From Thermodesulfovibrionia bacterium (GTDB lineage: Bacteria; Nitrospirota; Thermodesulfovibrionia; UBA6902): a DNA stretch of 64,000 nucleotides. Below, piece after piece: positions 1 through 64,000 of this stretch; positions within the stretch are counted from its first letter, which is position 1, and each line of letters begins with the position of its first letter. The notes under the pieces were generated by a model that saw only the letters and a program-made list of their open reading frames with translations, did no database searches and had not been told where the DNA came from. The DNA lies in assembly GCA_020053105.1 (NCBI GenBank), contig JAGVNU010000076.1, positions 8,005-72,004 of the forward strand. The letters are read 5' to 3'. The position numbers and the translations under genes are program-made.

Positions 1-147
1 GTCTTTCTGCACCTGCGAGACCTTGCCCAGCGCATCGTTAATGACTGAATCAAAACTGGTCCCCGGCTCATTCTTAAGTGAGTTTGTTTGAAGACCTTCA
101 CCCGAAATCATTTTACCGCCGATATCCTTAATAGGAAGATCTGTCAT
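1..147 (-). CDS. fliE: Flagellar hook-basal body protein FliE (N-terminal part; gene runs off the window)
   Basis: ATG at 147 is preceded by GGAGGT. The hand translation MTDLPIKDIGGKMISGEGLQTNSLKNEPGTSFDSVINDALGKVSQVQKD looks like a FliE N-terminus. It follows flgB-flgC, the usual flgBC-fliE order. Confidence 0.7.
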   Translation of the reverse strand, partial: MTDLPIKDIGGKMISGEGLQTNSLKNEPGTSFDSVINDALGKVSQVQKD

Positions 148-149
148 TT

Positions 150-554
150 TTACCTCCCGAGCTCAAGGGATTTCTGATACATCCCCTTTGATGTATTAAA
201 GGCCCTGACATTGGCTTCATACGCCCTGAATGCCATCATCATGTTTACCATTTCTTCGATAACGTTTATATTCGGCATAGAAACATTGCCATTTTCATCG
301 GCGTCCGGATGTCCCGGATCATAAATAACAATCGGCGGTTTCGTGTCCTCCACAATGCCCGATACCTTGACTCCGTCCAGACTCCGGTCAGCTTTTGCCT
401 TAACAGGCATTGTTTGAAATACAACGTCCTTTTTCACATAGGGACCGCCGTTTCCCGTTCTTGTTGTCTGAGCGTTCGCCAGGTTAGAGGCTATAGTGTT
501 CATCCTTACCCTCTGAGACTCAAGCGCGGACGAACTTACCTTGAATATATCCAT
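150..554 (-). CDS. flgC: Flagellar basal-body rod protein FlgC
   Basis: 134-aa ORF. The N-terminus SALESQRVRMNTIASNLANAQTTR and C-terminus EEMVNMMMAFRAYEANVRAF are classic rod-protein motifs. A GGAGGT Shine-Dalgarno precedes it. Confidence 0.93.
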   Translation of the reverse strand: MDIFKVSSSALESQRVRMNTIASNLANAQTTRTGNGGPYVKKDVVFQTMPVKAKADRSLDGVKVSGIVEDTKPPIVIYDPGHPDADENGNVSMPNINVIEEMVNMMMAFRAYEANVRAFNTSKGMYQKSLELGR

Positions 555-568
555 TAATTACCTCCACA

Positions 569-937
569 TTAACGCGTTCTTATCGCGTTCCTGTACATTC
601 TTATTTTTGAGTTTAATATTTTTAAAGATGCTTCATGTCTCAGGGAATTTTCCGTCATCTTGGCTACTTCGACATCAAGTTCAACATTATTGCGGTCACC
701 CCAGGATAGATCATTTTCCGTTATGACCGTGCCGCCGGCATTCCCTCCGTTTTTGCCTTGTATGTGTTTCGGGTCTGTAGTTGACATCCTGACTTCATTG
801 TTCAGGACGCCGCTAAACTTTACGTCCCTGGCCTTGTAACCCGGTGTATCTGAATTGGCGATATTGGAGGCAATCACCTTATGCCTCGTATTGGCCGCCT
901 GAATCATTTTATGAAGTATGCTGAAACTTTTATCCAT
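569..937 (-). CDS. flgB: Flagellar basal-body rod protein FlgB
   Basis: 122-aa ORF. HKVIASNIANSDTPGYKARDVKF is the FlgB signature. It lies directly upstream of flgC. Confidence 0.92.
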   Translation of the reverse strand: MDKSFSILHKMIQAANTRHKVIASNIANSDTPGYKARDVKFSGVLNNEVRMSTTDPKHIQGKNGGNAGGTVITENDLSWGDRNNVELDVEVAKMTENSLRHEASLKILNSKIRMYRNAIRTR

Positions 938-975
938 TCCACTCTCCTGTTCTGACCGCTATTCCTTCATTATCT

Positions 976-991
976 ATCAAGAACCATGCCA
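976..991 (-). promoter_or_regulatory. Candidate sigma-54 promoter for flgB-flgC-fliE
   Basis: The minus strand reads TGGCATGgttcTTGAT. This has correct GG-N10 spacing against TGGCACG-N4-TTGC, but the -12 element is GA rather than GC. It sits about 40 nt upstream of the flgB ATG and directly downstream of a sigma-54 activator gene. Confidence 0.4.
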
Positions 992-1210
992 TGATAATTA
1001 AATTCTGCCCATGCAGATATCAATTCACAAAACAACGATCACATACAGAGTCATGATAGCCAAACCCCTTGAATGTTTTAAGAATTTGGTAATTGGAATT
1101 TGTTTGTAATTTGGGATTTGCAAATTGGGATTTCGGCATTTCAATTACATCCGTGCGTTTAAAGGTCATATCCGGCAAATTTACGTCTGTTTTTTGACAG
1201 TGCCTTTTTT

Positions 1211-2518
1211 TCATACAGCAGGAAATTTTTTCCCATATCCGTTCAGTTTATTTCTGATCGTCCTCACACTGACTCCGAGAAGCTTGGCAGCCTGGGTTTT
1301 ATTGCCGTTTGTTGTATCAAGTGTTTTGGCTATAAGGTCCATTTCCATATCTTTTATACTTCCTTCATTTGCCGTGACTTGTGATACACTTCCTTCAAGC
1401 ATAAAATCCTCGACCCCTATCAATTCACTACGGGCAATAAGGACCGCCCGGTGGACTGCGTTTTCAAGCTCCCTTATGTTTCCCTTCCATCGCCTTGTCT
1501 TCAAAAATTCGGCAGCCTCATCAGTAAAGCCCGCAATCGATTTACTGAGCTCCTTCGAAAACTTCTCCGCAAAATGCCCGGCGAGCAGTTTGATGTCTTC
1601 AGGCCTTTCGCGCAGCGGCGGCAGCTGGATCGGAAACACGCTCAGCCTGAAATACAGGTCCTCTCTGAATCTCCCCTCCGCAATCTCTTTCTGCAGGTCC
1701 CTGTTTGTGGTGGCAATGACCCTGACATCCACAGGGAGCGGCTGCTTTCCGCCTATCCTGTCTATTTCTTTTTCCTGCAGCACCCGCAGCAGTTTTGCCT
1801 GCAGGGTTGAAGTCATTTCGCCGATTTCATCAAGTAAAATAGTCCCCCCGTGGGCCAGTTCGAATTTACCGGCCTTTTTGTCTACTGCGCCGGTAAAGGC
1901 CCCTTTTTCATGCCCGAAGAGCTCTGATTCCAACAGGTTGTCAGGAATGGCCGCGCAGTTTACCGCCACAAGGGTCTTTTTGTTTCTCCGGCTTGCCTTA
2001 TGAATATACCTCGCAAGGACCTCCTTGCCGGTCCCGCTTTCACCAAGGATGAGGACTGTCATATCGCTTGCAGCAACACTGCCCGTGAGCTGCAGGAGGC
2101 TCTTCATGTTTCCATCGGATGTTATTATCTCTTTGCTGTTATTGCTGTCCCTGGACATTATCGTTTCAATAGTATTTGTCAGGTCCTCAAAGGAGAACGG
2201 TTTGATCAGATAATCACATACCCCCTCTTTCATTACGTCCACCGCGTTTTCAACTGTCGCATAACCGGTGATTACAAGAATAGGAAGACTCCCGATTCTT
2301 TTTCTCGCCTCCCTGATAAATGACAGCCCGTCCATTTTCGGCATCTTCATGTCGGTAATAATCATGGACACGGACATGTCTTCAAGCTTTTTTAATGCGT
2401 CAACCGGGTCTTCGGCAACAACCGACTGATAGCCCATCCTCATGACGGCCTCTTTCATAGCGGCCCTCATCTGCTGGTCATCGTCCACGACAAGTATTGA
2501 TTTCATGTTTTCATTCAT
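1211..2518 (-). CDS. Sigma-54-dependent response regulator (REC + AAA+ + Fis-type HTH), FlrC/FleR-like by context
   Basis: 435-aa ORF with a receiver domain (ILVVDDD...ITDMKMPKMDG), Walker A GESGTGKE, the GAFTGA loop and a C-terminal HTH (AAKLLGVSVRTIRNK). It lies next to flgB. Confidence 0.9.
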   Translation of the reverse strand: MNENMKSILVVDDDQQMRAAMKEAVMRMGYQSVVAEDPVDALKKLEDMSVSMIITDMKMPKMDGLSFIREARKRIGSLPILVITGYATVENAVDVMKEGVCDYLIKPFSFEDLTNTIETIMSRDSNNSKEIITSDGNMKSLLQLTGSVAASDMTVLILGESGTGKEVLARYIHKASRRNKKTLVAVNCAAIPDNLLESELFGHEKGAFTGAVDKKAGKFELAHGGTILLDEIGEMTSTLQAKLLRVLQEKEIDRIGGKQPLPVDVRVIATTNRDLQKEIAEGRFREDLYFRLSVFPIQLPPLRERPEDIKLLAGHFAEKFSKELSKSIAGFTDEAAEFLKTRRWKGNIRELENAVHRAVLIARSELIGVEDFMLEGSVSQVTANEGSIKDMEMDLIAKTLDTTNGNKTQAAKLLGVSVRTIRNKLNGYGKKFPAV

Positions 2519-2520
2519 CT

Positions 2521-3720
2521 TTATTTACCCGCTTTTTCATATAATATTTGTTGAACGTCGTCACTGACTTTCTTTATGTTTACATTTGGAAAAGAAACGC
2601 AGAATGTGCTGCCCTTTTCCTGGTTTCTATATGCCCTTATGAAGCCGTCATGGGTCTGCATAATTTTATTGGCAATGGCAAGCCCCAGTCCTGTCCCCTT
2701 GTCCTTTGTGCTGAAAAAAGGGTCAAATATTTTTTCAATGTTCTCCGGACTGATGCCCTCTCCGTCATCGATGACGGACACAGTCACATATTCATCGTTA
2801 ACGTCCGTGGCAATTTTCAGATGGCCTCCGCCGGGCATGGCCTGCACCGCATTCAGGATTATATTCATGAATACCTGTTTCAATAATTCCATGTCACTGC
2901 GCACGACCACACGGGACGTAACCTGAGCAAGCTTAATTCCTCTTATTTGTATAAGGGGAATAAGCATGTTAACTGATTCCGAAATAGCCTCAGAAAGTTC
3001 TATGTCCGTAAAAGCAGGTTTTTGAGGCTTTGCGAAAAAAAGCATATTGGTAAGAATATTATTCAGACTCTTGATGCCTGTGGAGATACCGTTTGCCATA
3101 TCGGAATGGGACGTGTCTTTGAGATCGTTGGAAAGCATGGTTGAGAAAAGCTCAATACTGCATAAGGGGCTTCTTATCTCGTGGACTATTTTTGCGGCCA
3201 TTTCACCCATGGATATGAGCCTCTGATTTCGTTCGTGCTGACGCTCAAGCTCCTTGATCCTTGTGATGTCCTTGATCAAAACCACATAGCCCCTGACCGA
3301 ACCTTCCGGCCCTGATACGGTTGATCGGGAGAGTATTACATCATAAGTCGTCTCCTTCACAGTCAGTCTTGTGCCTGAGGTGCTTTCTTCTACAGAGAAG
3401 GGCAGATCGCGAAACATCATCCCTGTGACATCCTGTTTACGTGAACAAAGAAGGTCCTCTGCCGCCCTGTTAAGCATCGTTACCCTGTCTTCCTGGTCAA
3501 GGACTATTATTGCTTCTCCTATGCTCTGTAACACCGCCTGCAGATAATCTTTTGACTCACCTACTTCCAGGACCGCCCTGTTGAGCTGTGTGTTCTTCTG
3601 TTCCAGTTCCAGCGTAAGATACTGGACCTTTTCCCGGAGTTTTTCGTAGTATGTCTCTAAGCTTCTGGATGCCTGCGTGAAATTATGGAAGGCCTCATTC
3701 AGCTTGACCGCTTTCTCCAC
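2521..3720 (-). CDS. Cytoplasmic PAS sensor histidine kinase, FlrB/FleS-like by context
   Basis: Contains a PAS region, the H-box VHEIRSPL and HATPase motifs (DDGEGI, GTGLGLAI). I prefer the GTG start at 3720, which has AAGGAGG about 8 nt upstream and overlaps the upstream stop as TAGTG. The alternative ATG at 3873 would overlap the upstream gene by 153 nt. Confidence 0.85.
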   Translation of the reverse strand: MEKAVKLNEAFHNFTQASRSLETYYEKLREKVQYLTLELEQKNTQLNRAVLEVGESKDYLQAVLQSIGEAIIVLDQEDRVTMLNRAAEDLLCSRKQDVTGMMFRDLPFSVEESTSGTRLTVKETTYDVILSRSTVSGPEGSVRGYVVLIKDITRIKELERQHERNQRLISMGEMAAKIVHEIRSPLCSIELFSTMLSNDLKDTSHSDMANGISTGIKSLNNILTNMLFFAKPQKPAFTDIELSEAISESVNMLIPLIQIRGIKLAQVTSRVVVRSDMELLKQVFMNIILNAVQAMPGGGHLKIATDVNDEYVTVSVIDDGEGISPENIEKIFDPFFSTKDKGTGLGLAIANKIMQTHDGFIRAYRNQEKGSTFCVSFPNVNIKKVSDDVQQILYEKAGK

Positions 3721-5999
3721 TAATACACCTCCTTGACCCTGTTCATGAGACTCATTTCCATCAGCTTTGACTTTGCCAGTCGGGCGAAAAGATTGTCTCC
3801 TTTTTGCAGGCGGTTTAAAATGTCTTCCGATCCCGGCATGGCAGTGTCCCTTGCCAGCCTGTACATGACCCATTCGTTTTCAGGACTCTTCTCTCCGGCT
3901 ATCCTGTAATATTTGAGTGATTTATTCGTGTCGTCAGTCGCGTAGAGGATATCGGCAAAATCAATATACGCCTCCGCATCCCAATCGGCCCCATTTAATT
4001 TATTTTCATAAAAAGCAATTGCCCTCTGCACATCTTTCATCTCCGAATCATCTATATCCGATATAATATTCCCAAGGAGTAAGAGGTCGCCCTTTTCTAT
4101 CTCCTTTATCATCATAATCTGCTGTAATGCGGCTGTCTGCTCTCCTTCTGAACGAAGTATCTTTGCTTCGACTCTTAAAACCGTGTCTCCGGTCTCCCTG
4201 GTAGATTTTGCAACATCTATATATTCACGAGACATATCGGCGTTGCCGATGCCGCTATAATAATCCGCAAGATCAACTGCCGCCTTGCCCCTTACATTTT
4301 CAGACGCATTTTCAACAAGCCATGAACACAAATCAACAAACGGTTTCCCTTCATGCCTCAGACGTTTGACGACCTTCAGCAGAAACTCTTCTCTTGTTCC
4401 GTCAACAAGCCATTGTCCAACCTCACTCCATAACTTTACGAACGTCAAACCGTCCGTTGATGATTTCTCACTTGTTTCAGTCACGATTTCCTCCAGCGTG
4501 CTGAAGGCATCTGCCGGAGGCTGCTTCCCATAAACCAGTTCTTTCAGCAGGGAAACGGCCTCCTTTACCCTGCCCCCCTTTTTGTAAATTTTGGACAGAA
4601 GAAGAAGTGTGTCTTTGTACATGTTAGAATCAATATGATTATGCCTGATTTCCTCCAGGCTTGCTGTCGCCTCCTTGAACTTTCCTTCCTTCAGATATGC
4701 CAGCGATGAATTAAATAAGGCCTGCACCTTTATCTTTTGGTCTTTTGATTGGGCCGCTGAGTTAAACTGCTTGACTGCCTCCTTAATGTTTGACTCTTCC
4801 ATGGATATGAGGCCCATGCTGATAATTGCATTGTCCCTGAAAGGCCCTGACTCTATTTGTGACAAATGCTTTTTGGCATTGTCCATGTCTCCCGACATAC
4901 GCATATTCTCACCTAAAAGAAAATTGGTTTCCGGGGAACTCTTAAGATAGGCATTGTCAAGGGCCAGGGCTTCGTCATATGTCTTCTTTGCCTCGGCAAC
5001 CATTTCCAGTTTCTGCAGAGTATTAGCCATGCCATATAGGACCTCAGGGCTTCTGCCGGATTTATCATAATACGCACGCGCCTCCTGGAAAAGACCGATC
5101 TTATAGAGGCTTTCAGCAAGCCCGAAATAGGCTTTCTCAATATATCTCGAAGACGGGAAGTCCCTGATAAATACGAGATAGTCGGCCCTTGCTTCATAAA
5201 TGAGTTTTAATTCGAGGTACACACCGGCCCTTTTTAAAAGCGCCTGTTCCTTTAATGCATTATCGGTTGCATAAATATACGCCAGCCTCAGGTATTTGAC
5301 GGCATCCGGATACTGCTTTGCCATTATGTTTGCTTTTGCATGAATATAATTTAATGCTGCAAGGGACTCAGCATTGACCGGTTTATGACTGGGAAGCTCC
5401 TTCAATACGGAATAGAAGTTCCCGGCTTCCAGCAGCGACCACATCGCTTTATATTTTTCAGGTATAAAATTTTTTTCATTATAGTCTTTTTCCGGCTTTA
5501 CCGTAACGTTTCTGTCTGTATGGACAGCATGGTCATTAAGGGAAATTTCGGGCAGCGCACTGGTTTTAGTTCTTTCTGTTTTTTCTATCTCAGGCTTTGG
5601 TTCTGATCCGGCCTGTTTATTTACTATTTCTTTCTGCGGATAGACATCGATTACATAACGACCCGGATCTTTGAGGGAATACGCCTTCAGCCTCCCTGCC
5701 TGCTTCAGAGAAAACATTACTGCATCTTTATCTGCTATACATGAAAACGGCAGACCCGTTTTATTTATTTCAAAGTTCTTATCAGCAAACCTGACAATTA
5801 TGTCTTTGCCTTGCTGACTGACCTTCCCCACAGAGACGATGGACTCGTGTCCTTCAAAAACAATCCTCATGAAACCGGAATGTTCGCCAGCCCTGATTTG
5901 TAATAAATCCGGCTCCCCTTCAGGCACAGAAGCAACTGCAATATTCAGGAGCGGGAAAAGAGTGATTAACATGAATACAACGACACGTAAGTATTTCAT
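3720..5999 (-). CDS. Secreted or periplasmic TPR-repeat protein with an AMIN-like N-terminal domain
   Basis: 759-aa ORF with a signal peptide (MKYLRVVVFMLITLFPLLNIAVASV). A beta-rich segment (LLQIRAGEHSGFMRIVFEG...IIVRFAD) tentatively resembles an AMIN domain. Many TPR-like helical repeats follow. Confidence 0.75.
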   Translation of the reverse strand: MKYLRVVVFMLITLFPLLNIAVASVPEGEPDLLQIRAGEHSGFMRIVFEGHESIVSVGKVSQQGKDIIVRFADKNFEINKTGLPFSCIADKDAVMFSLKQAGRLKAYSLKDPGRYVIDVYPQKEIVNKQAGSEPKPEIEKTERTKTSALPEISLNDHAVHTDRNVTVKPEKDYNEKNFIPEKYKAMWSLLEAGNFYSVLKELPSHKPVNAESLAALNYIHAKANIMAKQYPDAVKYLRLAYIYATDNALKEQALLKRAGVYLELKLIYEARADYLVFIRDFPSSRYIEKAYFGLAESLYKIGLFQEARAYYDKSGRSPEVLYGMANTLQKLEMVAEAKKTYDEALALDNAYLKSSPETNFLLGENMRMSGDMDNAKKHLSQIESGPFRDNAIISMGLISMEESNIKEAVKQFNSAAQSKDQKIKVQALFNSSLAYLKEGKFKEATASLEEIRHNHIDSNMYKDTLLLLSKIYKKGGRVKEAVSLLKELVYGKQPPADAFSTLEEIVTETSEKSSTDGLTFVKLWSEVGQWLVDGTREEFLLKVVKRLRHEGKPFVDLCSWLVENASENVRGKAAVDLADYYSGIGNADMSREYIDVAKSTRETGDTVLRVEAKILRSEGEQTAALQQIMMIKEIEKGDLLLLGNIISDIDDSEMKDVQRAIAFYENKLNGADWDAEAYIDFADILYATDDTNKSLKYYRIAGEKSPENEWVMYRLARDTAMPGSEDILNRLQKGDNLFARLAKSKLMEMSLMNRVKEVY

Positions 6000-6012
6000 G
6001 CCGTTAATAAAA

Positions 6013-6027
6013 GCAATTAGTGTGCCA
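6013..6027 (-). promoter_or_regulatory. Sigma-54 promoter (near-perfect consensus)
   Basis: The minus strand reads TTGGCACactaaTTGCTT, which fits TGGCAC-N5-TTGC. Only 13 nt separate the -12 C from the ATG at 5999. Confidence 0.65.
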
Positions 6028-6131
6028 AAATTAACTGCCTATTTTTAAAAGAATCTGACCTGGAGGTGCGTCATATAGATGACGTTTGGGTTTTTGTCGG
6101 GGAGATGATTTATCTCTGTTTGAAATTATTT

Positions 6132-7526
6132 TTATTTTGGAGAAGTTCCGAACTCTATCGCCTTTTTCTTCATCTTCTCAATAAGCGTAGTCCTGTTGAG
6201 ACCCAGAAGACTTGCTGCCTTGCTCTTGACGCCTTTTGATATCTCCAGCGCCTGTATTATCATATTATTTTCTATCTCATCAAGCATCATATTCAGGTCA
6301 ACTCCCTCAGAAGATAATTCCTGCCGCTCGCTTGAAGGCGCCTTTTCATCATGATGCTTCTCACGTAATCTTTCCGGAAGGTCCTCAAGGCTGACATCAT
6401 CACCTTCCTTGAGGATCGTCAGCCTTTCAATGAGATTTTCAAGCTCGCGAACATTGCCGGGCCACCTGTAATTGACCATACAATTCATTACTTCCGTGGA
6501 AATTCTGGGCTGGTCTTTTTTCTTCCTTTTTGAAATATCTTCGATAAAATGACCGACAAGCAACGGAATATCTTCCTTCATTTTCCTCAGCTGGGGCAGA
6601 TGCATTGGTATTACATTTAACCTGTAATAAAGATCTTCCCTGAATGTTCCGTCTTTTACAGCCTTCTCCAGGTCCCTGTTTGTAGCAGCGAGTATTCGGA
6701 CATCAACCTTAATTGTCTTAATGCCCCCCACTCTTTCAAACTCTTTTTCCTGGAGCACCCTTAACAGTTTAACCTGAAGGGCCGGGGCCAGCTCCGCTAT
6801 TTCGTCAAGAAACAGGGTACCGAAATTGGCGAGTTCAAAACGTCCGATCCTCGTATTAATAGCCCCGGTGAATGCGCCTTTTTCATGGCCAAACAATTCA
6901 GACTCAAGAATGTCCTTCGGAATAGCAGCGCAATTTAAAGGGATAAAAGGTTTTTTGGACCGTAAACTGTTGTAATGTATTGTCTTGGCGACAAGTTCTT
7001 TTCCGGTTCCGCTCTCCCCGGTAATCAGCACCGTACTGTCAGTATCGGCGATCTTCTCAATAAATTTAATGACATTTTGTATCGGTAAGGAGTTTCCTAC
7101 AATCTTGTTGTAACCGAATTTCTTTTTCAGTTCCTGCTTCAGCCGTGTGTTTTCCTCCTGAAGCCTGGATACGTCCAGGGCCCGTTTGATGGCTAAATAA
7201 AATTCTTCGAGGTTAAAAGGTTTGGTAATATAATCAAAGGCCCCGAGTTTCATCGCTTCCACAGCGGTCTGCACTGTTGCATGAGCGGTTATGACGATTG
7301 AGGGGACATCTATTTTTTCAGCAGCCGTCTCCCTCAGGACATCCAGTCCGCTCATGCCCGGCATCATGAGATCCAGCAAAAAAAGGTTGAATTTTTCCTC
7401 TTTGAGATGATTCAGGCCTGACTCGCCGTCAGGGGTCGAAACAACCTCCATGCCTTTGCTTTCAAGAAAATCCTTTAATAATTCCCGGATGGATTCTTCG
7501 TCGTCAATAACCAGTATGCGATGCAT
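6132..7526 (-). CDS. Sigma-54-dependent response regulator (NtrC family)
   Basis: 464-aa ORF with a receiver domain (ILVIDDE...LLDLMMPGMSG), GESGTGKE, GAFTGA and a C-terminal HTH (AASLLGLNRTTLIEKMKK). Confidence 0.9.
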   Translation of the reverse strand: MHRILVIDDEESIRELLKDFLESKGMEVVSTPDGESGLNHLKEEKFNLFLLDLMMPGMSGLDVLRETAAEKIDVPSIVITAHATVQTAVEAMKLGAFDYITKPFNLEEFYLAIKRALDVSRLQEENTRLKQELKKKFGYNKIVGNSLPIQNVIKFIEKIADTDSTVLITGESGTGKELVAKTIHYNSLRSKKPFIPLNCAAIPKDILESELFGHEKGAFTGAINTRIGRFELANFGTLFLDEIAELAPALQVKLLRVLQEKEFERVGGIKTIKVDVRILAATNRDLEKAVKDGTFREDLYYRLNVIPMHLPQLRKMKEDIPLLVGHFIEDISKRKKKDQPRISTEVMNCMVNYRWPGNVRELENLIERLTILKEGDDVSLEDLPERLREKHHDEKAPSSERQELSSEGVDLNMMLDEIENNMIIQALEISKGVKSKAASLLGLNRTTLIEKMKKKAIEFGTSPK

Positions 7527-7739
7527 ACGACTATATTGCCATAATACGACAACAACGTCAACACTTTGACAGCTTTTTTTATTACGTATTTGCTTTGGAT
7601 AAATACCTGCTTTTTATCTGCGGTAAGTTAAAGAGGAAAAAGGTGCATAGTTACAAGAGTGGCTGATATAGCTGATATATTAATGAGGGTTTATTTCTAC
7701 TGTTTTTTTTTCTGCGCTTTGTTCATGCCAAGTGTTTTT

Positions 7740-8642
7740 TCAACTCATTGGCATGACTCTGTTGCGTCCCTCTCGTTTGGCCCTGTAAAGCGCCTCGTCT
7801 GCCTTTTGGATAAACACCTCCGCAGAGCCAACCTCGTCATTGAGTCCCGCGACTCCGAGACTGATAGTAATTTTAATAATTGCCTGATTAAAATTATTTT
7901 CCATTTCCATTACCGCATTTCTGAACCGTTCAGCTGCCTGCATCGCACCATCGAATTTCGTTTCCGGAAGCATACAGCAAAACTCCTCCCCTCCATACCG
8001 GAAAAGATAATCTACATTTCTGATTATAGAAGATATCCTTGAACTGACTGATTTCAGGACAAAATCACCGCACTGATGCCCATAGCCATCGTTGACCTTT
8101 TTAAAGAAATCTATATCGAACATTACTAAGCTTAATTCACCACCATATCTTTTACACCTGCCAAACTCTTCTCTGAGTTTTACTTCAAAATATCTTCTGT
8201 TAAATATCCCTGTAAGACCATCCTTCAAATTCAATTCAACAAGTTTATGCTCATATACGGCCACTTCCGTTACATCCTGGATATAAATAAATAAATTCTG
8301 AATGAAGTTGTTCTCATCGCGGAGAGGCCCCATGACACAATTCTGCTGCATATACTCAAAGGTAGACTCAAAGTAGCTGGTCGATTTAAACGGGAACAGG
8401 TAATGGTGGAGCTTCTGTGAAAAAAAACCGAAATTACCAAAAGAAAACACTGACTTGCAACTGCGTTGAAATTTGGGATTATTCAGATTGGGAAAAGTCT
8501 CAAAAATGGGTGATCCTATGATTTTCTCCTCGGTAATACCACTGTGGACTTCCATCCAGCGGTTCCATTTTTGAACTTTGAGATCCCTGTCAAGGATGAC
8601 AAGACCGATATTTATGGCATCAAAAATCTGATTAAATATCAT
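7740..8642 (-). CDS. PAS-GGDEF diguanylate cyclase
   Basis: 300-aa ORF with an N-terminal PAS-like region, an intact GGEEF motif and an RxxD I-site (RNVD) 5 residues upstream of it. Confidence 0.88.
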   Translation of the reverse strand: MIFNQIFDAINIGLVILDRDLKVQKWNRWMEVHSGITEEKIIGSPIFETFPNLNNPKFQRSCKSVFSFGNFGFFSQKLHHYLFPFKSTSYFESTFEYMQQNCVMGPLRDENNFIQNLFIYIQDVTEVAVYEHKLVELNLKDGLTGIFNRRYFEVKLREEFGRCKRYGGELSLVMFDIDFFKKVNDGYGHQCGDFVLKSVSSRISSIIRNVDYLFRYGGEEFCCMLPETKFDGAMQAAERFRNAVMEMENNFNQAIIKITISLGVAGLNDEVGSAEVFIQKADEALYRAKREGRNRVMPMS

Positions 8643-9283
8643 TCGTATTGTTCAATGAACAAACGCAGAGCTTCTTTCATCCATGAAACAGAATCGTTAC
8701 TGGTTATCAAAAACAGGAAACCGCTGACATCCCCCTCATCGAAACAGAAGTCAGTTTTTAAAACGATGGCGGTATTATCCGGATCATATCTGTTCTCTGC
8801 AATCGCATCACTGTAATCTCTTTCAACGACAACCATGGGGGGGGTATATGTTACTACATCCTTAAGCAGTTCGGCGAGCTTACCCACACAAGCCCCGATG
8901 AGGATGTTTCCGACTTCCATTAATGTTTCTCTTTCCAGTATGTCTATAGGGTCGGATTCAAAACCGGTCTTTGTTTCATGCTGAAGCATTTTAATCAGCT
9001 CTCTGCCGGCGCCGGAAGAAAAAACCAGGAGGGCATCTCCCTTAAATCTGCCCCAGAATTTCTGTTCGACAATGCTGATTGTTTTATACTCTTTTACATG
9101 GTCCTTAAAATAAGCCGGGAGATCAGGCACCTGCATTATCTTGATAAAAGGCACACTTAAAACCACATGCGTATCGATAACATCCGCAAGGTCGGCCGCC
9201 GACTTTCCAAAGGAAATGTTCATTATTTCCTGGAGGATCTCTATTTCTTCATCTGACAGAATTTTTTCTTCCTGCATGTTCAT
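8639..9283 (-). CDS. CheC/CheX-family phosphatase-like protein
   Basis: 214-aa ORF with two CheC-type E-x2-N segments (EILQEIMNISFGKSAADLA and ETLMEVGNILIGACVGKLA). It overlaps the GGDEF gene by an ATGA junction. Confidence 0.7.
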   Translation of the reverse strand: MNMQEEKILSDEEIEILQEIMNISFGKSAADLADVIDTHVVLSVPFIKIMQVPDLPAYFKDHVKEYKTISIVEQKFWGRFKGDALLVFSSGAGRELIKMLQHETKTGFESDPIDILERETLMEVGNILIGACVGKLAELLKDVVTYTPPMVVVERDYSDAIAENRYDPDNTAIVLKTDFCFDEGDVSGFLFLITSNDSVSWMKEALRLFIEQYE

Positions 9284-9285
9284 CT

Positions 9286-9663
9286 TTAGACTTTCTGCAA
9301 AGTATCCTTCACCTTCAACAAGGCAGATTGAATGTCCTCTCTTTTTAAAGGCTTCTTTAATACCATATAGGCCCCCAACTCCATTACCCTTTTGATCGCT
9401 TTCATCTGAACATCGGCTGTAACGACAATAATTACAGCGTTTTTATCATGGGCTATTATTGCTTCAATTGCCTCATATCCGGTCATGACCGGCATGGTCA
9501 AATCCATAAATGTCACGTCCGGGGTGAGGTCTTTATATTTCTCAAAACCTTCCCTGCCGTCACCTGCCTCAAAGAATTCATATCCCTGGTCCTTAGGCAG
9601 ACAGCTTTTAAGCATCTTCCTTGCAATCGGCGAATCATCTACAATTAATATTTTTTTTATCAT
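9286..9663 (-). CDS. CheY-like single-domain response regulator
   Basis: Receiver motifs ILIVDDS, FMDLTMPVMTG, VVTA and LKKP are present. I prefer the ATG at 9663; a TTG at 9687 is also open. Neither start has a good Shine-Dalgarno. Confidence 0.85.
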   Translation of the reverse strand: MIKKILIVDDSPIARKMLKSCLPKDQGYEFFEAGDGREGFEKYKDLTPDVTFMDLTMPVMTGYEAIEAIIAHDKNAVIIVVTADVQMKAIKRVMELGAYMVLKKPLKREDIQSALLKVKDTLQKV

Positions 9664-9797
9664 TTCCCGTTTGAAAAAATTTTGCAATTATTGAATAAGT
9701 TCTTATTGCAAATATTAATACGGAAATCCCGGCATATTTCTTGAGTTTATCTTTCAGTTAAGTATAAATTATCTAGAGTCGCCTCATTTTTGTCAAG

Positions 9798-9836
9798 TTA
9801 ACTTCTGTTATAATGAAACGTTAGAACAGAAGTTAA
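9798..9836. repeat. Perfect 12-bp inverted repeat in the hemH upstream region
   Basis: TTAACTTCTGTT-N15-AACAGAAGTTAA. The loop contains a TATAAT hexamer. It lies 20 nt upstream of the hemH start. Confidence 0.8.
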
Positions 9837-9855
9837 TAAAATATTCCAAAACAAT

Positions 9856-10872
9856 TTGAGAGCAAGTTTGATAAGCAGAGATAACGAAACAGTAGGTGTT
9901 GTTTTACTGAATCTCGGCGGTCCTGATTCCCTTCAGGCTGTCAGACCTTTTCTCTACAATCTTTTTTCTGACAGAGACATTATCAGACTCGGCCCTTCCC
10001 TTGTGCAAAAGCCTGTCGCATGGCTGATTTCAATGCTTCGCTCAAAAAAGGCCGAAGTGATGTACGGTCATATCGGGGGGAAATCTCCTATTCTGGATAT
10101 TACAACCGCCCAGGCTGAAGCATTGGAGCAATCGTTAAATAAAGGTCCAGAGATAAATTTCAAAGTCTACATCGGCATGCGATACTGGTGTCCCTTTATA
10201 AAAGATACCATTCAAAGAATCGCCGATGACGGTATCAGACAACTTATAGTTTTGAGTCTCTACCCCCACTATTCAAAGGCAACAACGGGGTCGTCTGTTG
10301 CCGATTTTAAAAAGGCCATTACAGGAGAAGACTTTCAGATTCAATACATCGAACAATGGCCTGATTTTCCTCCATATATTGACGCTCTGGCTGAATTAGT
10401 TGCTGACAGTATATCCGAATTAAAGGGAAATGAATTCAACCTGCTGTACAGCGCACATAGCCTGCCGCAATCATTTATCGATGAAGGAGACCCATATCTC
10501 GACCAGGTTAAAACAACTATTGAAAAACTGAATATGCGTCTTTCCAGAGGACCTTATAACATAACCGGATTAAAAAGCCTGCTCTCATTCCAGAGTAAAA
10601 CCGGCCCGGTGAAATGGCTTGAGCCATCTACTGAAGAAACCATAATAAATCTTTCAAAAGCCGGCTGTAAAAATCTGCTGGTCGTGCCGATCAGCTTTGT
10701 CTCGGACCATATAGAAACGCTTTATGAAATCGATATCCTCTATAAAGAACTCGCTGCAAAACACGGGATAAATCTTTTAAGATGCAAGGCGCTTAACACT
10801 TCAGGTAAATTTATACAGGCAATGAAAGAATTGGTCCTTGCGTCGGCAGGTCATATCAACAGACAAAGCTAA
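9856..10872 (+). CDS. hemH: Ferrochelatase
   Basis: 338-aa ORF with GVVLLNLGGP, LYPHYS and PISFVSDHIETL ferrochelatase motifs. The TTG start is as given in the ORF track. Confidence 0.9.
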   Translation: MRASLISRDNETVGVVLLNLGGPDSLQAVRPFLYNLFSDRDIIRLGPSLVQKPVAWLISMLRSKKAEVMYGHIGGKSPILDITTAQAEALEQSLNKGPEINFKVYIGMRYWCPFIKDTIQRIADDGIRQLIVLSLYPHYSKATTGSSVADFKKAITGEDFQIQYIEQWPDFPPYIDALAELVADSISELKGNEFNLLYSAHSLPQSFIDEGDPYLDQVKTTIEKLNMRLSRGPYNITGLKSLLSFQSKTGPVKWLEPSTEETIINLSKAGCKNLLVVPISFVSDHIETLYEIDILYKELAAKHGINLLRCKALNTSGKFIQAMKELVLASAGHINRQS

Positions 10873-11519
10873 GCTTTTGTATCAACAAATACGCCGGAAG
10901 TCCCCAGTATGTCCTTGAGATCGGATTCTGAAGTTTGGAGAACCTTCAACATTTTTTCAAGCAGTCCATCGTTATCTCTGTTTTTGTTGCCGTAGAATAA
11001 TTCGTCTACGGCCCCCCCATCAGTTGTTAATCTTCGTATCAGTTCGTTCTGGTCAAGAGCTGTAAAGTCTATTATCCGTCTTGCCGATACGCCAAAGTCA
11101 AAAGTAATGCCATAATCAGTTTGAAGTGTGCTGTTTGTGGAATCAAAGCCCTCTGAGACCGCTGATTCCAGATCACTGCGGATCTCTGATATAAAGTCCT
11201 CAAGATCGCTGTTGGACGATGATATGACCTTTTTCTCATCAAACAGATTGTTTAGCGCATCGGCGGCATCTTTAAATAAATCGGCAATTTTGCCGGCTTT
11301 TGTTTTAGACATTACGAGATTATCATCTTCGTCAGTACGCAGACTGAAAGAATCCTCAATGGACTCTAGCGCCTTCTGTAATTTCACTACTTCCCGGTAA
11401 ATATAGTTGAGCTGGCCTTCAGTCTTAGATGCCTCTGAAGAAGTCATGGTCCGTGAAGAGGACCCGAAATGAACATTGGAGGTCGCAGCGCTGGAAGAGC
11501 TTGTACTTTCTATCTGCAA
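10869..11519 (-). CDS. Hypothetical acidic Ser/Thr-rich protein, possibly flagellum-associated
   Basis: 216-aa ORF with a TTG start and GGAGA 8 nt upstream. I recognise no family. The C-terminal pattern (GITFDFG...LDQNELIRRL...VDELFYG) loosely recalls FliD C-terminal regions. A sigma-28-like -10 lies upstream. Confidence 0.55.
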   Translation of the reverse strand: MQIESTSSSSAATSNVHFGSSSRTMTSSEASKTEGQLNYIYREVVKLQKALESIEDSFSLRTDEDDNLVMSKTKAGKIADLFKDAADALNNLFDEKKVISSSNSDLEDFISEIRSDLESAVSEGFDSTNSTLQTDYGITFDFGVSARRIIDFTALDQNELIRRLTTDGGAVDELFYGNKNRDNDGLLEKMLKVLQTSESDLKDILGTSGVFVDTKA

Positions 11520-11651
11520 TTCATATTCTCCTATTTATAAAATAAAAAAAGTCTTCAGTATCTTATCGGTTAAATATATTCATTTCTTCAGTGATTGAAC
11601 ATTTTCATGGCATATGTTACTTTTTATGATGCAAAAGCTACGGGTGACTGG

Positions 11652-13043
11652 ATGAAAAGGATCGCAATTGTAGGCGGAGGGATATCAGGATTAACGTCCG
11701 CCTATTTACTTTTAGACAGAAAACCTGAATTGGAAGTCATGGTCTTCGAGTCTGATGACAGGCCGGGCGGCAAGATATGGACAGATCGAACAAACGGGTT
11801 TCTCTGTGAAAAAGGGCCAAACGGTTTCCTTGACAACAAGCCGAAAACTCTGCAGTTGTGCAGCAGACTGGGCCTTACTCCTGTTCGAAGCAACGAGAAT
11901 TCCAAAAAAAGGTTTATATTCTCCGAAGGCAGATTAAAAGCCCTCCCTGAATCGCCGCTGTCTTTTCTTAAATCCGATCTTCTCTCATGGGGCGGCAAAT
12001 TCAGGCTTCTGTTCGAATTAAACGCACAAAAAGGACCCGATGACGAATCCGTGGCCGACTTCATAATTCGCCGCCTCGGACACGAAGCGCTCGAGAAACT
12101 TATTGATCCCATGGTCTCCGGGATCTACGCAGGCGATCCTTACAAGATGAGCATCAAAAACTGCTTCCCCCGCATAAAAGAACTGGAACAGCAATACGGG
12201 AGTCTGATTAAGGCCATGATCAAAATCCGCAAACAGAAAAAAGCGGAAGGTAAAACCTCCGGGGAAAAAGGCGAACCGTCAAAGGTGTCCGCAGCGCCGG
12301 GAGGTACGCTTACCTCATTTTACAACGGTGCGCAGACAGTTACCGATGCCCTCGCCGAGAGACTGGGGAAACACTTGCATGTCGGAGTTTCGGTATACGG
12401 GATCACCAGGGAAAAAGAATCATATCAGATTTTCACGTCAGACCATACATACAATGCAGACATAGTGATTATGGCGACACCGGCTTATGCAACAGCAGAG
12501 ATAGTTAAGGACTTTGACAGGGAACTTTCAAAAGCGCTTTCAGATATCCCCTATCCTCATGTATCTGTCGTCTGCTTCGGATACCGGAAAGAACATGTTA
12601 CACACCCATTGAATGGTTTCGGTTTTCTTATTCCTCATATGGAAGACCGAAATATCCTCGGCTCTCTCTGGGATTCGAGCATCTTCCCCAACAGGGCGTC
12701 TGAGGGGCATGTGCTTTTAAGGACCATGATAGGAGGGGCCAGGTCCCCGGAGATGGCATCTTTTGACAACAATAAGCTTATTAGCGCAGCCTTTGATGAA
12801 TTAAATCCCATCCTGGGTCTAAAAGGAGACCCTGAAATGGTAAGTATTTACAGGTGGGACAAGGCAATCCCCCAATACGTTCTCGGACACAGCGGGATAC
12901 TGGAAATCATAAATAAGAGGATAAGTAACTATCGCGATCTTTATCTGACAGGCAACTCATACAGAGGAATCGGGATAAACGATTGTATAGAAAATGCCTA
13001 CAAACTTACAGATCAAATCCTGGCAGGGATTCAGGGTCCCTGA
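11652..13043 (+). CDS. hemY: Protoporphyrinogen/coproporphyrinogen oxidase (HemY type, FAD-dependent)
   Basis: The N-terminal dinucleotide fold MKRIAIVGGGISGLTSAY is present, and length and C-terminal region are typical of HemY. I prefer the ATG at 11652 over the TTG at 11595. Confidence 0.88.
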   Translation: MKRIAIVGGGISGLTSAYLLLDRKPELEVMVFESDDRPGGKIWTDRTNGFLCEKGPNGFLDNKPKTLQLCSRLGLTPVRSNENSKKRFIFSEGRLKALPESPLSFLKSDLLSWGGKFRLLFELNAQKGPDDESVADFIIRRLGHEALEKLIDPMVSGIYAGDPYKMSIKNCFPRIKELEQQYGSLIKAMIKIRKQKKAEGKTSGEKGEPSKVSAAPGGTLTSFYNGAQTVTDALAERLGKHLHVGVSVYGITREKESYQIFTSDHTYNADIVIMATPAYATAEIVKDFDRELSKALSDIPYPHVSVVCFGYRKEHVTHPLNGFGFLIPHMEDRNILGSLWDSSIFPNRASEGHVLLRTMIGGARSPEMASFDNNKLISAAFDELNPILGLKGDPEMVSIYRWDKAIPQYVLGHSGILEIINKRISNYRDLYLTGNSYRGIGINDCIENAYKLTDQILAGIQGP

Positions 13044-13084
13044 CCGACATTTTCATTATGCGATAAAGCCTAATAAGCGCCAGA

Positions 13085-13975
13085 CTATTTATGCGGGTGC
13101 GCTAACCTGAAGCCCATACAAACGGCCCTCGCCCCGGCTTCATTCCAGTAACGGCTTGTGGTGCGGGCAGTATCAGGCTGAAGGTCCCAGGCGCCTCCGC
13201 GAAGGATTTTGTACTTACCCTTGTCCGGACCTTTCGGATTAGACTTGGGACTGTGTCCGTAATAGTCGTCTTCCTGCCAGTCTGTAACCCATTCATATGC
13301 ATTCCCCGACATGTCATATATCCCCAATTCATTCGGCCTGAAACTTCCTGCAGGAGCCGTATAAGCATAGCCATCGCGGTAGCCTTTCCAGATATTCAGA
13401 CCGGACAATGCTTCTTTGGCCGACTCATCCGCAACGTTGCCGGAAGGCGCTCCATTGCCCCAACTGTACTGATATTCCCTGCCTCTGCTCCTTGCGGCAT
13501 ATTCCCACTCCGCCTCTGTGAGAAGCCTGTAGTTGCTGCCTTCTTCTTTATTGAGCCACTGAATATAATTATACGCATCGTTCCAGCTGACACAGACAAC
13601 AGGGTCTCTCTCCGTCTGGGGAAATCCCGTATTGCTCCAGTTATGGTCTTTAATCTTCTCCTCTTTGCCGTCTCCAATCCAGCTGTGACAGCCGTCCTGA
13701 CTTTCAGCCTCTGTTCTGTATCCCGTGTCATCAACAAATCTTCTGAATTCCCCTACCGTGACCTCAAACATCCCAATAAAGAAATCATCCACACACACCT
13801 CATGGACCGGCTTCTCGCTTGACTGGATGTCCCTGAAGATGTCCCCCATCTGATAACAACCGCCTTTGACAGGGACCATGTCCTTGAGTTTCGAATGTAA
13901 CGTTTGCTCCGCTGCAGGAGTGGTTGTAACTGAAGAAGCAAGTATGATAAAAAAGATTATTGCGACAGTTTTCAT
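13085..13975 (-). CDS. Formylglycine-generating-enzyme (SUMF1/FGE) family protein, secreted
   Basis: 296-aa ORF with a signal peptide. Motifs YRLLTEAEWEYAARS, GNAYEWVTDW and RGGAW are present. Confidence 0.85.
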   Translation of the reverse strand: MKTVAIIFFIILASSVTTTPAAEQTLHSKLKDMVPVKGGCYQMGDIFRDIQSSEKPVHEVCVDDFFIGMFEVTVGEFRRFVDDTGYRTEAESQDGCHSWIGDGKEEKIKDHNWSNTGFPQTERDPVVCVSWNDAYNYIQWLNKEEGSNYRLLTEAEWEYAARSRGREYQYSWGNGAPSGNVADESAKEALSGLNIWKGYRDGYAYTAPAGSFRPNELGIYDMSGNAYEWVTDWQEDDYYGHSPKSNPKGPDKGKYKILRGGAWDLQPDTARTTSRYWNEAGARAVCMGFRLAHPHK

Positions 13976-14072
13976 ATACTGATTGTATCGCTTATGAATA
14001 CCTTTGTAAAAAATATTTTTGGCACGATAAGTTTTAATTGAAAACAGTCATTCATATACAAACGGCAGATGT

Positions 14073-14720
14073 TTATTGGGAGGTAGTCTGTTTACTTGCT
14101 GAAGCCTTTACGTCCGTATCTTTATCATCAATGAAACTCAAAAGATAATCCTTGAACTTACTCGGCAACAGCCATCTTATGCCCAGCTTTTCAGCCCAGG
14201 TTATTGCTCCGTGGTCCACTGTGACCAGTAGTGCGTCAAGCTCTTTTGCCAGAAGTATCAGGTCCACGTCTTCCTTACTGTCGATTATTCCTTCCCTCAG
14301 AGCTTCTCTGTAATTTTTCCTCATCGCCTGAATGACTTCCTGTTCATCCGCCTTCCCTGCATTTCTGACGGCCTTTTCGGCAATCCTGAGACCCTTATTG
14401 ATCCTGTCCCTTATGTCCTCAATCAATTCATACAGAAAAAAAGCCGGGCAGGTCAGTTCATGTTTGCTGGGTGACTTCTGGTTGAGGATAGCCAGAAAAC
14501 GTCCTGGGATCTTTCTCTCATCTACAAAATTCAGGAGCTCCCTGAAAATAGAGGAAGGCATGTAGAATTCAAGATCGGGAATCTGCTCGGCTATAGCCAG
14601 AAATCCTATTATTGCTTCAGTAGGCGAATCACCAAAGTCATTGCGTACCTCAGGATTTACAAACAGGCTTGTATCAAGAACTACTTTGTCTTTTACGGAT
14701 CTTACAGATTTCATTGACAT
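14073..14720 (-). CDS. PIN-domain protein of the 'RNA ligase partner' (MJ_0950-like) type
   Basis: VVLDTSLFVNPEVRNDFG...EFYMPSSIFRELLNF...LYELIEDIRDRINKGLRIAEKAV matches my recollection of that family. The start is uncertain (14720, 14714 or 14774). It overlaps the 3' end of the upstream gene. Confidence 0.65.
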   Translation of the reverse strand: MSMKSVRSVKDKVVLDTSLFVNPEVRNDFGDSPTEAIIGFLAIAEQIPDLEFYMPSSIFRELLNFVDERKIPGRFLAILNQKSPSKHELTCPAFFLYELIEDIRDRINKGLRIAEKAVRNAGKADEQEVIQAMRKNYREALREGIIDSKEDVDLILLAKELDALLVTVDHGAITWAEKLGIRWLLPSKFKDYLLSFIDDKDTDVKASASKQTTSQ

Positions 14721-16011
14721 CGAGAGTAAATGTGTTCCAGTTCCTGCATTCAGGACATCTGCCTGACCAGTCATTAGAAATGTAGTTGCATTCCGTGCAG
14801 CTATAAGGCACCAATAACGGCTTATCCACGCTTAAAGCCTTTTTAAACTCATCAACTGCCTTCTTATATTCAGAGCGCCTTTCATAAATATTGCCGAGAA
14901 GCTTGTGTAAATCAGGATAATCAAAAGCCGTAACGTCCAGAGAATCGATAGTATCCATCGCATATTCAATCATTTCCAGACGGTAATAAAGCTTCGCAAG
15001 GAAAAACTGGAGCCTCAGGTCCTTCTGGTCTTTCTGAATGGCCTTCTGATAAATATCGATGATAGTCCCCGGCTCTCCTTCATCTATAAAATAGTCTTCA
15101 AGCCTGACAAGGAGGACCAGCGATGATGTTGCTTCATGACCTTCCATCAGAACGTCCTGTGCTTCCTTACTGTCGCCTTCCTTCAAATGAGCATCAGCAA
15201 GTAAAATATATGCCGCTATGAAATCCCTGTCCGATTTGATGACGCTCTTGAGGATCTTTATAGCTTTATCAGTAGTGCCCGTCTCAAAGTAATAACGCCC
15301 CAGTTCATATTTATAGCCGAGAAGTTTCCCGTTCTCCTCTTTTTCCTTTTCTGCCGGCATCCTGCATTTCAGGATCTTGTGCTGAATATCAAGGAGTTCT
15401 TCCCATTCCATGTTTCTTTCATAAATATCCCTTTTCTTGCACAGTACCATGACATTATCACTATCAATGTCCAGGACATTATCAAGATACTCCAGCGCCT
15501 CAGGCCATTTATGCTGTGCCTCCGCGGTCCTTTCAAGTGAAAGCAAAACCTCTATGCTTTTGGGTTTTACTTCCACGGCCCTTAGAAAAAATTCTTCAGC
15601 TTTCACATAATCCCTGTTGTGAAAAGAAATGTCTCCCATTCTTAGCAGGGCATTCACGCTGGTATGGTCGTGTTCAAGCACTCCCTCAAACAGTTCTGCT
15701 GCATCTTCATATCTGAATGCAAAAAAGGCCTCCAGGCCCTTTAAAAATGAATCCATTACCTTTGCTTCTTTCTTCCGTTTGCGCTGGATCTGCCAGTTTT
15801 CTATATGGCGGCCTGCGTCCCTTAAAATGGCTATAAGAAACATTGAGATAATACCTGCGGCGGCAGATATGAAAATCACGGCAATTACCGGAATGCTTTC
15901 AAACGTTACCCCGTTCCAGACAGTTATGTCGACAGTTTCTTTATTGAAGAAAGAAAGGAGGCTCAGGACAGCAAGAAATATTACTAATAAAAAAACAGTA
16001 AATTTCGCCAT
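14674..16011 (-). CDS. lapB: LapB/YciM-like LPS assembly protein with a LapA-like two-TM N-terminus
   Basis: 445-aa ORF with two N-terminal TM helices followed by a basic stretch, then TPR repeats. The C-terminus carries a rubredoxin-type CTEC...CPEC motif. Confidence 0.8.
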   Translation of the reverse strand: MAKFTVFLLVIFLAVLSLLSFFNKETVDITVWNGVTFESIPVIAVIFISAAAGIISMFLIAILRDAGRHIENWQIQRKRKKEAKVMDSFLKGLEAFFAFRYEDAAELFEGVLEHDHTSVNALLRMGDISFHNRDYVKAEEFFLRAVEVKPKSIEVLLSLERTAEAQHKWPEALEYLDNVLDIDSDNVMVLCKKRDIYERNMEWEELLDIQHKILKCRMPAEKEKEENGKLLGYKYELGRYYFETGTTDKAIKILKSVIKSDRDFIAAYILLADAHLKEGDSKEAQDVLMEGHEATSSLVLLVRLEDYFIDEGEPGTIIDIYQKAIQKDQKDLRLQFFLAKLYYRLEMIEYAMDTIDSLDVTAFDYPDLHKLLGNIYERRSEYKKAVDEFKKALSVDKPLLVPYSCTECNYISNDWSGRCPECRNWNTFTLDVNEICKIRKRQSSS

Positions 16012-16085
16012 ATTGTCAATTTCCTATTCTTAAAAGATTATATTCACTGAACATGATATTCATAAGTCGACACTGTCCTATGCCT

Positions 16086-16430
16086 TTATTGCTCAAGAGG
16101 GACCCTCGGCGCATCTATCCAGAATTTTTCCAGATCATAAAAACCCCTCGTTTCCCTATCGAATATATGAATTACTATATCGCCATAATCTATCAGAACC
16201 CAGCGGGCAAAATCCATCCCTTCTTTACCAAGAGGAAAAATTTTTTTCTTTGAAAAGTAATCGTCAATTGCTTCCGCGATGGCCTTTATCTGGGCCGGAT
16301 TATCTCCCGAACAAACAACAAAATAATCTGCAATGGATGAGAGGTCTTTTAACTCGAGGATAACAGTGTCGCTGGCTTTTTTGTCACAAGCCAGCTCTGC
16401 AGCTTTTAGTGCCCTTTTCTTTAAATTAAT
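16086..16430 (-). CDS. rsfS: Ribosomal silencing factor RsfS (non-canonical start likely)
   Basis: Hand translation gives ...LKKRALKAAELACDKKASDTVILELKDLSSIADYFVVCSGDNPAQIKAIAEAI...WVLIDYGDIVIHIFDRETRGFYDLEKFW. It is missing from the ORF track because no in-frame ATG, GTG or TTG precedes the conserved N-terminus. ATT at 16430 is proposed as the start. Confidence 0.8.
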   Translation of the reverse strand: MNLKKRALKAAELACDKKASDTVILELKDLSSIADYFVVCSGDNPAQIKAIAEAIDDYFSKKKIFPLGKEGMDFARWVLIDYGDIVIHIFDRETRGFYDLEKFWIDAPRVPLEQ

Positions 16431-16477
16431 GTAAAAATCTCGCTTTCTTTTCCGGCTAATTTATTACGGAATAACGT

Positions 16478-17149
16478 TCAACACTGCTGATTGCTTTTAT
16501 ATAATTTATTTGAAATTATATAGGATTTCACGGAATCAGGCAAGAGATACTTAATTTTTTTCCCAGATGTAACCAGTGCCCTGATCAGCGAGGCCGATAT
16601 ATTGAGTCCCGTTACATTGCACAAGTAACCTTTCTGATTTTGGGAAAGACGGAACGAACTCTCATTTATTTTTCCTTTATCAAGCGCCTTTAATATTCGC
16701 GGTGATGCTCCCTCGATATAGGGGGAAGTTGCAAGGTCGCTGAATGCATAACCCGGTCTTGAAATGACAACAAGGCCGGCAAGGCGGACCAGCGTGTCAG
16801 GCTGTTTCCATCCCGGCAGATCAAGAAACGCATCTATGCCGAGAATGAAATAAAGATCGCCTTCCCTGTAATTATCTTTCAACTTTTTTATGGTATCGAC
16901 AGTATATGACCTGCCCCTTCTCCTGACTTCCAGGTCGGAAACTTCAAAGTGCCGATTGCCTTTAATAGCTCTCTTGACCATTTCATAGCGATGTTCAGCC
17001 TTTTCAAGTTCCGGTTTATCAAACGGGGTCTTGCCTGATGGCATAAACAGTATCTTGTCAAGAGAAAACATCTCAAATACTTCTTCAGCCGTTCTCAGGT
17101 GACCATAATGTATAGGATTGAAGGCCCCGCCGTAAATGCCTATTTTCAT
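16478..17149 (-). CDS. nadD: Nicotinate-nucleotide adenylyltransferase
   Basis: 223-aa ORF with GIYGGAFNPIHYGHL (the HxGH motif). It sits in the proA-nadD-rsfS order. Confidence 0.92.
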   Translation of the reverse strand: MKIGIYGGAFNPIHYGHLRTAEEVFEMFSLDKILFMPSGKTPFDKPELEKAEHRYEMVKRAIKGNRHFEVSDLEVRRRGRSYTVDTIKKLKDNYREGDLYFILGIDAFLDLPGWKQPDTLVRLAGLVVISRPGYAFSDLATSPYIEGASPRILKALDKGKINESSFRLSQNQKGYLCNVTGLNISASLIRALVTSGKKIKYLLPDSVKSYIISNKLYKSNQQC

Positions 17150-17171
17150 AGAGATAATTCCGTCTTTAATT

Positions 17172-18428
17172 TTATGTCCGCAACTGCCCGTTACCCATCA
17201 CGATAAATTTAGTACAGGTAAGTTCTTCAAGCCCCATGGGGCCTCTCGCGTGTATCTTGTCCGTTGATATGCCCATCTCGGCTCCGAGTCCAAACTGAAA
17301 TCCGTCGCTCAGTCTTGTTGACGCATTCACTAACACAGAGGAAGAGTCCACCTCTCTCAAGAACCTCATTGCCTTCTGATAGTCACTTGTCACTATGGAA
17401 TCTGTATGGGCTGAGCTGTATTGCGCAATATGGTCCATTGCATCATCGATGTCCCTGACTGTCTTTACGTTCAGAATGAAATCAACATATTCTCTGTAAA
17501 AGTCTTCATCCAATGCTTCATCAAGAGACTTATCAATCTTCCTTGTTTTAGGACACCCCTTGAGAAGTACTTTTGCTTTTCTGAACCTCTCTATCATGGG
17601 TGGAAGGAACTTTTTTGCAATTTTTTCATCCACCAGCATAGTCTCCATTGCATTGCATGTTCCGGGCCGCTGAACCTTTGCATTGAAGCATATCTCCTCA
17701 GCCATATGAAGGTCCGCGTGACGGTCCACAAACACATGGCATACACCTTTATAATGCTTAAGCACGGGGATGCGTGAATTTTCCGTGACAGCCCTGATCA
17801 GCCCTTCACCGCCCCTCGGGATAATGAGATCAATAATACCCTCGAGCTTTAACATTTCCATAATTGCCTGCCTGTCCGTATTATCAATAAAGGTTATTAC
17901 CCCTTCATGGATTCCTTCCTTTTTTGCAACGCTTCTCAGGATATTTACAATTGCCATATTGGAATGAAGGGCCTCAGACCCGCCCCTTAAGAGCACAGAG
18001 TTGCCTGCCTTCAGACAGAGTCCCGTAGCATCAGCCGTCACGTTCGGCCTCGATTCATATATAATTCCAATCACGCCGATAGGCACCCGCATTTTCCCTA
18101 CCATCATTCCATTCGGTCTCTTCCACATCTTAGTGATCTCTCCGACAGGGTCCGGCAACGCCGCTATTTCAACTAACCCCTGCGCCATTTCATCTATCCT
18201 TTTTTCAGTCAGGGTAAGCCTGTCGATCATGGCCGCAGGCAGGCCTTTTGCCTTTGCCGCGTCGATGTCCTTCTTATTGGCCCTTTGCAGCTCCCCCGTT
18301 TTTTTCTTTATGGCCCCGGCCATCTTTATTAATGCGTTGTTCTTCTGTTCAGATGAGGCCTTGGCGACCGCTCTCGCCCCATCCTTTGCTTCCCGGGCCT
18401 TCTTCAAAACAAATGACTTAATATCCAT
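17172..18428 (-). CDS. proA: Gamma-glutamyl phosphate reductase
   Basis: An aldehyde-dehydrogenase-type ProA sequence (IYESRPNVT, CNAMETMLV). I prefer the ATG at 18428, which has AGGAGG upstream. Confidence 0.92.
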   Translation of the reverse strand: MDIKSFVLKKAREAKDGARAVAKASSEQKNNALIKMAGAIKKKTGELQRANKKDIDAAKAKGLPAAMIDRLTLTEKRIDEMAQGLVEIAALPDPVGEITKMWKRPNGMMVGKMRVPIGVIGIIYESRPNVTADATGLCLKAGNSVLLRGGSEALHSNMAIVNILRSVAKKEGIHEGVITFIDNTDRQAIMEMLKLEGIIDLIIPRGGEGLIRAVTENSRIPVLKHYKGVCHVFVDRHADLHMAEEICFNAKVQRPGTCNAMETMLVDEKIAKKFLPPMIERFRKAKVLLKGCPKTRKIDKSLDEALDEDFYREYVDFILNVKTVRDIDDAMDHIAQYSSAHTDSIVTSDYQKAMRFLREVDSSSVLVNASTRLSDGFQFGLGAEMGISTDKIHARGPMGLEELTCTKFIVMGNGQLRT

Positions 18429-18662
18429 AAGATGCCTCCTGATAAGAAAAAACAACTATTCATTTTAGCATAATTAACGGGATACTGTATAAAGACAAAT
18501 ACATTAACTCATGGTCCGCTGGCAGGCAACGCCTATCTCATTTTATCTCTAAGGGGCAAGCCTGCCGGACACAGGCAAAATAAAGGTTTCATAAATAGAA
18601 ACTTCAGAAGGTTGGGACCGCGATATGAATCTGTGATACATATTTCTAGAGCGAATCGCTGT

Positions 18663-19238
18663 TCACTCTATTGAAACCAGTTTCTTTCCTGCCTCATACG
18701 CATCCTTTAGCGCAGTCGGATGACTGTGAATGGCCCCTTTCTCATCAATGCCCGTATAACTTAGGACACTGTTTTCCGGAACGCTTACGGTCCTGAAAAA
18801 CGCCTTTGCGCATGCGTCGGCACAGGTAATGCCAATATCTTTTTTCATCCCTCCAACCAGCAATAAAAGCCCTTTTCTCCCCAGCTTGCCGCCATCAATT
18901 GCTTTCTTCAAAATGTATTTTTCAATCCACAAGCACTGGCACCGGTCTATCATGAGTTTTGTCTGTGCGCTGAGGGCAAAAAAGAATATAGGAGAAGCAA
19001 GGATTATTCTATGAGCAGCGCGTATTGCCTCATATATCTGGTCCATATCATCATGGTATATACACTTCCCCGTCTCATTACACCCGCCGCAATCCTGACA
19101 GGGTTTTATTTTCATTACGTTGAGATTGTATATCTGGACAGACCGTCCGGCATCTACAATCCCTTTTACTGCTTCTTTCAGCAATACTTCTGTATTCCCG
19201 TTTATTCTCGGACTCCCGCAAAAAGCGACAACGTTCAT
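18663..19238 (-). CDS. Iron-sulfur flavoprotein / NAD(P)H-dependent FMN reductase family protein
   Basis: 191-aa ORF with the flavodoxin-like CGSPRINGNT motif and a compact Cys cluster, CQDCGGCNETGKC. Confidence 0.75.
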   Translation of the reverse strand: MNVVAFCGSPRINGNTEVLLKEAVKGIVDAGRSVQIYNLNVMKIKPCQDCGGCNETGKCIYHDDMDQIYEAIRAAHRIILASPIFFFALSAQTKLMIDRCQCLWIEKYILKKAIDGGKLGRKGLLLLVGGMKKDIGITCADACAKAFFRTVSVPENSVLSYTGIDEKGAIHSHPTALKDAYEAGKKLVSIE

Positions 19239-19426
19239 TCTATATTCCCCGTTATATTCGCACGCAGTGTTACAGATTAGTAAATATTATTGAAACCAGT
19301 CAGGTTCTTATTGCGTCTTGACCGTTGCAATAAACTCATATTCTTTTAATTGATCTCTTCCGGCATGACTGATTACCAGAATATCACATTCAGGAAAGAT
19401 ATGCATCAGGAGGAGGGAGATACTTA

Positions 19427-21007
19427 TTAATGCATCTTCTCGATGACTTTGATAAAAGCGGAGACAAGCCGGGGATCAAACTGGGTACCGGAACATTCCT
19501 TAAGTTCTGCTATTGTTTCTTCTTCTGAATTGGCTTTTTTGTATACCGTATTTGACCTCATTACATCATAAGCTTCAGCAATAGCCAGAATACGGGCTCC
19601 ATAAGGGATCGTTTCCCCCTTCAGCATGTACGGATAACCGTTGCCGTCAAATCTTTCATGATGGTGGAGGATTATCGGCAGTTCTTTCTGAAACAACTTG
19701 GTCCTCTCAATAATTCTTACACCTATGTTTGAATGTCTTTTCATGGAATTATATTCCTTGTCTGTCAATTTGTCCTTCTTCTTTATAATATTGGAATTGA
19801 CCCCCACCATGCCTATGTCATGAAGCAGCGCAGCACGTTTTATGACATTCACGTCCTCTTCCGTCATTGATAACTTCCGGCTCAGTTTCTCTGCATACCG
19901 GCTCACCCTCACAGAATGCTCACTTATAGAATCCCAGCCTTTTTCGATCTCACATAATATATTATGAGCGGACTTAATACAGGTTTCTTTTATATTTTCA
20001 TTTATCGTCTCGAACCTGGAATAAAAATTTTCTACCTTTTTCAACTCTTCCTTGAACCCTACCGTGTCTTCTGATTCAATTTCTCCGAAGTAGCAGACAT
20101 TATTCCTGCCCCTCCACTTGGCTCGGTAGAGCGCCTTGTCAGCATTTGCAATCAGGTCATCATCACTCAGAGCATTGTCGTCCGAGGTGGATGATATCCC
20201 CGCGCTGATAGTTACTGTCTCAGAGATCTTGTCCTTAGCAAATTTATTATTCACAAATACCTTGCGTATCCTCTCTGCCAGAATAAAGGCGCCCTGCAAG
20301 TCCGTGTTGGGAAGAATGATAAAAAATTCCTCACCTCCGTACCTGGCAACAAAGTCCGTGTCCCGGACTAATCTTTTCAGGATCTGGGCTGACTGGGCAA
20401 GAACAAAGTCACCGTATTGATGACCATAATTATCATTTACCGCCTTGAAGTAATCAAGGTCGAGCATTATGCAGGAAAGAGGCTGGGAATATCTCTTTGA
20501 CTTTTTAAATTCATTCTTCAGAACTTCCCTGAAGTGACGATGGTTGAATAATCCTGTAAGGCCGTCCTTGATCGCCAGTTTTTCCAGCTTCCTGAATGAT
20601 TCCCGAATATCGCTTTCCAGTTTTTTCCGTTGCAGTGCTCTGTGAATAGCACGGTTTAATGCAACAGTCTTGATCTCATTTTTTGTTAAATAATCATAGG
20701 CTCCCTTATCCATAGCCTTGACGCCGAGTTTTTCTTCTCCCTCTGCAACAATCATTATTACCGGTACACCTAATTTTCTTTTAATTATCTCCTGGACCAT
20801 CTTAAGTCCCTTTGCTCCGGGAAGGTCCTGACCTACCAATAAGAGATCAAATTTGCTGTCAGATGCCTTGCTGATTGCATCCGACCCGGATATAGCCGTG
20901 TCGATCGTGTATTTAATATCGTTGTAATTGCCAAGAGTAGACTTGATAACATCTATGGCCGGAGAACCATTGTCAGCCACTAAAATGGAAATTGTTTCTT
21001 TTGACAT
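19427..21007 (-). CDS. REC(degenerate)-GGDEF-HD-GYP composite c-di-GMP protein
   Basis: 526-aa ORF with GGEEF plus an RDTD I-site. The HD-GYP part carries HDIGM and HHERFDGNGYP. The receiver has non-canonical residues at the acceptor positions. Confidence 0.88.
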   Translation of the reverse strand: MSKETISILVADNGSPAIDVIKSTLGNYNDIKYTIDTAISGSDAISKASDSKFDLLLVGQDLPGAKGLKMVQEIIKRKLGVPVIMIVAEGEEKLGVKAMDKGAYDYLTKNEIKTVALNRAIHRALQRKKLESDIRESFRKLEKLAIKDGLTGLFNHRHFREVLKNEFKKSKRYSQPLSCIMLDLDYFKAVNDNYGHQYGDFVLAQSAQILKRLVRDTDFVARYGGEEFFIILPNTDLQGAFILAERIRKVFVNNKFAKDKISETVTISAGISSTSDDNALSDDDLIANADKALYRAKWRGRNNVCYFGEIESEDTVGFKEELKKVENFYSRFETINENIKETCIKSAHNILCEIEKGWDSISEHSVRVSRYAEKLSRKLSMTEEDVNVIKRAALLHDIGMVGVNSNIIKKKDKLTDKEYNSMKRHSNIGVRIIERTKLFQKELPIILHHHERFDGNGYPYMLKGETIPYGARILAIAEAYDVMRSNTVYKKANSEEETIAELKECSGTQFDPRLVSAFIKVIEKMH

Positions 21008-21349
21008 TATAGTTACCCCTCCTTAAGGGGCGATACATAGAACAGCATCTAAGGAGAATTAATCTTTATCCCAGAGTCGGATTGTGATGCATTATTATAA
21101 CTTCTACATTAATTTACATCAACTGTAAAATTTACAAACACAAAAACGGGACTCATTGACAAAGACAAGGCATTCATCTATCATAAGTTTTTGTTTTTTG
21201 CAACTTACTGTAACATCGTTAGAATTTTATTCATGCAGGGCAAAATTGTCAAGATAAATATTACGAAGTGAGAATATAATTATTTTTGGTAAATCTTCAG
21301 CAAGGGCCTATACACCTTATAATATTTTATAAATATATTTTGTATTGAT

Positions 21350-22282
21350 ATGAAAATAATAGACGGCATTGAAAATGTAACACAGAAATTACCCTACCCC
21401 GTGCTTACGCTTGGAAATTTTGATGGAGTACATCTTGGTCATCTGGCCATCTTCCGGATGTTAAAGGAAAGGGCCAGGGAGATGAATGGAACGTCTATTG
21501 TTTACACATTTGTACCCCACCCCCTGAGAGTAATTGCTCCGGAAAGAGCGCCCAAATTACTTACCACATACAAGGAAAAAATCAGGCTCATAGAAGAGTC
21601 AGGAATCGACGTTATCATCTGCACAAATTTTACAAAAAATTTTGCTAATATCAGCGCTGAAGACTTTGTTAAAGAAATTCTTTGCAAGACTCTTAATGTT
21701 AAAGAGATATTCATCGGCTCTAATTATCTTTTCGGCAAGGGAAGAAAGGGCTCCCCGGAATTGTTAAAAATACTTGGAAAGGAATGCGGTTTCAGCGTGA
21801 CAATAATTGATGAGATCAGCATCGACAACAGCGAGCTTAGCAGTTCCAGAATCCGTACGCTTATTGCAAAAGGCAGGGTCGATGAGGCAACAAACTTCCT
21901 GGGGAGGCATTATTCGGTCGACGGCATAGTAGTAGAAGGCGCAAAAAGAGGTAAGAGCCTCCTTAATACACCCACGGCTAATCTGCTGACCGTAAATGAA
22001 CTCCTTCCAAAGGACGGAGTTTACGCAGTCACCGTTGTTGTGGACGGGAAAATATATGGCGGCGCCACCAATATCGGTCATAACCCGACATTTGATGACA
22101 AAAAATTCAGTTTTGAGACCCACATACTTGATTTCGAGGGGCAGCTTCTGGGAAAAGCCTTACGCGTGAATTTCATTAAGCGGTTAAGAGACGAAATGAA
22201 ATTTTCCGGCGTGGAAGAACTCGGGACCCAGATGAAAAAAGATATAGAAAAGATCAGGGCTATTCTTAAAAATCATTTATAG
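21350..22282 (+). CDS. ribF: Bifunctional riboflavin kinase / FMN adenylyltransferase
   Basis: 310-aa ORF with LTLGNFDGVHLGH, PTANL and GATNIGHNPTF motifs. Confidence 0.92.
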   Translation: MKIIDGIENVTQKLPYPVLTLGNFDGVHLGHLAIFRMLKERAREMNGTSIVYTFVPHPLRVIAPERAPKLLTTYKEKIRLIEESGIDVIICTNFTKNFANISAEDFVKEILCKTLNVKEIFIGSNYLFGKGRKGSPELLKILGKECGFSVTIIDEISIDNSELSSSRIRTLIAKGRVDEATNFLGRHYSVDGIVVEGAKRGKSLLNTPTANLLTVNELLPKDGVYAVTVVVDGKIYGGATNIGHNPTFDDKKFSFETHILDFEGQLLGKALRVNFIKRLRDEMKFSGVEELGTQMKKDIEKIRAILKNHL

Positions 22283-22330
22283 TACTATCTAGAGTTCCGT
22301 AGTTATTCATAATCCTCAATCTTTTATTTT

Positions 22331-22362
22331 GGAGCTTTTGCTCTGCGGAGCAAAAGAACTCC
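22331..22362 (+). terminator. Possible hairpin terminator after ribF
   Basis: GGAGCTTTTGCTC-tgcg-GAGCAAAAGaaCTCC has a 9-bp core stem. The T-rich tract lies 5' of the stem rather than 3', so it is atypical. Confidence 0.3.
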
Positions 22363-22419
22363 TGTGCTGCTTCCCTTTAATTCAATTAAGCGTTAGAATA
22401 TTTACAAGGTGAATTGACC

Positions 22420-22734
22420 ATGAATGAATTTAAATTCGGATTAGATGAAAAGATTGAGGTTGAAAAACGACCGGAAGTAAAATCTCCGCCAATGTATAAA
22501 GTTTTCCTTCTGAACGATAACTATACCACAATGGATTTTGTTGTTACTATCCTCGAAAACGTATTTCACAAGCCGATTGTAGAAGCCACGCAGATAATGC
22601 TTCATGTTCATAATCACGGGAGAGGCCTTGCCGGTGTTTATACTCATGAAATAGCTGAAACAAAAATTAATACGGCACATAAGTTGTCGCACGAAAAAGG
22701 TTTCCCGCTTAAATGCACAATGGAGAAAGAATGA
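22420..22734 (+). CDS. clpS: ATP-dependent Clp protease adaptor ClpS
   Basis: PPMYKVFLLNDNYTTMDFVVTILENVFHK is the ClpS core. The ATG at 22420 has AGGTGA upstream. Confidence 0.92.
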   Translation: MNEFKFGLDEKIEVEKRPEVKSPPMYKVFLLNDNYTTMDFVVTILENVFHKPIVEATQIMLHVHNHGRGLAGVYTHEIAETKINTAHKLSHEKGFPLKCTMEKE

Positions 22735-24983
22735 TCAATAAAGAACTTGAAATAACAATTGAGGCAACTGTCAGGGACGCAGAGACCCGCCGTCATGAAT
22801 ATCTGACCGTAGAGCACATCCTCTTTGCTGTCCTGCACGATGAATGGGGTATAGATATTATTACAAACTGTGGAGGAGATATTGAAAAAATCAAGGCGCT
22901 GCTTGAAGATTTTTTTAAAAAGAAAATCTCAAGGCTTCCTGATGATACTAAAGGATTTCCTGAGCCCACTGTTGCTTTCAGACGCGTATTCCAGACAGCT
23001 GTAAATCATGTCATGTCTGCAGAAAAACCGGAGGCTGACGCAGGCGACTTTCTGTCAGCCATATTTCTTGAAAAGGAATCCCATGCTGTGCATTTTCTGT
23101 CAGCGGAAGGCATAACGCGTCTTGATATTTTGAATTATATATCACATGGGACCTCAAGCACACCGGAAAAGCCTATGGACGATGTCCCTCCTGAAACAAA
23201 AAGTATTCCTGCAAGGAAACATTCTCATAAAAAAGACACCCTGACACAATATACCGTAGACCTCGTACAAAAAGCCGCCGAAGGCGGAATTGACCCACTG
23301 GTGGGACGCGAAAAAGAGCTTGAGAGATCAATCCAGGTATTAAGCAGACGCAGAAAGAACAACGTAGTATATGTAGGTGAACCGGGAGTCGGTAAGACTG
23401 CAATCGTTGAAGGCCTTGCCTTAAAAATTCATAAAGGAGAAGTCCCTGACCTGCTGAAAAACGCCCGTATCTTTTTGCTCGATATGGGAAGTCTGCTGGC
23501 CGGCACGAAATACAGGGGTGATTTTGAGGAGCGGCTGAAGTCAACCATAAAGAAACTGGAGTCAGTGCCTGATGCGGTCCTTTTTATTGATGAGATCCAT
23601 ACTGTTGTAGGCGCCGGCGCGACAAGCAGCGGGTCCATGGATGCCTCGAACATTCTCAAGCCTATATTAAACACCGGCAAATTACGCTGTATCGGCGCAA
23701 GCACATATGAAGAATTTAAAAACCATTTTGAAAAAGACAGGGCACTTTCAAGGCGCTTTCAGAAAATAGAGATCCATGAGCCTGATGCAGGAGAAACATT
23801 TCAGATACTAAAAGGCTTGCGGTCTTATTATGAGGAACATCACGGGGTGAAATACACTGACACTGCCATCAGGGCAGCTGCCGAGCTTTCTTCAAAATAC
23901 ATAAATGATAAATACCTGCCTGATAAAGCAATTGATGTAATCGATGAAGCCGGGGCGCTCCTGAAGCTCTCCCCTCAGTTCAAACACAAAAAGACCGTGG
24001 GGCAGGCTGAGGTTGAATCTGTTGTTGCAAAGATTGCCAGGATACCGAAGCGAAATATTTCAACCTCAGACATGGATAAACTCAGGATGCTTGAAGATGA
24101 GTTGAAAAAAGCGGTATTCGGACAGGATGAAGCCATTCATTCTCTCGCCTCATCAATAAAGCGGGCACGGGCCGGCCTTGGGTCGGCTGAGAAACCTGTC
24201 GGCTCATTCTTGTTCACAGGACCAACGGGTGTCGGAAAGACTGAGGTGTCCAAGACAATAGCATCTGTCCTCGGCATCCAGTTTACCAGATTCGACATGA
24301 GCGAATACATGGAAAAGCACACGGTGGCCCGGTTAATCGGCGCCCCCCCCGGTTATGTAGGCTTCGATCAGGGAGGACTGTTGACCGATGCCGTAAGAAG
24401 GTATCCTTACAGCGTTCTCCTCATGGATGAAATCGAAAAGGCCCATCCGGACATCTTCAGCATACTTCTTCAGGTAATGGACTATGCAACGTTGACTGAC
24501 AATAACGGAAAGAAAGCGGACTTCCGGAACGTGATATTTATAATGACCTCAAATGCCGGCACTAATGAAATGAGCAAAAACACCATCGGCTTCGGGGACA
24601 GAAGCAGGGACACGCATTCAAAAGGGAAAGACGCGATAAACAGAATCTTCAGCGCTGAATTCAGAAACCGTCTTGACTCCACCATTACATTTAATTCACT
24701 AACTCCGGAGATAATGAAAAAGGTAGTCGACAAATTCACAAATGAATTGCAGCAGCAACTGGGCCGGAAAAAGGTGGTCATCGACCTTTCAGACGACGCA
24801 AGAAACTGGCTTGCCGCGCGAGGCTATGATCCCCAATTCGGGGCCAGACCGCTGGGAAGACTTATCCAGACCGAGATCAAGGACGCCTTATCGGAAGAGG
24901 TCCTGTTCGGCAAACTCTCCAAAGGTGGAAAAGTTTCAATTAATCTGGATAAAGACAAGCTGTCTTTTAATTATTCAAAATAA
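22731..24983 (+). CDS. clpA: ATP-dependent Clp protease ATP-binding subunit ClpA
   Basis: An N-domain is followed by two AAA+ modules (GEPGVGKT, GPTGVGKT). The start overlaps the clpS stop as ATGA. Confidence 0.93.
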   Translation: MINKELEITIEATVRDAETRRHEYLTVEHILFAVLHDEWGIDIITNCGGDIEKIKALLEDFFKKKISRLPDDTKGFPEPTVAFRRVFQTAVNHVMSAEKPEADAGDFLSAIFLEKESHAVHFLSAEGITRLDILNYISHGTSSTPEKPMDDVPPETKSIPARKHSHKKDTLTQYTVDLVQKAAEGGIDPLVGREKELERSIQVLSRRRKNNVVYVGEPGVGKTAIVEGLALKIHKGEVPDLLKNARIFLLDMGSLLAGTKYRGDFEERLKSTIKKLESVPDAVLFIDEIHTVVGAGATSSGSMDASNILKPILNTGKLRCIGASTYEEFKNHFEKDRALSRRFQKIEIHEPDAGETFQILKGLRSYYEEHHGVKYTDTAIRAAAELSSKYINDKYLPDKAIDVIDEAGALLKLSPQFKHKKTVGQAEVESVVAKIARIPKRNISTSDMDKLRMLEDELKKAVFGQDEAIHSLASSIKRARAGLGSAEKPVGSFLFTGPTGVGKTEVSKTIASVLGIQFTRFDMSEYMEKHTVARLIGAPPGYVGFDQGGLLTDAVRRYPYSVLLMDEIEKAHPDIFSILLQVMDYATLTDNNGKKADFRNVIFIMTSNAGTNEMSKNTIGFGDRSRDTHSKGKDAINRIFSAEFRNRLDSTITFNSLTPEIMKKVVDKFTNELQQQLGRKKVVIDLSDDARNWLAARGYDPQFGARPLGRLIQTEIKDALSEEVLFGKLSKGGKVSINLDKDKLSFNYSK

Positions 24984-25055
24984 TCGAGTTAAGTTATTCA
25001 TGTTTGTTATATTTCAGTTGCTGAAAGCTGATAACTGACAGCTGATAAGCTAATT

Positions 25056-25756
25056 ATGACGGTCTTCAGACTTCCGGACGAACACATCTTCCCGCCTCCC
25101 CGTCTTGCCGAGGACAGCGGTCTTCTTGCAATAGGAGGAGACCTCTGCGAATCGCGTTTGCTTCTGGCATACTCCATGGGGATTTTCCCGTGGTATGCTG
25201 AAGATGATCCGATCCTGTGGTGGTCTCCTGATCCCCGCCTTGTCTTGTTCCCGGCTGAATTAAAAATATCGAGGAGCCTGAGGCAGACGGTCAAAAAACA
25301 GATTTTCAAAGTGACTCTGGATACTGCCTTTGAAGAGGTCATCGGGCACTGTGCTTCATCCTATCGCAAAGAAGGCTGCGGCACATGGATTACAGATGAT
25401 ATGAAAGAAGCATATATACGTCTTCACCTGTCAGGATACGCCCATTCCGTGGAAGCCTGGTTTGATCAGGAACTGGTTGGCGGACTTTACGGCATATCCC
25501 TTGGTTCCGCTTTTTTCGGAGAATCCATGTTTACAAAAAAAGCAATGCCTCAAAAGTCGCTTTTATATCCCTTGTACACCAGCTTGTGAAGTGGAATATT
25601 ACATTAATTGATTGTCAGCTCACTACCCCGCATCTCTTAAGCCTGGGCGCCCGGGAAATCCCACGCCTTCAATTCCTTGCAATGCTGAAATCAGCCCTGC
25701 TGAAACCTGCGAAAAAAGGGAAGTGGACACTCGATGATAAAATTATACATTCCTGA
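25056..25756 (+). pseudogene. aat: Leucyl/phenylalanyl-tRNA--protein transferase, interrupted by a -1 frame change in an A7 run
   Basis: Frame 0 reads ...[21 protein letters not shown] and then 22 unrelated residues before a stop at 25589. The -1 frame from 25541 continues as [53 protein letters not shown]..., the expected Aat C-terminal half, ending at 25756. Confidence 0.85.
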
Positions 25757-25843
25757 TAACAAACTATTGAGGAAAGACTGATTACCGGGCACTGCTTCTT
25801 CTCTTCTGCGACATATCGAATTGATTATGTTCCGCTAACGCCC

Positions 25844-27073
25844 TTACAAATACATCTCCGGCTGGATATTTAATTCTTCCTGAAGTTCATAACCCACGAT
25901 CCGGTCTCCTCCGCCCTTTCCCAGATCCAGAGAGAGGTCAATGTCGTATGGCACTGAAATATATCGTTCTGTCTTTTTATTGTAAATAACGCGTATAACC
26001 GGCTGCAGCATATTCCCCTCACTCTGACTCTGAACAACACCGATCATGCCGCTTTCCAGGCGCACCAGCGAGCCAACAGGATAAATGCCTACACAACGAA
26101 TAAATTTCTGGACCAGCTCCCGATTGAATTGTGTGCTGCTCCTCTCATAAATCAACTGCAGCGCCTGAGTCGGGGGGATCTTGCGTCTGAAACATCTTTT
26201 CGTTGTCAACGCGTCATATACGTCAATAATGGCAATCGCCTGCCCGGTATAGGATATCTTATCTCCCGTCAGACCATTTGGATACCCTGATCCGTCAAGC
26301 CTTTCATGATGCTGATATGCCGTTATAATCGATGTTTCAGCAATGTCTTCATTTTCTTCAAGCAGAATCTTTCCATGATGCACATGCTTTTTGATCTCGT
26401 CATATTCTTCTTCGGACAATGCACTTTTTTTGTTTAAGATTTCCGGAGGTATCTTCATTGTCCCTATATCATGCAGGAGTGCGCCGACTCCGACTTCTCT
26501 CATCAACTGCTGATCAAATCCCAGGTATTTACCAAATGAGACCATCAGGGCGCAAACACTTATGGAATGATTAAACAGATATTCATCAGTCTTTCTGAGT
26601 CTGCCAAGACATGTCAGCGCATCTTTATTTCTCAGAATAGAGACAAGAATATCATCAACGGTATGCACTACGGATTCGTTTTGAATTTGATTGCCCAACT
26701 TAATGTCACTCATTACCTTCTGAACTGTCAGTAATGCTTCATCTCTTATTTTTTTTGCCTTTTGAATTTCTTCACCTATAGAAAGAGGTTTGATAGCATC
26801 AAAATTTATTTCATCATTCTTATTGAGTTCTTCAGATTGTTTTTCATGTCTTTCACCTTTAGCCTCCAACTTTGTCGATTCATCGGCTACGTCAAGTCCC
26901 TTGTCAGTATCAATATAAACTTCACGGATACCAAATCTGATGATTTTCTCAATAATGCTTTCGTTCTTAACACTCAAACTGCTTCCAAAAAAAGGATGGA
27001 CCATCCAGCTGCAATTCAGATCGTGGATGTACATCCCCGGTTTCAGTCGATCTACCCTAATTTTCTTTACCAT
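25844..27073 (-). CDS. HD-GYP domain c-di-GMP phosphodiesterase family protein
   Basis: 409-aa ORF. The N-terminus MVKKIRVDRLKPGMYIHDL is the type usually preceding HD-GYP domains. HDIGT and HHERLDGSGYP are present. Confidence 0.85.
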   Translation of the reverse strand: MVKKIRVDRLKPGMYIHDLNCSWMVHPFFGSSLSVKNESIIEKIIRFGIREVYIDTDKGLDVADESTKLEAKGERHEKQSEELNKNDEINFDAIKPLSIGEEIQKAKKIRDEALLTVQKVMSDIKLGNQIQNESVVHTVDDILVSILRNKDALTCLGRLRKTDEYLFNHSISVCALMVSFGKYLGFDQQLMREVGVGALLHDIGTMKIPPEILNKKSALSEEEYDEIKKHVHHGKILLEENEDIAETSIITAYQHHERLDGSGYPNGLTGDKISYTGQAIAIIDVYDALTTKRCFRRKIPPTQALQLIYERSSTQFNRELVQKFIRCVGIYPVGSLVRLESGMIGVVQSQSEGNMLQPVIRVIYNKKTERYISVPYDIDLSLDLGKGGGDRIVGYELQEELNIQPEMYL

Positions 27074-27308
27074 GTTAACTAATAGAGGCTGCCTTTCATA
27101 TAAAACTCAAAATTTACATATATTATCGGATGTTATCAGATCTTTCTTGAATAATTTCCAGCTACTGGTAAAATATTCACGGCATTGAAATATCCCATGA
27201 CTTTTATTGAAATTTATTTTAAACTAGCAATAACTTTCTGGAAGTCGATAATTGTAATCCAGTTTCCGGTTTTCGTGACAGGTGGTTTAACCATAAGCAG
27301 GAGCATAA

Positions 27309-27551
27309 ATGGATTTAGAGGCAATAAGCGGACCCAAAATACCTGATGTAATTTATCCTCCAATAACTACAGATAAGCCTGAACCTGTTGAAAAAAAGGC
27401 CGGGGTGCGCCGGATAAGAGAAAGAACAAGCCCCTATGAAGATCTTGACAGATGGACAATTGAAGACAGGATCACTATCTCCCCGGAGGCCCGCCGGAGA
27501 TATAAGGCAATGCACGCTTCCAAAAGAAACAACCTGATCGAAAACCAATAA
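27309..27551 (+). CDS. Small hypothetical protein (80 aa)
   Basis: AGGAG lies 5 nt upstream of the ATG. The protein is Pro- and charge-rich. I recognise no family; the C-terminal DRITISPEARRRY only faintly recalls FlgM. Confidence 0.5.
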   Translation: MDLEAISGPKIPDVIYPPITTDKPEPVEKKAGVRRIRERTSPYEDLDRWTIEDRITISPEARRRYKAMHASKRNNLIENQ

Positions 27552-27624
27552 GGAACTCACTGGTTGTTTTTCCACTGCTTCTTGTATTACTCTTTAAGCA
27601 GGATTATCACACCTGTATAAAATT

Positions 27625-29295
27625 ATGTATAACGAATATTTCGGCTTAAAAGAGGCCCCGTTCTCAATCGCTCCGGACCCCCGTTATCTCTTCATGAGCG
27701 GACAGCACAGGGAGGCATTGGCCCATCTGGTATACGGGTTTAACAGCGACGGCGGCTTCGTAATGCTTACAGGTGAAGTCGGGACCGGTAAAACCACTGT
27801 CTGCCGCTGTCTGCTTGAACAGATACCGGACAATACAGCCATCGCCTTTATCCTGAACCCCAAGCTGACTGTGCCTGAACTGCTGGCAACAGTCTGTGAT
27901 GAATTCGGAATTAAATATCCGCAGGACAACACGAGCATAAAGGTATTCGTAGACCTGATTAATGCCTACCTTCTTGAGGCCCATACAAAAAATCGCAAGG
28001 CGGTCCTCCTTATCGACGAGGCGCAGAACCTCAGCGCAGAGGTGCTGGAGCAGCTAAGACTGTTGACTAATCTTGAGACAAGCCAGAGAAAGCTCCTCCA
28101 GATAATACTGATCGGGCAGCCTGAGCTCAGGGACAAGTTGTCAGAACCCGGTTTGCGTCAGCTCTCTCAGCGGATAATTGCACGTTACCATCTAGGCTCC
28201 CTTTCAAAGAAAGACATCAGCGCCTATGTGTCCCATCGCCTGTCTGTTGCCGGCCTGAGGGACCAGTTATTCCCTGCACCGGTAATTAATAAACTCTACC
28301 GTCTTACCGGGGGGGTGCCGAGGTTGATTAATGTAGTGTGCGACAGGGCGCTGCTCGGCACATACGCCATGAATAAAAACCTTGTCAGCACGGCAACACT
28401 GACAAAAGCAGCACATGAAGTATTCGGAGAATCGAGACCCCTTATAACGGGGCTGCACAGGAAAGCAGCGGTCTGGATAATTTTTTCTGCCATAATTGCG
28501 GTCGGAGCCGTAGTTGCTGCAACTTATTATAAAGAGGAAAAGCAGGTAACAGCACCCAAAGAGACAAGCAATATAAAACACTCGCCCCCGGTCAAAGAGT
28601 CCATCAATAAAAAGCCGGAGCCGGCGGTTGAGACAATCAAACCCGATATCATAGAAACCATAAAGCTCAGGAAGTTAAGCTGGCCTGCTGACCAGCCGGC
28701 AGACAAGAGCAGTGTAATGGCCTTCCAGGAGCTTTTCAAACTCTGGGGCCTTGCTTATCAGCAGGCAGACAATGTTTCCGCCTGCACTCAGGCCGAAGGC
28801 AGCGGCCTAAAATGTTTTACAGGCAACGGGAACTTACTCCGTCTCCGTAACATAAACATACCTGCAATACTAAAATTTTCCGACAGCGGGGGCAGTGTTT
28901 ATTACGCTGTTCTGACCGGTCTCAGTGACGACACGGCCCGCATACTCGTGGGCACGGAAGTAAAAGAGGTCCCGGTCAAAGATGTCGAAGCATCCTGGCT
29001 TGGCGAGTATACCCTGTTATGGCGTCCCGCACCCGATTTTAAAGATATAATAAAGCCGGGTATGCAGGGTGCTATTGTGCAGTGGCTTGAGACCAGGCTC
29101 AGCGTGTTTGATGGGAAATCAAATACGCCGAGGGAAAATCCGGAGTATGATAATGAAATGGCAGAGAGAGTGAAGAAATTTCAACTAGCAAACGGCCTTG
29201 TCCCGGACGGCATAGTGGGAACGCAGACAATGATTCATCTCAGCCCGGCTGCCGGCGACAAGCCGGTTTTAGATGAAAAGCAGAAGGACGGTTAG
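27625..29295 (+). CDS. gspA: GspA/ExeA-like AAA ATPase with a C-terminal peptidoglycan-binding domain
   Basis: Motifs YFGLKEAPFSIAPDPRYLF, Walker A GEVGTGKT and Walker B LLIDEAQ are present, with a mid-protein TM segment. The C-terminus has VKKFQLANGLVPDGIVGTQT, a PG_binding_1-like segment. Confidence 0.82.
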   Translation: MYNEYFGLKEAPFSIAPDPRYLFMSGQHREALAHLVYGFNSDGGFVMLTGEVGTGKTTVCRCLLEQIPDNTAIAFILNPKLTVPELLATVCDEFGIKYPQDNTSIKVFVDLINAYLLEAHTKNRKAVLLIDEAQNLSAEVLEQLRLLTNLETSQRKLLQIILIGQPELRDKLSEPGLRQLSQRIIARYHLGSLSKKDISAYVSHRLSVAGLRDQLFPAPVINKLYRLTGGVPRLINVVCDRALLGTYAMNKNLVSTATLTKAAHEVFGESRPLITGLHRKAAVWIIFSAIIAVGAVVAATYYKEEKQVTAPKETSNIKHSPPVKESINKKPEPAVETIKPDIIETIKLRKLSWPADQPADKSSVMAFQELFKLWGLAYQQADNVSACTQAEGSGLKCFTGNGNLLRLRNINIPAILKFSDSGGSVYYAVLTGLSDDTARILVGTEVKEVPVKDVEASWLGEYTLLWRPAPDFKDIIKPGMQGAIVQWLETRLSVFDGKSNTPRENPEYDNEMAERVKKFQLANGLVPDGIVGTQTMIHLSPAAGDKPVLDEKQKDG

Positions 29296-29297
29296 AA

Positions 29298-30179
29298 ATG
29301 TCATTTATCCTTGACGCGCTGAAAAAACTGGAACAGAAACGTCAGCATGGTGCAGTGCCGGACCTGATGACCATCCATGCGCATGAACGTCAAAGGCATG
29401 AGAAGCGGACGCTATGGCCCTACCTTGTCCTGGGGGCGTTAGTGCTGAACGCAGGCATATTAGCAGCCGTGCTCCGCCCATGGGAGGCTGAAAATAAAAA
29501 ACCAATCATCCAGGCTTCTGTTGAGCAGCTCCAGAAAAAAGCCTCGCAGAGTCCCACCCAGCACATTGAAAAAAAGAACGAACCGGTATCTGTATCGCCT
29601 CAGATCAAAACAAGCTCCCATGTCCCCGGTAATAAACCGATCAATACTAACGTGTCGTCGGGTCCCGTAAAAAAAGCCGCTGACTTAAAGAAAGTTGTCC
29701 CTCTGCCAAAGCAGGGAAACCCACCTGCCCCGGTTGAGCAAAAAATAAAGGGGCCACTTAAAGTTGAAAAAGCTCCTGTTACAAACAAGCTGGATTCAGA
29801 CACAGGCAGTCCGGCTGCGCTCAGCATGAATCCATCCCGGGATGAAATGGAGGTCCTCCGTAACAGAATCAAAGAAGAGACATCTCAAGCAGGCAGCGCC
29901 CGGCCCAGGAAAGACACCCCTGTCAGTAATGAGAAAGCCGATTCAGACACACTACCTGATTTCAGCCAGCTTCCTGAAGAGACAAGAAAGGAAATTCCCA
30001 ATATAAACATTTCCGCACATATCTATTCAAACAATCCGCGTTCACGGATTGTTAATATTAACGGCTCTACTATAAAAGAAGGCGATGAGGTGACTAAGGG
30101 GCTGAAGGTCAGCGAGATAACCATATCAGGCGTAATCTTCGACTATCAGGGCCGCCGCTTTCAGGTGAGGGCATTTTAA
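29298..30179 (+). CDS. gspB: GspB/ExeB-like protein
   Basis: The N-terminus MSFILDALKKLEQKRQ is followed by one TM segment and a Pro/Lys-rich linker. The C-terminus reads NISAHIYSNNPRSRIVNINGSTIKEGDEV. It is tightly coupled to gspA by a 2-nt gap. Confidence 0.72.
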   Translation: MSFILDALKKLEQKRQHGAVPDLMTIHAHERQRHEKRTLWPYLVLGALVLNAGILAAVLRPWEAENKKPIIQASVEQLQKKASQSPTQHIEKKNEPVSVSPQIKTSSHVPGNKPINTNVSSGPVKKAADLKKVVPLPKQGNPPAPVEQKIKGPLKVEKAPVTNKLDSDTGSPAALSMNPSRDEMEVLRNRIKEETSQAGSARPRKDTPVSNEKADSDTLPDFSQLPEETRKEIPNINISAHIYSNNPRSRIVNINGSTIKEGDEVTKGLKVSEITISGVIFDYQGRRFQVRAF

Positions 30180-30197
30180 ATTGCAAGAGGGCACATT

Positions 30198-31586
30198 ATG
30201 AATCGGGTCCGCATTAAGAATATTTTTTCTGAAGGCAATATGGGTCAGGCCCTGACGGTCTGCGGCTGGGTAAGATCAAAACGTGAGTCAAAAGGTGTGG
30301 CCTTTATCGCGCTGAACGACGGCTCTACACAGGACACATTACAGCTTGTTGTTCCCGCTGAAACGGCCGCCTTCAATAAACTGTCCGGCTGCAATACAGG
30401 GGCCGCCATCAGGGCCGAAGGCGTTCTTAAAGAATCATTGGGAAAGGGACAGAAATATGAAGTTGCGGTTTCGGACATTGAAGTATTCGGCGATGCTGAT
30501 CCCGAAAAATATCCATTGCAAAAGAAGGGACACTCGTTGGAATTCCTTCGTGAGATCGGCCACCTCAGGCCAAGGACCAATACCTTCGGCGCAGTCTTCA
30601 GAGTGAGAAATGTCCTTTCCGATGCGGTGCATGATTTCTTTCAGGGCCGCGGTTTCATCTGGGTCCATACGCCTATTATTACATCGAGTGACTGCGAGGG
30701 GGCAGGAGATATGTTTACTGTGACCTCTCTTGACCTGAAAAAACTTCCCGACGGGTGCAATGGGGACATAGACTTTTCACAGGATTTCTTCGGCAGGCGC
30801 GCCTATCTCACGGTAAGCGGACAGCTTGAGGCCGAGTTCCTGGCAATGTCACTTGGCGATGTCTATACATTCGGCCCTACGTTCAGGGCGGAAAATTCCA
30901 ACACGTCCCGTCATCTGTCCGAATTCTGGATGATAGAGCCTGAAATGGCCTTTGCGGACATCAATGATGACATGCAACTCGCTGAAGACTTTATTCACAC
31001 ATTGTGCGGCAGGGTACTGGAGAAATGCGAGGCTGAGATCGCCTTTTTCGAGCAGTACTACAAAAACACTTCAATCAATGAACTCAGGATATTGTCTGAA
31101 AAGCCCTTTGTCCGCCTCTCATACACCGAGGCGATCAAAGAACTGGAGAAGTCAAAAGATAAATTCGAGTTCCCGGTCAAGTGGGGACTGGATTTACAGT
31201 CTGAACATGAACGCTATCTGACAGACAAGGTTTTTAAGGGTCCCGTCATTGTGGTTGATTATCCAAAAGATATAAAGGCCTTTTACATGCGCCAGAACCC
31301 TGACGGGAAAACTGTCGCTGCCATGGATGTCCTGGTGCCCAAAGTAGGTGAGATTATCGGCGGAAGTCAGCGTGAAGAAAGGCTTGAGGTCCTTGAAGTC
31401 AGGATGCAGGACATGGGCATACCGCTTGAAAACATGCAGTGGTATCTCGACCTGAGAAGGTACGGCTCAGCGCCTCACGCCGGGTTCGGCCTTGGGTTTG
31501 AACGGATAGTGCAATACATAACAGGAATGAGCAATATCCGCGACGTCATCCCCTGCCCCCGTGCGCCGCAGTCGATAAGGTTTTAA
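30198..31586 (+). CDS. asnS: Asparagine--tRNA ligase
   Basis: 462-aa class II aaRS with an OB-fold N-terminus. Motifs [21 protein letters not shown] and [10 protein letters not shown] are present. Confidence 0.93.
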
Positions 31587-31598
31587 TGCTTCCCCGGA

Positions 31599-31775
31599 TT
31601 ACTCTTCCTTTATCCTGGCCTTTATTTTATTACGTATTACCTCTGTCAGTTCCTTCATCCCGTGTTCCTGAGAAGCATGCTCGGCAACCTTTATCAACAA
31701 TTCTTTCTCGTCCACGGCCATTCCTTTCCACTTACAGTCTATACCGAGATCCGAACATTGAAATACCTTTGACAT
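31599..31775 (-). CDS. DUF1059-type small protein (58 aa)
   Basis: Found by hand because it is below the ORF-track cutoff. GGAGG lies 6 nt before the ATG. The sequence is MSKVFQCSDLGIDCKWKGMAVDEKELLIKVAEHASQEHGMKELTEVIRNKIKARIKEE, which fits the FxCxDxGxDC...EHAxxxHGM pattern. Confidence 0.7.
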   Translation of the reverse strand: MSKVFQCSDLGIDCKWKGMAVDEKELLIKVAEHASQEHGMKELTEVIRNKIKARIKEE

Positions 31776-31986
31776 TTCCGGCCTCCTATTCAGACTTCAA
31801 TTCAAGTATATCACTCCGGTTACTGAAGTCAAACATTCATAATTCACCGACTTGTTCGCAAATGTCTTTCCCGGCAGAGATAAAACTTTCAACCCTTAAG
31901 CTTATGAGGTCGTCCTCTGTGATAGAATATTGACTGAACGGCAGCTCATTGGATAAGGCAGAACCCATTCCGTCAGGAGATAATGC

Positions 31987-32316
31987 ATGAGCAGGTACAA
32001 GTCACGCTGGCCTAAAAAATCCGGCGAAAGCAAGACTGCGGAAGAAGTCATAAAAGAACTGCGGCAGCTTCCCTCTTCCGGTGCTGACTACCGGGAACGC
32101 TCCCTGAAAATCCATGGACTCATCTGCTCCAAATGCGGAAGAGAATTCGATGAGAAAACACGGCACCTGCTGACCGTACACCACAAAGACGGCAACAACC
32201 GGAACAATCCCCCTGACGGTTCCAACTGGGAAAACCTTTGCGTGTACTGCCATGATGATGAACACAGCAGGGGCAAACTTGGCGACTATCTAAAAAATCC
32301 CGGCAAGAATAAATAA
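31987..32316 (+). CDS. yajD: HNH nuclease YajD-like
   Basis: 109-aa ORF. ICSKCGREF...LTVHHKDGNNRNNPPDGSNWENLCVYCHDDEH closely follows the YajD pattern. Confidence 0.82.
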   Translation: MSRYKSRWPKKSGESKTAEEVIKELRQLPSSGADYRERSLKIHGLICSKCGREFDEKTRHLLTVHHKDGNNRNNPPDGSNWENLCVYCHDDEHSRGKLGDYLKNPGKNK

Positions 32317-32318
32317 TC

Positions 32319-32654
32319 ATGAAAGCGTGTGCATTCTTATTGCTGTTCGCAGCGGCCCTTTTGACAGGATGCGCGACGGCTTCACCGCAAAATGATGATT
32401 GGTTAGGCAGGGACAAGGCAAAACATTTTCTGGCAGCCGGCGTAATCTCAGGCGCTGCAGCGGTAATAGCCGACAAGCAGGGGATGGATAATGATGAATC
32501 CTTTTATCTTGCCTTCGGGATCACACTCTCCCTGGGTGCAGGCAAGGAGGCCTTTGACATGAAAGTTCGAAAAACCGGCTGGAGCTGGAAAGACCTCGCC
32601 TGGGACACACTTGGCGCGCTTGCCGGATACGGGATTGTTCAGGCCTTTGATTAA
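32319..32654 (+). CDS. Small lipoprotein, YfiM/DUF2279-like
   Basis: A lipobox is present (LLTGC). DKAKHF...GKEAFD...WKDLAWDTLGA resembles DUF2279. The gap after yajD is 2 nt. Confidence 0.65.
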   Translation: MKACAFLLLFAAALLTGCATASPQNDDWLGRDKAKHFLAAGVISGAAAVIADKQGMDNDESFYLAFGITLSLGAGKEAFDMKVRKTGWSWKDLAWDTLGALAGYGIVQAFD

Positions 32655-32705
32655 ACCGGGCAAAAAATTCTGGAATGAGTTTAAATATGTGGAAAACTAT
32701 ATATG

Positions 32706-33056
32706 CTATTTTATCGAATCAACAAACGCTGCATATTCCTGCGGGGGGTTCAGTATCTCCATGCCCAAGCTAAACGACACCCCGTGAGAGGACATCTTCG
32801 TCTGAAACCACTTCACTTCACATTTAAGGCTTACTTTCTTACCGGACAGCAGGTTACATCTCAGTTCAATTAATGTTGAAGGCGTTATATCAACCACACT
32901 ACTGGCTGTAGCAGTCACCATGTATAGACCGGCTTCAGAAAAATTCATTACAATCCCTTTATAGCTTTTACCCCCCGATATTATTTCGGCATCGAGGTTT
33001 TTAGCTATCCTGCTGGCGCGTCTTTTTTCAGAGTTCTTCACTGGCTTACCCCTCAT
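32706..33056 (-). CDS. PilZ domain protein
   Basis: 116-aa ORF with RRASR (RxxxR) and NFSEAG (D/NxSxxG), the c-di-GMP binding motifs. Confidence 0.75.
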   Translation of the reverse strand: MRGKPVKNSEKRRASRIAKNLDAEIISGGKSYKGIVMNFSEAGLYMVTATASSVVDITPSTLIELRCNLLSGKKVSLKCEVKWFQTKMSSHGVSFSLGMEILNPPQEYAAFVDSIK

Positions 33057-33193
33057 AATTGGTATCGTTAAGTATAGCAGATCATTTCCAATTAGAAAAC
33101 AAATATTTCAATCTCTGATTTTATCAATTTCTGCTTCAAATCTGCTGGAATTCCATGACCTGCTGCATGTTAATATTCGCGATGCTCTTCCGT

Positions 33194-34573
33194 CTATTTC
33201 CCAATGCCTGTTTTATTCGCGTTGTCCACCATCCTGACCCTGTCATAACCTCTTTCCCTGTGGCACCCCGGTATACACCTGCCGCCCGTCTCTGTCTTGA
33301 TATATTCAACAGGTATAGTTGAGCTGCCGAATTTGAATTCTTCCCTTATGTGGTCTTCCTGGTCCGAGGCATGAACATCGTGGCATGCGCGGCATGTCCT
33401 TCCCTTCTTCTGATTCACATGTAACATATGGAGGTTGATTTCGCCGTTTCTGAAGTTCGTTATTGTTACGGTCTTTTCAGTTGTCACAAGCGCCTCCTTA
33501 TGACAGTTAAAACACAGGTCATATTCACCCTTCACATACGCGGAATAGAATTCGGGTGGGAATGCCAGGCGGAGTATGTAAGGATTATCGGAACCATGCG
33601 GATTGTGACAGGCAGAGCAGTTTCCCTGCACCAAAGGCCCGTGCTGAAACCGTTTCTTTTTCCATGTGCTGCTGTCTTTGTGGCAGGAATAACACAGGGA
33701 GTCCACCTTGTCAGAAAGCAGGTACCTGTTGTCCGAAAAATGCGGTGAGTGGCATGAGACGCAATTCCCCTTCTCAACAGGTACATGCTTTCGCGTATAT
33801 TGGCTGATCTCGTTTTTTTTCTCCTCATGGCAGTTGAAACAAATCTTTTCCGCGGAAATCTTCAGCCGTGTCCTGTTGTCCCCTGAATGAGGATCATGGC
33901 AATCGCTGCACCCTGTCTTTACAAGCGGGGCATGAACAAAGTCCATGGTCATCCCCGCCACCATGTCTTCATGGCAGATGACGCACAGGTTGGCGCCCAC
34001 GTCAGTAAGTCTTGAGGCGTAATTTGAGGCATGCGGATCATGGCAGAGGCCGCAATTACCGTCCCTGACCGGTTGATGAATATATTCACCCGAGTAAAGC
34101 CTTTTCAGATTATGACATGATGAACAGAGACCGCTGTACGACTCTCTCAGGAAAAAAGGCCTTCCTGACCCGTGAGGATCATGGCATGATGTGCAGTCCC
34201 CGTTCCTGACCGGCCCGTGGACAAAGAGGCTGTTCCGGATCTCCCTGTCAAGTTTTTCATGGCAGCCTGCACAGACAGCGCCCTTGTCCGGAACTATTCC
34301 GAACCTGTCCGGGTATGCATCAGCTTTATGACAGGCATCACAAGATCCCAACCTTACCGGTTCATGAGAGAACTCTCCGGCCTTTAAAAACTGTGAATGA
34401 CATTGCCCGGTAACGCAGCCTTTTTCTCCCTCTGTATGGGCAGTGAATTCATTCTCAGACGTAAAGCCCTTATTATCCATGCCTGCAGCAATTGCGCTTC
34501 CGCAGCAGTATACAATTATGCCGACTGATAAAACTACGGAGCGGACTGTCTCTGATATAAACATCCTACTCAT
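33194..34573 (-). CDS. Multihaem cytochrome c (13 canonical CXXCH)
   Basis: 459-aa ORF with an N-terminal signal or anchor. By my count there are 13 CXXCH motifs, plus one CX4CH (CVTGQCH) and one CX3CH (CIPGCH). The module G-x-C-x-x-C-H-x-P-H recurs. Confidence 0.9.
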   Translation of the reverse strand: MSRMFISETVRSVVLSVGIIVYCCGSAIAAGMDNKGFTSENEFTAHTEGEKGCVTGQCHSQFLKAGEFSHEPVRLGSCDACHKADAYPDRFGIVPDKGAVCAGCHEKLDREIRNSLFVHGPVRNGDCTSCHDPHGSGRPFFLRESYSGLCSSCHNLKRLYSGEYIHQPVRDGNCGLCHDPHASNYASRLTDVGANLCVICHEDMVAGMTMDFVHAPLVKTGCSDCHDPHSGDNRTRLKISAEKICFNCHEEKKNEISQYTRKHVPVEKGNCVSCHSPHFSDNRYLLSDKVDSLCYSCHKDSSTWKKKRFQHGPLVQGNCSACHNPHGSDNPYILRLAFPPEFYSAYVKGEYDLCFNCHKEALVTTEKTVTITNFRNGEINLHMLHVNQKKGRTCRACHDVHASDQEDHIREEFKFGSSTIPVEYIKTETGGRCIPGCHRERGYDRVRMVDNANKTGIGK

Positions 34574-35834
34574 AAAGCATCAGGTCCCTGCTCCTGTGCA
34601 GGTTTCCTTTTTCAGTCTTTATTTCAAGTCCAAGGGCCAATTGCGCTGCCTGCTGAAGTACATCCAATGCCTTTCCGGTCTCCCCCTTTTTTCTGTACAA
34701 CTCGGACAATGCATACAGGGTCGATATCCTGTGGAAGGCATATGGCGCATATATTTCATAAGCGGAAGCAGTCTTTCTTTTTTCAAATATGGCGAGCGCA
34801 GCCCCAAGCTCCCTCACCGCTTCCTCTTCCCTGCTCATTTTTTTATAGAGGAGCCCCAGGACGTAATGGGCTTCTGCCATACCGCTGTCCAGGGAAAGCG
34901 CCTCTTTAAGATGCCTTTCTGCATCAGGATATTTCTCACCTTCAAACTGCAGTACGCCATAATTGAAATGAGCGAGAACATAGGTCTTATCGAGAGTGAC
35001 AGCCTTGTTGAATTCCCCTATTGCGCCCTCAAAATTACTCTGCTTCCATAATATTATCCCCATGAGATTATGTGATGGGGGAAACTCAGCATCCAGTTCA
35101 ATAGATTTCTTAAGAGGTGACAAGGCCTGTTCCGGCAGTCCCTTTTTATACATCTGGAGGGCATAGTTATATAGTCTGACAGAATGCGAATCCGGCCCCT
35201 TTTTCTTTTCCGTTTCTTTTTCAGCAGATGCCTGTGCAAGTCCGATTAATCCTTTTATCTCCTCTGTAAAAAGAGGCTGGGCAGCCAATGGAAAGCTCGG
35301 ATAGATGTATTTTATTTTCCCCCCCTTATCGATCATGACCGTTGACGGCAATGCAATGACACCGTACTCGCGGAATATCATGAAGCCGCTGTCAATCAGG
35401 ACCGGGAATTTCAGCCTGTTGACCTTCACGAGGTTTTTCACCCGATCAATTTCGCCAACTGGAACTTCTCCATCGTTTTCAGGAGTATAAATTCCGAATA
35501 TCTCAAGACCCGTTGCGTCATGGTGCAGTTCATACTGGTCATTTAAAAACCTGAGCTCATCCATCGAATAATCGAGAAAAGATTTGCTGATCGGCAACCC
35601 CCAGAATACAATGATGACCGGTTTTCTGCCAAAAAACCCTCCCACATCGACCGGCGCTCCGTTCAGGTCATGAAGCGTAAATTTATTTGGCGCCTCACCT
35701 TCCTTAAGACCGATCAAAGCGGATGACGCGGACGGCATTGATAAAATTATCGAAATCAAAACCACCGTCTGCACAAGCTTACGCCAATATAAATATGTCC
35801 CGGCTTCCATGTTTTCAGTTCTGCTGTTTCTCAT
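34566..35834 (-). CDS. Thioredoxin-fold (TlpA/redoxin-like, no CXXC) + TPR protein, exported
   Basis: 422-aa ORF with a signal or anchor. The redoxin-like segment is KPVIIVFWGLPISKSF, where WCxxC would normally sit. The C-terminal half is TPR repeats. It overlaps the cytochrome gene by 8 nt. Confidence 0.7.
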   Translation of the reverse strand: MRNSRTENMEAGTYLYWRKLVQTVVLISIILSMPSASSALIGLKEGEAPNKFTLHDLNGAPVDVGGFFGRKPVIIVFWGLPISKSFLDYSMDELRFLNDQYELHHDATGLEIFGIYTPENDGEVPVGEIDRVKNLVKVNRLKFPVLIDSGFMIFREYGVIALPSTVMIDKGGKIKYIYPSFPLAAQPLFTEEIKGLIGLAQASAEKETEKKKGPDSHSVRLYNYALQMYKKGLPEQALSPLKKSIELDAEFPPSHNLMGIILWKQSNFEGAIGEFNKAVTLDKTYVLAHFNYGVLQFEGEKYPDAERHLKEALSLDSGMAEAHYVLGLLYKKMSREEEAVRELGAALAIFEKRKTASAYEIYAPYAFHRISTLYALSELYRKKGETGKALDVLQQAAQLALGLEIKTEKGNLHRSRDLMLYE

Positions 35835-35922
35835 AATATTATTATTCAGGTTTCTCCTTCTTTAGGATAAAGGGATATATACTACATAAATTATATAACG
35901 AGATCAAACGCAGCGCATCAAA

Positions 35923-37554
35923 TCAGGCGATGAATAAGTTTTCCACATCAATACGCCTTCCATTTTGGCAGGTAATATACCCGGCCTCCCTGATCACATG
36001 CCGGAAGAGTTCTGTTTTAAATTTTTTGTTTTGGATCTTGCCTTTTGAAGTATGGAAGAACAAGGCTCCTTCCTCTCTGAGGTCCTTGAGTAATTCTATA
36101 CCTATACTTACCCGCTTGTCCGGCCAGGACCGATTCAACAGCTCATTCATATCCGCATCATCAGTGATATCAAGACCTTTCAGGAAATTAATTATTCTCA
36201 TTGCAATAAATAAAGAATAAATATCATCGCGGGTGGACAGGTCAGAATCCATACCCATTGCCGTCAGCCTTGACTTCACATAATCTGCCCCTGTCAGATT
36301 CATGCCCATTGCAATCGGTGACTTGGGCGTAAGATAAAATGGAGATGCCCCCAGGAGTACCGGCAGTCTGGAATTTAACACGAGTGTCTGAATCATGGCC
36401 GGCAGGCTTTCATACGGAAGCCCGAGGATCTGATATGAAACTATTTTGAGCCCAAGTTGAAATGCCTTGCTGACAACATTAGTGTATGCTTCAGGAGAAT
36501 ACGGCCGTTTCGAGGTCGCATGTACGCTCTTGTCAGAACTTACGAGCGCCAGATTTAAATGAGTAAATCCGGCCTGTGACATCAGCTCAAGCATCTCATC
36601 ATCGAGGCTGATATAACTGATGCCGTTCATGGCGACAAACTCCATTTCTTTATCAGGGAACAAGTCAATAAGCCGTCTGCACAGCTCTTTAAACTCATCT
36701 TTATGAAATGTGAGGTTGTCGTCCTCAAAATCTATGACACGTCTTCCCTCCCTATGGCGCTGCCTGATCTCTTCAATTACGCTTTCAACCGGACGCCGCC
36801 GGTAGTTATTCCCAAACGTAGTATGCACTGAACAGAATGAGCACCTGTGCGGACATCCGCGGGAAGTGATCATGAACGCCAGGGGAATCCCTGCAAGCTG
36901 ATAACGTTCATCAGGGAGACTGCTCAAGTCCGGAATAGGCAGTTCATCTATCGGATAGTTTTCCATGGCGGGATTAAAACAGAGGGTGCCGTCTTTCTTG
37001 TATCCGAGATTAGGGACTTCTTCAATGTTCACATGGCCCAGAAGAAAGTGCACAAACTCTACCATCGGTCGCTCTCCTTCTCCGAAGATGACATAATCGA
37101 CATATGGCAGGGCAAGGACCTCGTGCGGCACTTCCGAAACATGAGGGCCGCCCATAATGACCGGCACGTTGAGCCGCTTCTTGACTCGTTCAGCAATTTC
37201 AAGGGCTTCACGGTAGTATGGTGTGAAGAGGGATGATATCCCTACAAGATCAGGGGCAATATCATCGATCTCTGTCTCGATTTCATCAAAAGACCGGCCT
37301 AAGTGGTAATACTGATGAAACGTCGAAAACGGGGATTTGTCCGCTGCCGGATAGTATTCCTTCAGATATTTCAGCTCCTCGGGAATAGGAACAGTCTTGC
37401 GGCCATGACCGGCGTGATAATCTCTGATAAGCACATCTGCTTCAGGCAGATATTTATTAAGGGCGCTTTTGATGTAGCACAACCCTATGGGCTGCAGCCG
37501 GATGTCGGTGTCATAGAAGTCCCTGACAGGCGGCTGAACAAGAAGGATTTTCAT
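35923..37554 (-). CDS. B12-binding-domain radical SAM protein (class B)
   Basis: 543-aa ORF. The N-terminus MKILLVQPP...IGLCYI is typical of the B12-binding domain. The radical-SAM cluster motif is CPHRCSFC. Confidence 0.82.
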   Translation of the reverse strand: MKILLVQPPVRDFYDTDIRLQPIGLCYIKSALNKYLPEADVLIRDYHAGHGRKTVPIPEELKYLKEYYPAADKSPFSTFHQYYHLGRSFDEIETEIDDIAPDLVGISSLFTPYYREALEIAERVKKRLNVPVIMGGPHVSEVPHEVLALPYVDYVIFGEGERPMVEFVHFLLGHVNIEEVPNLGYKKDGTLCFNPAMENYPIDELPIPDLSSLPDERYQLAGIPLAFMITSRGCPHRCSFCSVHTTFGNNYRRRPVESVIEEIRQRHREGRRVIDFEDDNLTFHKDEFKELCRRLIDLFPDKEMEFVAMNGISYISLDDEMLELMSQAGFTHLNLALVSSDKSVHATSKRPYSPEAYTNVVSKAFQLGLKIVSYQILGLPYESLPAMIQTLVLNSRLPVLLGASPFYLTPKSPIAMGMNLTGADYVKSRLTAMGMDSDLSTRDDIYSLFIAMRIINFLKGLDITDDADMNELLNRSWPDKRVSIGIELLKDLREEGALFFHTSKGKIQNKKFKTELFRHVIREAGYITCQNGRRIDVENLFIA

Positions 37555-37563
37555 TTATACCTA

Positions 37564-38685
37564 TCACTCAAAAACAACATACCCTTTCACCTTTTCAAGC
37601 CGTTTGCCCTTTATGCCCAGGTCGCCGGGGCAGCTTATACTGTGTTGATGCCGCACATTAAGAATCCTGCTGACTGTATCAGGGCCGAGGCCCGGAACCC
37701 GCAGCAATTGCTCTTTGTCAGCCTTATTTATCCTGACAGGATAGAATTCAGGATGCGTGTCAGCCCAGACCTGCTTGGGGTCCCTGTCCAGTCTCAGATT
37801 CCCGCTTTTATCCAGAGGGATCTCATTATTACTAAAGCCGTACCTGCGCATTAAAAAATCCGTCTGATATAAACGGTGCTCCCTCATAAAGTGGTCTTCC
37901 GGAACAGTGAGGAAATTTCTTTCCCCCGGAATATCCGGTTTCCCAAGGCCTTTCTGATATGCGGAAAAATATACACGGCTGAATTTTAGACGGTCATATA
38001 TTCCGCCCATGTAATTTATGATTTCAGAGTCTTTTTCATCAGACGCACCGACAATAAACTGCGTGGTGCATTTGACCCTCGAAAACCTCATGCCCCTGTC
38101 AGTGAGCCTGCTCATAAGCTTTAACGGACGTACAATGTCCTTATCGTAGTCTTTTTTGGCCGAAAGGACCTCAAAGTGCTTCTTCCCAGGCGTCTCGATA
38201 TTCAGAGACACGGCGCTTGCAAGGGAAATCGCATCCTCGATCGCGCTGTTTGAAGCCCCGGGGATGATCTTCAGGTGTATATAACCCATGAACTGATATT
38301 TATATCTGAGCAGTCGCGCAACCGCGTTGATCCTGTCCATGGTATGGTCTGCGTTGTTAATAACGCCGGAGCTCAGAAACAGGCCGAACACATTCTTTCT
38401 CTTCTGATATTCCATAAATACCCGGGCGACTTCTTCCGGCTGGAGCGTGCAGCGGTGTACATTGGATTCAGATCGAAGCGGACAGTACCCGCAGTCATTT
38501 GCGCAAACGTTGGAGAGAAGGGTCTTAAGAAGCACGGAATGCCCGCCCTGGGGCAATGTGACCGGATAAAGCCATTTACCCTCTCCGCCCCTCTTGCGCC
38601 GGTCATCATCGCGCGTACCGCATGCGCAGGCCAGATCGTACTGAGAATCTTCGGAAAGCACCTTGAGTTTTTCGATTGTGTCCAT
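37564..38685 (-). CDS. Putative DNA modification/repair radical SAM protein (TIGR03916-like) with C-terminal helix-hairpin-helix
   Basis: 373-aa ORF. Motifs EKLKVLSEDSQYDLACAC, the cluster CANDCGYC, MREHRLYQTDFLMRRYGF and LLRVPGLGPDTVSRIL match my recollection of that family. Confidence 0.75.
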   Translation of the reverse strand: MDTIEKLKVLSEDSQYDLACACGTRDDDRRKRGGEGKWLYPVTLPQGGHSVLLKTLLSNVCANDCGYCPLRSESNVHRCTLQPEEVARVFMEYQKRKNVFGLFLSSGVINNADHTMDRINAVARLLRYKYQFMGYIHLKIIPGASNSAIEDAISLASAVSLNIETPGKKHFEVLSAKKDYDKDIVRPLKLMSRLTDRGMRFSRVKCTTQFIVGASDEKDSEIINYMGGIYDRLKFSRVYFSAYQKGLGKPDIPGERNFLTVPEDHFMREHRLYQTDFLMRRYGFSNNEIPLDKSGNLRLDRDPKQVWADTHPEFYPVRINKADKEQLLRVPGLGPDTVSRILNVRHQHSISCPGDLGIKGKRLEKVKGYVVFE

Positions 38686-38871
38686 CTAAACTTACCTTGA
38701 AAGATTATACAAAAATACAGGCCCAATATAATATAAAGGCCTGGGGTATCCATTCAAAATGTGGAAAGCTGAAATAACAAAGCAGTAATTGATGGAGCAT
38801 TACCTCCCCTGGTATTTCATTTGCCGGCTCTTCCTGCCGGAATCTTCGGTCAGCTTTTTTCAAAGCGCGCA

Positions 38872-38901
38872 TTGACAATATTTGTTCTTAATAAGTATCA
38901 T
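38872..38901 (+). promoter_or_regulatory. Candidate sigma-70 promoter
   Basis: TTGACA-N18-TATCAT. It faces the small ORFs at 38980 and 39055. Confidence 0.45.
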
Positions 38902-39054
38902 AAAAAAGTTTGCGATTTCGCCGCATCGCTGTCCTCGCCTTAACCAAATCCGGTAAGAGGAAACACAGGAGGAAGTTTTGTGCATGGCAAATGTACGCAG
39001 GTAAACTGCGTGACCTTACATATGAATTAATAAAACGGAAAGGAGGTAACTATT

Positions 39055-39207
39055 ATGGCTGGAAAATCAAAAACCGACGTGGCTGCCAGGTCAGGGGCCA
39101 AGACTGCAGTAAAGCTCTGCAGCAACTGCGGAAACAAAATCGACGTTGTAATGTCTGTCTCCGCATCAGGGAAAAAAAGCATGAAACGTTTATGCTGCGA
39201 ACTTTAA
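39055..39207 (+). CDS. Small Lys-rich Cys-containing protein (50 aa), zinc-ribbon-like
   Basis: Found by hand. AGGAGG lies 8 nt upstream of the ATG. The sequence is MAGKSKTDVAARSGAKTAVKLCSNCGNKIDVVMSVSASGKKSMKRLCCEL, and a hairpin follows it. I recognise no family. Confidence 0.5.
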   Translation: MAGKSKTDVAARSGAKTAVKLCSNCGNKIDVVMSVSASGKKSMKRLCCEL

Positions 39208-39217
39208 TCGGATGACT

Positions 39218-39248
39218 CCTGCGGCAGTGAGACATGTCTTGCCGCAGG
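39218..39248 (+). terminator. Hairpin after the 50-aa ORF
   Basis: CCTGCGGCA-N13-TGCCGCAGG forms a 9-bp GC-rich stem. The tail GGTTTCC is only weakly U-rich. Confidence 0.4.
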
Positions 39249-39448
39249 GGTTTCCGTATGACTCATTCTTCGCCTAAATCTTCCGCAATCAACTGAAATT
39301 GTACCAACGTGTCTTGCAAGTCTGTGACTATCTCTCGTCATCCCGGAGGACGTTGCAGTAGTTCCAGAGTTTTTGTACGATTGTAGCTAAACCTTTAGTC
39401 ATTGTATTATGCCTTTCGATATCTTGTTATCAAATGGTATTATATAGC

Positions 39449-39655
39449 ATGTCAAAGAAGTCATTACTTGAAACCAACCCGTTCCTTAAAGACCCTGAGA
39501 TACGCAGGCAGATCATCGAAACTGTTACCCTTTCTTCCTCGGCTATCGAGGGGGTCCATGCGCCTGCCAGAAAAGCCATTAAAAATGTTGCCAAGGCCAA
39601 AACCGTCTTCAGCGATACACATGCTCCTGTCTCGTCCGGGAAACCACGGACCTGA
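39449..39655 (+). CDS. VbhA-like Fic antitoxin candidate
   Basis: MSKKSLLETNPFLKDPEIRRQIIETVTLSSSAIEGV... contains SSAIEG. That fits the (S/T)xxxE(G/N) Fic-inhibitory motif. Confidence 0.55.
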   Translation: MSKKSLLETNPFLKDPEIRRQIIETVTLSSSAIEGVHAPARKAIKNVAKAKTVFSDTHAPVSSGKPRT

Positions 39656-39980
39656 AAACCTTTTTCATCGCTTCATAATCTTGCCCCATGCCTGCCTGCA
39701 CAGCAGCAAAATATTCTTTTCGCTTTTTACCTTGTATGTCAGTAAAATCAAGACCCCGCAGCCCTGCCTGTAATGCCATTAAAACTGCGAGCAGTCTCCC
39801 TGCCCGTCCATTTCCTTCACGGAAGGGATGAACCAGCATTAGTTCGGTATGGACTACTGCGAGCGCGGTAACAATTTCATCGTCGCTTTCAAAGAGACAA
39901 GGGGTATATTTTTTCAACGCTCCGTTTTCAAAGTCATGCATCAGCTTTGGGACATAACGTGGATCAGAAACGCTAAACAC
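39609..39980 (-). CDS. Fic-domain protein (short; possibly N-terminally truncated)
   Basis: The canonical Fic motif HPFREGNGRAGR is present. Only about 50 residues precede it. The GTG start is the codon immediately after the priA stop and lies in the same frame. Confidence 0.6.
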   Translation of the reverse strand: MFSVSDPRYVPKLMHDFENGALKKYTPCLFESDDEIVTALAVVHTELMLVHPFREGNGRAGRLLAVLMALQAGLRGLDFTDIQGKKRKEYFAAVQAGMGQDYEAMKKVFRSVVSRTRQEHVYR

Positions 39981-41978
39981 TTACAGCATATTTATCGGGT
40001 CCACATCGATATCGATTTTCATTTCTTTAACGTCTTTTATTTTGTCCAGGATGACTGCAGCTGCCTGACGGAGCGCTTTCGCGTTTTTGCCTTTCAGAAT
40101 AATATGCCAGCGCCAGAGGTTCCTGATTTTTTCAATGGGGGCGGGAGAGGGACCGAGGATTTCGATGCCTCCTTTACTGATGTGGGACGAAGGCGGATTC
40201 ATTTTTCTTATTCTGTTTGAAATGACTTTGACTGTTTTGTCTGCACTGTCCCTGGTTTTAAAACTGAAAATAATTCTCAGCAGCCTGCTAAACGGAGGAT
40301 AAGAAAGTTCCTTTCTCAATTCTATCTCTTTTTCATAAAACCCTTTGTAATCATGGCCACGTACATAGTCAAAGACATAATGCTCCGGCTCATACGTCTG
40401 AATATATGCCCTGCCCGGCACTTCACCGCGCCCTGCCCTTCCCGCAAGCTGGGTGAAAAGTTGTAACGCCCGCTCGGCAGACCTGAAGTCCGGCATGTTG
40501 AGCGCGATGTCCGCCGATATGACCGCCGACAAAGTCACATTCGGGAAGTCATGACCTTTGGCCACCATCTGCGTTCCCAGCAGCACATCGATCTTCTTCT
40601 CTTCCATCTGTTTAATGATCCTGTAATGCGAGAGCTTTTTCTGCGTGGTGTCTTTGTCCATTCTCTTAAAGGCCAGACCGGGCATTAACGAACAGATCTC
40701 TTCCTCTGTCCTCTGAGTGCCTGTGCCAAGGTATTTTATCCTCGTCCCTTTACAGGTCGGGCACATTTCCTGAGGGTTGAGATATGAACCGCAATAATGA
40801 CAGTTCAGCGTATTTGTGTCCTTATGATAAATAAGAGTTATGCTGCAGGCCGGGCATTTGTAGGTATGGCCGCAGTCGGTACACATAAAAAAAGGCGAGT
40901 ATCCCCTTCTGTTGAGCATTATGAGCGACTGATAGTTATTGCCCAGGTTTTCTTTTAATGCATTGAGAAGTTTATTTGAAAGAGAAAATGTCTGTTTCTC
41001 TTCTTTCGTCATGTCTATAATGTCTACGCCGGGCAAGGGCCTCTGCTCTATTCGCTTCGTCAACTCAAGGTATCTGATCTTTCCGTTTTTTGCGTTGTAA
41101 TACGCTTCCATGGAGGGGGTCGCGGAGCCGAGGATAATTTTAATGCCTTCAAGCTGGGCCCTTGCAAGGGCCGTGTCCCTGGCATTGTATCTCAGACCTT
41201 CAAATTGTTTATATGACGCCTCCTGCTCTTCATCAATGACAATGAGACCCAGGTTATTAAACGGCGCGAATACAGCGCTTCTGACCCCGATAACTACCTT
41301 GACCTCCCCGTCTCTCATCTTGCGCCACTGGGTAATCCTCTCCCCGATGGACAGTCCGCTGTGATAGAAGACTACACTGTCTCCAAAATTAACGCGGAAC
41401 CTGTCGATCATCTGGGCGGTTATGGCGATCTCCGGGACAAGGACAATCGCCTCTCTGTCAGGCGGAAGCGCTTTAATCGCCCTGATATATATTTCGGTCT
41501 TGCCGCTGCCCGTTACTCCGTGAAGCAGGAAAACGCCTTTATCGGTGCTGTTTATTTCGGAGAGTGCATTGATTTGTTCAGCAGTTAAATCGAGGGCCTT
41601 CGCCTCTTTTATCTCTTCATCATAGACAATCCTGGACTTGCCGGCTTTCTTCCCGGTAAAGAAAGCTGATGGGACAGCATTTTTCAGGGCCAGGCCTGAT
41701 GCAGACATATAGTATTGACCGACCCACTGAATCAGTTTTAATAATTTTTCCGGGACAAGAGGTTCATCATCCAGGACAGAGTCGATTGATTTCAGTTTTA
41801 TTTTTTTCAGGTCTGAATTCTGAATTCTGTGTTGTGTGCTCTGAACGATCCCGACCTTCTTCCCTCTCCTGAAAGGCGCAAGCACTCGTGAACCTGCTTT
41901 TATCTTTGATTCAAGATCTTCGGGAATTAAATATGTAAACGCCTCAGCGTTTATGGGGAAAAGGATATCGGCCCGCAT
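39981..41978 (-). CDS. priA: Primosomal replication protein N' (PriA helicase)
   Basis: Walker A GVTGSGKT, DEEQE and the zinc-binding Cys cluster (CTDCGHTYKCPACS...CHYCG...CPTC) are present. I prefer the ATG at 41978 (MRADILFPINAEAFTY). Confidence 0.92.
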   Translation of the reverse strand: MRADILFPINAEAFTYLIPEDLESKIKAGSRVLAPFRRGKKVGIVQSTQHRIQNSDLKKIKLKSIDSVLDDEPLVPEKLLKLIQWVGQYYMSASGLALKNAVPSAFFTGKKAGKSRIVYDEEIKEAKALDLTAEQINALSEINSTDKGVFLLHGVTGSGKTEIYIRAIKALPPDREAIVLVPEIAITAQMIDRFRVNFGDSVVFYHSGLSIGERITQWRKMRDGEVKVVIGVRSAVFAPFNNLGLIVIDEEQEASYKQFEGLRYNARDTALARAQLEGIKIILGSATPSMEAYYNAKNGKIRYLELTKRIEQRPLPGVDIIDMTKEEKQTFSLSNKLLNALKENLGNNYQSLIMLNRRGYSPFFMCTDCGHTYKCPACSITLIYHKDTNTLNCHYCGSYLNPQEMCPTCKGTRIKYLGTGTQRTEEEICSLMPGLAFKRMDKDTTQKKLSHYRIIKQMEEKKIDVLLGTQMVAKGHDFPNVTLSAVISADIALNMPDFRSAERALQLFTQLAGRAGRGEVPGRAYIQTYEPEHYVFDYVRGHDYKGFYEKEIELRKELSYPPFSRLLRIIFSFKTRDSADKTVKVISNRIRKMNPPSSHISKGGIEILGPSPAPIEKIRNLWRWHIILKGKNAKALRQAAAVILDKIKDVKEMKIDIDVDPINML

Positions 41979-41980
41979 TA

Positions 41981-42337
41981 TTATGTGCCGACTAATTTGC
42001 TTCGGAATATGAAAAAAACAGCGCCTAAAATACAAAGCGTGGCCCACAGGTAATCTAACTTCAGGGGTTCTTTCATGTAGAAGACGGAGAATGGGACAAA
42101 GACACTTAAGGTGATGACCTCCTGCAATATCTTCAGCTGTCCTATATTGAGTACCTGGTACCCTATCCTGTTGGCAGGGACCTGAAGCAGATACTCAAAA
42201 AGCGCTATGCCCCAGCTGACCATTGCAGCGACCAGCCAGGGCTTTCCGTTTAGTTCCTTTAAATGCGCGTACCATGCAAAAGTCATAAAGACATTGCTGC
42301 AAACGAGTAACATAACAGCTTTAAATACAGGACTCAT
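41981..42337 (-). CDS. DMT-superfamily small membrane protein (DUF486-like)
   Basis: 118-aa ORF with about 4 TM segments. FMTFAWYAHLK...LQVPANRIGY is typical of DUF486. Confidence 0.7.
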   Translation of the reverse strand: MSPVFKAVMLLVCSNVFMTFAWYAHLKELNGKPWLVAAMVSWGIALFEYLLQVPANRIGYQVLNIGQLKILQEVITLSVFVPFSVFYMKEPLKLDYLWATLCILGAVFFIFRSKLVGT

Positions 42338-42565
42338 ACGTGCTTCATTATAACATAAAGGTCATGACGCATTTTATTAAATATCCCTGTCGAATTTACG
42401 CGACATAGCGGGTACCGGAGCTTTATTTCTCTGAATCAATTTATAATTAAACGATGGTTAAGCAGGATGACAAGATTATAAAAGCAAATTATAAAAGGCA
42501 AAACGCATGAGAGCTCATTTAACCTTGAAGAACTTGAACGTCTGCTCAGGTAAACTATTTTCAAA

Positions 42566-45211
42566 TTACCGGCTGTCTTGTCTCCTCTTCCACATCTTCT
42601 CTATCTCCACCGCAATGAATACCACGGATGACAGCGCGAGCGTTAAAGCCAGCTCATTCATCGTCAGGGGCTCTGTTTTAAATACAGGATTCAATGCAGG
42701 GACATATATGGTTGCCATCTGGAGACCGAGGGTCAGGGCAAAGGCCCACAGAAGAGGTTTATTTGAAAATAACCCCTGTTTAAACAAAGACTCCTTCTCT
42801 GATCTTATGGCGAGAACATGCCCCATCTGACTCAGACATAATACCGTAAACACCATAGTCTGCCAATGAGCATGACCTGTCCTGATAGACCATGCCTGTG
42901 TAAAAAGGGAGGCTGCTCCCATCAGGAGACCCACCCATACAATATGAATACCGAGTCCGTGGGCGAAAATGCTCTCCTTCGGATGTCTCGGCGGTCTCTG
43001 CATAACGCCTTTTTCAGCGGGCTCAGCAGCAAGCGCAAGCCCCGGAAGCCCGTCCGTAACCAGATTGATCCAAAGGATGTGTATAGGTAAAAGGGGAATC
43101 GGAAGCCCCAAAAAAGGCGCAAGGAATATGGTCCATATCTCGCCGGAATTGCTTGTCATGGTATATTTGATGAACTTGCGGATGTTGTCGAATATACGCC
43201 TGCCCTCCTTTACCGCCTTTACAATAGTTGCAAAATTATCATCAAGGAGAATCATATGGGACGCTTCTTTTGAGACATCAGTGCCTGTAATCCCCATAGC
43301 TACGCCTATGTCGGCCCTCTTTAATGCCGGAGCATCATTCACGCCGTCACCGGTCATTGCCACAAATTCGCCCTTGTCCTGAAGCGCCTTAACTATCTTT
43401 ATCTTCTGTTCAGGCGCGACCCGCGCATATACACGTATGTGTTCAACCTTTTCTTCAAACTCCTCCAATGATAGTTTCTCAAGCTCCCTGCCGGTAATTA
43501 TTGCCTTTGAATCATCTTCCAGAATGCCCAGCCTCTTGGCAATAGTCCTTGCCGTAATCGGATGGTCGCCGGTTATCATTACGGGCTTTATTCCGGCGGT
43601 CTTACAAATGCCGACAGCTTCTTTTGCCTCTTCCCTCGGAGGGTCCATCATACCGGTAAGACCTAGAATGGTAAGTCCGGTCTCTACTGTCCCGGGATTC
43701 ATATCATCAGGCAGGCGGTCCCAATTCCTCATGGCGATACAAAGCACCCTCAACCCGTCGGCAGCCATCCTGTCGCTGACTCTCAGGATTTTTGTTCTGT
43801 CTATTTCTTTTAAGCCCTCTGATGTCAGGATATTTTCTGATTTATCAATCAGGACCTCTATCGCGCCTTTGGTGAAGGAGATATATTCTGTCTTTTCTGA
43901 TGACTGCTTGTGGAATGTCGTCATGCACTTTCTGTCCGAGTCAAACGGAATTTCAGCTTCTCTGGGAAATACTTTTTCAAGTTCCTGTTTATTGAATCCG
44001 TTTCTGTCTGCGATATCAAAAAGCGCAGTCTCCGTGGGGTCGCCCATCAGCTTGCCTTCTTTATCCAAAACAGAATCATTGCTTAGGGCGAGAGCAGTGA
44101 AAAGCAGTGATTGGGGGCTGGTCGGGGATTGGTCTTCTTTAATGACCGCTGACCGTTGACCGCTGACCGCTAGTATTTCCCCGTCCGCATATATCTCCTC
44201 AACCGTCATTTTATTAAGCGTGAGCGTTCCCGTTTTATCTGAGCAGATGTATGTAACTGAGCCGAGTGTTTCCACTGCAGGGAGTTTTCTTATGAGCGCA
44301 TTTTGTCTTACAAGCTTCTTGGCACCGAGGGCAAGCGATATCGTTATTACCGCAGGCAGGGCTTCAGGGATCGCTGCAACCGCAAGTGAAATAGCGGTAA
44401 GGAGCATCAACAAGGCAGGCTCCCCTCTCATCAGGCCGACGCCGAAGACTATGGCACATATGACCAGGACGGCAATGGCAAGCTTCTGCCCGAAGCTTGC
44501 AAGTCTTTTCTGGAGCGGCGTCTTTACCTCTTCCTCTTCCTGCAGCATTGTTGCGATCTTTCCAAGCTCTGTTCCCATACCAGTTGCAACAACAACACCG
44601 GACCCGCGTCCATAGGTGACGAACGTGCCTTTATAAACTATGTTCTTCCTGTCCCCTATCGGCAAATGCTCATCATGCAGGGCATTGGTATGCTTTTCAA
44701 CAGCCTCAGATTCACCAGTGAGGGCCGCCTCTTCTACCTTCAATTGGGCAGACTCAGTTACCCTCATATCAGCAGGAACGATCTTCCCGGCCTCAAGTAC
44801 GATGATATCTCCAGGAACAAGCTGTGAGGCTGATACGGTTTCAGGCGCCCCGTTCCTTATTGCAGTTGCAGAATGAGCTGCCATCTTCTTAAGCGCTGCC
44901 ATCGCCTTTTCAGCCCTGTATTCCTGTACGAAGCCGATGACCGCGTTCAGAACGATAATGACAATTATTGCTATGGTATCAGACAACTCGCCGATGGACC
45001 CTGAAATAACAGCAGCAGCAATGAGGACAAGGATCATGAAGTCCTTGAACTGGTCAAGGAACATCATTAAAACGGTCTTCTTCGCCTTCTCTTTCAATTC
45101 ATTAGGGCCGTATTCTCCGAGACGCGTTGCAGCCTCTTCGGAAGAGAGACCCCGTGCTGATGACTTAAGCTCTTCAATGATGCTGTCTGAACTCTTCTGA
45201 TGCCAGTGCAT
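42566..45211 (-). CDS. P-type IIA cation ATPase (Ca2+/Mn2+-type, PacL/SERCA-like)
   Basis: 881-aa ORF with TGES, the phosphorylation site CSDKTGTLT, and MTGDGVNDAPALK. It is the last gene of an operon that begins behind a Mn2+ riboswitch. Confidence 0.9.
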   Translation of the reverse strand: MHWHQKSSDSIIEELKSSARGLSSEEAATRLGEYGPNELKEKAKKTVLMMFLDQFKDFMILVLIAAAVISGSIGELSDTIAIIVIIVLNAVIGFVQEYRAEKAMAALKKMAAHSATAIRNGAPETVSASQLVPGDIIVLEAGKIVPADMRVTESAQLKVEEAALTGESEAVEKHTNALHDEHLPIGDRKNIVYKGTFVTYGRGSGVVVATGMGTELGKIATMLQEEEEVKTPLQKRLASFGQKLAIAVLVICAIVFGVGLMRGEPALLMLLTAISLAVAAIPEALPAVITISLALGAKKLVRQNALIRKLPAVETLGSVTYICSDKTGTLTLNKMTVEEIYADGEILAVSGQRSAVIKEDQSPTSPQSLLFTALALSNDSVLDKEGKLMGDPTETALFDIADRNGFNKQELEKVFPREAEIPFDSDRKCMTTFHKQSSEKTEYISFTKGAIEVLIDKSENILTSEGLKEIDRTKILRVSDRMAADGLRVLCIAMRNWDRLPDDMNPGTVETGLTILGLTGMMDPPREEAKEAVGICKTAGIKPVMITGDHPITARTIAKRLGILEDDSKAIITGRELEKLSLEEFEEKVEHIRVYARVAPEQKIKIVKALQDKGEFVAMTGDGVNDAPALKRADIGVAMGITGTDVSKEASHMILLDDNFATIVKAVKEGRRIFDNIRKFIKYTMTSNSGEIWTIFLAPFLGLPIPLLPIHILWINLVTDGLPGLALAAEPAEKGVMQRPPRHPKESIFAHGLGIHIVWVGLLMGAASLFTQAWSIRTGHAHWQTMVFTVLCLSQMGHVLAIRSEKESLFKQGLFSNKPLLWAFALTLGLQMATIYVPALNPVFKTEPLTMNELALTLALSSVVFIAVEIEKMWKRRQDSR

Positions 45212-45232
45212 AGGTTATATGTTTCTCCTGTT

Positions 45233-45532
45233 TTATTTCCTGAATACGCTGAACAGTTTATCAAGCCCCGTCTTTTCAAGCCCTGACACTGTTTCAAGCT
45301 CTCCGGCGTCAAGCCAGATGCCGTCGCACTCGGAGCATTTGTCGATCTTTATTTGTTGATAATCGATCTCTATTAGGTCCATTCCGCACTTGGGGCATCT
45401 CATATTGTGCAGATCCTTAAGCCTCTTCTTCTCTGCGGTGGCAAGCATTTTATGCTTCTCCATCTCAAGTTTTTTAAGTCTTTCAAATTCCATTCTTGCA
45501 ACGTACTCTGCTTCTCTTTCACTCGGTCTCAT
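45233..45532 (-). CDS. TFIIB-type zinc-ribbon domain protein
   Basis: 99-aa ORF. CPKCG...IDKCSECDGIWLDAGELE is the zf-TFIIB pattern. Confidence 0.75.
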   Translation of the reverse strand: MRPSEREAEYVARMEFERLKKLEMEKHKMLATAEKKRLKDLHNMRCPKCGMDLIEIDYQQIKIDKCSECDGIWLDAGELETVSGLEKTGLDKLFSVFRK

Positions 45533-45547
45533 TGTTAATGCCTCCTT

Positions 45548-46171
45548 TTACTTTATTATGCTTTTGAGAATTGTAATAACATTCTCCCTCAATGCATCTG
45601 TGTTATGTTGAAACGGATGAAGATTCGTCATAATATTTCCGGCAATGATCAGGGTAGGGGTTTCATCAACCTTATACATCTCTGCCATTGCCAGAGCCAA
45701 CTGGACATGTTTTGACTTTTCCCCTGCCCTCAGTTTCCTGCTGAAATCAAAGCCGAGCCCTAATTTGCTGCCGATGCCTTCAAGAACATCCATATTCCCG
45801 ATGTCTTTTTTCTCGACAAAGTGCGCATTGAATAACGCGGCCTTCATCTGTTCCCCTTTGCCGGCTTCTTCTGCAAGATAATATGCCTCTCCTGGTTTTG
45901 GAGAACCCTCGCCCCAGTAAAGAGGGAATATCTTCCATTTTATCTTTTTGGGAAAGTTGCCCTTGATAACAGGCACTGATTTTTCAAAGGCATAACAACC
46001 GTCACAATAGAAGCTGAGAAATTCAATTATCTCAACGGTCTTACCGTCATATTTAAATTGATGCCCCTGTAACTGCTGATAATTCCCTTTGATGGATGTC
46101 TCCGCTCCTGCACTGATAGGCGAAAAACACATGCATATAAACATGAGAACTAATAGTACGTTCTTTAACAT
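45548..46171 (-). CDS. DsbA-like thioredoxin-domain protein, exported
   Basis: 207-aa ORF with a signal peptide. The CXXC motif is FYCDGCYAFE. Confidence 0.7.
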   Translation of the reverse strand: MLKNVLLVLMFICMCFSPISAGAETSIKGNYQQLQGHQFKYDGKTVEIIEFLSFYCDGCYAFEKSVPVIKGNFPKKIKWKIFPLYWGEGSPKPGEAYYLAEEAGKGEQMKAALFNAHFVEKKDIGNMDVLEGIGSKLGLGFDFSRKLRAGEKSKHVQLALAMAEMYKVDETPTLIIAGNIMTNLHPFQHNTDALRENVITILKSIIK

Positions 46172-46250
46172 CTGATGCCTCCTTTGTTCTAATAAATTTT
46201 ATACGTTATCTAGTCCCCTGAAAAGTATATCAAATTCAACTATATGCGTT

Positions 46251-46901
46251 TCAGGTCTTTTTTGCACTCATGCGGGACATAAAATAAATTGACATTAACA
46301 TAAATGCGGATACTGCTGTAATGACAGCAGGGCTCCAGATATCCTTCGGCATGTTTTCGTACAGACCATAGACCCCAAAGGCGATAAAGACAAGCGCAGC
46401 AAACCATTTGATGGCCCTCTCAGGGATGTGCTTGCCCATAACCATGCCAATGACTATTCCGATGGCATCCGCAATAAGCATTCCTGCTGTTGTCCCTAAC
46501 CACACATTAACTACCGTATTAAACTTGACAGCAAGCGCTACTGTTGCAAGCTGCGTCTTGTCGCCCATTTCCGCTATAAAGAAGGCGATAGCAACTGTCC
46601 AGAAAGGGCTGAAATTGAAACGCTTGTCCTCCCCTTCTAACGTATCACCCCGTATCGTCCAGAGTCCGAAAATGATAAAAGATACTGCTGCAGCTATCGT
46701 TATGTATTCCATCGGAACAATAGTCGCAAGGTATCTCCCTGCGGTCGCAGCCATCAGATGGTTTACCGCGGTTGCTGCAAAAACCGCCCACATCACGGTC
46801 TGCCAGCGATACTTGGCGGCAAAAGCCATAGCAAGAAGCTGGGTCTTATCACCCATTTCAGCCAGGACGACAAATATGAGAGATGCTATAAACGCTTTCA
46901 C
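46251..46901 (-). CDS. UPF0016 (GDT1/TMEM165/MneA-type) divalent-cation transporter
   Basis: 216-aa ORF with two E-x-G-D-K-T motifs (EMGDKTQLL and EMGDKTQLA). GTG start. Confidence 0.85.
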   Translation of the reverse strand: MKAFIASLIFVVLAEMGDKTQLLAMAFAAKYRWQTVMWAVFAATAVNHLMAATAGRYLATIVPMEYITIAAAVSFIIFGLWTIRGDTLEGEDKRFNFSPFWTVAIAFFIAEMGDKTQLATVALAVKFNTVVNVWLGTTAGMLIADAIGIVIGMVMGKHIPERAIKWFAALVFIAFGVYGLYENMPKDIWSPAVITAVSAFMLMSIYFMSRMSAKKT

Positions 46902-46943
46902 AAATCAATACTGCAGGTATCTTCCATTTCTATTTTCCGTGAG

Positions 46944-47792
46944 CTATGACCCTGACCTCATCGACTCCAGTCTCGCGATCCTCTCCTCCATCGGCGGATG
47001 CGTGCTGAAGAGCTTTATTATCCCTCCGCCCGTGAGTGGATTAACAATAAACATGTGCGACGTTGCAGGATTTGCGTTCATCGGTATCTGTTTAGAAGCC
47101 ATGTGGAGTTTCTTCAGGGCGCTGGAAAGATGCAACGGATTGCCGGCTATCCTGGCCCCACCCGCGTCCGCGCCGTATTCCCTTGAACGGGAGATCGCCA
47201 TCTGTACGAGCATGGCCGCAATAGGCCCTACGATCATCATAACCAGCGAAGCTATTGGACTGCCGCCTTCGTCATCATCACTTCTTCCGCCTCCGAATAT
47301 CATGGCCCACTGCGCCATTTGAGCAAGATAACTTATAGCGCCCGCGATGGCGGCGGCAACAGTGCTCACAAGAATGTCCCTATGTTTAATATGCGCCAGT
47401 TCATGCGCGAGAACACCTTCAAGCTCTTCCCTTGTAAGTATCTTCATAATGCCGGTGGTAACGGCAACAACGCCATGCTCCGGGTTTCTCCCTGTTGCAA
47501 AGGCATTGGGCTGGTCCTGTTCCATGATGTAAACTTTCGGCATCGGAAGCTGTGCCCTCTGAGAAAGCCTTCTGACCATATTGTAAAGTTCAGGCGCTTC
47601 AGACTCGTTTACCGGTTTCGCTTTATACATCTTCAGAACAATCTTGTCACTGAACCAGTAAGTGATAAAGTTTATGCCGAAGGCCATGATCAGGGCAAAC
47701 GTCATCCCCGATTTACCGCCGAGAAGTCCTCCTATGAACACCAGCATAAGTGTTAAAGTGACCATCAGGGCCATTGTTTTAAGTCCGTTCAT
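46944..47792 (-). CDS. htpX: Zinc metalloprotease HtpX
   Basis: 282-aa ORF with N-terminal TM helices and the [10 protein letters not shown] zinc motif. AGGAGG lies upstream. Confidence 0.9.
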
Positions 47793-47814
47793 TTTAATAC
47801 CTCCTGTTTTACTT

Positions 47815-47867
47815 TTAACTTAAAAGACCTTTACCGTGACAAGAACAATTGTCACGGTAAAGGTCTT
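47815..47867 (-). terminator. Riboswitch expression platform: 19-bp perfect hairpin + short U tract in the htpX leader
   Basis: AAGACCTTTACCGTGACAA-gaacaa-TTGTCACGGTAAAGGTCTT spans 47824-47867. On the minus strand it is followed by UUAAGUU, then the Shine-Dalgarno and the AUG. Its 5' arm includes the 3' strand of the riboswitch P1 helix. Confidence 0.7.
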
Positions 47868-47951
47868 GCTTGTTAGTTTTTATCTAACCAGCGGTACCGG
47901 GCTTATTAAGCCGTGTTGACGATAGCCGCTGACTTAGCTACTCCCCTTTAC
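47858..47951 (-). promoter_or_regulatory. yybP-ykoY (Mn2+) riboswitch
   Basis: The minus strand reads AAAGGGGAGUAGC...CGUCAACACGG-hairpin-...GUUAGauaaaaaCUAACAAGCAAGACCUUU. The segments AAAGGGGAGUAGC and GCAAGACCUUU match the conserved yybP-ykoY ends as I remember them. The downstream genes (UPF0016, P-type ATPase) are typical regulated cargo. Confidence 0.8.
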
Positions 47952-48053
47952 TAGTCTATGTTATAGCTAATATACAGTAATATGTCAAGCCTTCCGGTCC
48001 CGATTCAGTTTTATTACAATTCCAAATAGTTTTATATTGGAGCAATATTTTGT

Positions 48054-48082
48054 TTGACAGTATGGTAAGCACTATGCTAAAT
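48054..48082 (+). promoter_or_regulatory. Candidate sigma-70 promoter for fhs
   Basis: TTGACA-N17-CTAAAT. It implies a hairpin-rich leader of about 165 nt. Confidence 0.45.
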
Positions 48083-48254
48083 TGTTAAACTTCCACTGTT
48101 ATATGCAGTTTTAAAACCTCAAAACGCATATAGGTAATCTTTACAGGGTAGATTATTCAGGAAGAGCCATATTCACTGATCTTCAAATTGATAAATCAAG
48201 AGGTTTATCCCCCAAATTACGGGGTAGACAATATCTAAAAAGGAGGATGTAAAA

Positions 48255-50018
48255 ATGCCGTATGATGCAACGAAATTAGCCGACTGGCAGATATCCGAAG
48301 AAGCTGAAAAGAATATGCCTACCGCCGAAGAGTGGCGGGAGAAGCTCGGCCTTCAGAAGGACGAGATGCTACCGATGGGCCGCCTCGCCAAGATAGATTT
48401 CCTGAAGGTCATCAATCGTCTAAAGGACAGGCCTGACGGCAAATACATAGAAGTGACTGCCATTACCCCTACCCCCCTCGGCGAAGGTAAGAGCACCACG
48501 TCATGCGGCCTGATGGAGGGCCTCGGCAAAAGGGGCGTCAACGTAGGCGGCGCTCTGAGGCAGCCTTCCGGCGGACCGACTATGAACGTAAAAGGGACCG
48601 CTGCCGGAGGCGGGAACTCCCTTCTTATCCCTATGACCGAATTCTCTCTGGGGCTTACCGGCGACATTAACGACATCATGAACGCCCATAACCTTGCGAT
48701 GGTCGCACTGACATCGAGGATGCAGCATGAGCGTAACTACACCGACGAGCAGCTGGAAAGGCTCACAAAAATGAGGCGGCTTGATATCGACCCTACCCGT
48801 GTCGAGATGGGCTGGATCATGGACTTTTGCGCACAGAGCCTCCGCAATATCATCATCGGAATCGGCGGCAGGACAGACGGCTTCATGATGCAGTCGAAGT
48901 TCGGAATCGCAGTTGGTTCCGAGTGCATGGCGATCCTTTCCGTTGCCAATGACCTCGCTGATCTGAAACAACGCCTGAACAACATCACCGTTGCCTTTGA
49001 CAAAAGCGGCAAGCCGGTCACGACAGGAGATCTCGAAGTCGGAAACGCAATGGCCGCCTTTATGCGCAATACCATTAACCCAACGCTTATGTGCACTGCC
49101 GAATACAACCCCTGCTTTGTCCATGCAGGACCATTCGCCAACATCGCAGTGGGTCAGTCCTCCATTATCGCAGACCGCGTCGGCCTGAAATTATTCGATT
49201 ACCATGTCACTGAGTCCGGGTTTGCAGCCGACATCGGTTTTGAAAAATTCTGGAACGTCAAGAGCCGCTTCAGCGGTCTGAAGCCCCATGTATCAGTGCT
49301 CACAACCACTGTCCGCGCCCTGAAGATGCACGGCGGAGGGCCGAAAGTCGTGGCAGGCAAGGCATTGCCTGAAGAGTACACAAAGGAAAATCTCGGGCTT
49401 GTCGAAAAGGGCTGCGTAAACATGGTCCATATGATAAACGTCATCAGGAAGTCCGGCATAAACCCGGTTGTCTGCGTCAACCGTTTTTATACCGATACGG
49501 ACGCTGAAGTGGCGGTCGTCAAAAAGGCTGCAGAGGCCGCGGGCGCCCGCTGCGCCGAATCCCAGCACTGGCTCAAGGGCGGCGATGGAGCGCTCGAGCT
49601 TGCCGATGCCGTCATCGACGCATGCAACGACAAAAACGACTTCAAGTTCCTCTACCCGATCGAGATGAAGCTGCGCGACCGCGTTGCCTTGATCGCAAAG
49701 GAAGTTTACGGAGCCGACGGAGTCTCCTGGCTGCCCGAAGCGGAAGCAAAGGCCAAGATGCTCGAAAGCGACCCCAAGTACGCAGACTATGCGACTATGA
49801 TGGTCAAGACGCATCTGAGCCTTTCTCACGATCCAGCGGTCAAAGGCGTCCCGAAAGGCTGGACCCTGCCGATCAGGGACGTCCTGATTTACTCCGGCGC
49901 TAAATTCCTTTGTCCGTGCGCAGGCACGATCAGCCTCATGCCCGGAACAAGCTCAAACCCTGCCTTCAGAAGGATTGACGTGGACGTGAATACCGGAAAG
50001 GTAAGCGGATTGTTCTAA
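48255..50018 (+). CDS. fhs: Formate--tetrahydrofolate ligase
   Basis: 587-aa [15 protein letters not shown] and the overall sequence are typical Fhs. AGGAGG Shine-Dalgarno. The gene is markedly GC-rich. Confidence 0.93.
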
Positions 50019-50032
50019 GATCGATTTCTCTT

Positions 50033-50078
50033 ACAGCCCCTGTTCAGACACTGACAGGGGCTGTTAATTTTATTTTTG
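50033..50078 (+). terminator. Rho-independent terminator after fhs
   Basis: ACAGCCCCTGT-N10-ACAGGGGCTGT is followed by TAATTTTATTTTT. Confidence 0.8.
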
Positions 50079-50157
50079 ACTCAGTCGGCAACAGATCTTT
50101 AACGCTGTAATATAAATGAATTCTCCTTATATACGCTAACACGGAGCTATTTTCTTT

Positions 50158-50700
50158 ATGGTCAGGAATCTCCCCAATTTATTGACACTTGCGAGGATAT
50201 TACTTTTACCTTTTTTCGTTGTAACGCTGATATACAACCAATATCGATATGCCCTGATCATCTTTATAGCAGCATCAGTTACAGACATCCTTGACGGGTT
50301 TATTGCGAGGATAACAAATCAGATAACGGATTTCGGAAAAATACTGGACCCTGTTGCCGACAAATTTTTTTTAGTGACTTCATTTATACTAATGAGCAAT
50401 ATAGGATTGATTCCCAAGTGGCTGTCTATTATAGTCATCAGTAAGGATCTTATAGTAGTCACCGGGTCTGTTATACTTTATTTTGTAACGCATAAATTGA
50501 ATATTGAGCCCAGTATTTTAGGGAAAGCGGCAAGCGCCAGTCAGTTCTCTCTGGTGGGACTAATTCTTTTATACAGTAATCTGGGTGAGGCAGAGACTTT
50601 TCCCTTGCCGGTATTTTCTATAGTTGCAGTGGTCACCGCATTGGCGGGTCTCCAATACGTTTTTAAGGGCCTTAAAATAGCAAACAGCGAAAATTCATAG
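50158..50700 (+). CDS. pgsA: CDP-diacylglycerol--glycerol-3-phosphate 3-phosphatidyltransferase
   Basis: 180-aa ORF with the CDP-alcohol phosphatidyltransferase motif DILDGFIAR...GKILDPVADK. Confidence 0.85.
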   Translation: MVRNLPNLLTLARILLLPFFVVTLIYNQYRYALIIFIAASVTDILDGFIARITNQITDFGKILDPVADKFFLVTSFILMSNIGLIPKWLSIIVISKDLIVVTGSVILYFVTHKLNIEPSILGKAASASQFSLVGLILLYSNLGEAETFPLPVFSIVAVVTALAGLQYVFKGLKIANSENS

Positions 50701-50724
50701 GCGCCTTTTAAGAATTATTAAATA

Positions 50725-52011
50725 ATGCATGCAATAATAAATAACATTACGGAAAATTCCATTGCAGATGAAATAGGCCTTGAAAAGGGAGACATGCTTC
50801 TGACTCTTAATGGCCACCCGGTAAGGGACGTCATAGATTACATGTTCCACTCCAAAGACGATGTCCTTGAAATAAAAGTCCAGCGCGGCAAAAAAACCAA
50901 TACTTTCAAAACAAAGAAAATTGAGGGTGTTCCTCTGGGTATTGAATTAAAATCTTTCAGAACAAAAGCCTGCAGAAATAAATGCATGTTCTGTTTCGTC
51001 AACCAGCTCCCCAAAAACATGAGAAAAACCCTGTATCTGAAAGACGATGATTATCGAATGTCTTTTCTCTTCGGTAATTACATAACCCTTACGAACCTGT
51101 CATCAGAGGACAGGAAACGTATTATAGAGCAGAAACTCAGTCCTTTATACATCTCTGTTCATACGACCAATAACGAGATCAGGCGGAAAATGCTCGGCAA
51201 TCAAAAAGCGCCTGATATTATGAAGGAGATTCAGGACCTTACGTCAAACAGAATCAGACTTCATGTTCAGATAGTTTTATGCCCCGGATTAAACGATGGG
51301 GAAGAGCTTTCCAGCACAATTAAAGACCTGCAGAAATTTTATCCCTATGTGGCATCCATAGCAGTCGTGCCCGTAGGTCTTACGCGCCACAGAAAAAGCA
51401 TTCTCAGGCCTGTTGAAAAAAATGACGCCTTGAAAGTCATCGAAGAGGTCAAAAAGTTCAGGCAGAGATGCAGCAGACGCCACGGCGACCCGATTGTACA
51501 CCTCGCCGATGAATTTTATATTAAAGCAGGAGCTGTCTTCCCCCCTGTTAAAGAATATGGAGACCTCCCCCAGATAGAAAACGGAGTGGGCCTGGTCCCT
51601 GTCTTTTTACATTCTGCAAAAAAAATAAAACTGCCAAAAAAAATCGAGCCCGTAAAGGCAGCTGTCATAACAGGCGCGTCGTTCATGCCTTACCTCGAAG
51701 AATTTGCCAAAAAGTTAAATACAATCGAGGGACTCAGTCTCGAAGTATTTAAAGTGGAAAATAGATTCTTTGGTCCTTCCGTGACAGTGACCGGGCTTCT
51801 CACAGGAAAAGATATTTTAAAAACAATTGTCGGCAGGACAAAAGCCGACTGCCTGCTGGTGCCGAATGTCACTCTCAGGGAAGGCTCCGATATGTTTCTC
51901 GACAACGTCACGCTGAAAGACATGGAGGAGAGCCTTGGAATGCGTGTTAAGACAATCGAACCTACGCCGGAAGGGCTTTTAAGAGGGATAACAGATGGAT
52001 GTATGCGGTAA
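50725..52011 (+). CDS. PDZ + radical-SAM-like + DUF512 protein
   Basis: 428-aa ORF with an N-terminal PDZ-like segment and the cluster CRNKCMFC. The DUF512-type C-terminal half is assigned from memory. Confidence 0.7.
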   Translation: MHAIINNITENSIADEIGLEKGDMLLTLNGHPVRDVIDYMFHSKDDVLEIKVQRGKKTNTFKTKKIEGVPLGIELKSFRTKACRNKCMFCFVNQLPKNMRKTLYLKDDDYRMSFLFGNYITLTNLSSEDRKRIIEQKLSPLYISVHTTNNEIRRKMLGNQKAPDIMKEIQDLTSNRIRLHVQIVLCPGLNDGEELSSTIKDLQKFYPYVASIAVVPVGLTRHRKSILRPVEKNDALKVIEEVKKFRQRCSRRHGDPIVHLADEFYIKAGAVFPPVKEYGDLPQIENGVGLVPVFLHSAKKIKLPKKIEPVKAAVITGASFMPYLEEFAKKLNTIEGLSLEVFKVENRFFGPSVTVTGLLTGKDILKTIVGRTKADCLLVPNVTLREGSDMFLDNVTLKDMEESLGMRVKTIEPTPEGLLRGITDGCMR

Positions 52012-52831
52012 GACTAAAATAACAGGCATCTTCGGATATCCGATAGAACACACACTTTCGCCCTTAATGCATAACGCTGCCTTTAAGGCGCTTAATCTCG
52101 ACATATGTTATGTCGCATTTAAAGTATTGCCTGAGGCTTTGCCGCAGGCGGTCCAGGCGATTCGCAGTTTAAACATGCTCGGAGTCAACATTACCGTTCC
52201 CCATAAAGAGAAGGTCATATCTCTGCTTGATAAAGTAAATGAAGAAGCATCATTCATAGGTGCGGTTAATACTGTTACTAATAAAGAAGGAATTCTGACC
52301 GGTTTCAATACAGACGGAAGAGGATTTCTGAGTTCATTAACAGAAGAAGGCATTTCCATCGAAGGGAAAAACATCTTAATAATCGGCGCCGGTGGGGCAT
52401 CGAGGGCCATCAGCTTTTACCTGAGTGAAAAGGCATCGGCACTGTCTCTGTTTGATACAGACAGACCCAAGGCACAGAAACTTGTAAATGACCTCAACCT
52501 GATACGCGGCAATGTCAGTTTAGTAAATAATATAGAGGACACGCCACTACCTGATATTGTTATAAATGCAACCCCTCTCGGACTTAAACCAGATGACCCC
52601 CTTCCCTTCAATCCCGAATTAATTACGTCCAAAATGGTCGTATGCGACCTGGTTTATAAAAAAACCGGCCTTTTGAACGTGGCTGAACAAAGGGGGGCGA
52701 AGATTATTGACGGCTCAGGCATGCTGTTATGGCAGGGGGTCCTTGCATTTGAACTCTGGACCGGGATAAAGCCTCCTGTTGATATTATGCGTAATATGCT
52801 TCTTTCAAAAATAAGAGTCGTTTCAACATAG
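51995..52831 (+). CDS. aroE: Shikimate dehydrogenase
   Basis: GIFGYPIEHTLSPLMHNAAF, NITVPHK and GAGGASRA are present. It overlaps the previous gene by 17 nt. Confidence 0.9.
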   Translation: MDVCGKTKITGIFGYPIEHTLSPLMHNAAFKALNLDICYVAFKVLPEALPQAVQAIRSLNMLGVNITVPHKEKVISLLDKVNEEASFIGAVNTVTNKEGILTGFNTDGRGFLSSLTEEGISIEGKNILIIGAGGASRAISFYLSEKASALSLFDTDRPKAQKLVNDLNLIRGNVSLVNNIEDTPLPDIVINATPLGLKPDDPLPFNPELITSKMVVCDLVYKKTGLLNVAEQRGAKIIDGSGMLLWQGVLAFELWTGIKPPVDIMRNMLLSKIRVVST

Positions 52832-52962
52832 CATTAAAGACCAATTATCATTTCTAATAATCAGTAACGCTAATAAACCTCTATACTTTCATTGCGTTGT
52901 CAAAAGATTTTTCTCATAATCATTCAGAAAGGCGAATCGGCATAGTACACAAAAAAAAAACA

Positions 52963-53045
52963 GGTGCTGATCAGTTGAGGGGACATGGTTTAAGTTTGTT
53001 TGGGCTCTCGTTAGGCGGGAAAACTTATAACCAAAGATCAGCACC
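52963..53045. repeat. Structured repeat unit 1 (83 nt rod-like hairpin)
   Basis: The closing stem is GGTGCTGATC/GATCAGCACC and the inner helix is GGTTTAAGTTT/AAACTTATAACC. The loops are G-rich. A10 lies immediately 5' and a T-rich tract lies 3'. Confidence 0.75.
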
Positions 53046-53062
53046 CATTTTCTTATTTAAGA

Positions 53063-53150
53063 GGATGCTGACCTTTATTGAGGGGACATGGTTTAAGTTT
53101 ATGTGGGCTCTCGTTTTAGGCGGGAAAACTTATACCAAAGGTCAGCATCC
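53063..53150. repeat. Structured repeat unit 2 (88 nt)
   Basis: It has the same core as unit 1, about 90% identical by eye. The closing stem is changed on both sides to GGATGCTGACC/GGTCAGCATCC. Confidence 0.75.
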
Positions 53151-53627
53151 AAGCTCTTATTTATGTATTATTCAAAGTATTTTGCTAAGTCCGTTCCTCC
53201 GAGAATAAAACCTGTATTTTTAAGCTGTTAGCCTTGCATTGCTATTTCAATTTATTACTAAATTTGTATCGGTTTTATTTCTTATGAATTATCTTACCAT
53301 TTTATTTTCCTTAAGGCAACCCCCTAGTTTATTTTTCCAGTCCCCTGCTCTTTTTCCTGAGCTAACTACCAGAAATACCACAAGAACCATAGCAAATCAC
53401 TTCTGGAAGATTCTTTTTCAAATTTCGACTTGTGCAAGTTTGTGATATCTTCATGTTTGATTTACAGCTGATTGGTGAGCGAAGAAAAGAAAAATAAATA
53501 AAGGGCGCTGACCAGGTTCGGGGGACACGTAACGCATAGATTTTTTGCAGTGATAAACCTTTTACCCAGTGGTGAGCATACTATGATCGCTATATACAAT
53601 CCAGGAATAAAGAAGCTACCAACATAG

Positions 53628-54275
53628 TTATACCGATGTCAGCCCTTCGCGAATCGCATACTTGGTCAGTTCTGCAACATTGCGGATATTTAATTTGCCC
53701 ATGACCTGCCTGCGATGTGATTCTATGGTTTTCGCACTTACGTGCAGATCGGTCGCAATCTGCTTTGTTGATTTTCCTTCAGATATAAGCTGAAGAACTT
53801 CGCGTTCCCTTTCAGTCAACAGAGAAAACGCCTTGCGGCTTGACTGGGTTGTCTGATTTACAAGACTTTCCACAACAAGGCTGGCTATCTGCGGGTTGAT
53901 ATACGTTTTCCCCTCCATAACAATACGCACAGCATGCTCAAGTTCATCAAAGGCGCTGTCTTTGATCAAATAGCCTGATGCGCCGGCCTTGAATATTTCT
54001 GATACAAACTGCTTATCATAATGCATTGACAGGGCGATGATCTTGACATTAGGATAGTCGGCAATAATTTTACGGGTCGCATCGATTCCGTTCAAGTCGG
54101 GCATGCTTATATCCATAATAACAACATCAGGTGAAAGTTCCCTGACCAAACTTATGGCCGTCCTTCCATCGGCAGCTTCCCCAACGACTTCCATATCGTC
54201 ATACACCTTTAGAAGGGAGCAAATACCATCACGAAGAATTTTGTGATCATCTACCAATAAAATCCTTGTCTTCAT
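53628..54275 (-). CDS. NarL/FixJ-family response regulator (REC + LuxR-type HTH)
   Basis: 215-aa ORF with ILLVDDH, VIMDISMPDLNG and a C-terminal LTEREREVLQLISEGKSTKQIA. Confidence 0.9.
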   Translation of the reverse strand: MKTRILLVDDHKILRDGICSLLKVYDDMEVVGEAADGRTAISLVRELSPDVVIMDISMPDLNGIDATRKIIADYPNVKIIALSMHYDKQFVSEIFKAGASGYLIKDSAFDELEHAVRIVMEGKTYINPQIASLVVESLVNQTTQSSRKAFSLLTEREREVLQLISEGKSTKQIATDLHVSAKTIESHRRQVMGKLNIRNVAELTKYAIREGLTSV

Positions 54276-54276
54276 A

Positions 54277-56640
54277 TTAACTCCTTATAGATACTTTATT
54301 ATCAAACATTAATGGAGCAACCAGAGTGACCCTGGTACCCCTGCCAGGGATGGATTTGATTTCAAATTGCCCGTTAATATGGTTCATTCTTTCACGTATG
54401 TTAAATAGTCCATAACCGTCGTAGTTGAGAGAGGGTTTGAAAAATCCGATCCCGTCATCTTCAAGGACAATGCGCAGGTTATTGGCTTCCTGGGTCATAA
54501 TGATGTTTGCCTTGGTTGCCTGAGCATGTTTCACAACATTAACCAGCAGCTCTCTTATTGCCTGAAAAAGGAAAAATCGCGTATTGTTGTTAAATGGCTT
54601 GTCCTGGCCATCATCTATTAATTCAATATCGAGCCCATGTTTTTCACGAAATTGATCAATGAGCCATTTAATGGCCTGGCTGAGCCCTAATTCGTACAGT
54701 ATAGGCGGACTAAGTTCAAAAGTCAATGTCCGTGTTTCTTTAATCGTCTGTTCAATTAGATGGAGGATCTCCCTGATATTATTTTTGAGTTCCTCAGAAG
54801 GTGCAGACTTGTTTAGAAGTCCGAGTTTGATTTTAGCAAGTGCGAGAGTCTGCCCAATGCAGTCATGCAGTTCCGTTGCGATGCGTCTTTTTTCATTTTC
54901 CTCAATCAAAGACAGCTGGGAGGTAAGCAATTGAAGCTGTTTTTGATAATCAAGAAGTTTTTTCTCTGCCGTCTTACGGACGCGGACCTCAACTTTAAGA
55001 TTTTTATTCGCCTCTAATAATTCACGGGCCCTCTCTCTCACGAGTCCTTCAAGCTGTTCATGATGTTTGAGTATATTTTCCTCTGTCCGCTTGCGTTCCG
55101 TGATGTCACGGTCAATTGCAAGAACGTAAGGATTTTCACCTATGTGAACAAGCTGGGCTGATACATCTACCGAAAAGCGTGATCCGTCTTTCCGGACATG
55201 CCTTCCTTCAAAAGTCACCTTTTCGCCGCCCTGCAGGCGAAGTGATCTTTCCATTATATGTTTAGCGCTGTCAGGGTCATCGAGAAATGCGATAGGCTGC
55301 CCGATCATTTCTTCCCTTGAATATCCGTGCATCATTAACGCAGCATCATTAGTATCTTCTATGATTAACCCGCCCTGTGTAAAAGACAAAAGAAAAATAC
55401 TGTCGGAAGCCTCATTGAAAAGTGTCCGGAACTTAGTCTCGCTTTTCTTGAGCGCATCCTCTGCCATCATACGCTCAGTCAGGTCCCTTATGATGCCGAT
55501 CATGCATATAGGCTGCCCATCGGAATCATTAACTATAAAAGCAGCTAACCATACCGGACACATTTTCCCATTTTTATGTTTGATTATTAATTCGCCGTCC
55601 CATTTTCCGTTCTTTTTTATTTCGGGCAATATTTCCCTTTCAGCAAACTCGGGGTCTGCGTTCATCACAGCAACATTTTCGCCGACTAATTCTTCATGAG
55701 AAAACCCGCAGATTTTTTCGACTGCACTATTAGAATAGAATATGTGTCCGTCAAGGTCTACTATCTGAACCCCATCCGGGGATTTTTCCACTATGTCGGA
55801 AAACAGCTTCAATTTTGCGGTACGTTCCTCTGTTATCTGCTCCAGTCGCTTGCGGTATTCTTCCAGCTCTTTTTCCGTCTGTATACGACTTGTTATGTCA
55901 CGGAATACAATAACAACCCCGTTTATATTACCTTTGTCGTTTTTAATCGGGGCTGAACTGAGTTCAATGGCCCTATTTATTTTTTGTGGAGAATGCAATA
56001 TGTAACTTGTCTGGGTAATTGTTAAACCTTCATTGATAATTTTACTTAAGGGGTCATCATCTTCCCTGCCCTTTTCGTCCGACATGATGCTGAAGATTTC
56101 CGCAAGATTCTTTTTTCTCGCGTTTTCGAGTTTCCATCCGGTCAAAGACTCTGCAAGAGGATTCATGAATATTATCAATCCCGTATTATCAGTGGAGATT
56201 ACCGCGTCATTTATACTGATGAGAGTTGTATAAAGCTGGGATTGGCTTGCTTTGAGCTTATTCTCCATTTCATGCTTGTAGAGGGCCAGTTCTATTGTCG
56301 CCTGCATTTCCCTGTCTTTAAAGGGTTTTACCAAATACCCGCAGCCCCCTGATTTTTTTGCCTGCTCAAGTATAGCCTCGTCAGTATATGCGGTCAGGTA
56401 TATGACTGGTATATCAAAGCTGGAGATTATCTCTTTGGCGGTTTCTATGCCGTCCCTTTCACCCTGCAATACAATATCCATAAGGACAAGGTCGATTTTT
56501 TTTGTTCTTACATATTCGATGGCTTCGCTTCCGGTGGCGGCAATTGACGGGACGATATATCCTAAATTGGTCAAGCTGGTCTTCAGGTCACTGGCGATTA
56601 TCCATTCATCTTCAACAATGAGAATTTCCGGTTTGGCCAT
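54277..56640 (-). CDS. REC-PAS(x3)-HisKA_3-HATPase sensor histidine kinase
   Basis: The N-terminus is a canonical receiver domain, followed by three PAS-like regions. The H-box is ATELHDCIGQTL and the C-terminus is an ATPase domain. I prefer the ATG at 56640; a TTG at 56661 is also open. Confidence 0.88.
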   Translation of the reverse strand: MAKPEILIVEDEWIIASDLKTSLTNLGYIVPSIAATGSEAIEYVRTKKIDLVLMDIVLQGERDGIETAKEIISSFDIPVIYLTAYTDEAILEQAKKSGGCGYLVKPFKDREMQATIELALYKHEMENKLKASQSQLYTTLISINDAVISTDNTGLIIFMNPLAESLTGWKLENARKKNLAEIFSIMSDEKGREDDDPLSKIINEGLTITQTSYILHSPQKINRAIELSSAPIKNDKGNINGVVIVFRDITSRIQTEKELEEYRKRLEQITEERTAKLKLFSDIVEKSPDGVQIVDLDGHIFYSNSAVEKICGFSHEELVGENVAVMNADPEFAEREILPEIKKNGKWDGELIIKHKNGKMCPVWLAAFIVNDSDGQPICMIGIIRDLTERMMAEDALKKSETKFRTLFNEASDSIFLLSFTQGGLIIEDTNDAALMMHGYSREEMIGQPIAFLDDPDSAKHIMERSLRLQGGEKVTFEGRHVRKDGSRFSVDVSAQLVHIGENPYVLAIDRDITERKRTEENILKHHEQLEGLVRERARELLEANKNLKVEVRVRKTAEKKLLDYQKQLQLLTSQLSLIEENEKRRIATELHDCIGQTLALAKIKLGLLNKSAPSEELKNNIREILHLIEQTIKETRTLTFELSPPILYELGLSQAIKWLIDQFREKHGLDIELIDDGQDKPFNNNTRFFLFQAIRELLVNVVKHAQATKANIIMTQEANNLRIVLEDDGIGFFKPSLNYDGYGLFNIRERMNHINGQFEIKSIPGRGTRVTLVAPLMFDNKVSIRS

Positions 56641-56778
56641 TACCAAATTCCTGTTAACCAATATATATATTTACATGAGGGCTTTTGTGAAATATTCTAT
56701 AAATAAATTGAATTGTTTTACAACTGACTCAGAAGATATTTATAAGGGTAGATTCTGGGGAGGAAAGATCTATGCTTC

Positions 56779-57579
56779 CTATTTAAAACTCTGTTCCTCG
56801 GAAGGAAATACCCCCTGCTCGATCTCGTCCCTGTATGTTTTAATGGCCTTCAGCACATCTTCCTTTACATATGCGTATCGTTTGACAAATTTAGGGACAA
56901 ATCTGTCAAACAGGCCTATTACGTCATGCAGGACCAGCACCTGGCCGTCGCAATGCGGACCTGCTCCTATCCCGATTGTCGGTATTGAAAGCTCTTCCGA
57001 TATTCTTCCTGCAAGGCCCATAGGTATGGCTTCCAGTACAAGAGAAAATGCGCCTGCATCTTCAACCATATGGGCTTCCTCAATCAATTTATTTGCCGCT
57101 TCTTCTGTTTTACCCTGCACTTTATAGCCGCCCATCCTGTGAATCGACTGAGGGGTAAGCCCTATGTGCGCCATGACAGGGATATCTGATTTTGTCATTG
57201 CCCTGATATGGTTAACAATCTCGGCCCCCCCTTCCATCTTTATTGCGGCAGCGCCGGCCTCTTTGAGAAACCTTCCGGCGTTTTTCAAGGCATCGTCAAT
57301 GCCTGCCTGATACGACATAAACGGCATATCTCCGATAACCATTGCATTTTTAACGGCCCTGCTCACCATCTTTGTGTGATAGATCATTTCATCCATTGTC
57401 ACCGGCAATGTGTTCTCCAGCCCCTGAACAACCATGCCCAGTGAGTCCCCTACAAGTATCGCATCTATCCCCGCCTCATCCACAATGCGGGCAAAGGGAT
57501 AATCATATGCTGTAAGCATAGCGATTTTTTTGCCGTCTTTCTTCTTTTTCAGAAAGTCATGAATGGTAAAGTTAGACAA
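56779..57579 (-). CDS. panB: 3-methyl-2-oxobutanoate hydroxymethyltransferase
   Basis: 266-aa ORF with [21 protein letters not shown] and KMEGG. The TTG start has GGAGGGG upstream. Confidence 0.9.
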
Positions 57580-57628
57580 TATTTTTTACTTCCCCTCCAA
57601 AGGCATATTGAGCTCTGCCTCTGCAATT

Positions 57629-58057
57629 TTATTTCAATATTTCGACCAGCTCCAGATCAAAAATTAGTTCTTTCCCTGCCAGGGGATGGTTCGCATCCAT
57701 TTTAAAACCTTTTTCAGTCCGGCCCAGGACAGTCACAACAAATGATTTACCGTCAGGTCTGTGCATCTGAATTGACTGTCCGATCTGGGGTTCAAAGTCA
57801 CCCGGCGCGTTCTTTTTGTCAAACTCAAAAACCTTTTTCTCGTCGCGTACGCCATAAGCGTCTTCAGGAGAGATGGTAACTGTTTTGGTATCTTCAGGAT
57901 TCATGCCGATTACATTCTTCTCAAAGCCCGCTATGACCTTCCCCTCCCCTATGGTAAATTCTATCGGCATGGAATTCACAGATGATTCAACTAAATTGCC
58001 GTTTACATCTTTTAACGTATAATGGACTTTCACTTTGTCTCCGTTTTTTGCCGGCAT
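57629..58057 (-). CDS. FKBP-type peptidyl-prolyl cis-trans isomerase (SlyD/SlpA-like)
   Basis: 142-aa ORF. DKVKVHYTLKD...IEFTIGEGKVIAGFEKNVIGM and a C-terminal HPLAGKELIFDLELVEI are present. Confidence 0.85.
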   Translation of the reverse strand: MPAKNGDKVKVHYTLKDVNGNLVESSVNSMPIEFTIGEGKVIAGFEKNVIGMNPEDTKTVTISPEDAYGVRDEKKVFEFDKKNAPGDFEPQIGQSIQMHRPDGKSFVVTVLGRTEKGFKMDANHPLAGKELIFDLELVEILK

Positions 58058-58137
58058 GCGCTGTCTCCTTTTACAGATTATTGCGGATTAAAAAAAATAT
58101 GCTGCACAATTATAACATACATTTATTTTGTCTTGAT

Positions 58138-58968
58138 TTATTTGTTCTTCCTGAAATAATAAAGACCGATGCCTGTAAATATCATGCAAAGGCAGAGTAT
58201 TTGACCGAGGGTTATGACACCGAAAAGGTACCCGATTTGAGGATCAGGCTCACGCAGCATTTCAATAAAGAATCGGACTGTCCCGTACCCGATGATATAC
58301 AGAGAAAAGAAAAAACCGTCAAAGACCTTTTTCCTGCGGATGCTCCAGAGAATAATGAAAAGTAAAATACCTTCCAAAAATGCCTCATAGAGCTGTGACG
58401 GGTGCCTGAGCTGCCCGGACGTATCAAGCGGGAAATACATTCCCAACGGCGCATCCGTCGCTCGTCCGTAAAGCTCGCCGTTTATAAAATTGCCGATACG
58501 GCCAAAGGTATATCCCAGCGGGATTGAGGGGACTAAAAAGTCTGCAAATCTCCAGAACTCTATCTTGTATTTTTTGCAGAATAGAACAGTGGACGTTATT
58601 ACGCCTATCAGGCCGCCGTGATAGGACATGCCGGCAAGGCCCGTAAAGTGAAATCCTCCGCTGAAACTGAAGGGGAGGAATATTTCCAGGGGGTACGATA
58701 TGTAGTAATTCAAATTATAAAATAGCACATACCCGATCCTGGCCCCGAGCATAAGTCCCAGTATGGCCCAGACAAAATAGTTTTCAACCTCGGTTTTCTG
58801 GTAATCATAATCTTCCGTCTTCATACGGTGAAAAGAGAGGAAGTACACAACTGAAAAGGCAATGATATACATCAGACCGTAATACCGGACCTGGAATTGC
58901 CCTATCTGAATAATATACGGTTTTATGTGTTCGGGAATGTGCTGCCAGAAATTAATGAAGGTATTCAT
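58138..58968 (-). CDS. lgt: Prolipoprotein diacylglyceryl transferase
   Basis: 276-aa ORF with YGLMYIIAF, HGGLIG and GRIGNFINGELYGR. Confidence 0.92.
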   Translation of the reverse strand: MNTFINFWQHIPEHIKPYIIQIGQFQVRYYGLMYIIAFSVVYFLSFHRMKTEDYDYQKTEVENYFVWAILGLMLGARIGYVLFYNLNYYISYPLEIFLPFSFSGGFHFTGLAGMSYHGGLIGVITSTVLFCKKYKIEFWRFADFLVPSIPLGYTFGRIGNFINGELYGRATDAPLGMYFPLDTSGQLRHPSQLYEAFLEGILLFIILWSIRRKKVFDGFFFSLYIIGYGTVRFFIEMLREPDPQIGYLFGVITLGQILCLCMIFTGIGLYYFRKNK

Positions 58969-59249
58969 ATTCTGTTCGTTACCTGCTCTTCAATAAACCG
59001 GAATATTTTTTTGAACTTCTTCAGAAAAAACAGGATTGCGGTTGCGACGACAGCCGCCGCAATGGTTATTGTAACAATATTGATATGCTCAAAATGAAAA
59101 TAACGGGCGTTGATTACGTGTACCGAGCCGGTCAAAAGCATTATCACTACAACCGACAGCAGGGAGAACACGATGACAACCATAAAAAAATATATGTACG
59201 GCAGCAGCCGTTCTTTTGCTGATTTTGATTTTGGACCGGACATTATCAT
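58965..59249 (-). CDS. Small two-TM membrane protein (hypothetical)
   Basis: 94-aa ORF with two hydrophobic helices. An ATGA junction couples it to lgt. There is no clear Shine-Dalgarno. Confidence 0.5.
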   Translation of the reverse strand: MIMSGPKSKSAKERLLPYIYFFMVVIVFSLLSVVVIMLLTGSVHVINARYFHFEHINIVTITIAAAVVATAILFFLKKFKKIFRFIEEQVTNRI

Positions 59250-59383
59250 GCGGTTATTTTACGCAATAACCGGCATGAGTTACAAACGTGAAGGGAAAAT
59301 AGTTTGTTGTGAAGATGTTCGGGCCAATTTGTCAGGCAGGCAACAAAGAAATTTGATGACCTTGCCAAAAGGTCCCTGCGTGA

Positions 59384-59416
59384 TAGAAAAGGGGGAAGAT
59401 ATCTTCCCCCTTTCTT
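59384..59416 (-). terminator. Rho-independent terminator after hcp
   Basis: AAAGGGGGAAGAT/ATCTTCCCCCTTT is a perfect palindrome. A U-rich tail follows on the minus strand. Confidence 0.75.
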
Positions 59417-59425
59417 ATATTATTG

Positions 59426-61069
59426 TTAGGCTCCAACAGTCTCTTCTTTGAGAATTGCCGCCAGGTCCTGATCAGGTGTAGTGATGGGCTTGATATTGTA
59501 ATTCTTAACAAGGAAGTCCACCACGTTGGGCGTCAGGAACGAGGGCAGCGTCGGGCCCAGTCTTATGTCCTTTATCCCCAGGTAGAGCAGTGTAAGCAGT
59601 ATTGCGACCGCCTTCTGCTCATACCAGGAGAGCACCATCGAGAGGGGCAGTTCATTTACTCCTACACCGAATGCCTTGGAAAGCGCTACCGCAATCTGTA
59701 TTGCAGAATAGGCATCGTTACACTGTCCTATGTCGAGAAGACGGGGGATGCCGCCGATGTTGCCGAGGTCCTTATCAAAGAACCGGAATTTGCCGCACGC
59801 CAGGGTAAGCACCACACAGTCTTTCGGGACTTTCTCCACAAACTCCGTGTAGTAATTCCTGCCTGCCTTTGCTCCGTCACATCCGCCGACAAGGAAGAAA
59901 TGTCTTATGGCGCCGCTCTTGACACCGTCGATCACCTTGTCCGCAACACTCATTACAGCATTCCTTGCAAAGCCGGTCATAACCTTCTTGCCGGCAACAT
60001 CCTCCGGGAATCCGGGGAGATGGAGCGCCCTTTCTATGGCAGGTGTGTAATCATGATCTTTAATGTGAGTGACACCCGGCCAGTCGACCAATCCGCAGGT
60101 AAAGACATTTGCCTTGTAAGAGTCATGCGGCTTCTGGAGACAGTTGGTCGTCATAACTATGGCTCCAGGGAACTCCGCGAATTCCTTGTGCTGGTTTTGC
60201 CAGGCTGTCCCGTAATGGCCGTAGAAGTGCGGGTATTTCTTTAATTCAGGATACGCGTGAGTGGGGAGCATTTCGCCGTGAGTATAAATATTTATTCCCT
60301 TGCCCTCAGTCTGTTTTAATATATCCTCAAGATCATAAAGGTCATGACCGGATACCAGTATCGCCTTCCCTTTCTTTGCACCCAGCGGGACCTCTGTCGG
60401 GACAGGATGACCGTATTTCCCGGTGTTGGCAGCATCAAGTAATTCCATGGCCTTCAGGTTGACCTCTCCGCACTTAAGGGCCAGCGCCACCCAGTCTTCC
60501 ATAGTGAGTTGCTTGTTAAGCATTGAACTCAGAGCTTCATACACATATGCGTAAACCGCATCATCCTTATGACCGAGGACCTGCGCGTGATAGGCATATG
60601 CTGCAATTCCCTTAAGACCGTACAGTGTCGTCTGCATGAGGGACAAAATGTCTGCATTGACGTCATCAGGAGTCATTGTAGCCGCCTCTCCCTGTTTGAC
60701 CATTCCTTCCACAGTGCTTTCAGGGAAGAATGCCGCAGTGGCTTCCGTAAAATCAACACGGCCGCCTGCGGTCTTGATCTTTGCCTTAAGTCCCTCTCTT
60801 AACTCCACACATTTATTAATGAGAGTTGCAAATCTTTCAGCATCAAAGTTGACGTTAGTAAGCGTAGAAAAAAGCGCGCCTGCTGCGAACTCATCAGCCT
60901 CCGCGTCAATTACCCCATTCATCCTGCCTTCAACTGCATATAGTGAAAGCCCCTTGAGTGCGTACACCAGAAGGTCCTGCAGTGCGGCTACATCCGGCTT
61001 TTTCCCGCATGTGCCGATCTTGATGCAGCCTCCTCCTTTTGATACCTGTTCACATTGATTACAAAACAT
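59426..61069 (-). CDS. hcp: Hybrid-cluster protein / hydroxylamine reductase
   Basis: 547-aa ORF with the N-terminal MFCNQCEQVSKGGGCIKIGTCGK Cys motif. Length and C-terminal half are typical. Confidence 0.93.
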   Translation of the reverse strand: MFCNQCEQVSKGGGCIKIGTCGKKPDVAALQDLLVYALKGLSLYAVEGRMNGVIDAEADEFAAGALFSTLTNVNFDAERFATLINKCVELREGLKAKIKTAGGRVDFTEATAAFFPESTVEGMVKQGEAATMTPDDVNADILSLMQTTLYGLKGIAAYAYHAQVLGHKDDAVYAYVYEALSSMLNKQLTMEDWVALALKCGEVNLKAMELLDAANTGKYGHPVPTEVPLGAKKGKAILVSGHDLYDLEDILKQTEGKGINIYTHGEMLPTHAYPELKKYPHFYGHYGTAWQNQHKEFAEFPGAIVMTTNCLQKPHDSYKANVFTCGLVDWPGVTHIKDHDYTPAIERALHLPGFPEDVAGKKVMTGFARNAVMSVADKVIDGVKSGAIRHFFLVGGCDGAKAGRNYYTEFVEKVPKDCVVLTLACGKFRFFDKDLGNIGGIPRLLDIGQCNDAYSAIQIAVALSKAFGVGVNELPLSMVLSWYEQKAVAILLTLLYLGIKDIRLGPTLPSFLTPNVVDFLVKNYNIKPITTPDQDLAAILKEETVGA

Positions 61070-61152
61070 AATGTACCTCCTTTGTTTGATTACGATATCC
61101 GCAATTGATTCATTCTCTGCTTATATATTAAGTGAAGCTGAACAGGATATCC

Positions 61153-61166
61153 TTGACTTATGTCAA
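61153..61166. promoter_or_regulatory. Crp/Fnr-type palindromic box (HcpR/FNR-like site)
   Basis: TTGAC-ttat-GTCAA lies 84-97 nt upstream of the hcp ATG, in the hcp / regulator divergent spacer. Confidence 0.6.
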
Positions 61167-61219
61167 TAATACAGCATATTTTCTCTTTGTCAAAATATTT
61201 TCTCTTTTGACAGAACCAT

Positions 61220-61948
61220 ATGAATAGTGGTATTAAATTGCTCAAGATGAATATGAAAAAGACTCATCAGTCATCTGCTATGATGAACATTCCTCTCTTC
61301 CACAATCTGCCAGGGCCGTCGCTGAAGATACTTCAGGGGATATTAATGGAGAAGGAATTTTCAAAAGGGGAAAATATCTTCTCGGAGGGAAGTGAGTCCA
61401 CCGGGTTTTATATTATTATGAGAGGCAGGGTAAAGGTATACAAACTTTCGCCGGAGGGAAAGGAGCAGATCCTCCATATAGTCGGCCCCAGGGAACTCCT
61501 TGGCGCGGTTTCCGCTTTTGCAGGAAGCCCGTATCCTGCGCACGCAGACGCGATGGAAAAGACAAAAGCGCTTTTCTTCCTCCAAAAGGACTTTCTGGCG
61601 CTGGTGCGTAAAGAGCCCTCTGTAGTAATGAACATGATGGCCAACCTTGCGATGCGCCTTCAGCACTTCACGAGGATGATTGAAGACCTTTCGCTCAAGG
61701 AAGTCCCCGGCAGGCTGGCCGCATATTTCCTATATCTATGTGAACAGAAAGGTTGCAGCGATATTGTAGAGATGGACATCTCCAAAGGTCAGCTGGCAAG
61801 CCTCCTCGGAACAATACCGGAAACTCTTTCCCGGATACTGCGCAGATTGAGTGAACAGGGAGTGCTTGAAGTCAGCGGCAGAAGGATCAGGCTGATCAAC
61901 AAGAAGGCGCTTAAGGACATTATTAACGGCGAGAAGTTAAGGTTTTAG
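61220..61948 (+). CDS. Crp/Fnr-family transcriptional regulator (HcpR-like by context)
   Basis: It has a cNMP-binding-like domain (FSEGSESTGFYIIMRGRVKVY) and a C-terminal HTH (SKGQLASLLGTIPETLSRILRRL). The true start may be further downstream, for example at MMNIPLF. Confidence 0.85.
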   Translation: MNSGIKLLKMNMKKTHQSSAMMNIPLFHNLPGPSLKILQGILMEKEFSKGENIFSEGSESTGFYIIMRGRVKVYKLSPEGKEQILHIVGPRELLGAVSAFAGSPYPAHADAMEKTKALFFLQKDFLALVRKEPSVVMNMMANLAMRLQHFTRMIEDLSLKEVPGRLAAYFLYLCEQKGCSDIVEMDISKGQLASLLGTIPETLSRILRRLSEQGVLEVSGRRIRLINKKALKDIINGEKLRF

Positions 61949-61977
61949 CAGTTAGTACATTAACCGACTGCTAAAAC
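61940..61977. terminator. 12-bp perfect hairpin between convergent genes
   Basis: GGTTTTAGCAGT-N14-ACTGCTAAAACC spans the regulator stop codon. There is no U tract. Confidence 0.35.
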
Positions 61978-61999
61978 CTGAATTCCGGATTTCCATCTA

Positions 62000-62608
62000 T
62001 CATTTGCCAAGGATTACTGCTATCTCTTTCGTATGCCACGCAATACTCTTTATAGCTCCAAGCATTCCTACGTAAATAGATGAAGCCACAGGCAGGCATT
62101 CACCCGTTATTAACCTGTTCTCGTGTAATGTGGCATACTCATCCGCCATGCGTTCTATGTTTGCCTGGGATTCCAGTACATATTTACTCAGAAACGTGTT
62201 CCTCGCAAGGATAATGTCAGCTGTAGGTCTCAGTATTTCAACCAGCCGTTGAAGAAGATATATTGATTCATTAACTGCCTTGTCGGAAAAAAGGACCTTC
62301 TCCCTGATCTTTTTATCTATCAGACCAGACAGCTTGTCCAGGTTCTTCCAGATGTTCCCAAGGTGCTCCGGGACCACGACATATGGTCTGATGCCCTCTT
62401 CATCGGAAGCCGCTTCCTTGATAATTGCTGACAGTGGACCGGTCTCTTTCTGGACTGCCTCAGCCTTTGTCCTGTACTCCTGCAATGGTTTTGATGTGTT
62501 ATAAGTGATTGCAGTCTGCATGGCTGCTATCAATTCAGCTGTCTCATGCGTAATATCATGTAAAAAGGCCAGCTTGCTTTTAATGTTTATTTTGGTTGCC
62601 AGTTTCAT
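62000..62608 (-). CDS. Hypothetical helical protein, loosely PhoU/DUF47-like
   Basis: 202-aa ORF with GGAGG upstream. The composition is helical. The family assignment is tentative. Confidence 0.5.
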   Translation of the reverse strand: MKLATKINIKSKLAFLHDITHETAELIAAMQTAITYNTSKPLQEYRTKAEAVQKETGPLSAIIKEAASDEEGIRPYVVVPEHLGNIWKNLDKLSGLIDKKIREKVLFSDKAVNESIYLLQRLVEILRPTADIILARNTFLSKYVLESQANIERMADEYATLHENRLITGECLPVASSIYVGMLGAIKSIAWHTKEIAVILGK

Positions 62609-62776
62609 ACTTTCACCTCCTCGTTGTAACTAGTTCTATCTATAAATAAAACCTATCACATAATGTCTGGCTGTGCAACTATTTATAATGAGGCTGACTG
62701 TTACAGTGACAAGGGTCAACGTGTAATTGTTCTGTCCGTTAACCAATTTAAACTTCTATACGCAGCTGCCACACGA

Positions 62777-62804
62777 TTGACTTCCCGGTAGTTTTTGATA
62801 GAAT
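62777..62804 (+). promoter_or_regulatory. Candidate sigma-70 promoter
   Basis: TTGACT-N16-TAGAAT lies upstream of the coiled-coil protein gene. Confidence 0.45.
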
Positions 62805-62857
62805 CCCCTTAAAGGTTTAAGGAGGATATTATTTTAAATACTTAGACAGAGGAGGAG

Positions 62858-63160
62858 ATGATGACCAAAGAAACTAGAGAGGCATATATAGAAAAACTGG
62901 AGGCAAAACTCAGGGAATGGTCCAATGAGATAGACAAATTGAAGGCAAAAGCGGAACGTTCAGAGGCAAAGATCAGGGAAGAATACAATAAAAGGATCGA
63001 GGACCTTCGATCAAGCAGGGAAGATATCAAAAAGAAGGTCCAGAAGCTGAAGGAAGCTGGTGAGGAGACTTGGGAGGAACTCAGGTCAGGCACTGAGAAA
63101 GCATGGCAGGAAATGAAAACCGCACTCGACAAAGCAGTATCAAAATTCAAGGAGAAATAA
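62858..63160 (+). CDS. Small charged coiled-coil protein (100 aa)
   Basis: AGGAGG Shine-Dalgarno. The Lys/Glu-rich sequence shows heptad character throughout (EKLEAKLREWSNEIDKLKAKAERSEAKIREEY...). Confidence 0.65.
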   Translation: MMTKETREAYIEKLEAKLREWSNEIDKLKAKAERSEAKIREEYNKRIEDLRSSREDIKKKVQKLKEAGEETWEELRSGTEKAWQEMKTALDKAVSKFKEK

Positions 63161-63296
63161 GGCAGAGCGCAAACAATATGTTTAATTAATGGGCACGTTC
63201 GCGGTTAACACTCTGGAGTATATTTCCCCCGTCAAAACGGACTGTCCGCATGACTCTGAAAGGTGGCATCATCATATAAAAAGAGTTATAATAAAT

Positions 63297-63610
63297 TAAG
63301 ACATAAGCTTGCGATCCCTTGGTGTGGATTAAGCCTGAGAACCAAGCAAATTGTGAAAGGGAGCGGGAGTTGGATGCGGTGAGCGATTCTCCGACGTTAA
63401 GGTAGAAACGCCTGAAGCATCTGCCGAAGCACCCCGTATTTAATAAGAGCTCAAGAGTCTAATCACCTGGGGGTATCGCACTATACATATAGAGCCGTCT
63501 GAAGGCGAAGTGTCACGCTGCATTAGTGGTGACAGAATGTTGGACATGCAGTCAGCAGAATTGTCCAAGGAAGCAGGCCTGAAGATGACTCTATTTTTTT
63601 GTGCCCGTTA
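63297..63610 (+). other. Unassigned hairpin-rich element (candidate ncRNA or leader)
   Basis: All frames are stop-rich. At least six local stems of 5-6 bp are present, the motif CUGAAG occurs three times, and the element ends in a T7 run at 63594-63600. A TATAAT hexamer lies at 63287-63292. Confidence 0.3.
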
Positions 63611-63788
63611 GTCTTGTCAGCCCTATCCTTTCAGCATCAAGCCGATTCTCGGCGTCTCTGCCAGGCCACGGACCATTTGAAATAACTAACGATAGACATC
63701 TGAGACATTATGTGTTATTAAATAGATGTAGTATCCCAATAAGGGCCGGCCCTTCCTTAAGAAGGGGCAAAGTCAGCGGGCGTCTAAA

Positions 63789-64000
63789 ATGACAATTCAA
63801 AACAACTCAAACATCCTCGGAATAGATATCGGTTCAGTATCCATTTCAATTGTTGAAATGAATCCGGGAAAAGAAATCGTTAAGACCGCCTATGAATTCC
63901 ATCACGGCAATATCATTGACACTCTGAAAAAGATCCTGAACGATTTTGATTTGTCCGGCATTTGCGGGATTGCCTCAACATCTTCAACCCCGTCGGTTAT
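63789..64000 (+). CDS. BadF/BadG/BcrA/BcrD-type ATPase (CoA-substrate-specific enzyme activase family), N-terminal part
   Basis: MTIQNNSNILGIDIGSVSISIVEM... is the acetate/sugar-kinase-fold GIDIGS motif typical of these activases. The gene runs off the window. Confidence 0.6.
   Translation, partial: MTIQNNSNILGIDIGSVSISIVEMNPGKEIVKTAYEFHHGNIIDTLKKILNDFDLSGICGIASTSSTPSV

Follow-up and report, generated by a model that had tools for sequence, protein, structure and literature searches.

What does a spacer of 796 bp hold when the two genes on either side of it converge? In the window (the whole stretch of 64,000 nucleotides of Thermodesulfovibrionia DNA that was analysed), aroE (51995-52831, plus strand; Pfam Shikimate_dh_N and SDH_C) and a NarL/FixJ-type response regulator gene with REC and GerE domains (53628-54275, minus strand; Pfam, NCBIfam) run towards each other across positions 52832-53627. 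A preliminary description had called this spacer gene-free while drawing attention to two tandem, rod-like repeats within it. That label stands for proteins only: protein genes are absent and RNA genes are present, and hence the spacer is not gene-free. The RNA genes belong to a previously uncatalogued family of rod-shaped small RNA genes of about 100 nt. As our main reading, to which we assign a probability of roughly 0.6, these are structured small RNAs of the minus strand that act in trans through C-rich loops and are tied to a two-component system.

Nitrospirota are environmentally important and almost all of them are uncultured, and to our knowledge almost nothing is known about their regulatory RNAs. 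Only three distinct annotated sRNAs were given for the whole phylum in a review of 2022 (PMC9029176). Comprising about 50 sequences, with its structure well supported, its strand defined and its genomic partner clear, the family presented here is ready for an Rfam-style model and thus for the annotation of metagenome-assembled genomes.

Two intact units and a decayed paralogue in the spacer

The two adjacent units of the preliminary description, at 52963-53045 and 53063-53150, are real. Read on the minus strand, unit 2 (53063-53150; covariance model match 53055-53153, 62.2 bits, E 6.8e-15) and unit 1 (52962-53046; match 52954-53049, 57.3 bits, E 1.9e-13) are the 5' and the 3' member, respectively, of a tandem of A-type small-RNA domains, separated by a 16-nt linker (53047-53062, minus strand). 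Their closing stems agree with what had been described, as P1 of unit 1 pairs 53036-53046 with 52962-52972 over 10-11 bp, while in unit 2 a fully (100%) complementary inverted repeat of 14 nt pairs 53137-53150 with 53063-53076. The compensatory changes between the units were also recovered, the model alignment showing two double changes (G-C versus A-U and U-A versus C-G), and the inner helix is found in both. The internal-loop motif CCAUGUCCCCU, (nearly) invariant in alignments of 26 and 49 sequences of the family, is matched exactly at 52978-52988 in unit 1 and at 53081-53091 in unit 2 (both minus strand). According to the alignments, the conserved apical loops read UUUUCCCGCCUAACGAGAGCCCA in unit 1 (53001-53023), where the loop is unpaired in the predicted folds, and UUUUCCCGCCUAAAACGAGAGCCCA in unit 2 (53104-53128), both given on the RNA strand, which is the minus strand.

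The two units have cores of 38, 24 and 30 nt in common that are 83-100% identical, and a 23-nt core has exactly two occurrences in the 64 kb of the window, where 0.00 would be expected by chance. The predicted fold of unit 1 reaches -25.1 kcal/mol (z -5.3) and that of unit 2 -31.5 kcal/mol (z -7.1); on either strand, the units gave z values of -4.3 to -7.1 against shuffles, with 0 of 200 shuffles as good. For the 212-nt dimer of units 2 and 1, two separate rods are predicted (-66.6 kcal/mol, z -8.1). Since unit 2 is not followed by a U-tract, the two units are probably part of one transcript; of the four genomes with an A-A tandem (the window and the related loci L001, L002 and L005), none has a U-tract in the linker. 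In the window, this single transcript would probably be about 205 nt or longer and end at the U10 of 52951-52960.

The third element had to be reinterpreted. What had been taken for a half-copy at 53505-53529 is a full-length, decayed B-type paralogue (unit 3; 53495-53584, minus strand; model match 23.3 bits, E 0.0012), which has lost the 3' arm of P3 as well as its apical loop and has mismatches in P1. Its orthologues reach 86.4 bits at L001:7618-7722 and 97.0 bits at L002:6611-6712. One of the GGTGAGC sequences, previously regarded as flanking direct repeats, is the mutated closing-stem arm of unit 3 (GGTCAGC to GGTGAGC). Elsewhere in the window, a model match at 3143-3232 (E 0.14) lacks the invariant loop motif and was rejected as a chance match.

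Neither of the two ORFs of the spacer (103 aa and 68 aa) matches Pfam, and in relatives the ORFs are interrupted by a deletion of about 37 nt as well as indels of 1 and 2 nt. As had been proposed from the shift in reading frame, the ORF that crosses the units is not conserved as a protein, the spacing of the cores between units 1 and 2 (103-105 nt) being no multiple of 3. Identity among the three syntenic genomes (the window, L001 and L002) is 92-96% for the units, 63-77% for the 3' end of aroE and 27-67% for the other spacer sequence. Because the units are more conserved than the end of aroE, and because indels of 1-2 nt break the crossing ORF, selection appears to act on the RNA and not on a protein. 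An exact-protein look-up of the aroE and regulator proteins of the window returned no record.

A family of closed rods, probably on the C-rich strand

Covariance model R1, which was started from a hand-drawn structure and applied at E <= 1e-8, collected 49 distinct copies from 30 loci, all apparently in Nitrospirota. Across the 25 modelled pairs, 92.7% of cells are paired, compared with 82.9% in shuffles, and 20 of the 25 pairs have compensatory changes on both sides. Double changes amount to 118 cells versus 27 expected, and none of 500 shuffles reached the real alignment on any measure of pairing or covariation, in a test that, like the Wilcoxon test below, treats the copies as independent of shared ancestry. 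When the partners were slid by 1-3 columns as a control, just 31-48% of cells paired. P1 itself is 97.4% paired, with compensatory changes in 9 of its 12 pairs. The family is a structured non-coding RNA, its compensatory substitutions exceeding those of the controls, and the earlier proposal of selection on a folded nucleic acid, as opposed to transposase-recognised ends, holds across the 49 copies.

Each unit is modelled as a closed rod of about 95-105 nt, in which P1, a G+C-rich stem of 12 bp, joins the 5' and 3' ends, and the inner helices P2 and P3 bear the large apical loop UUUCCC(N)GCCUA...GAGAGCCCA. On the minus strand this apical loop is C-rich (UUCCCNGCCUA...GAGAGCCCA), as is an internal loop, asymmetric and on the 3' side, with the sequence CCAUGUCCCCU(A/C)A. 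Both loops are unpaired in the predicted folds and (nearly) invariant among the copies, the helices of which vary and co-vary. Two paralogue types can be distinguished, which follow each other on one strand in the order B, then A, and sometimes a second A. Pairing of the two loops in a pseudoknot was dismissed, both being C-rich and no covarying complementarity being seen. When RNAalifold was run on a plain MAFFT alignment, in which indels misaligned the inner helices, it recovered the outer stem alone.

In line with the preliminary description, we found no match to a known RNA family. The Rfam 15 cmscan of the whole window gave no match at the gathering threshold, the cmscan of the spacer at E <= 10 gave chance-level matches only, all well short of gathering (Plastid-psbA-4 with 21.5 of 56.8 bits, ceN61 and Vax2os1_2), and in 19 related loci Rfam matched only tRNA and a c-di-GMP riboswitch, located elsewhere in these loci. 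A full-text literature search for the invariant motif returned nothing except unrelated primer sequences, and the RNA family was not described in the literature found by a search on Nitrospirae sRNAs.

The strand of the RNA can be read from several features. The A10 run noted previously is real (52951-52960); on the RNA strand it is a U10 directly 3' of the closing stem of unit 1, and as such it would be the U-tract of the intrinsic terminator ending the tandem RNA (minus strand). A run of T8-T10 is kept at the equivalent position in L001 and L002. Within the first 8 nt beyond P1, the copies of the family carry 5.9 T on average, versus 4.2 on the other strand, and five or more T are present in 29 of 35 copies, compared with 14 of 35 on the other strand (Wilcoxon p = 3.6e-5). 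Wobble pairs point the same way, with 7 G·U versus 2 A·C pairs in P1, both A·C pairs lying at the very base of one copy, and 41 G·U versus 12 A·C pairs across all helices. In addition, the motif TTTACA-N16-18-TAnnnT, which has a background rate of 0.007 per 160 nt, is located on the same strand upstream of 10 B copies, at 24-110 nt from P1, and is replaced in the L003 clade (L003, L004 and L010) by TTGCAA-17-TATATT or TATTAT. Because of the U-tracts after the closing stem, the sigma-70-like promoters upstream and the excess of G·U over A·C pairs, we infer that the RNA strand is the minus strand of the window, which is C-rich. The GGGGA and GGGA tracts formerly assigned to the loops had been read on the plus strand, and the loops of the RNA would instead be C-rich. 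P1 and the U-tract, judged by their sequence, double as an intrinsic terminator. The "loop" of about 80 nt within this terminator hairpin is unusual for an intrinsic terminator.

For the A-type copies of the window clade, the assignment of the promoter is ambiguous and tentative. Just upstream of unit 2, the near-invariant stretch TGAATAAnACATAAATAAGAGCTT (53151-53175, minus strand), invariant in the three genomes, includes CATAAA (53160-53165), which resembles a -10 element, and is a possible proximal promoter of units 2 and 1, a call that is tentative because the -35 element is not conserved. A second, promoter-like block aimed at units 2 and 1 (53286-53335, minus strand) is 78-82% identical in the three genomes, with flanks at 27-67%. 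It consists of TTGCCT (53314-53319), 17 nt and TGG-TAAGAT (53291-53296), with TAGGGGG before it, and its conservation lies in the two hexamers and the TG, the middle of its spacer being variable. The block is restricted to the window clade. A simple scan for promoters and terminators reported neither the units nor this block, which it missed because only 8 of 12 consensus positions match. Inspection of the upstream regions by eye revealed neither a sigma-54 promoter nor a GacA box. Taken at the level of sequence, the family thus appears to have what is expected of small RNA genes, namely a promoter of its own, a Rho-independent terminator and a single strand, with only a tentative promoter for units 1 and 2 of the window.

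Linkage to a two-component system and proposed mode of action

The response regulator gene lies on the same strand as the RNA genes and directly upstream of them, and next to it is the gene of its partner, a sensor histidine kinase with REC, three PAS domains, HisKA_3 and HATPase_c (54277-56661, minus strand; Pfam). Kinase and regulator genes directly precede the RNA genes, in the same orientation, in the window, L001, L003, L004, L010, L011 and L012, with regulator orthologues of 78-87% identity ahead of the RNA in the last five of these, and the kinase architecture (REC, PAS, HisKA_3, HATPase_c) is repeated upstream of the regulator in L027-L035. Independent sampling from the side of the regulator yielded 1-3 copies in 7 of 8 informative loci, 0.2-1.2 kb downstream and on the same strand; no RNA was found downstream of the regulator orthologue in L030. 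In many relatives, a two-CW gene, a rhodanese gene and chemoreceptor genes come after the RNAs. The next gene is aroE, in convergent orientation, in the window, L001 and L002, and it is on the opposite strand in L003, L010, L018, L027 and L033. Because the next gene is convergent or on the opposite strand in these eight loci, the element seems to be independent of the downstream gene.

The earlier hint at the adjacent NarL-type regulator was borne out in part. The conserved linkage supports its involvement and makes it a candidate regulator of the RNAs, while no binding site for it was identified and a GacA-box-like palindrome is absent. The fixed place behind an orthologous two-component system, often near chemoreceptor, rhodanese and two-CW genes, leads us to hypothesize that the RNA might deliver the output of a chemotaxis circuit that senses redox state or sulfur.

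In our main reading, the exposed C-rich loops probably pair in trans with G-rich ribosome-binding regions of mRNAs, by analogy with the C-rich Gram-positive sRNAs RsaE/RoxS and LhrC, and expression of the RNA is probably tied to the adjacent two-component system. G-rich sequences of a suitable kind are present nearby. UAGGGG precedes chemoreceptor genes (L007 and L011), the two-CW gene (L008) and aroE (the window, L001 and L002), and GGGAGGG Shine-Dalgarno sequences also occur among neighbouring genes. Duplexes predicted for the initiation region of aroE reach -20.3 kcal/mol in the window, -24.0 kcal/mol in L001 and -23.2 kcal/mol in L002; the value for the window, the best duplex there, is equalled or exceeded by 46 of 500 shuffles of this region. 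The RNAduplex search covered 57 initiation regions of the window and the neighbouring genes in the loci, which amounts to a few kb per genome, and its top targets, aroE, ORF 30198 and ORF 56779, were not significant against shuffles. At 29618-29628, the target motif is nearly matched within a plus-strand gene, which was put down to chance. A generic anti-Shine-Dalgarno action of the loops is not obvious, because Shine-Dalgarno sequences of these loci usually read GGAGG, with an A that mismatches CCCC.

A different and distinctly less probable reading makes the RNAs the third component of a Nitrospirota module composed of the PAS kinase, the NarL-type regulator, the two-CW protein, rhodanese and chemoreceptors, with the loops being read by a protein of the module. 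The RNA may then be a protein sponge or scaffold with C-rich loops, or a conditional terminator controlling whether transcription continues into the sensory genes. If true, this would be a riboregulatory mechanism without a described counterpart, and not classical antisense.

The two activities can also be proposed on their own, each of which we consider unlikely. As cis-acting conditional terminators (attenuators) between co-directional genes, the copies would have loops that dock a protein or ligand, which opens P1 and permits read-through. Most loci outside the window clade do have their copies between co-directional genes: the two-CW gene has B on its upstream side, after the regulator gene, and A on its downstream side, ahead of the rhodanese and chemoreceptor genes; every copy has a strong stem and a U-tract, and invariant loops with varying stems are typical of a ligand- or protein-binding site. 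However, the units of the window, L001 and L002 have kept their 92-96% identity although no co-directional gene follows them, aroE being convergent, and such a gene is missing as well in the five loci with an opposite-strand neighbour (L003, L010, L018, L027 and L033). Moreover, B is followed by A without an intervening gene in L007, L009, L013 and L014, the terminator is 150-260 nt or more from the next start codon, and no alternative antiterminator pairing was seen.

No better odds are given to a protein-binding decoy or scaffold, in which the C-rich loops sequester an RNA-binding protein or, on the other strand, GGA loops titrate CsrA/RsmA. This would account for two loop motifs of 9-11 nt that are invariant in both paralogue types and would agree with the failure to find a convincing mRNA target; the G-rich strand of each unit exposes AGGGGAC and GGCRGGRA, two GGA motifs, and multi-copy RNAs beside a NarL-type two-component system recall Gac/Rsm. 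The UvrY/SirA/GacA family is indeed the third-best NCBIfam match of the regulator, yet its 181.8 bits are under the cut-off of 280 bits and MctR scores higher. The G-strand version is contradicted by the U-tracts, the promoters and the wobble pairs, and the TGTAAG-N6-CTTACA box was not seen by eye in the upstream regions. Against the C-rich version, we know of no protein that binds such loops, and none has a conserved gene next to the RNA.

It is very improbable that the units are merely elaborated, possibly bidirectional, intrinsic terminators of the aroE and regulator transcripts with a functionless RNA product. Unit 1 is flanked by A10 and, at its opposite end, by a T-rich tail, its spacer is convergent, and an A-run is found upstream in about 14 of 35 copies too. 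Termination nevertheless has no need of an interior of about 70 nt with invariant loops and two co-varying inner helices, and tandem or triple copies, own promoters 24-32 nt upstream and the cross-species identity of 92-96% exceed its needs; furthermore, the same element occurs in non-convergent contexts, and the units escaped the simple terminator scan. The bidirectional terminator suggested previously is at most a side role, in that unit 1 may terminate aroE in the window clade only.

Least probable of all, and largely refuted, is a miniature mobile element (MITE or REP-like) or DNA cruciform site with the stems as terminal inverted repeats, since in spite of inverted-repeat bounds, a length of about 90 nt and several copies per locus, the search for many dispersed copies with conserved termini and target-site duplications came back negative (just two intact copies in 64 kb; a 20-nt A-type core in 2 of 185,579 representative genomes, at one syntenic locus each; the GGTGAGC "repeat" being the altered arm of a stem), it is the interior loops that are invariant, the "terminal repeats" co-varying, the wobble pairs and U-tracts of the family are strand-specific, and viral contigs had no match to a degenerate family pattern. 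Retron, CRISPR, type III toxin-antitoxin and guide-RNA ideas were rejected, the partner genes that they require not being nearby.

Comparison with known small RNA systems

Among RNAs linked to a NarL-family regulator, CsrB and RsmX/Y/Z of the GacS/GacA system resemble the new family in that several paralogous structured RNAs carry repeated short loop motifs, although the loops of the new family would hold GGA on the opposite strand only. The new RNA is assigned to the C-rich strand, where the multiple GGA motifs of a CsrA sponge were not found, and it would have only two motifs per unit; in addition, it has no GacA box and its regulator scores under the UvrY/GacA cut-off. Qrr beside luxO in Vibrio, OmrA/OmrB and PrrF1/PrrF2 provide a precedent for sRNA paralogues next to, or in tandem near, their controlling regulator (qrr1-luxO), and for long, invariant single-stranded seed regions common to paralogues. 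Qrr genes have sigma-54 promoters and an NtrC-type regulator and are divergent from luxO, whereas the new family has sigma-70-like promoters, a NarL-type regulator and RNAs that lie downstream on the same strand, and there is no homology.

With respect to possible targets, RepG of Helicobacter pylori, a C/U-rich loop of which base-pairs with G-rich sequence of the tlpB leader, is of interest: tlpB encodes a chemoreceptor, and chemoreceptor genes are conserved neighbours of the new family, two of them with UAGGGG before the start codon. This is an analogy only, the target pairing of the new family being statistically unsupported and a sequence relationship being absent.

Parallels also come from the Gram-positive C-rich sRNAs, the class marked by exposed and conserved C-rich loop motifs, which the new family also has according to alignments and predicted folds. 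LhrC of Listeria and the cia-dependent csRNAs of Streptococcus are multi-copy and partly tandem RNAs with UCCC or anti-Shine-Dalgarno motifs in their loops, under the control of LisRK and CiaRH, respectively. The tandem paralogues with C-rich loop motifs are shared with the new family, which is not homologous (no Rfam match); the LhrC and csRNA genes lie away from the two-component operon, and their RNAs form a series of small hairpins in place of one terminator-closed rod. RsaE/RoxS of Bacillales is about 100 nt long, ends in a terminator, pairs through several exposed CCCC motifs with G-rich Shine-Dalgarno regions and is driven by the two-component system SrrAB/ResDE. Length, terminator end and C-rich motifs are matched by the new family, for which two-component control is a candidate feature only. 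The two RNAs come from different phyla and gave no cmscan match even at E <= 10, and what sets the new family apart is its organization as a closed rod, in B/A tandem paralogues that adjoin their candidate two-component system, with a terminator stem that pairs both ends of the RNA, an unusual layout for an sRNA.

Tandem units in the aroE-regulator spacer

The genes for aroE (51995-52831, +; Pfam Shikimate_dh_N and SDH_C) and a REC-GerE response regulator (53628-54275, -; named from its Pfam domains) are convergent and separated by 796 bp, within which neither of two ORFs matched Pfam. The preliminary description placed two tandem units here, at 52963-53045 and 53063-53150, and these repeats are a real feature, as confirmed by shared blocks of 38, 24 and 30 nt (83-100% identity within the window), by a 23-nt core that occurs exactly twice in the 64 kb against 0.00 expected, by folds that are much better than those of shuffled versions on either strand (z -4.3 to -7.1), and by two pairing-preserving double substitutions between the closing stems of unit 1 (52962-53046) and unit 2 (53063-53150), which thus co-vary as claimed. 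The blocks recur at a spacing of 103-105 nt, not a multiple of three.

A 20-nt core searched over 185,579 representative genomes matched only two, both Nitrospirae metagenome-assembled genomes (L001 and L002), and in both the place is identical: aroE 3' end, unit 1, unit 2, a conserved block, a third unit and the regulator. Across the window, L001 and L002, identity is 92-96% in the A-run, units 1 and 2 and the tail past unit 2, 63-77% in the aroE coding end and 27-67% in the remaining spacer. The units contain indels of 1-2 nt that are incompatible with a conserved reading frame, so that conservation lies at the nucleotide and not the protein level, as had been proposed. The L002 contig stops just past unit 3 and a second contig of the same assembly (L031; GCA_016222915.1) stops 188 nt past the regulator gene, hence the locus is split there by an assembly break within the spacer. 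L001 alone has a long palindromic element that separates unit 3 from the regulator gene (L001:7830-7935, GTCATTTCGACCAGCGGGAGAAATC...GAGATTTCTCGCTTCGCTCGAAATGAC), apparently an unrelated repeat or insertion.

A degenerate pattern drawn from the conserved loops retrieved 24 metagenome contigs, and a covariance model built from a hand-drawn structure found 41 strong copies in the initial loci, including second and third copies missed by the pattern, and 49 distinct copies in 30 loci once further loci were added. A weak match to this model at window 3143-3232 (+; 16.1 bits, E 0.14) is without the invariant loop motif and was taken as chance. Just as the first reading matched the units to no known family, a search of Rfam 15 returned no matching family, and full-text search found the motif in none of the papers of the collection covered; the RNA family itself appears undescribed, in a phylum credited with just three annotated sRNAs in a 2022 review (PMC9029176).

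Fold, transcribed strand and paralogue types

Each unit is a rod composed of a 12-bp closing stem (P1), P2 of 4-5 bp and P3 of ~8 bp, with an apical loop of 20-25 nt (UUUCCC(N)GCCUA...GAGAGCCCA), an asymmetric 3' internal loop (CCAUGUCCCCU(A/C)A) and a U-tract at the 3' end. Over 49 distinct sequences, and measured against controls that ignore shared ancestry, pairing occurred in 92.7% of cells versus 82.9% in shuffles, both sides had changed in 20 of 25 pairs, and none of 500 shuffles equalled any pairing or covariation measure; shifting the partners by 1-3 columns lowered pairing to 31-48%. P1 alone was 97.4% paired, with compensatory changes in 9 of its 12 pairs. The helix sequences vary (for example GAUGCUGACC, GAUGCUGGCC, GAUGUUAACC and GGUGCUGAUC), the matching complement being kept each time, while both loops are near-invariant, which is typical behaviour for an RNA module. 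We put the probability that this is a real structured RNA family at about 95%. One B-type copy (L035:5970-6100) carries an extra ~28 nt hairpin (CCCUGUACCAUAACCUGGUACAGGAU) within the apical loop after GAGAGCCCA, the remainder of the unit being intact (111.7 bits).

Three independent features, namely U-tracts, wobble pairs and promoters, place the RNA with high confidence on the C-rich strand, which is the window minus strand. The 8 nt after P1 contain on average 5.9 T on this strand versus 4.2 on the other, with at least 5 T in 29 of 35 copies versus 14 of 35 (p = 3.6e-5), marking a terminator; most of the copies that deviate are upstream units of A-A tandems. The well-aligned P1 contains 7 G·U versus 2 A·C pairs; its internal wobbles come from three unrelated copies and both A·C pairs lie at the extreme base of one copy, and over all helices the count is 41 versus 12. 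Finally, a TTTACA-N16-18-TAnnnT promoter precedes 10 B-type copies on the C-rich strand, 24-110 nt from P1, against a background rate of 0.007 per 160 nt; the clade of L003, L004 and L010 has TTGCAA-17-TATATT or TATTAT as predicted promoter instead. The GGGGA and GGGA loops of the preliminary description are thus the complement of the functional C-rich loops. Stand-alone sRNA transcripts are likely.

Two paralogue types can be distinguished: B type has P2 CUGA/UCAG and P3 UAAAAGGUU/AACCUUUUA, and A type has P2 UGGY/RCCA, extending into a conserved CCAUG, and a UAAGUUU/AAACUUA-like P3. On the RNA strand B is followed by A, at times plus a second A (B-then-A in the window, L001, L002, L007, L009, L011-L014, L024, L028, L029, L032, L034 and L035). 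In the window, units 1 and 2 both belong to the A type and probably form one transcript, because unit 2 is without a U-tract (likewise in L001, L002 and L005) and U10 stands at the end of unit 1. The predicted fold of the pair consists of two distinct rods (-66.6 kcal/mol, z -8.1), and the stem differences between the units, identical across the window, L001, L002 and L005, would disfavour inter-unit cross-pairing. The supposed half-copy is indeed a family copy near the regulator, but a full-length, decayed B type (unit 3, 53495-53584) that has lost the apical loop and the 3' arm of P3, carries mismatches in P1, and scores 23.3 bits versus 86-97 bits in orthologues; of the GGTGAGC direct repeats said to flank it, one is the mutated stem arm of this unit. 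The conserved block at 53286-53335 (-; TAGGGGG-TTGCCT-17 nt-TGG-TAAGAT), whose conserved positions are both hexamers and the TG, is by its sequence a plausible distal promoter of units 2 and 1, matching only 8 of 12 consensus positions and confined to the window clade. The 25 nt directly upstream of unit 2, another possible promoter of the tandem, are invariant and include a -10-like CATAAA without a conserved -35. A GGAGG-like stretch at window 53196-53204 (minus strand, CGGAGGAAC; GGGAGG in L001, GGAGGAA in L002), 45-50 nt upstream of unit 2 and with no conserved ORF behind it in these three genomes, could pair with the C-rich loops in a longer precursor.

Linkage to a two-component system

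On the same strand, the gene upstream of the RNA encodes an orthologous NarL/FixJ-type regulator (78-87% identity), and before it comes a gene for a kinase whose domains are REC, PAS, HisKA_3 and HATPase; the kinase-regulator pair lies upstream in the window, L001, L003, L004, L010, L011 and L012. A search from regulator homologues tested this linkage free of RNA-side bias. The best-scoring 120 listed were at least 77% identical and, wherever a source was named, it was Nitrospirae, Nitrospirota or Nitrospiraceae. Nine contigs were fetched, of which L031, ending 188 nt past the gene, left eight informative; in seven of these, one to three RNA copies follow the regulator in the same orientation at a distance of 0.2-1.2 kb, demonstrating linkage to one two-component system. 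The eighth, L030, has no RNA copy downstream of the regulator and may be a locus whose RNA arm was lost. In this contig (L030:4060-5648) the regulator orthologue is 87% identical, the kinase (314 aa) retains just HisKA_3 and HATPase, and a glycosyltransferase gene follows on the opposite strand.

A fuller layout, panB, HAD hydrolase, kinase, regulator, B, two-CW gene, A, rhodanese and chemoreceptor, looks ancestral; in the window clade the genes past the regulator are lost and the locus ends at the convergent aroE. The two-CW protein (~102 aa, Cys-rich; NCBIfam NF045718, 101.6 bits in L011) has its gene between the B- and A-type RNAs in many loci (L011:1896-2204 (+), L008:292-603, L027:10999-11307, L028:6533-6844, L032:6333-6641) and is missing in the window clade. 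The A-type RNA is directly followed by a secreted single-domain rhodanese gene and then one or two methyl-accepting chemotaxis protein genes (L005, L006, L007, L009, L028, L029, L032, L034 and L035; for example L007:3163-3672 and 3747-5408), which suggests a sulfur- or redox-sensing chemotaxis module; L011 has a PBP-like binding protein in place of the rhodanese. Lone B-type copies occur in other contexts (L015; L016/L021/L023/L025; L019/L022; L020/L026). In L015 the copy (1569-1670) follows a membrane-protein ORF (918-1415) that has a c-di-GMP-I-GGC riboswitch upstream (776-854, +; 60.1 bits, gathering threshold 59), and in L024 a tRNA gene (1901-1973, +; 64.1 bits) adjoins the 3' end of a divergent A-type copy (1988-2079, -), the two being convergently oriented.

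Possible mechanism and relation to known sRNAs

The RNAs probably act in trans, with the invariant C-rich loops as their presumed functional surface, and by analogy with RsaE/RoxS and LhrC these loops may pair with G-rich ribosome-binding regions; such anti-Shine-Dalgarno-type pairing has a little under an even chance, and control of the RNAs by the adjacent regulator is a slightly more tentative proposal. Target leads are weak. Pairing of the A-type apical loop with the aroE initiation region is predicted at -20.3 (window), -24.0 (L001) and -23.2 (L002) kcal/mol and is not significant, 46 of 500 shuffles being equally good; the loop is complementary in two segments to the aroE Shine-Dalgarno region (window 51955-52000, GGGCUUUUAAGAGGGAUAAC; L001 and L002, AAGGGGGAUAAC). 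UAGGGG, the exact complement of CCCCUA, stands ahead of chemoreceptor genes in L007 and L011, and in L008 the B-type apical loop can pair with the two-CW Shine-Dalgarno sequence (UAGGGAGGGUAAA; -23.0 kcal/mol).

Conditional terminators controlling transcription onward into the two-CW, rhodanese and chemoreceptor genes would fit the co-directional loci, but leave unexplained the window clade and the B-then-A arrangement without an intervening gene; the family persists without a following co-directional gene in the window, L001, L002, L003, L010, L018, L027 and L033. As the target search established no mRNA, a protein sponge is a possible, less likely alternative; its CsrA version requires the wrong strand, given the U-tracts, wobble pairs and promoters, as well as a GacA-type system, for which the test was negative. 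The invariant interior, co-varying termini, low copy number of the A-type core and synteny exclude both plain terminators and a MITE or REP-like element, and they bear out the earlier view that selection acts on a folded molecule and not on transposase-recognised ends.

Multi-copy, two-component-linked sRNAs with C-rich loops are a familiar kind of element, while the closed-rod design, in which the RNA ends are paired by the terminator stem, is unusual.
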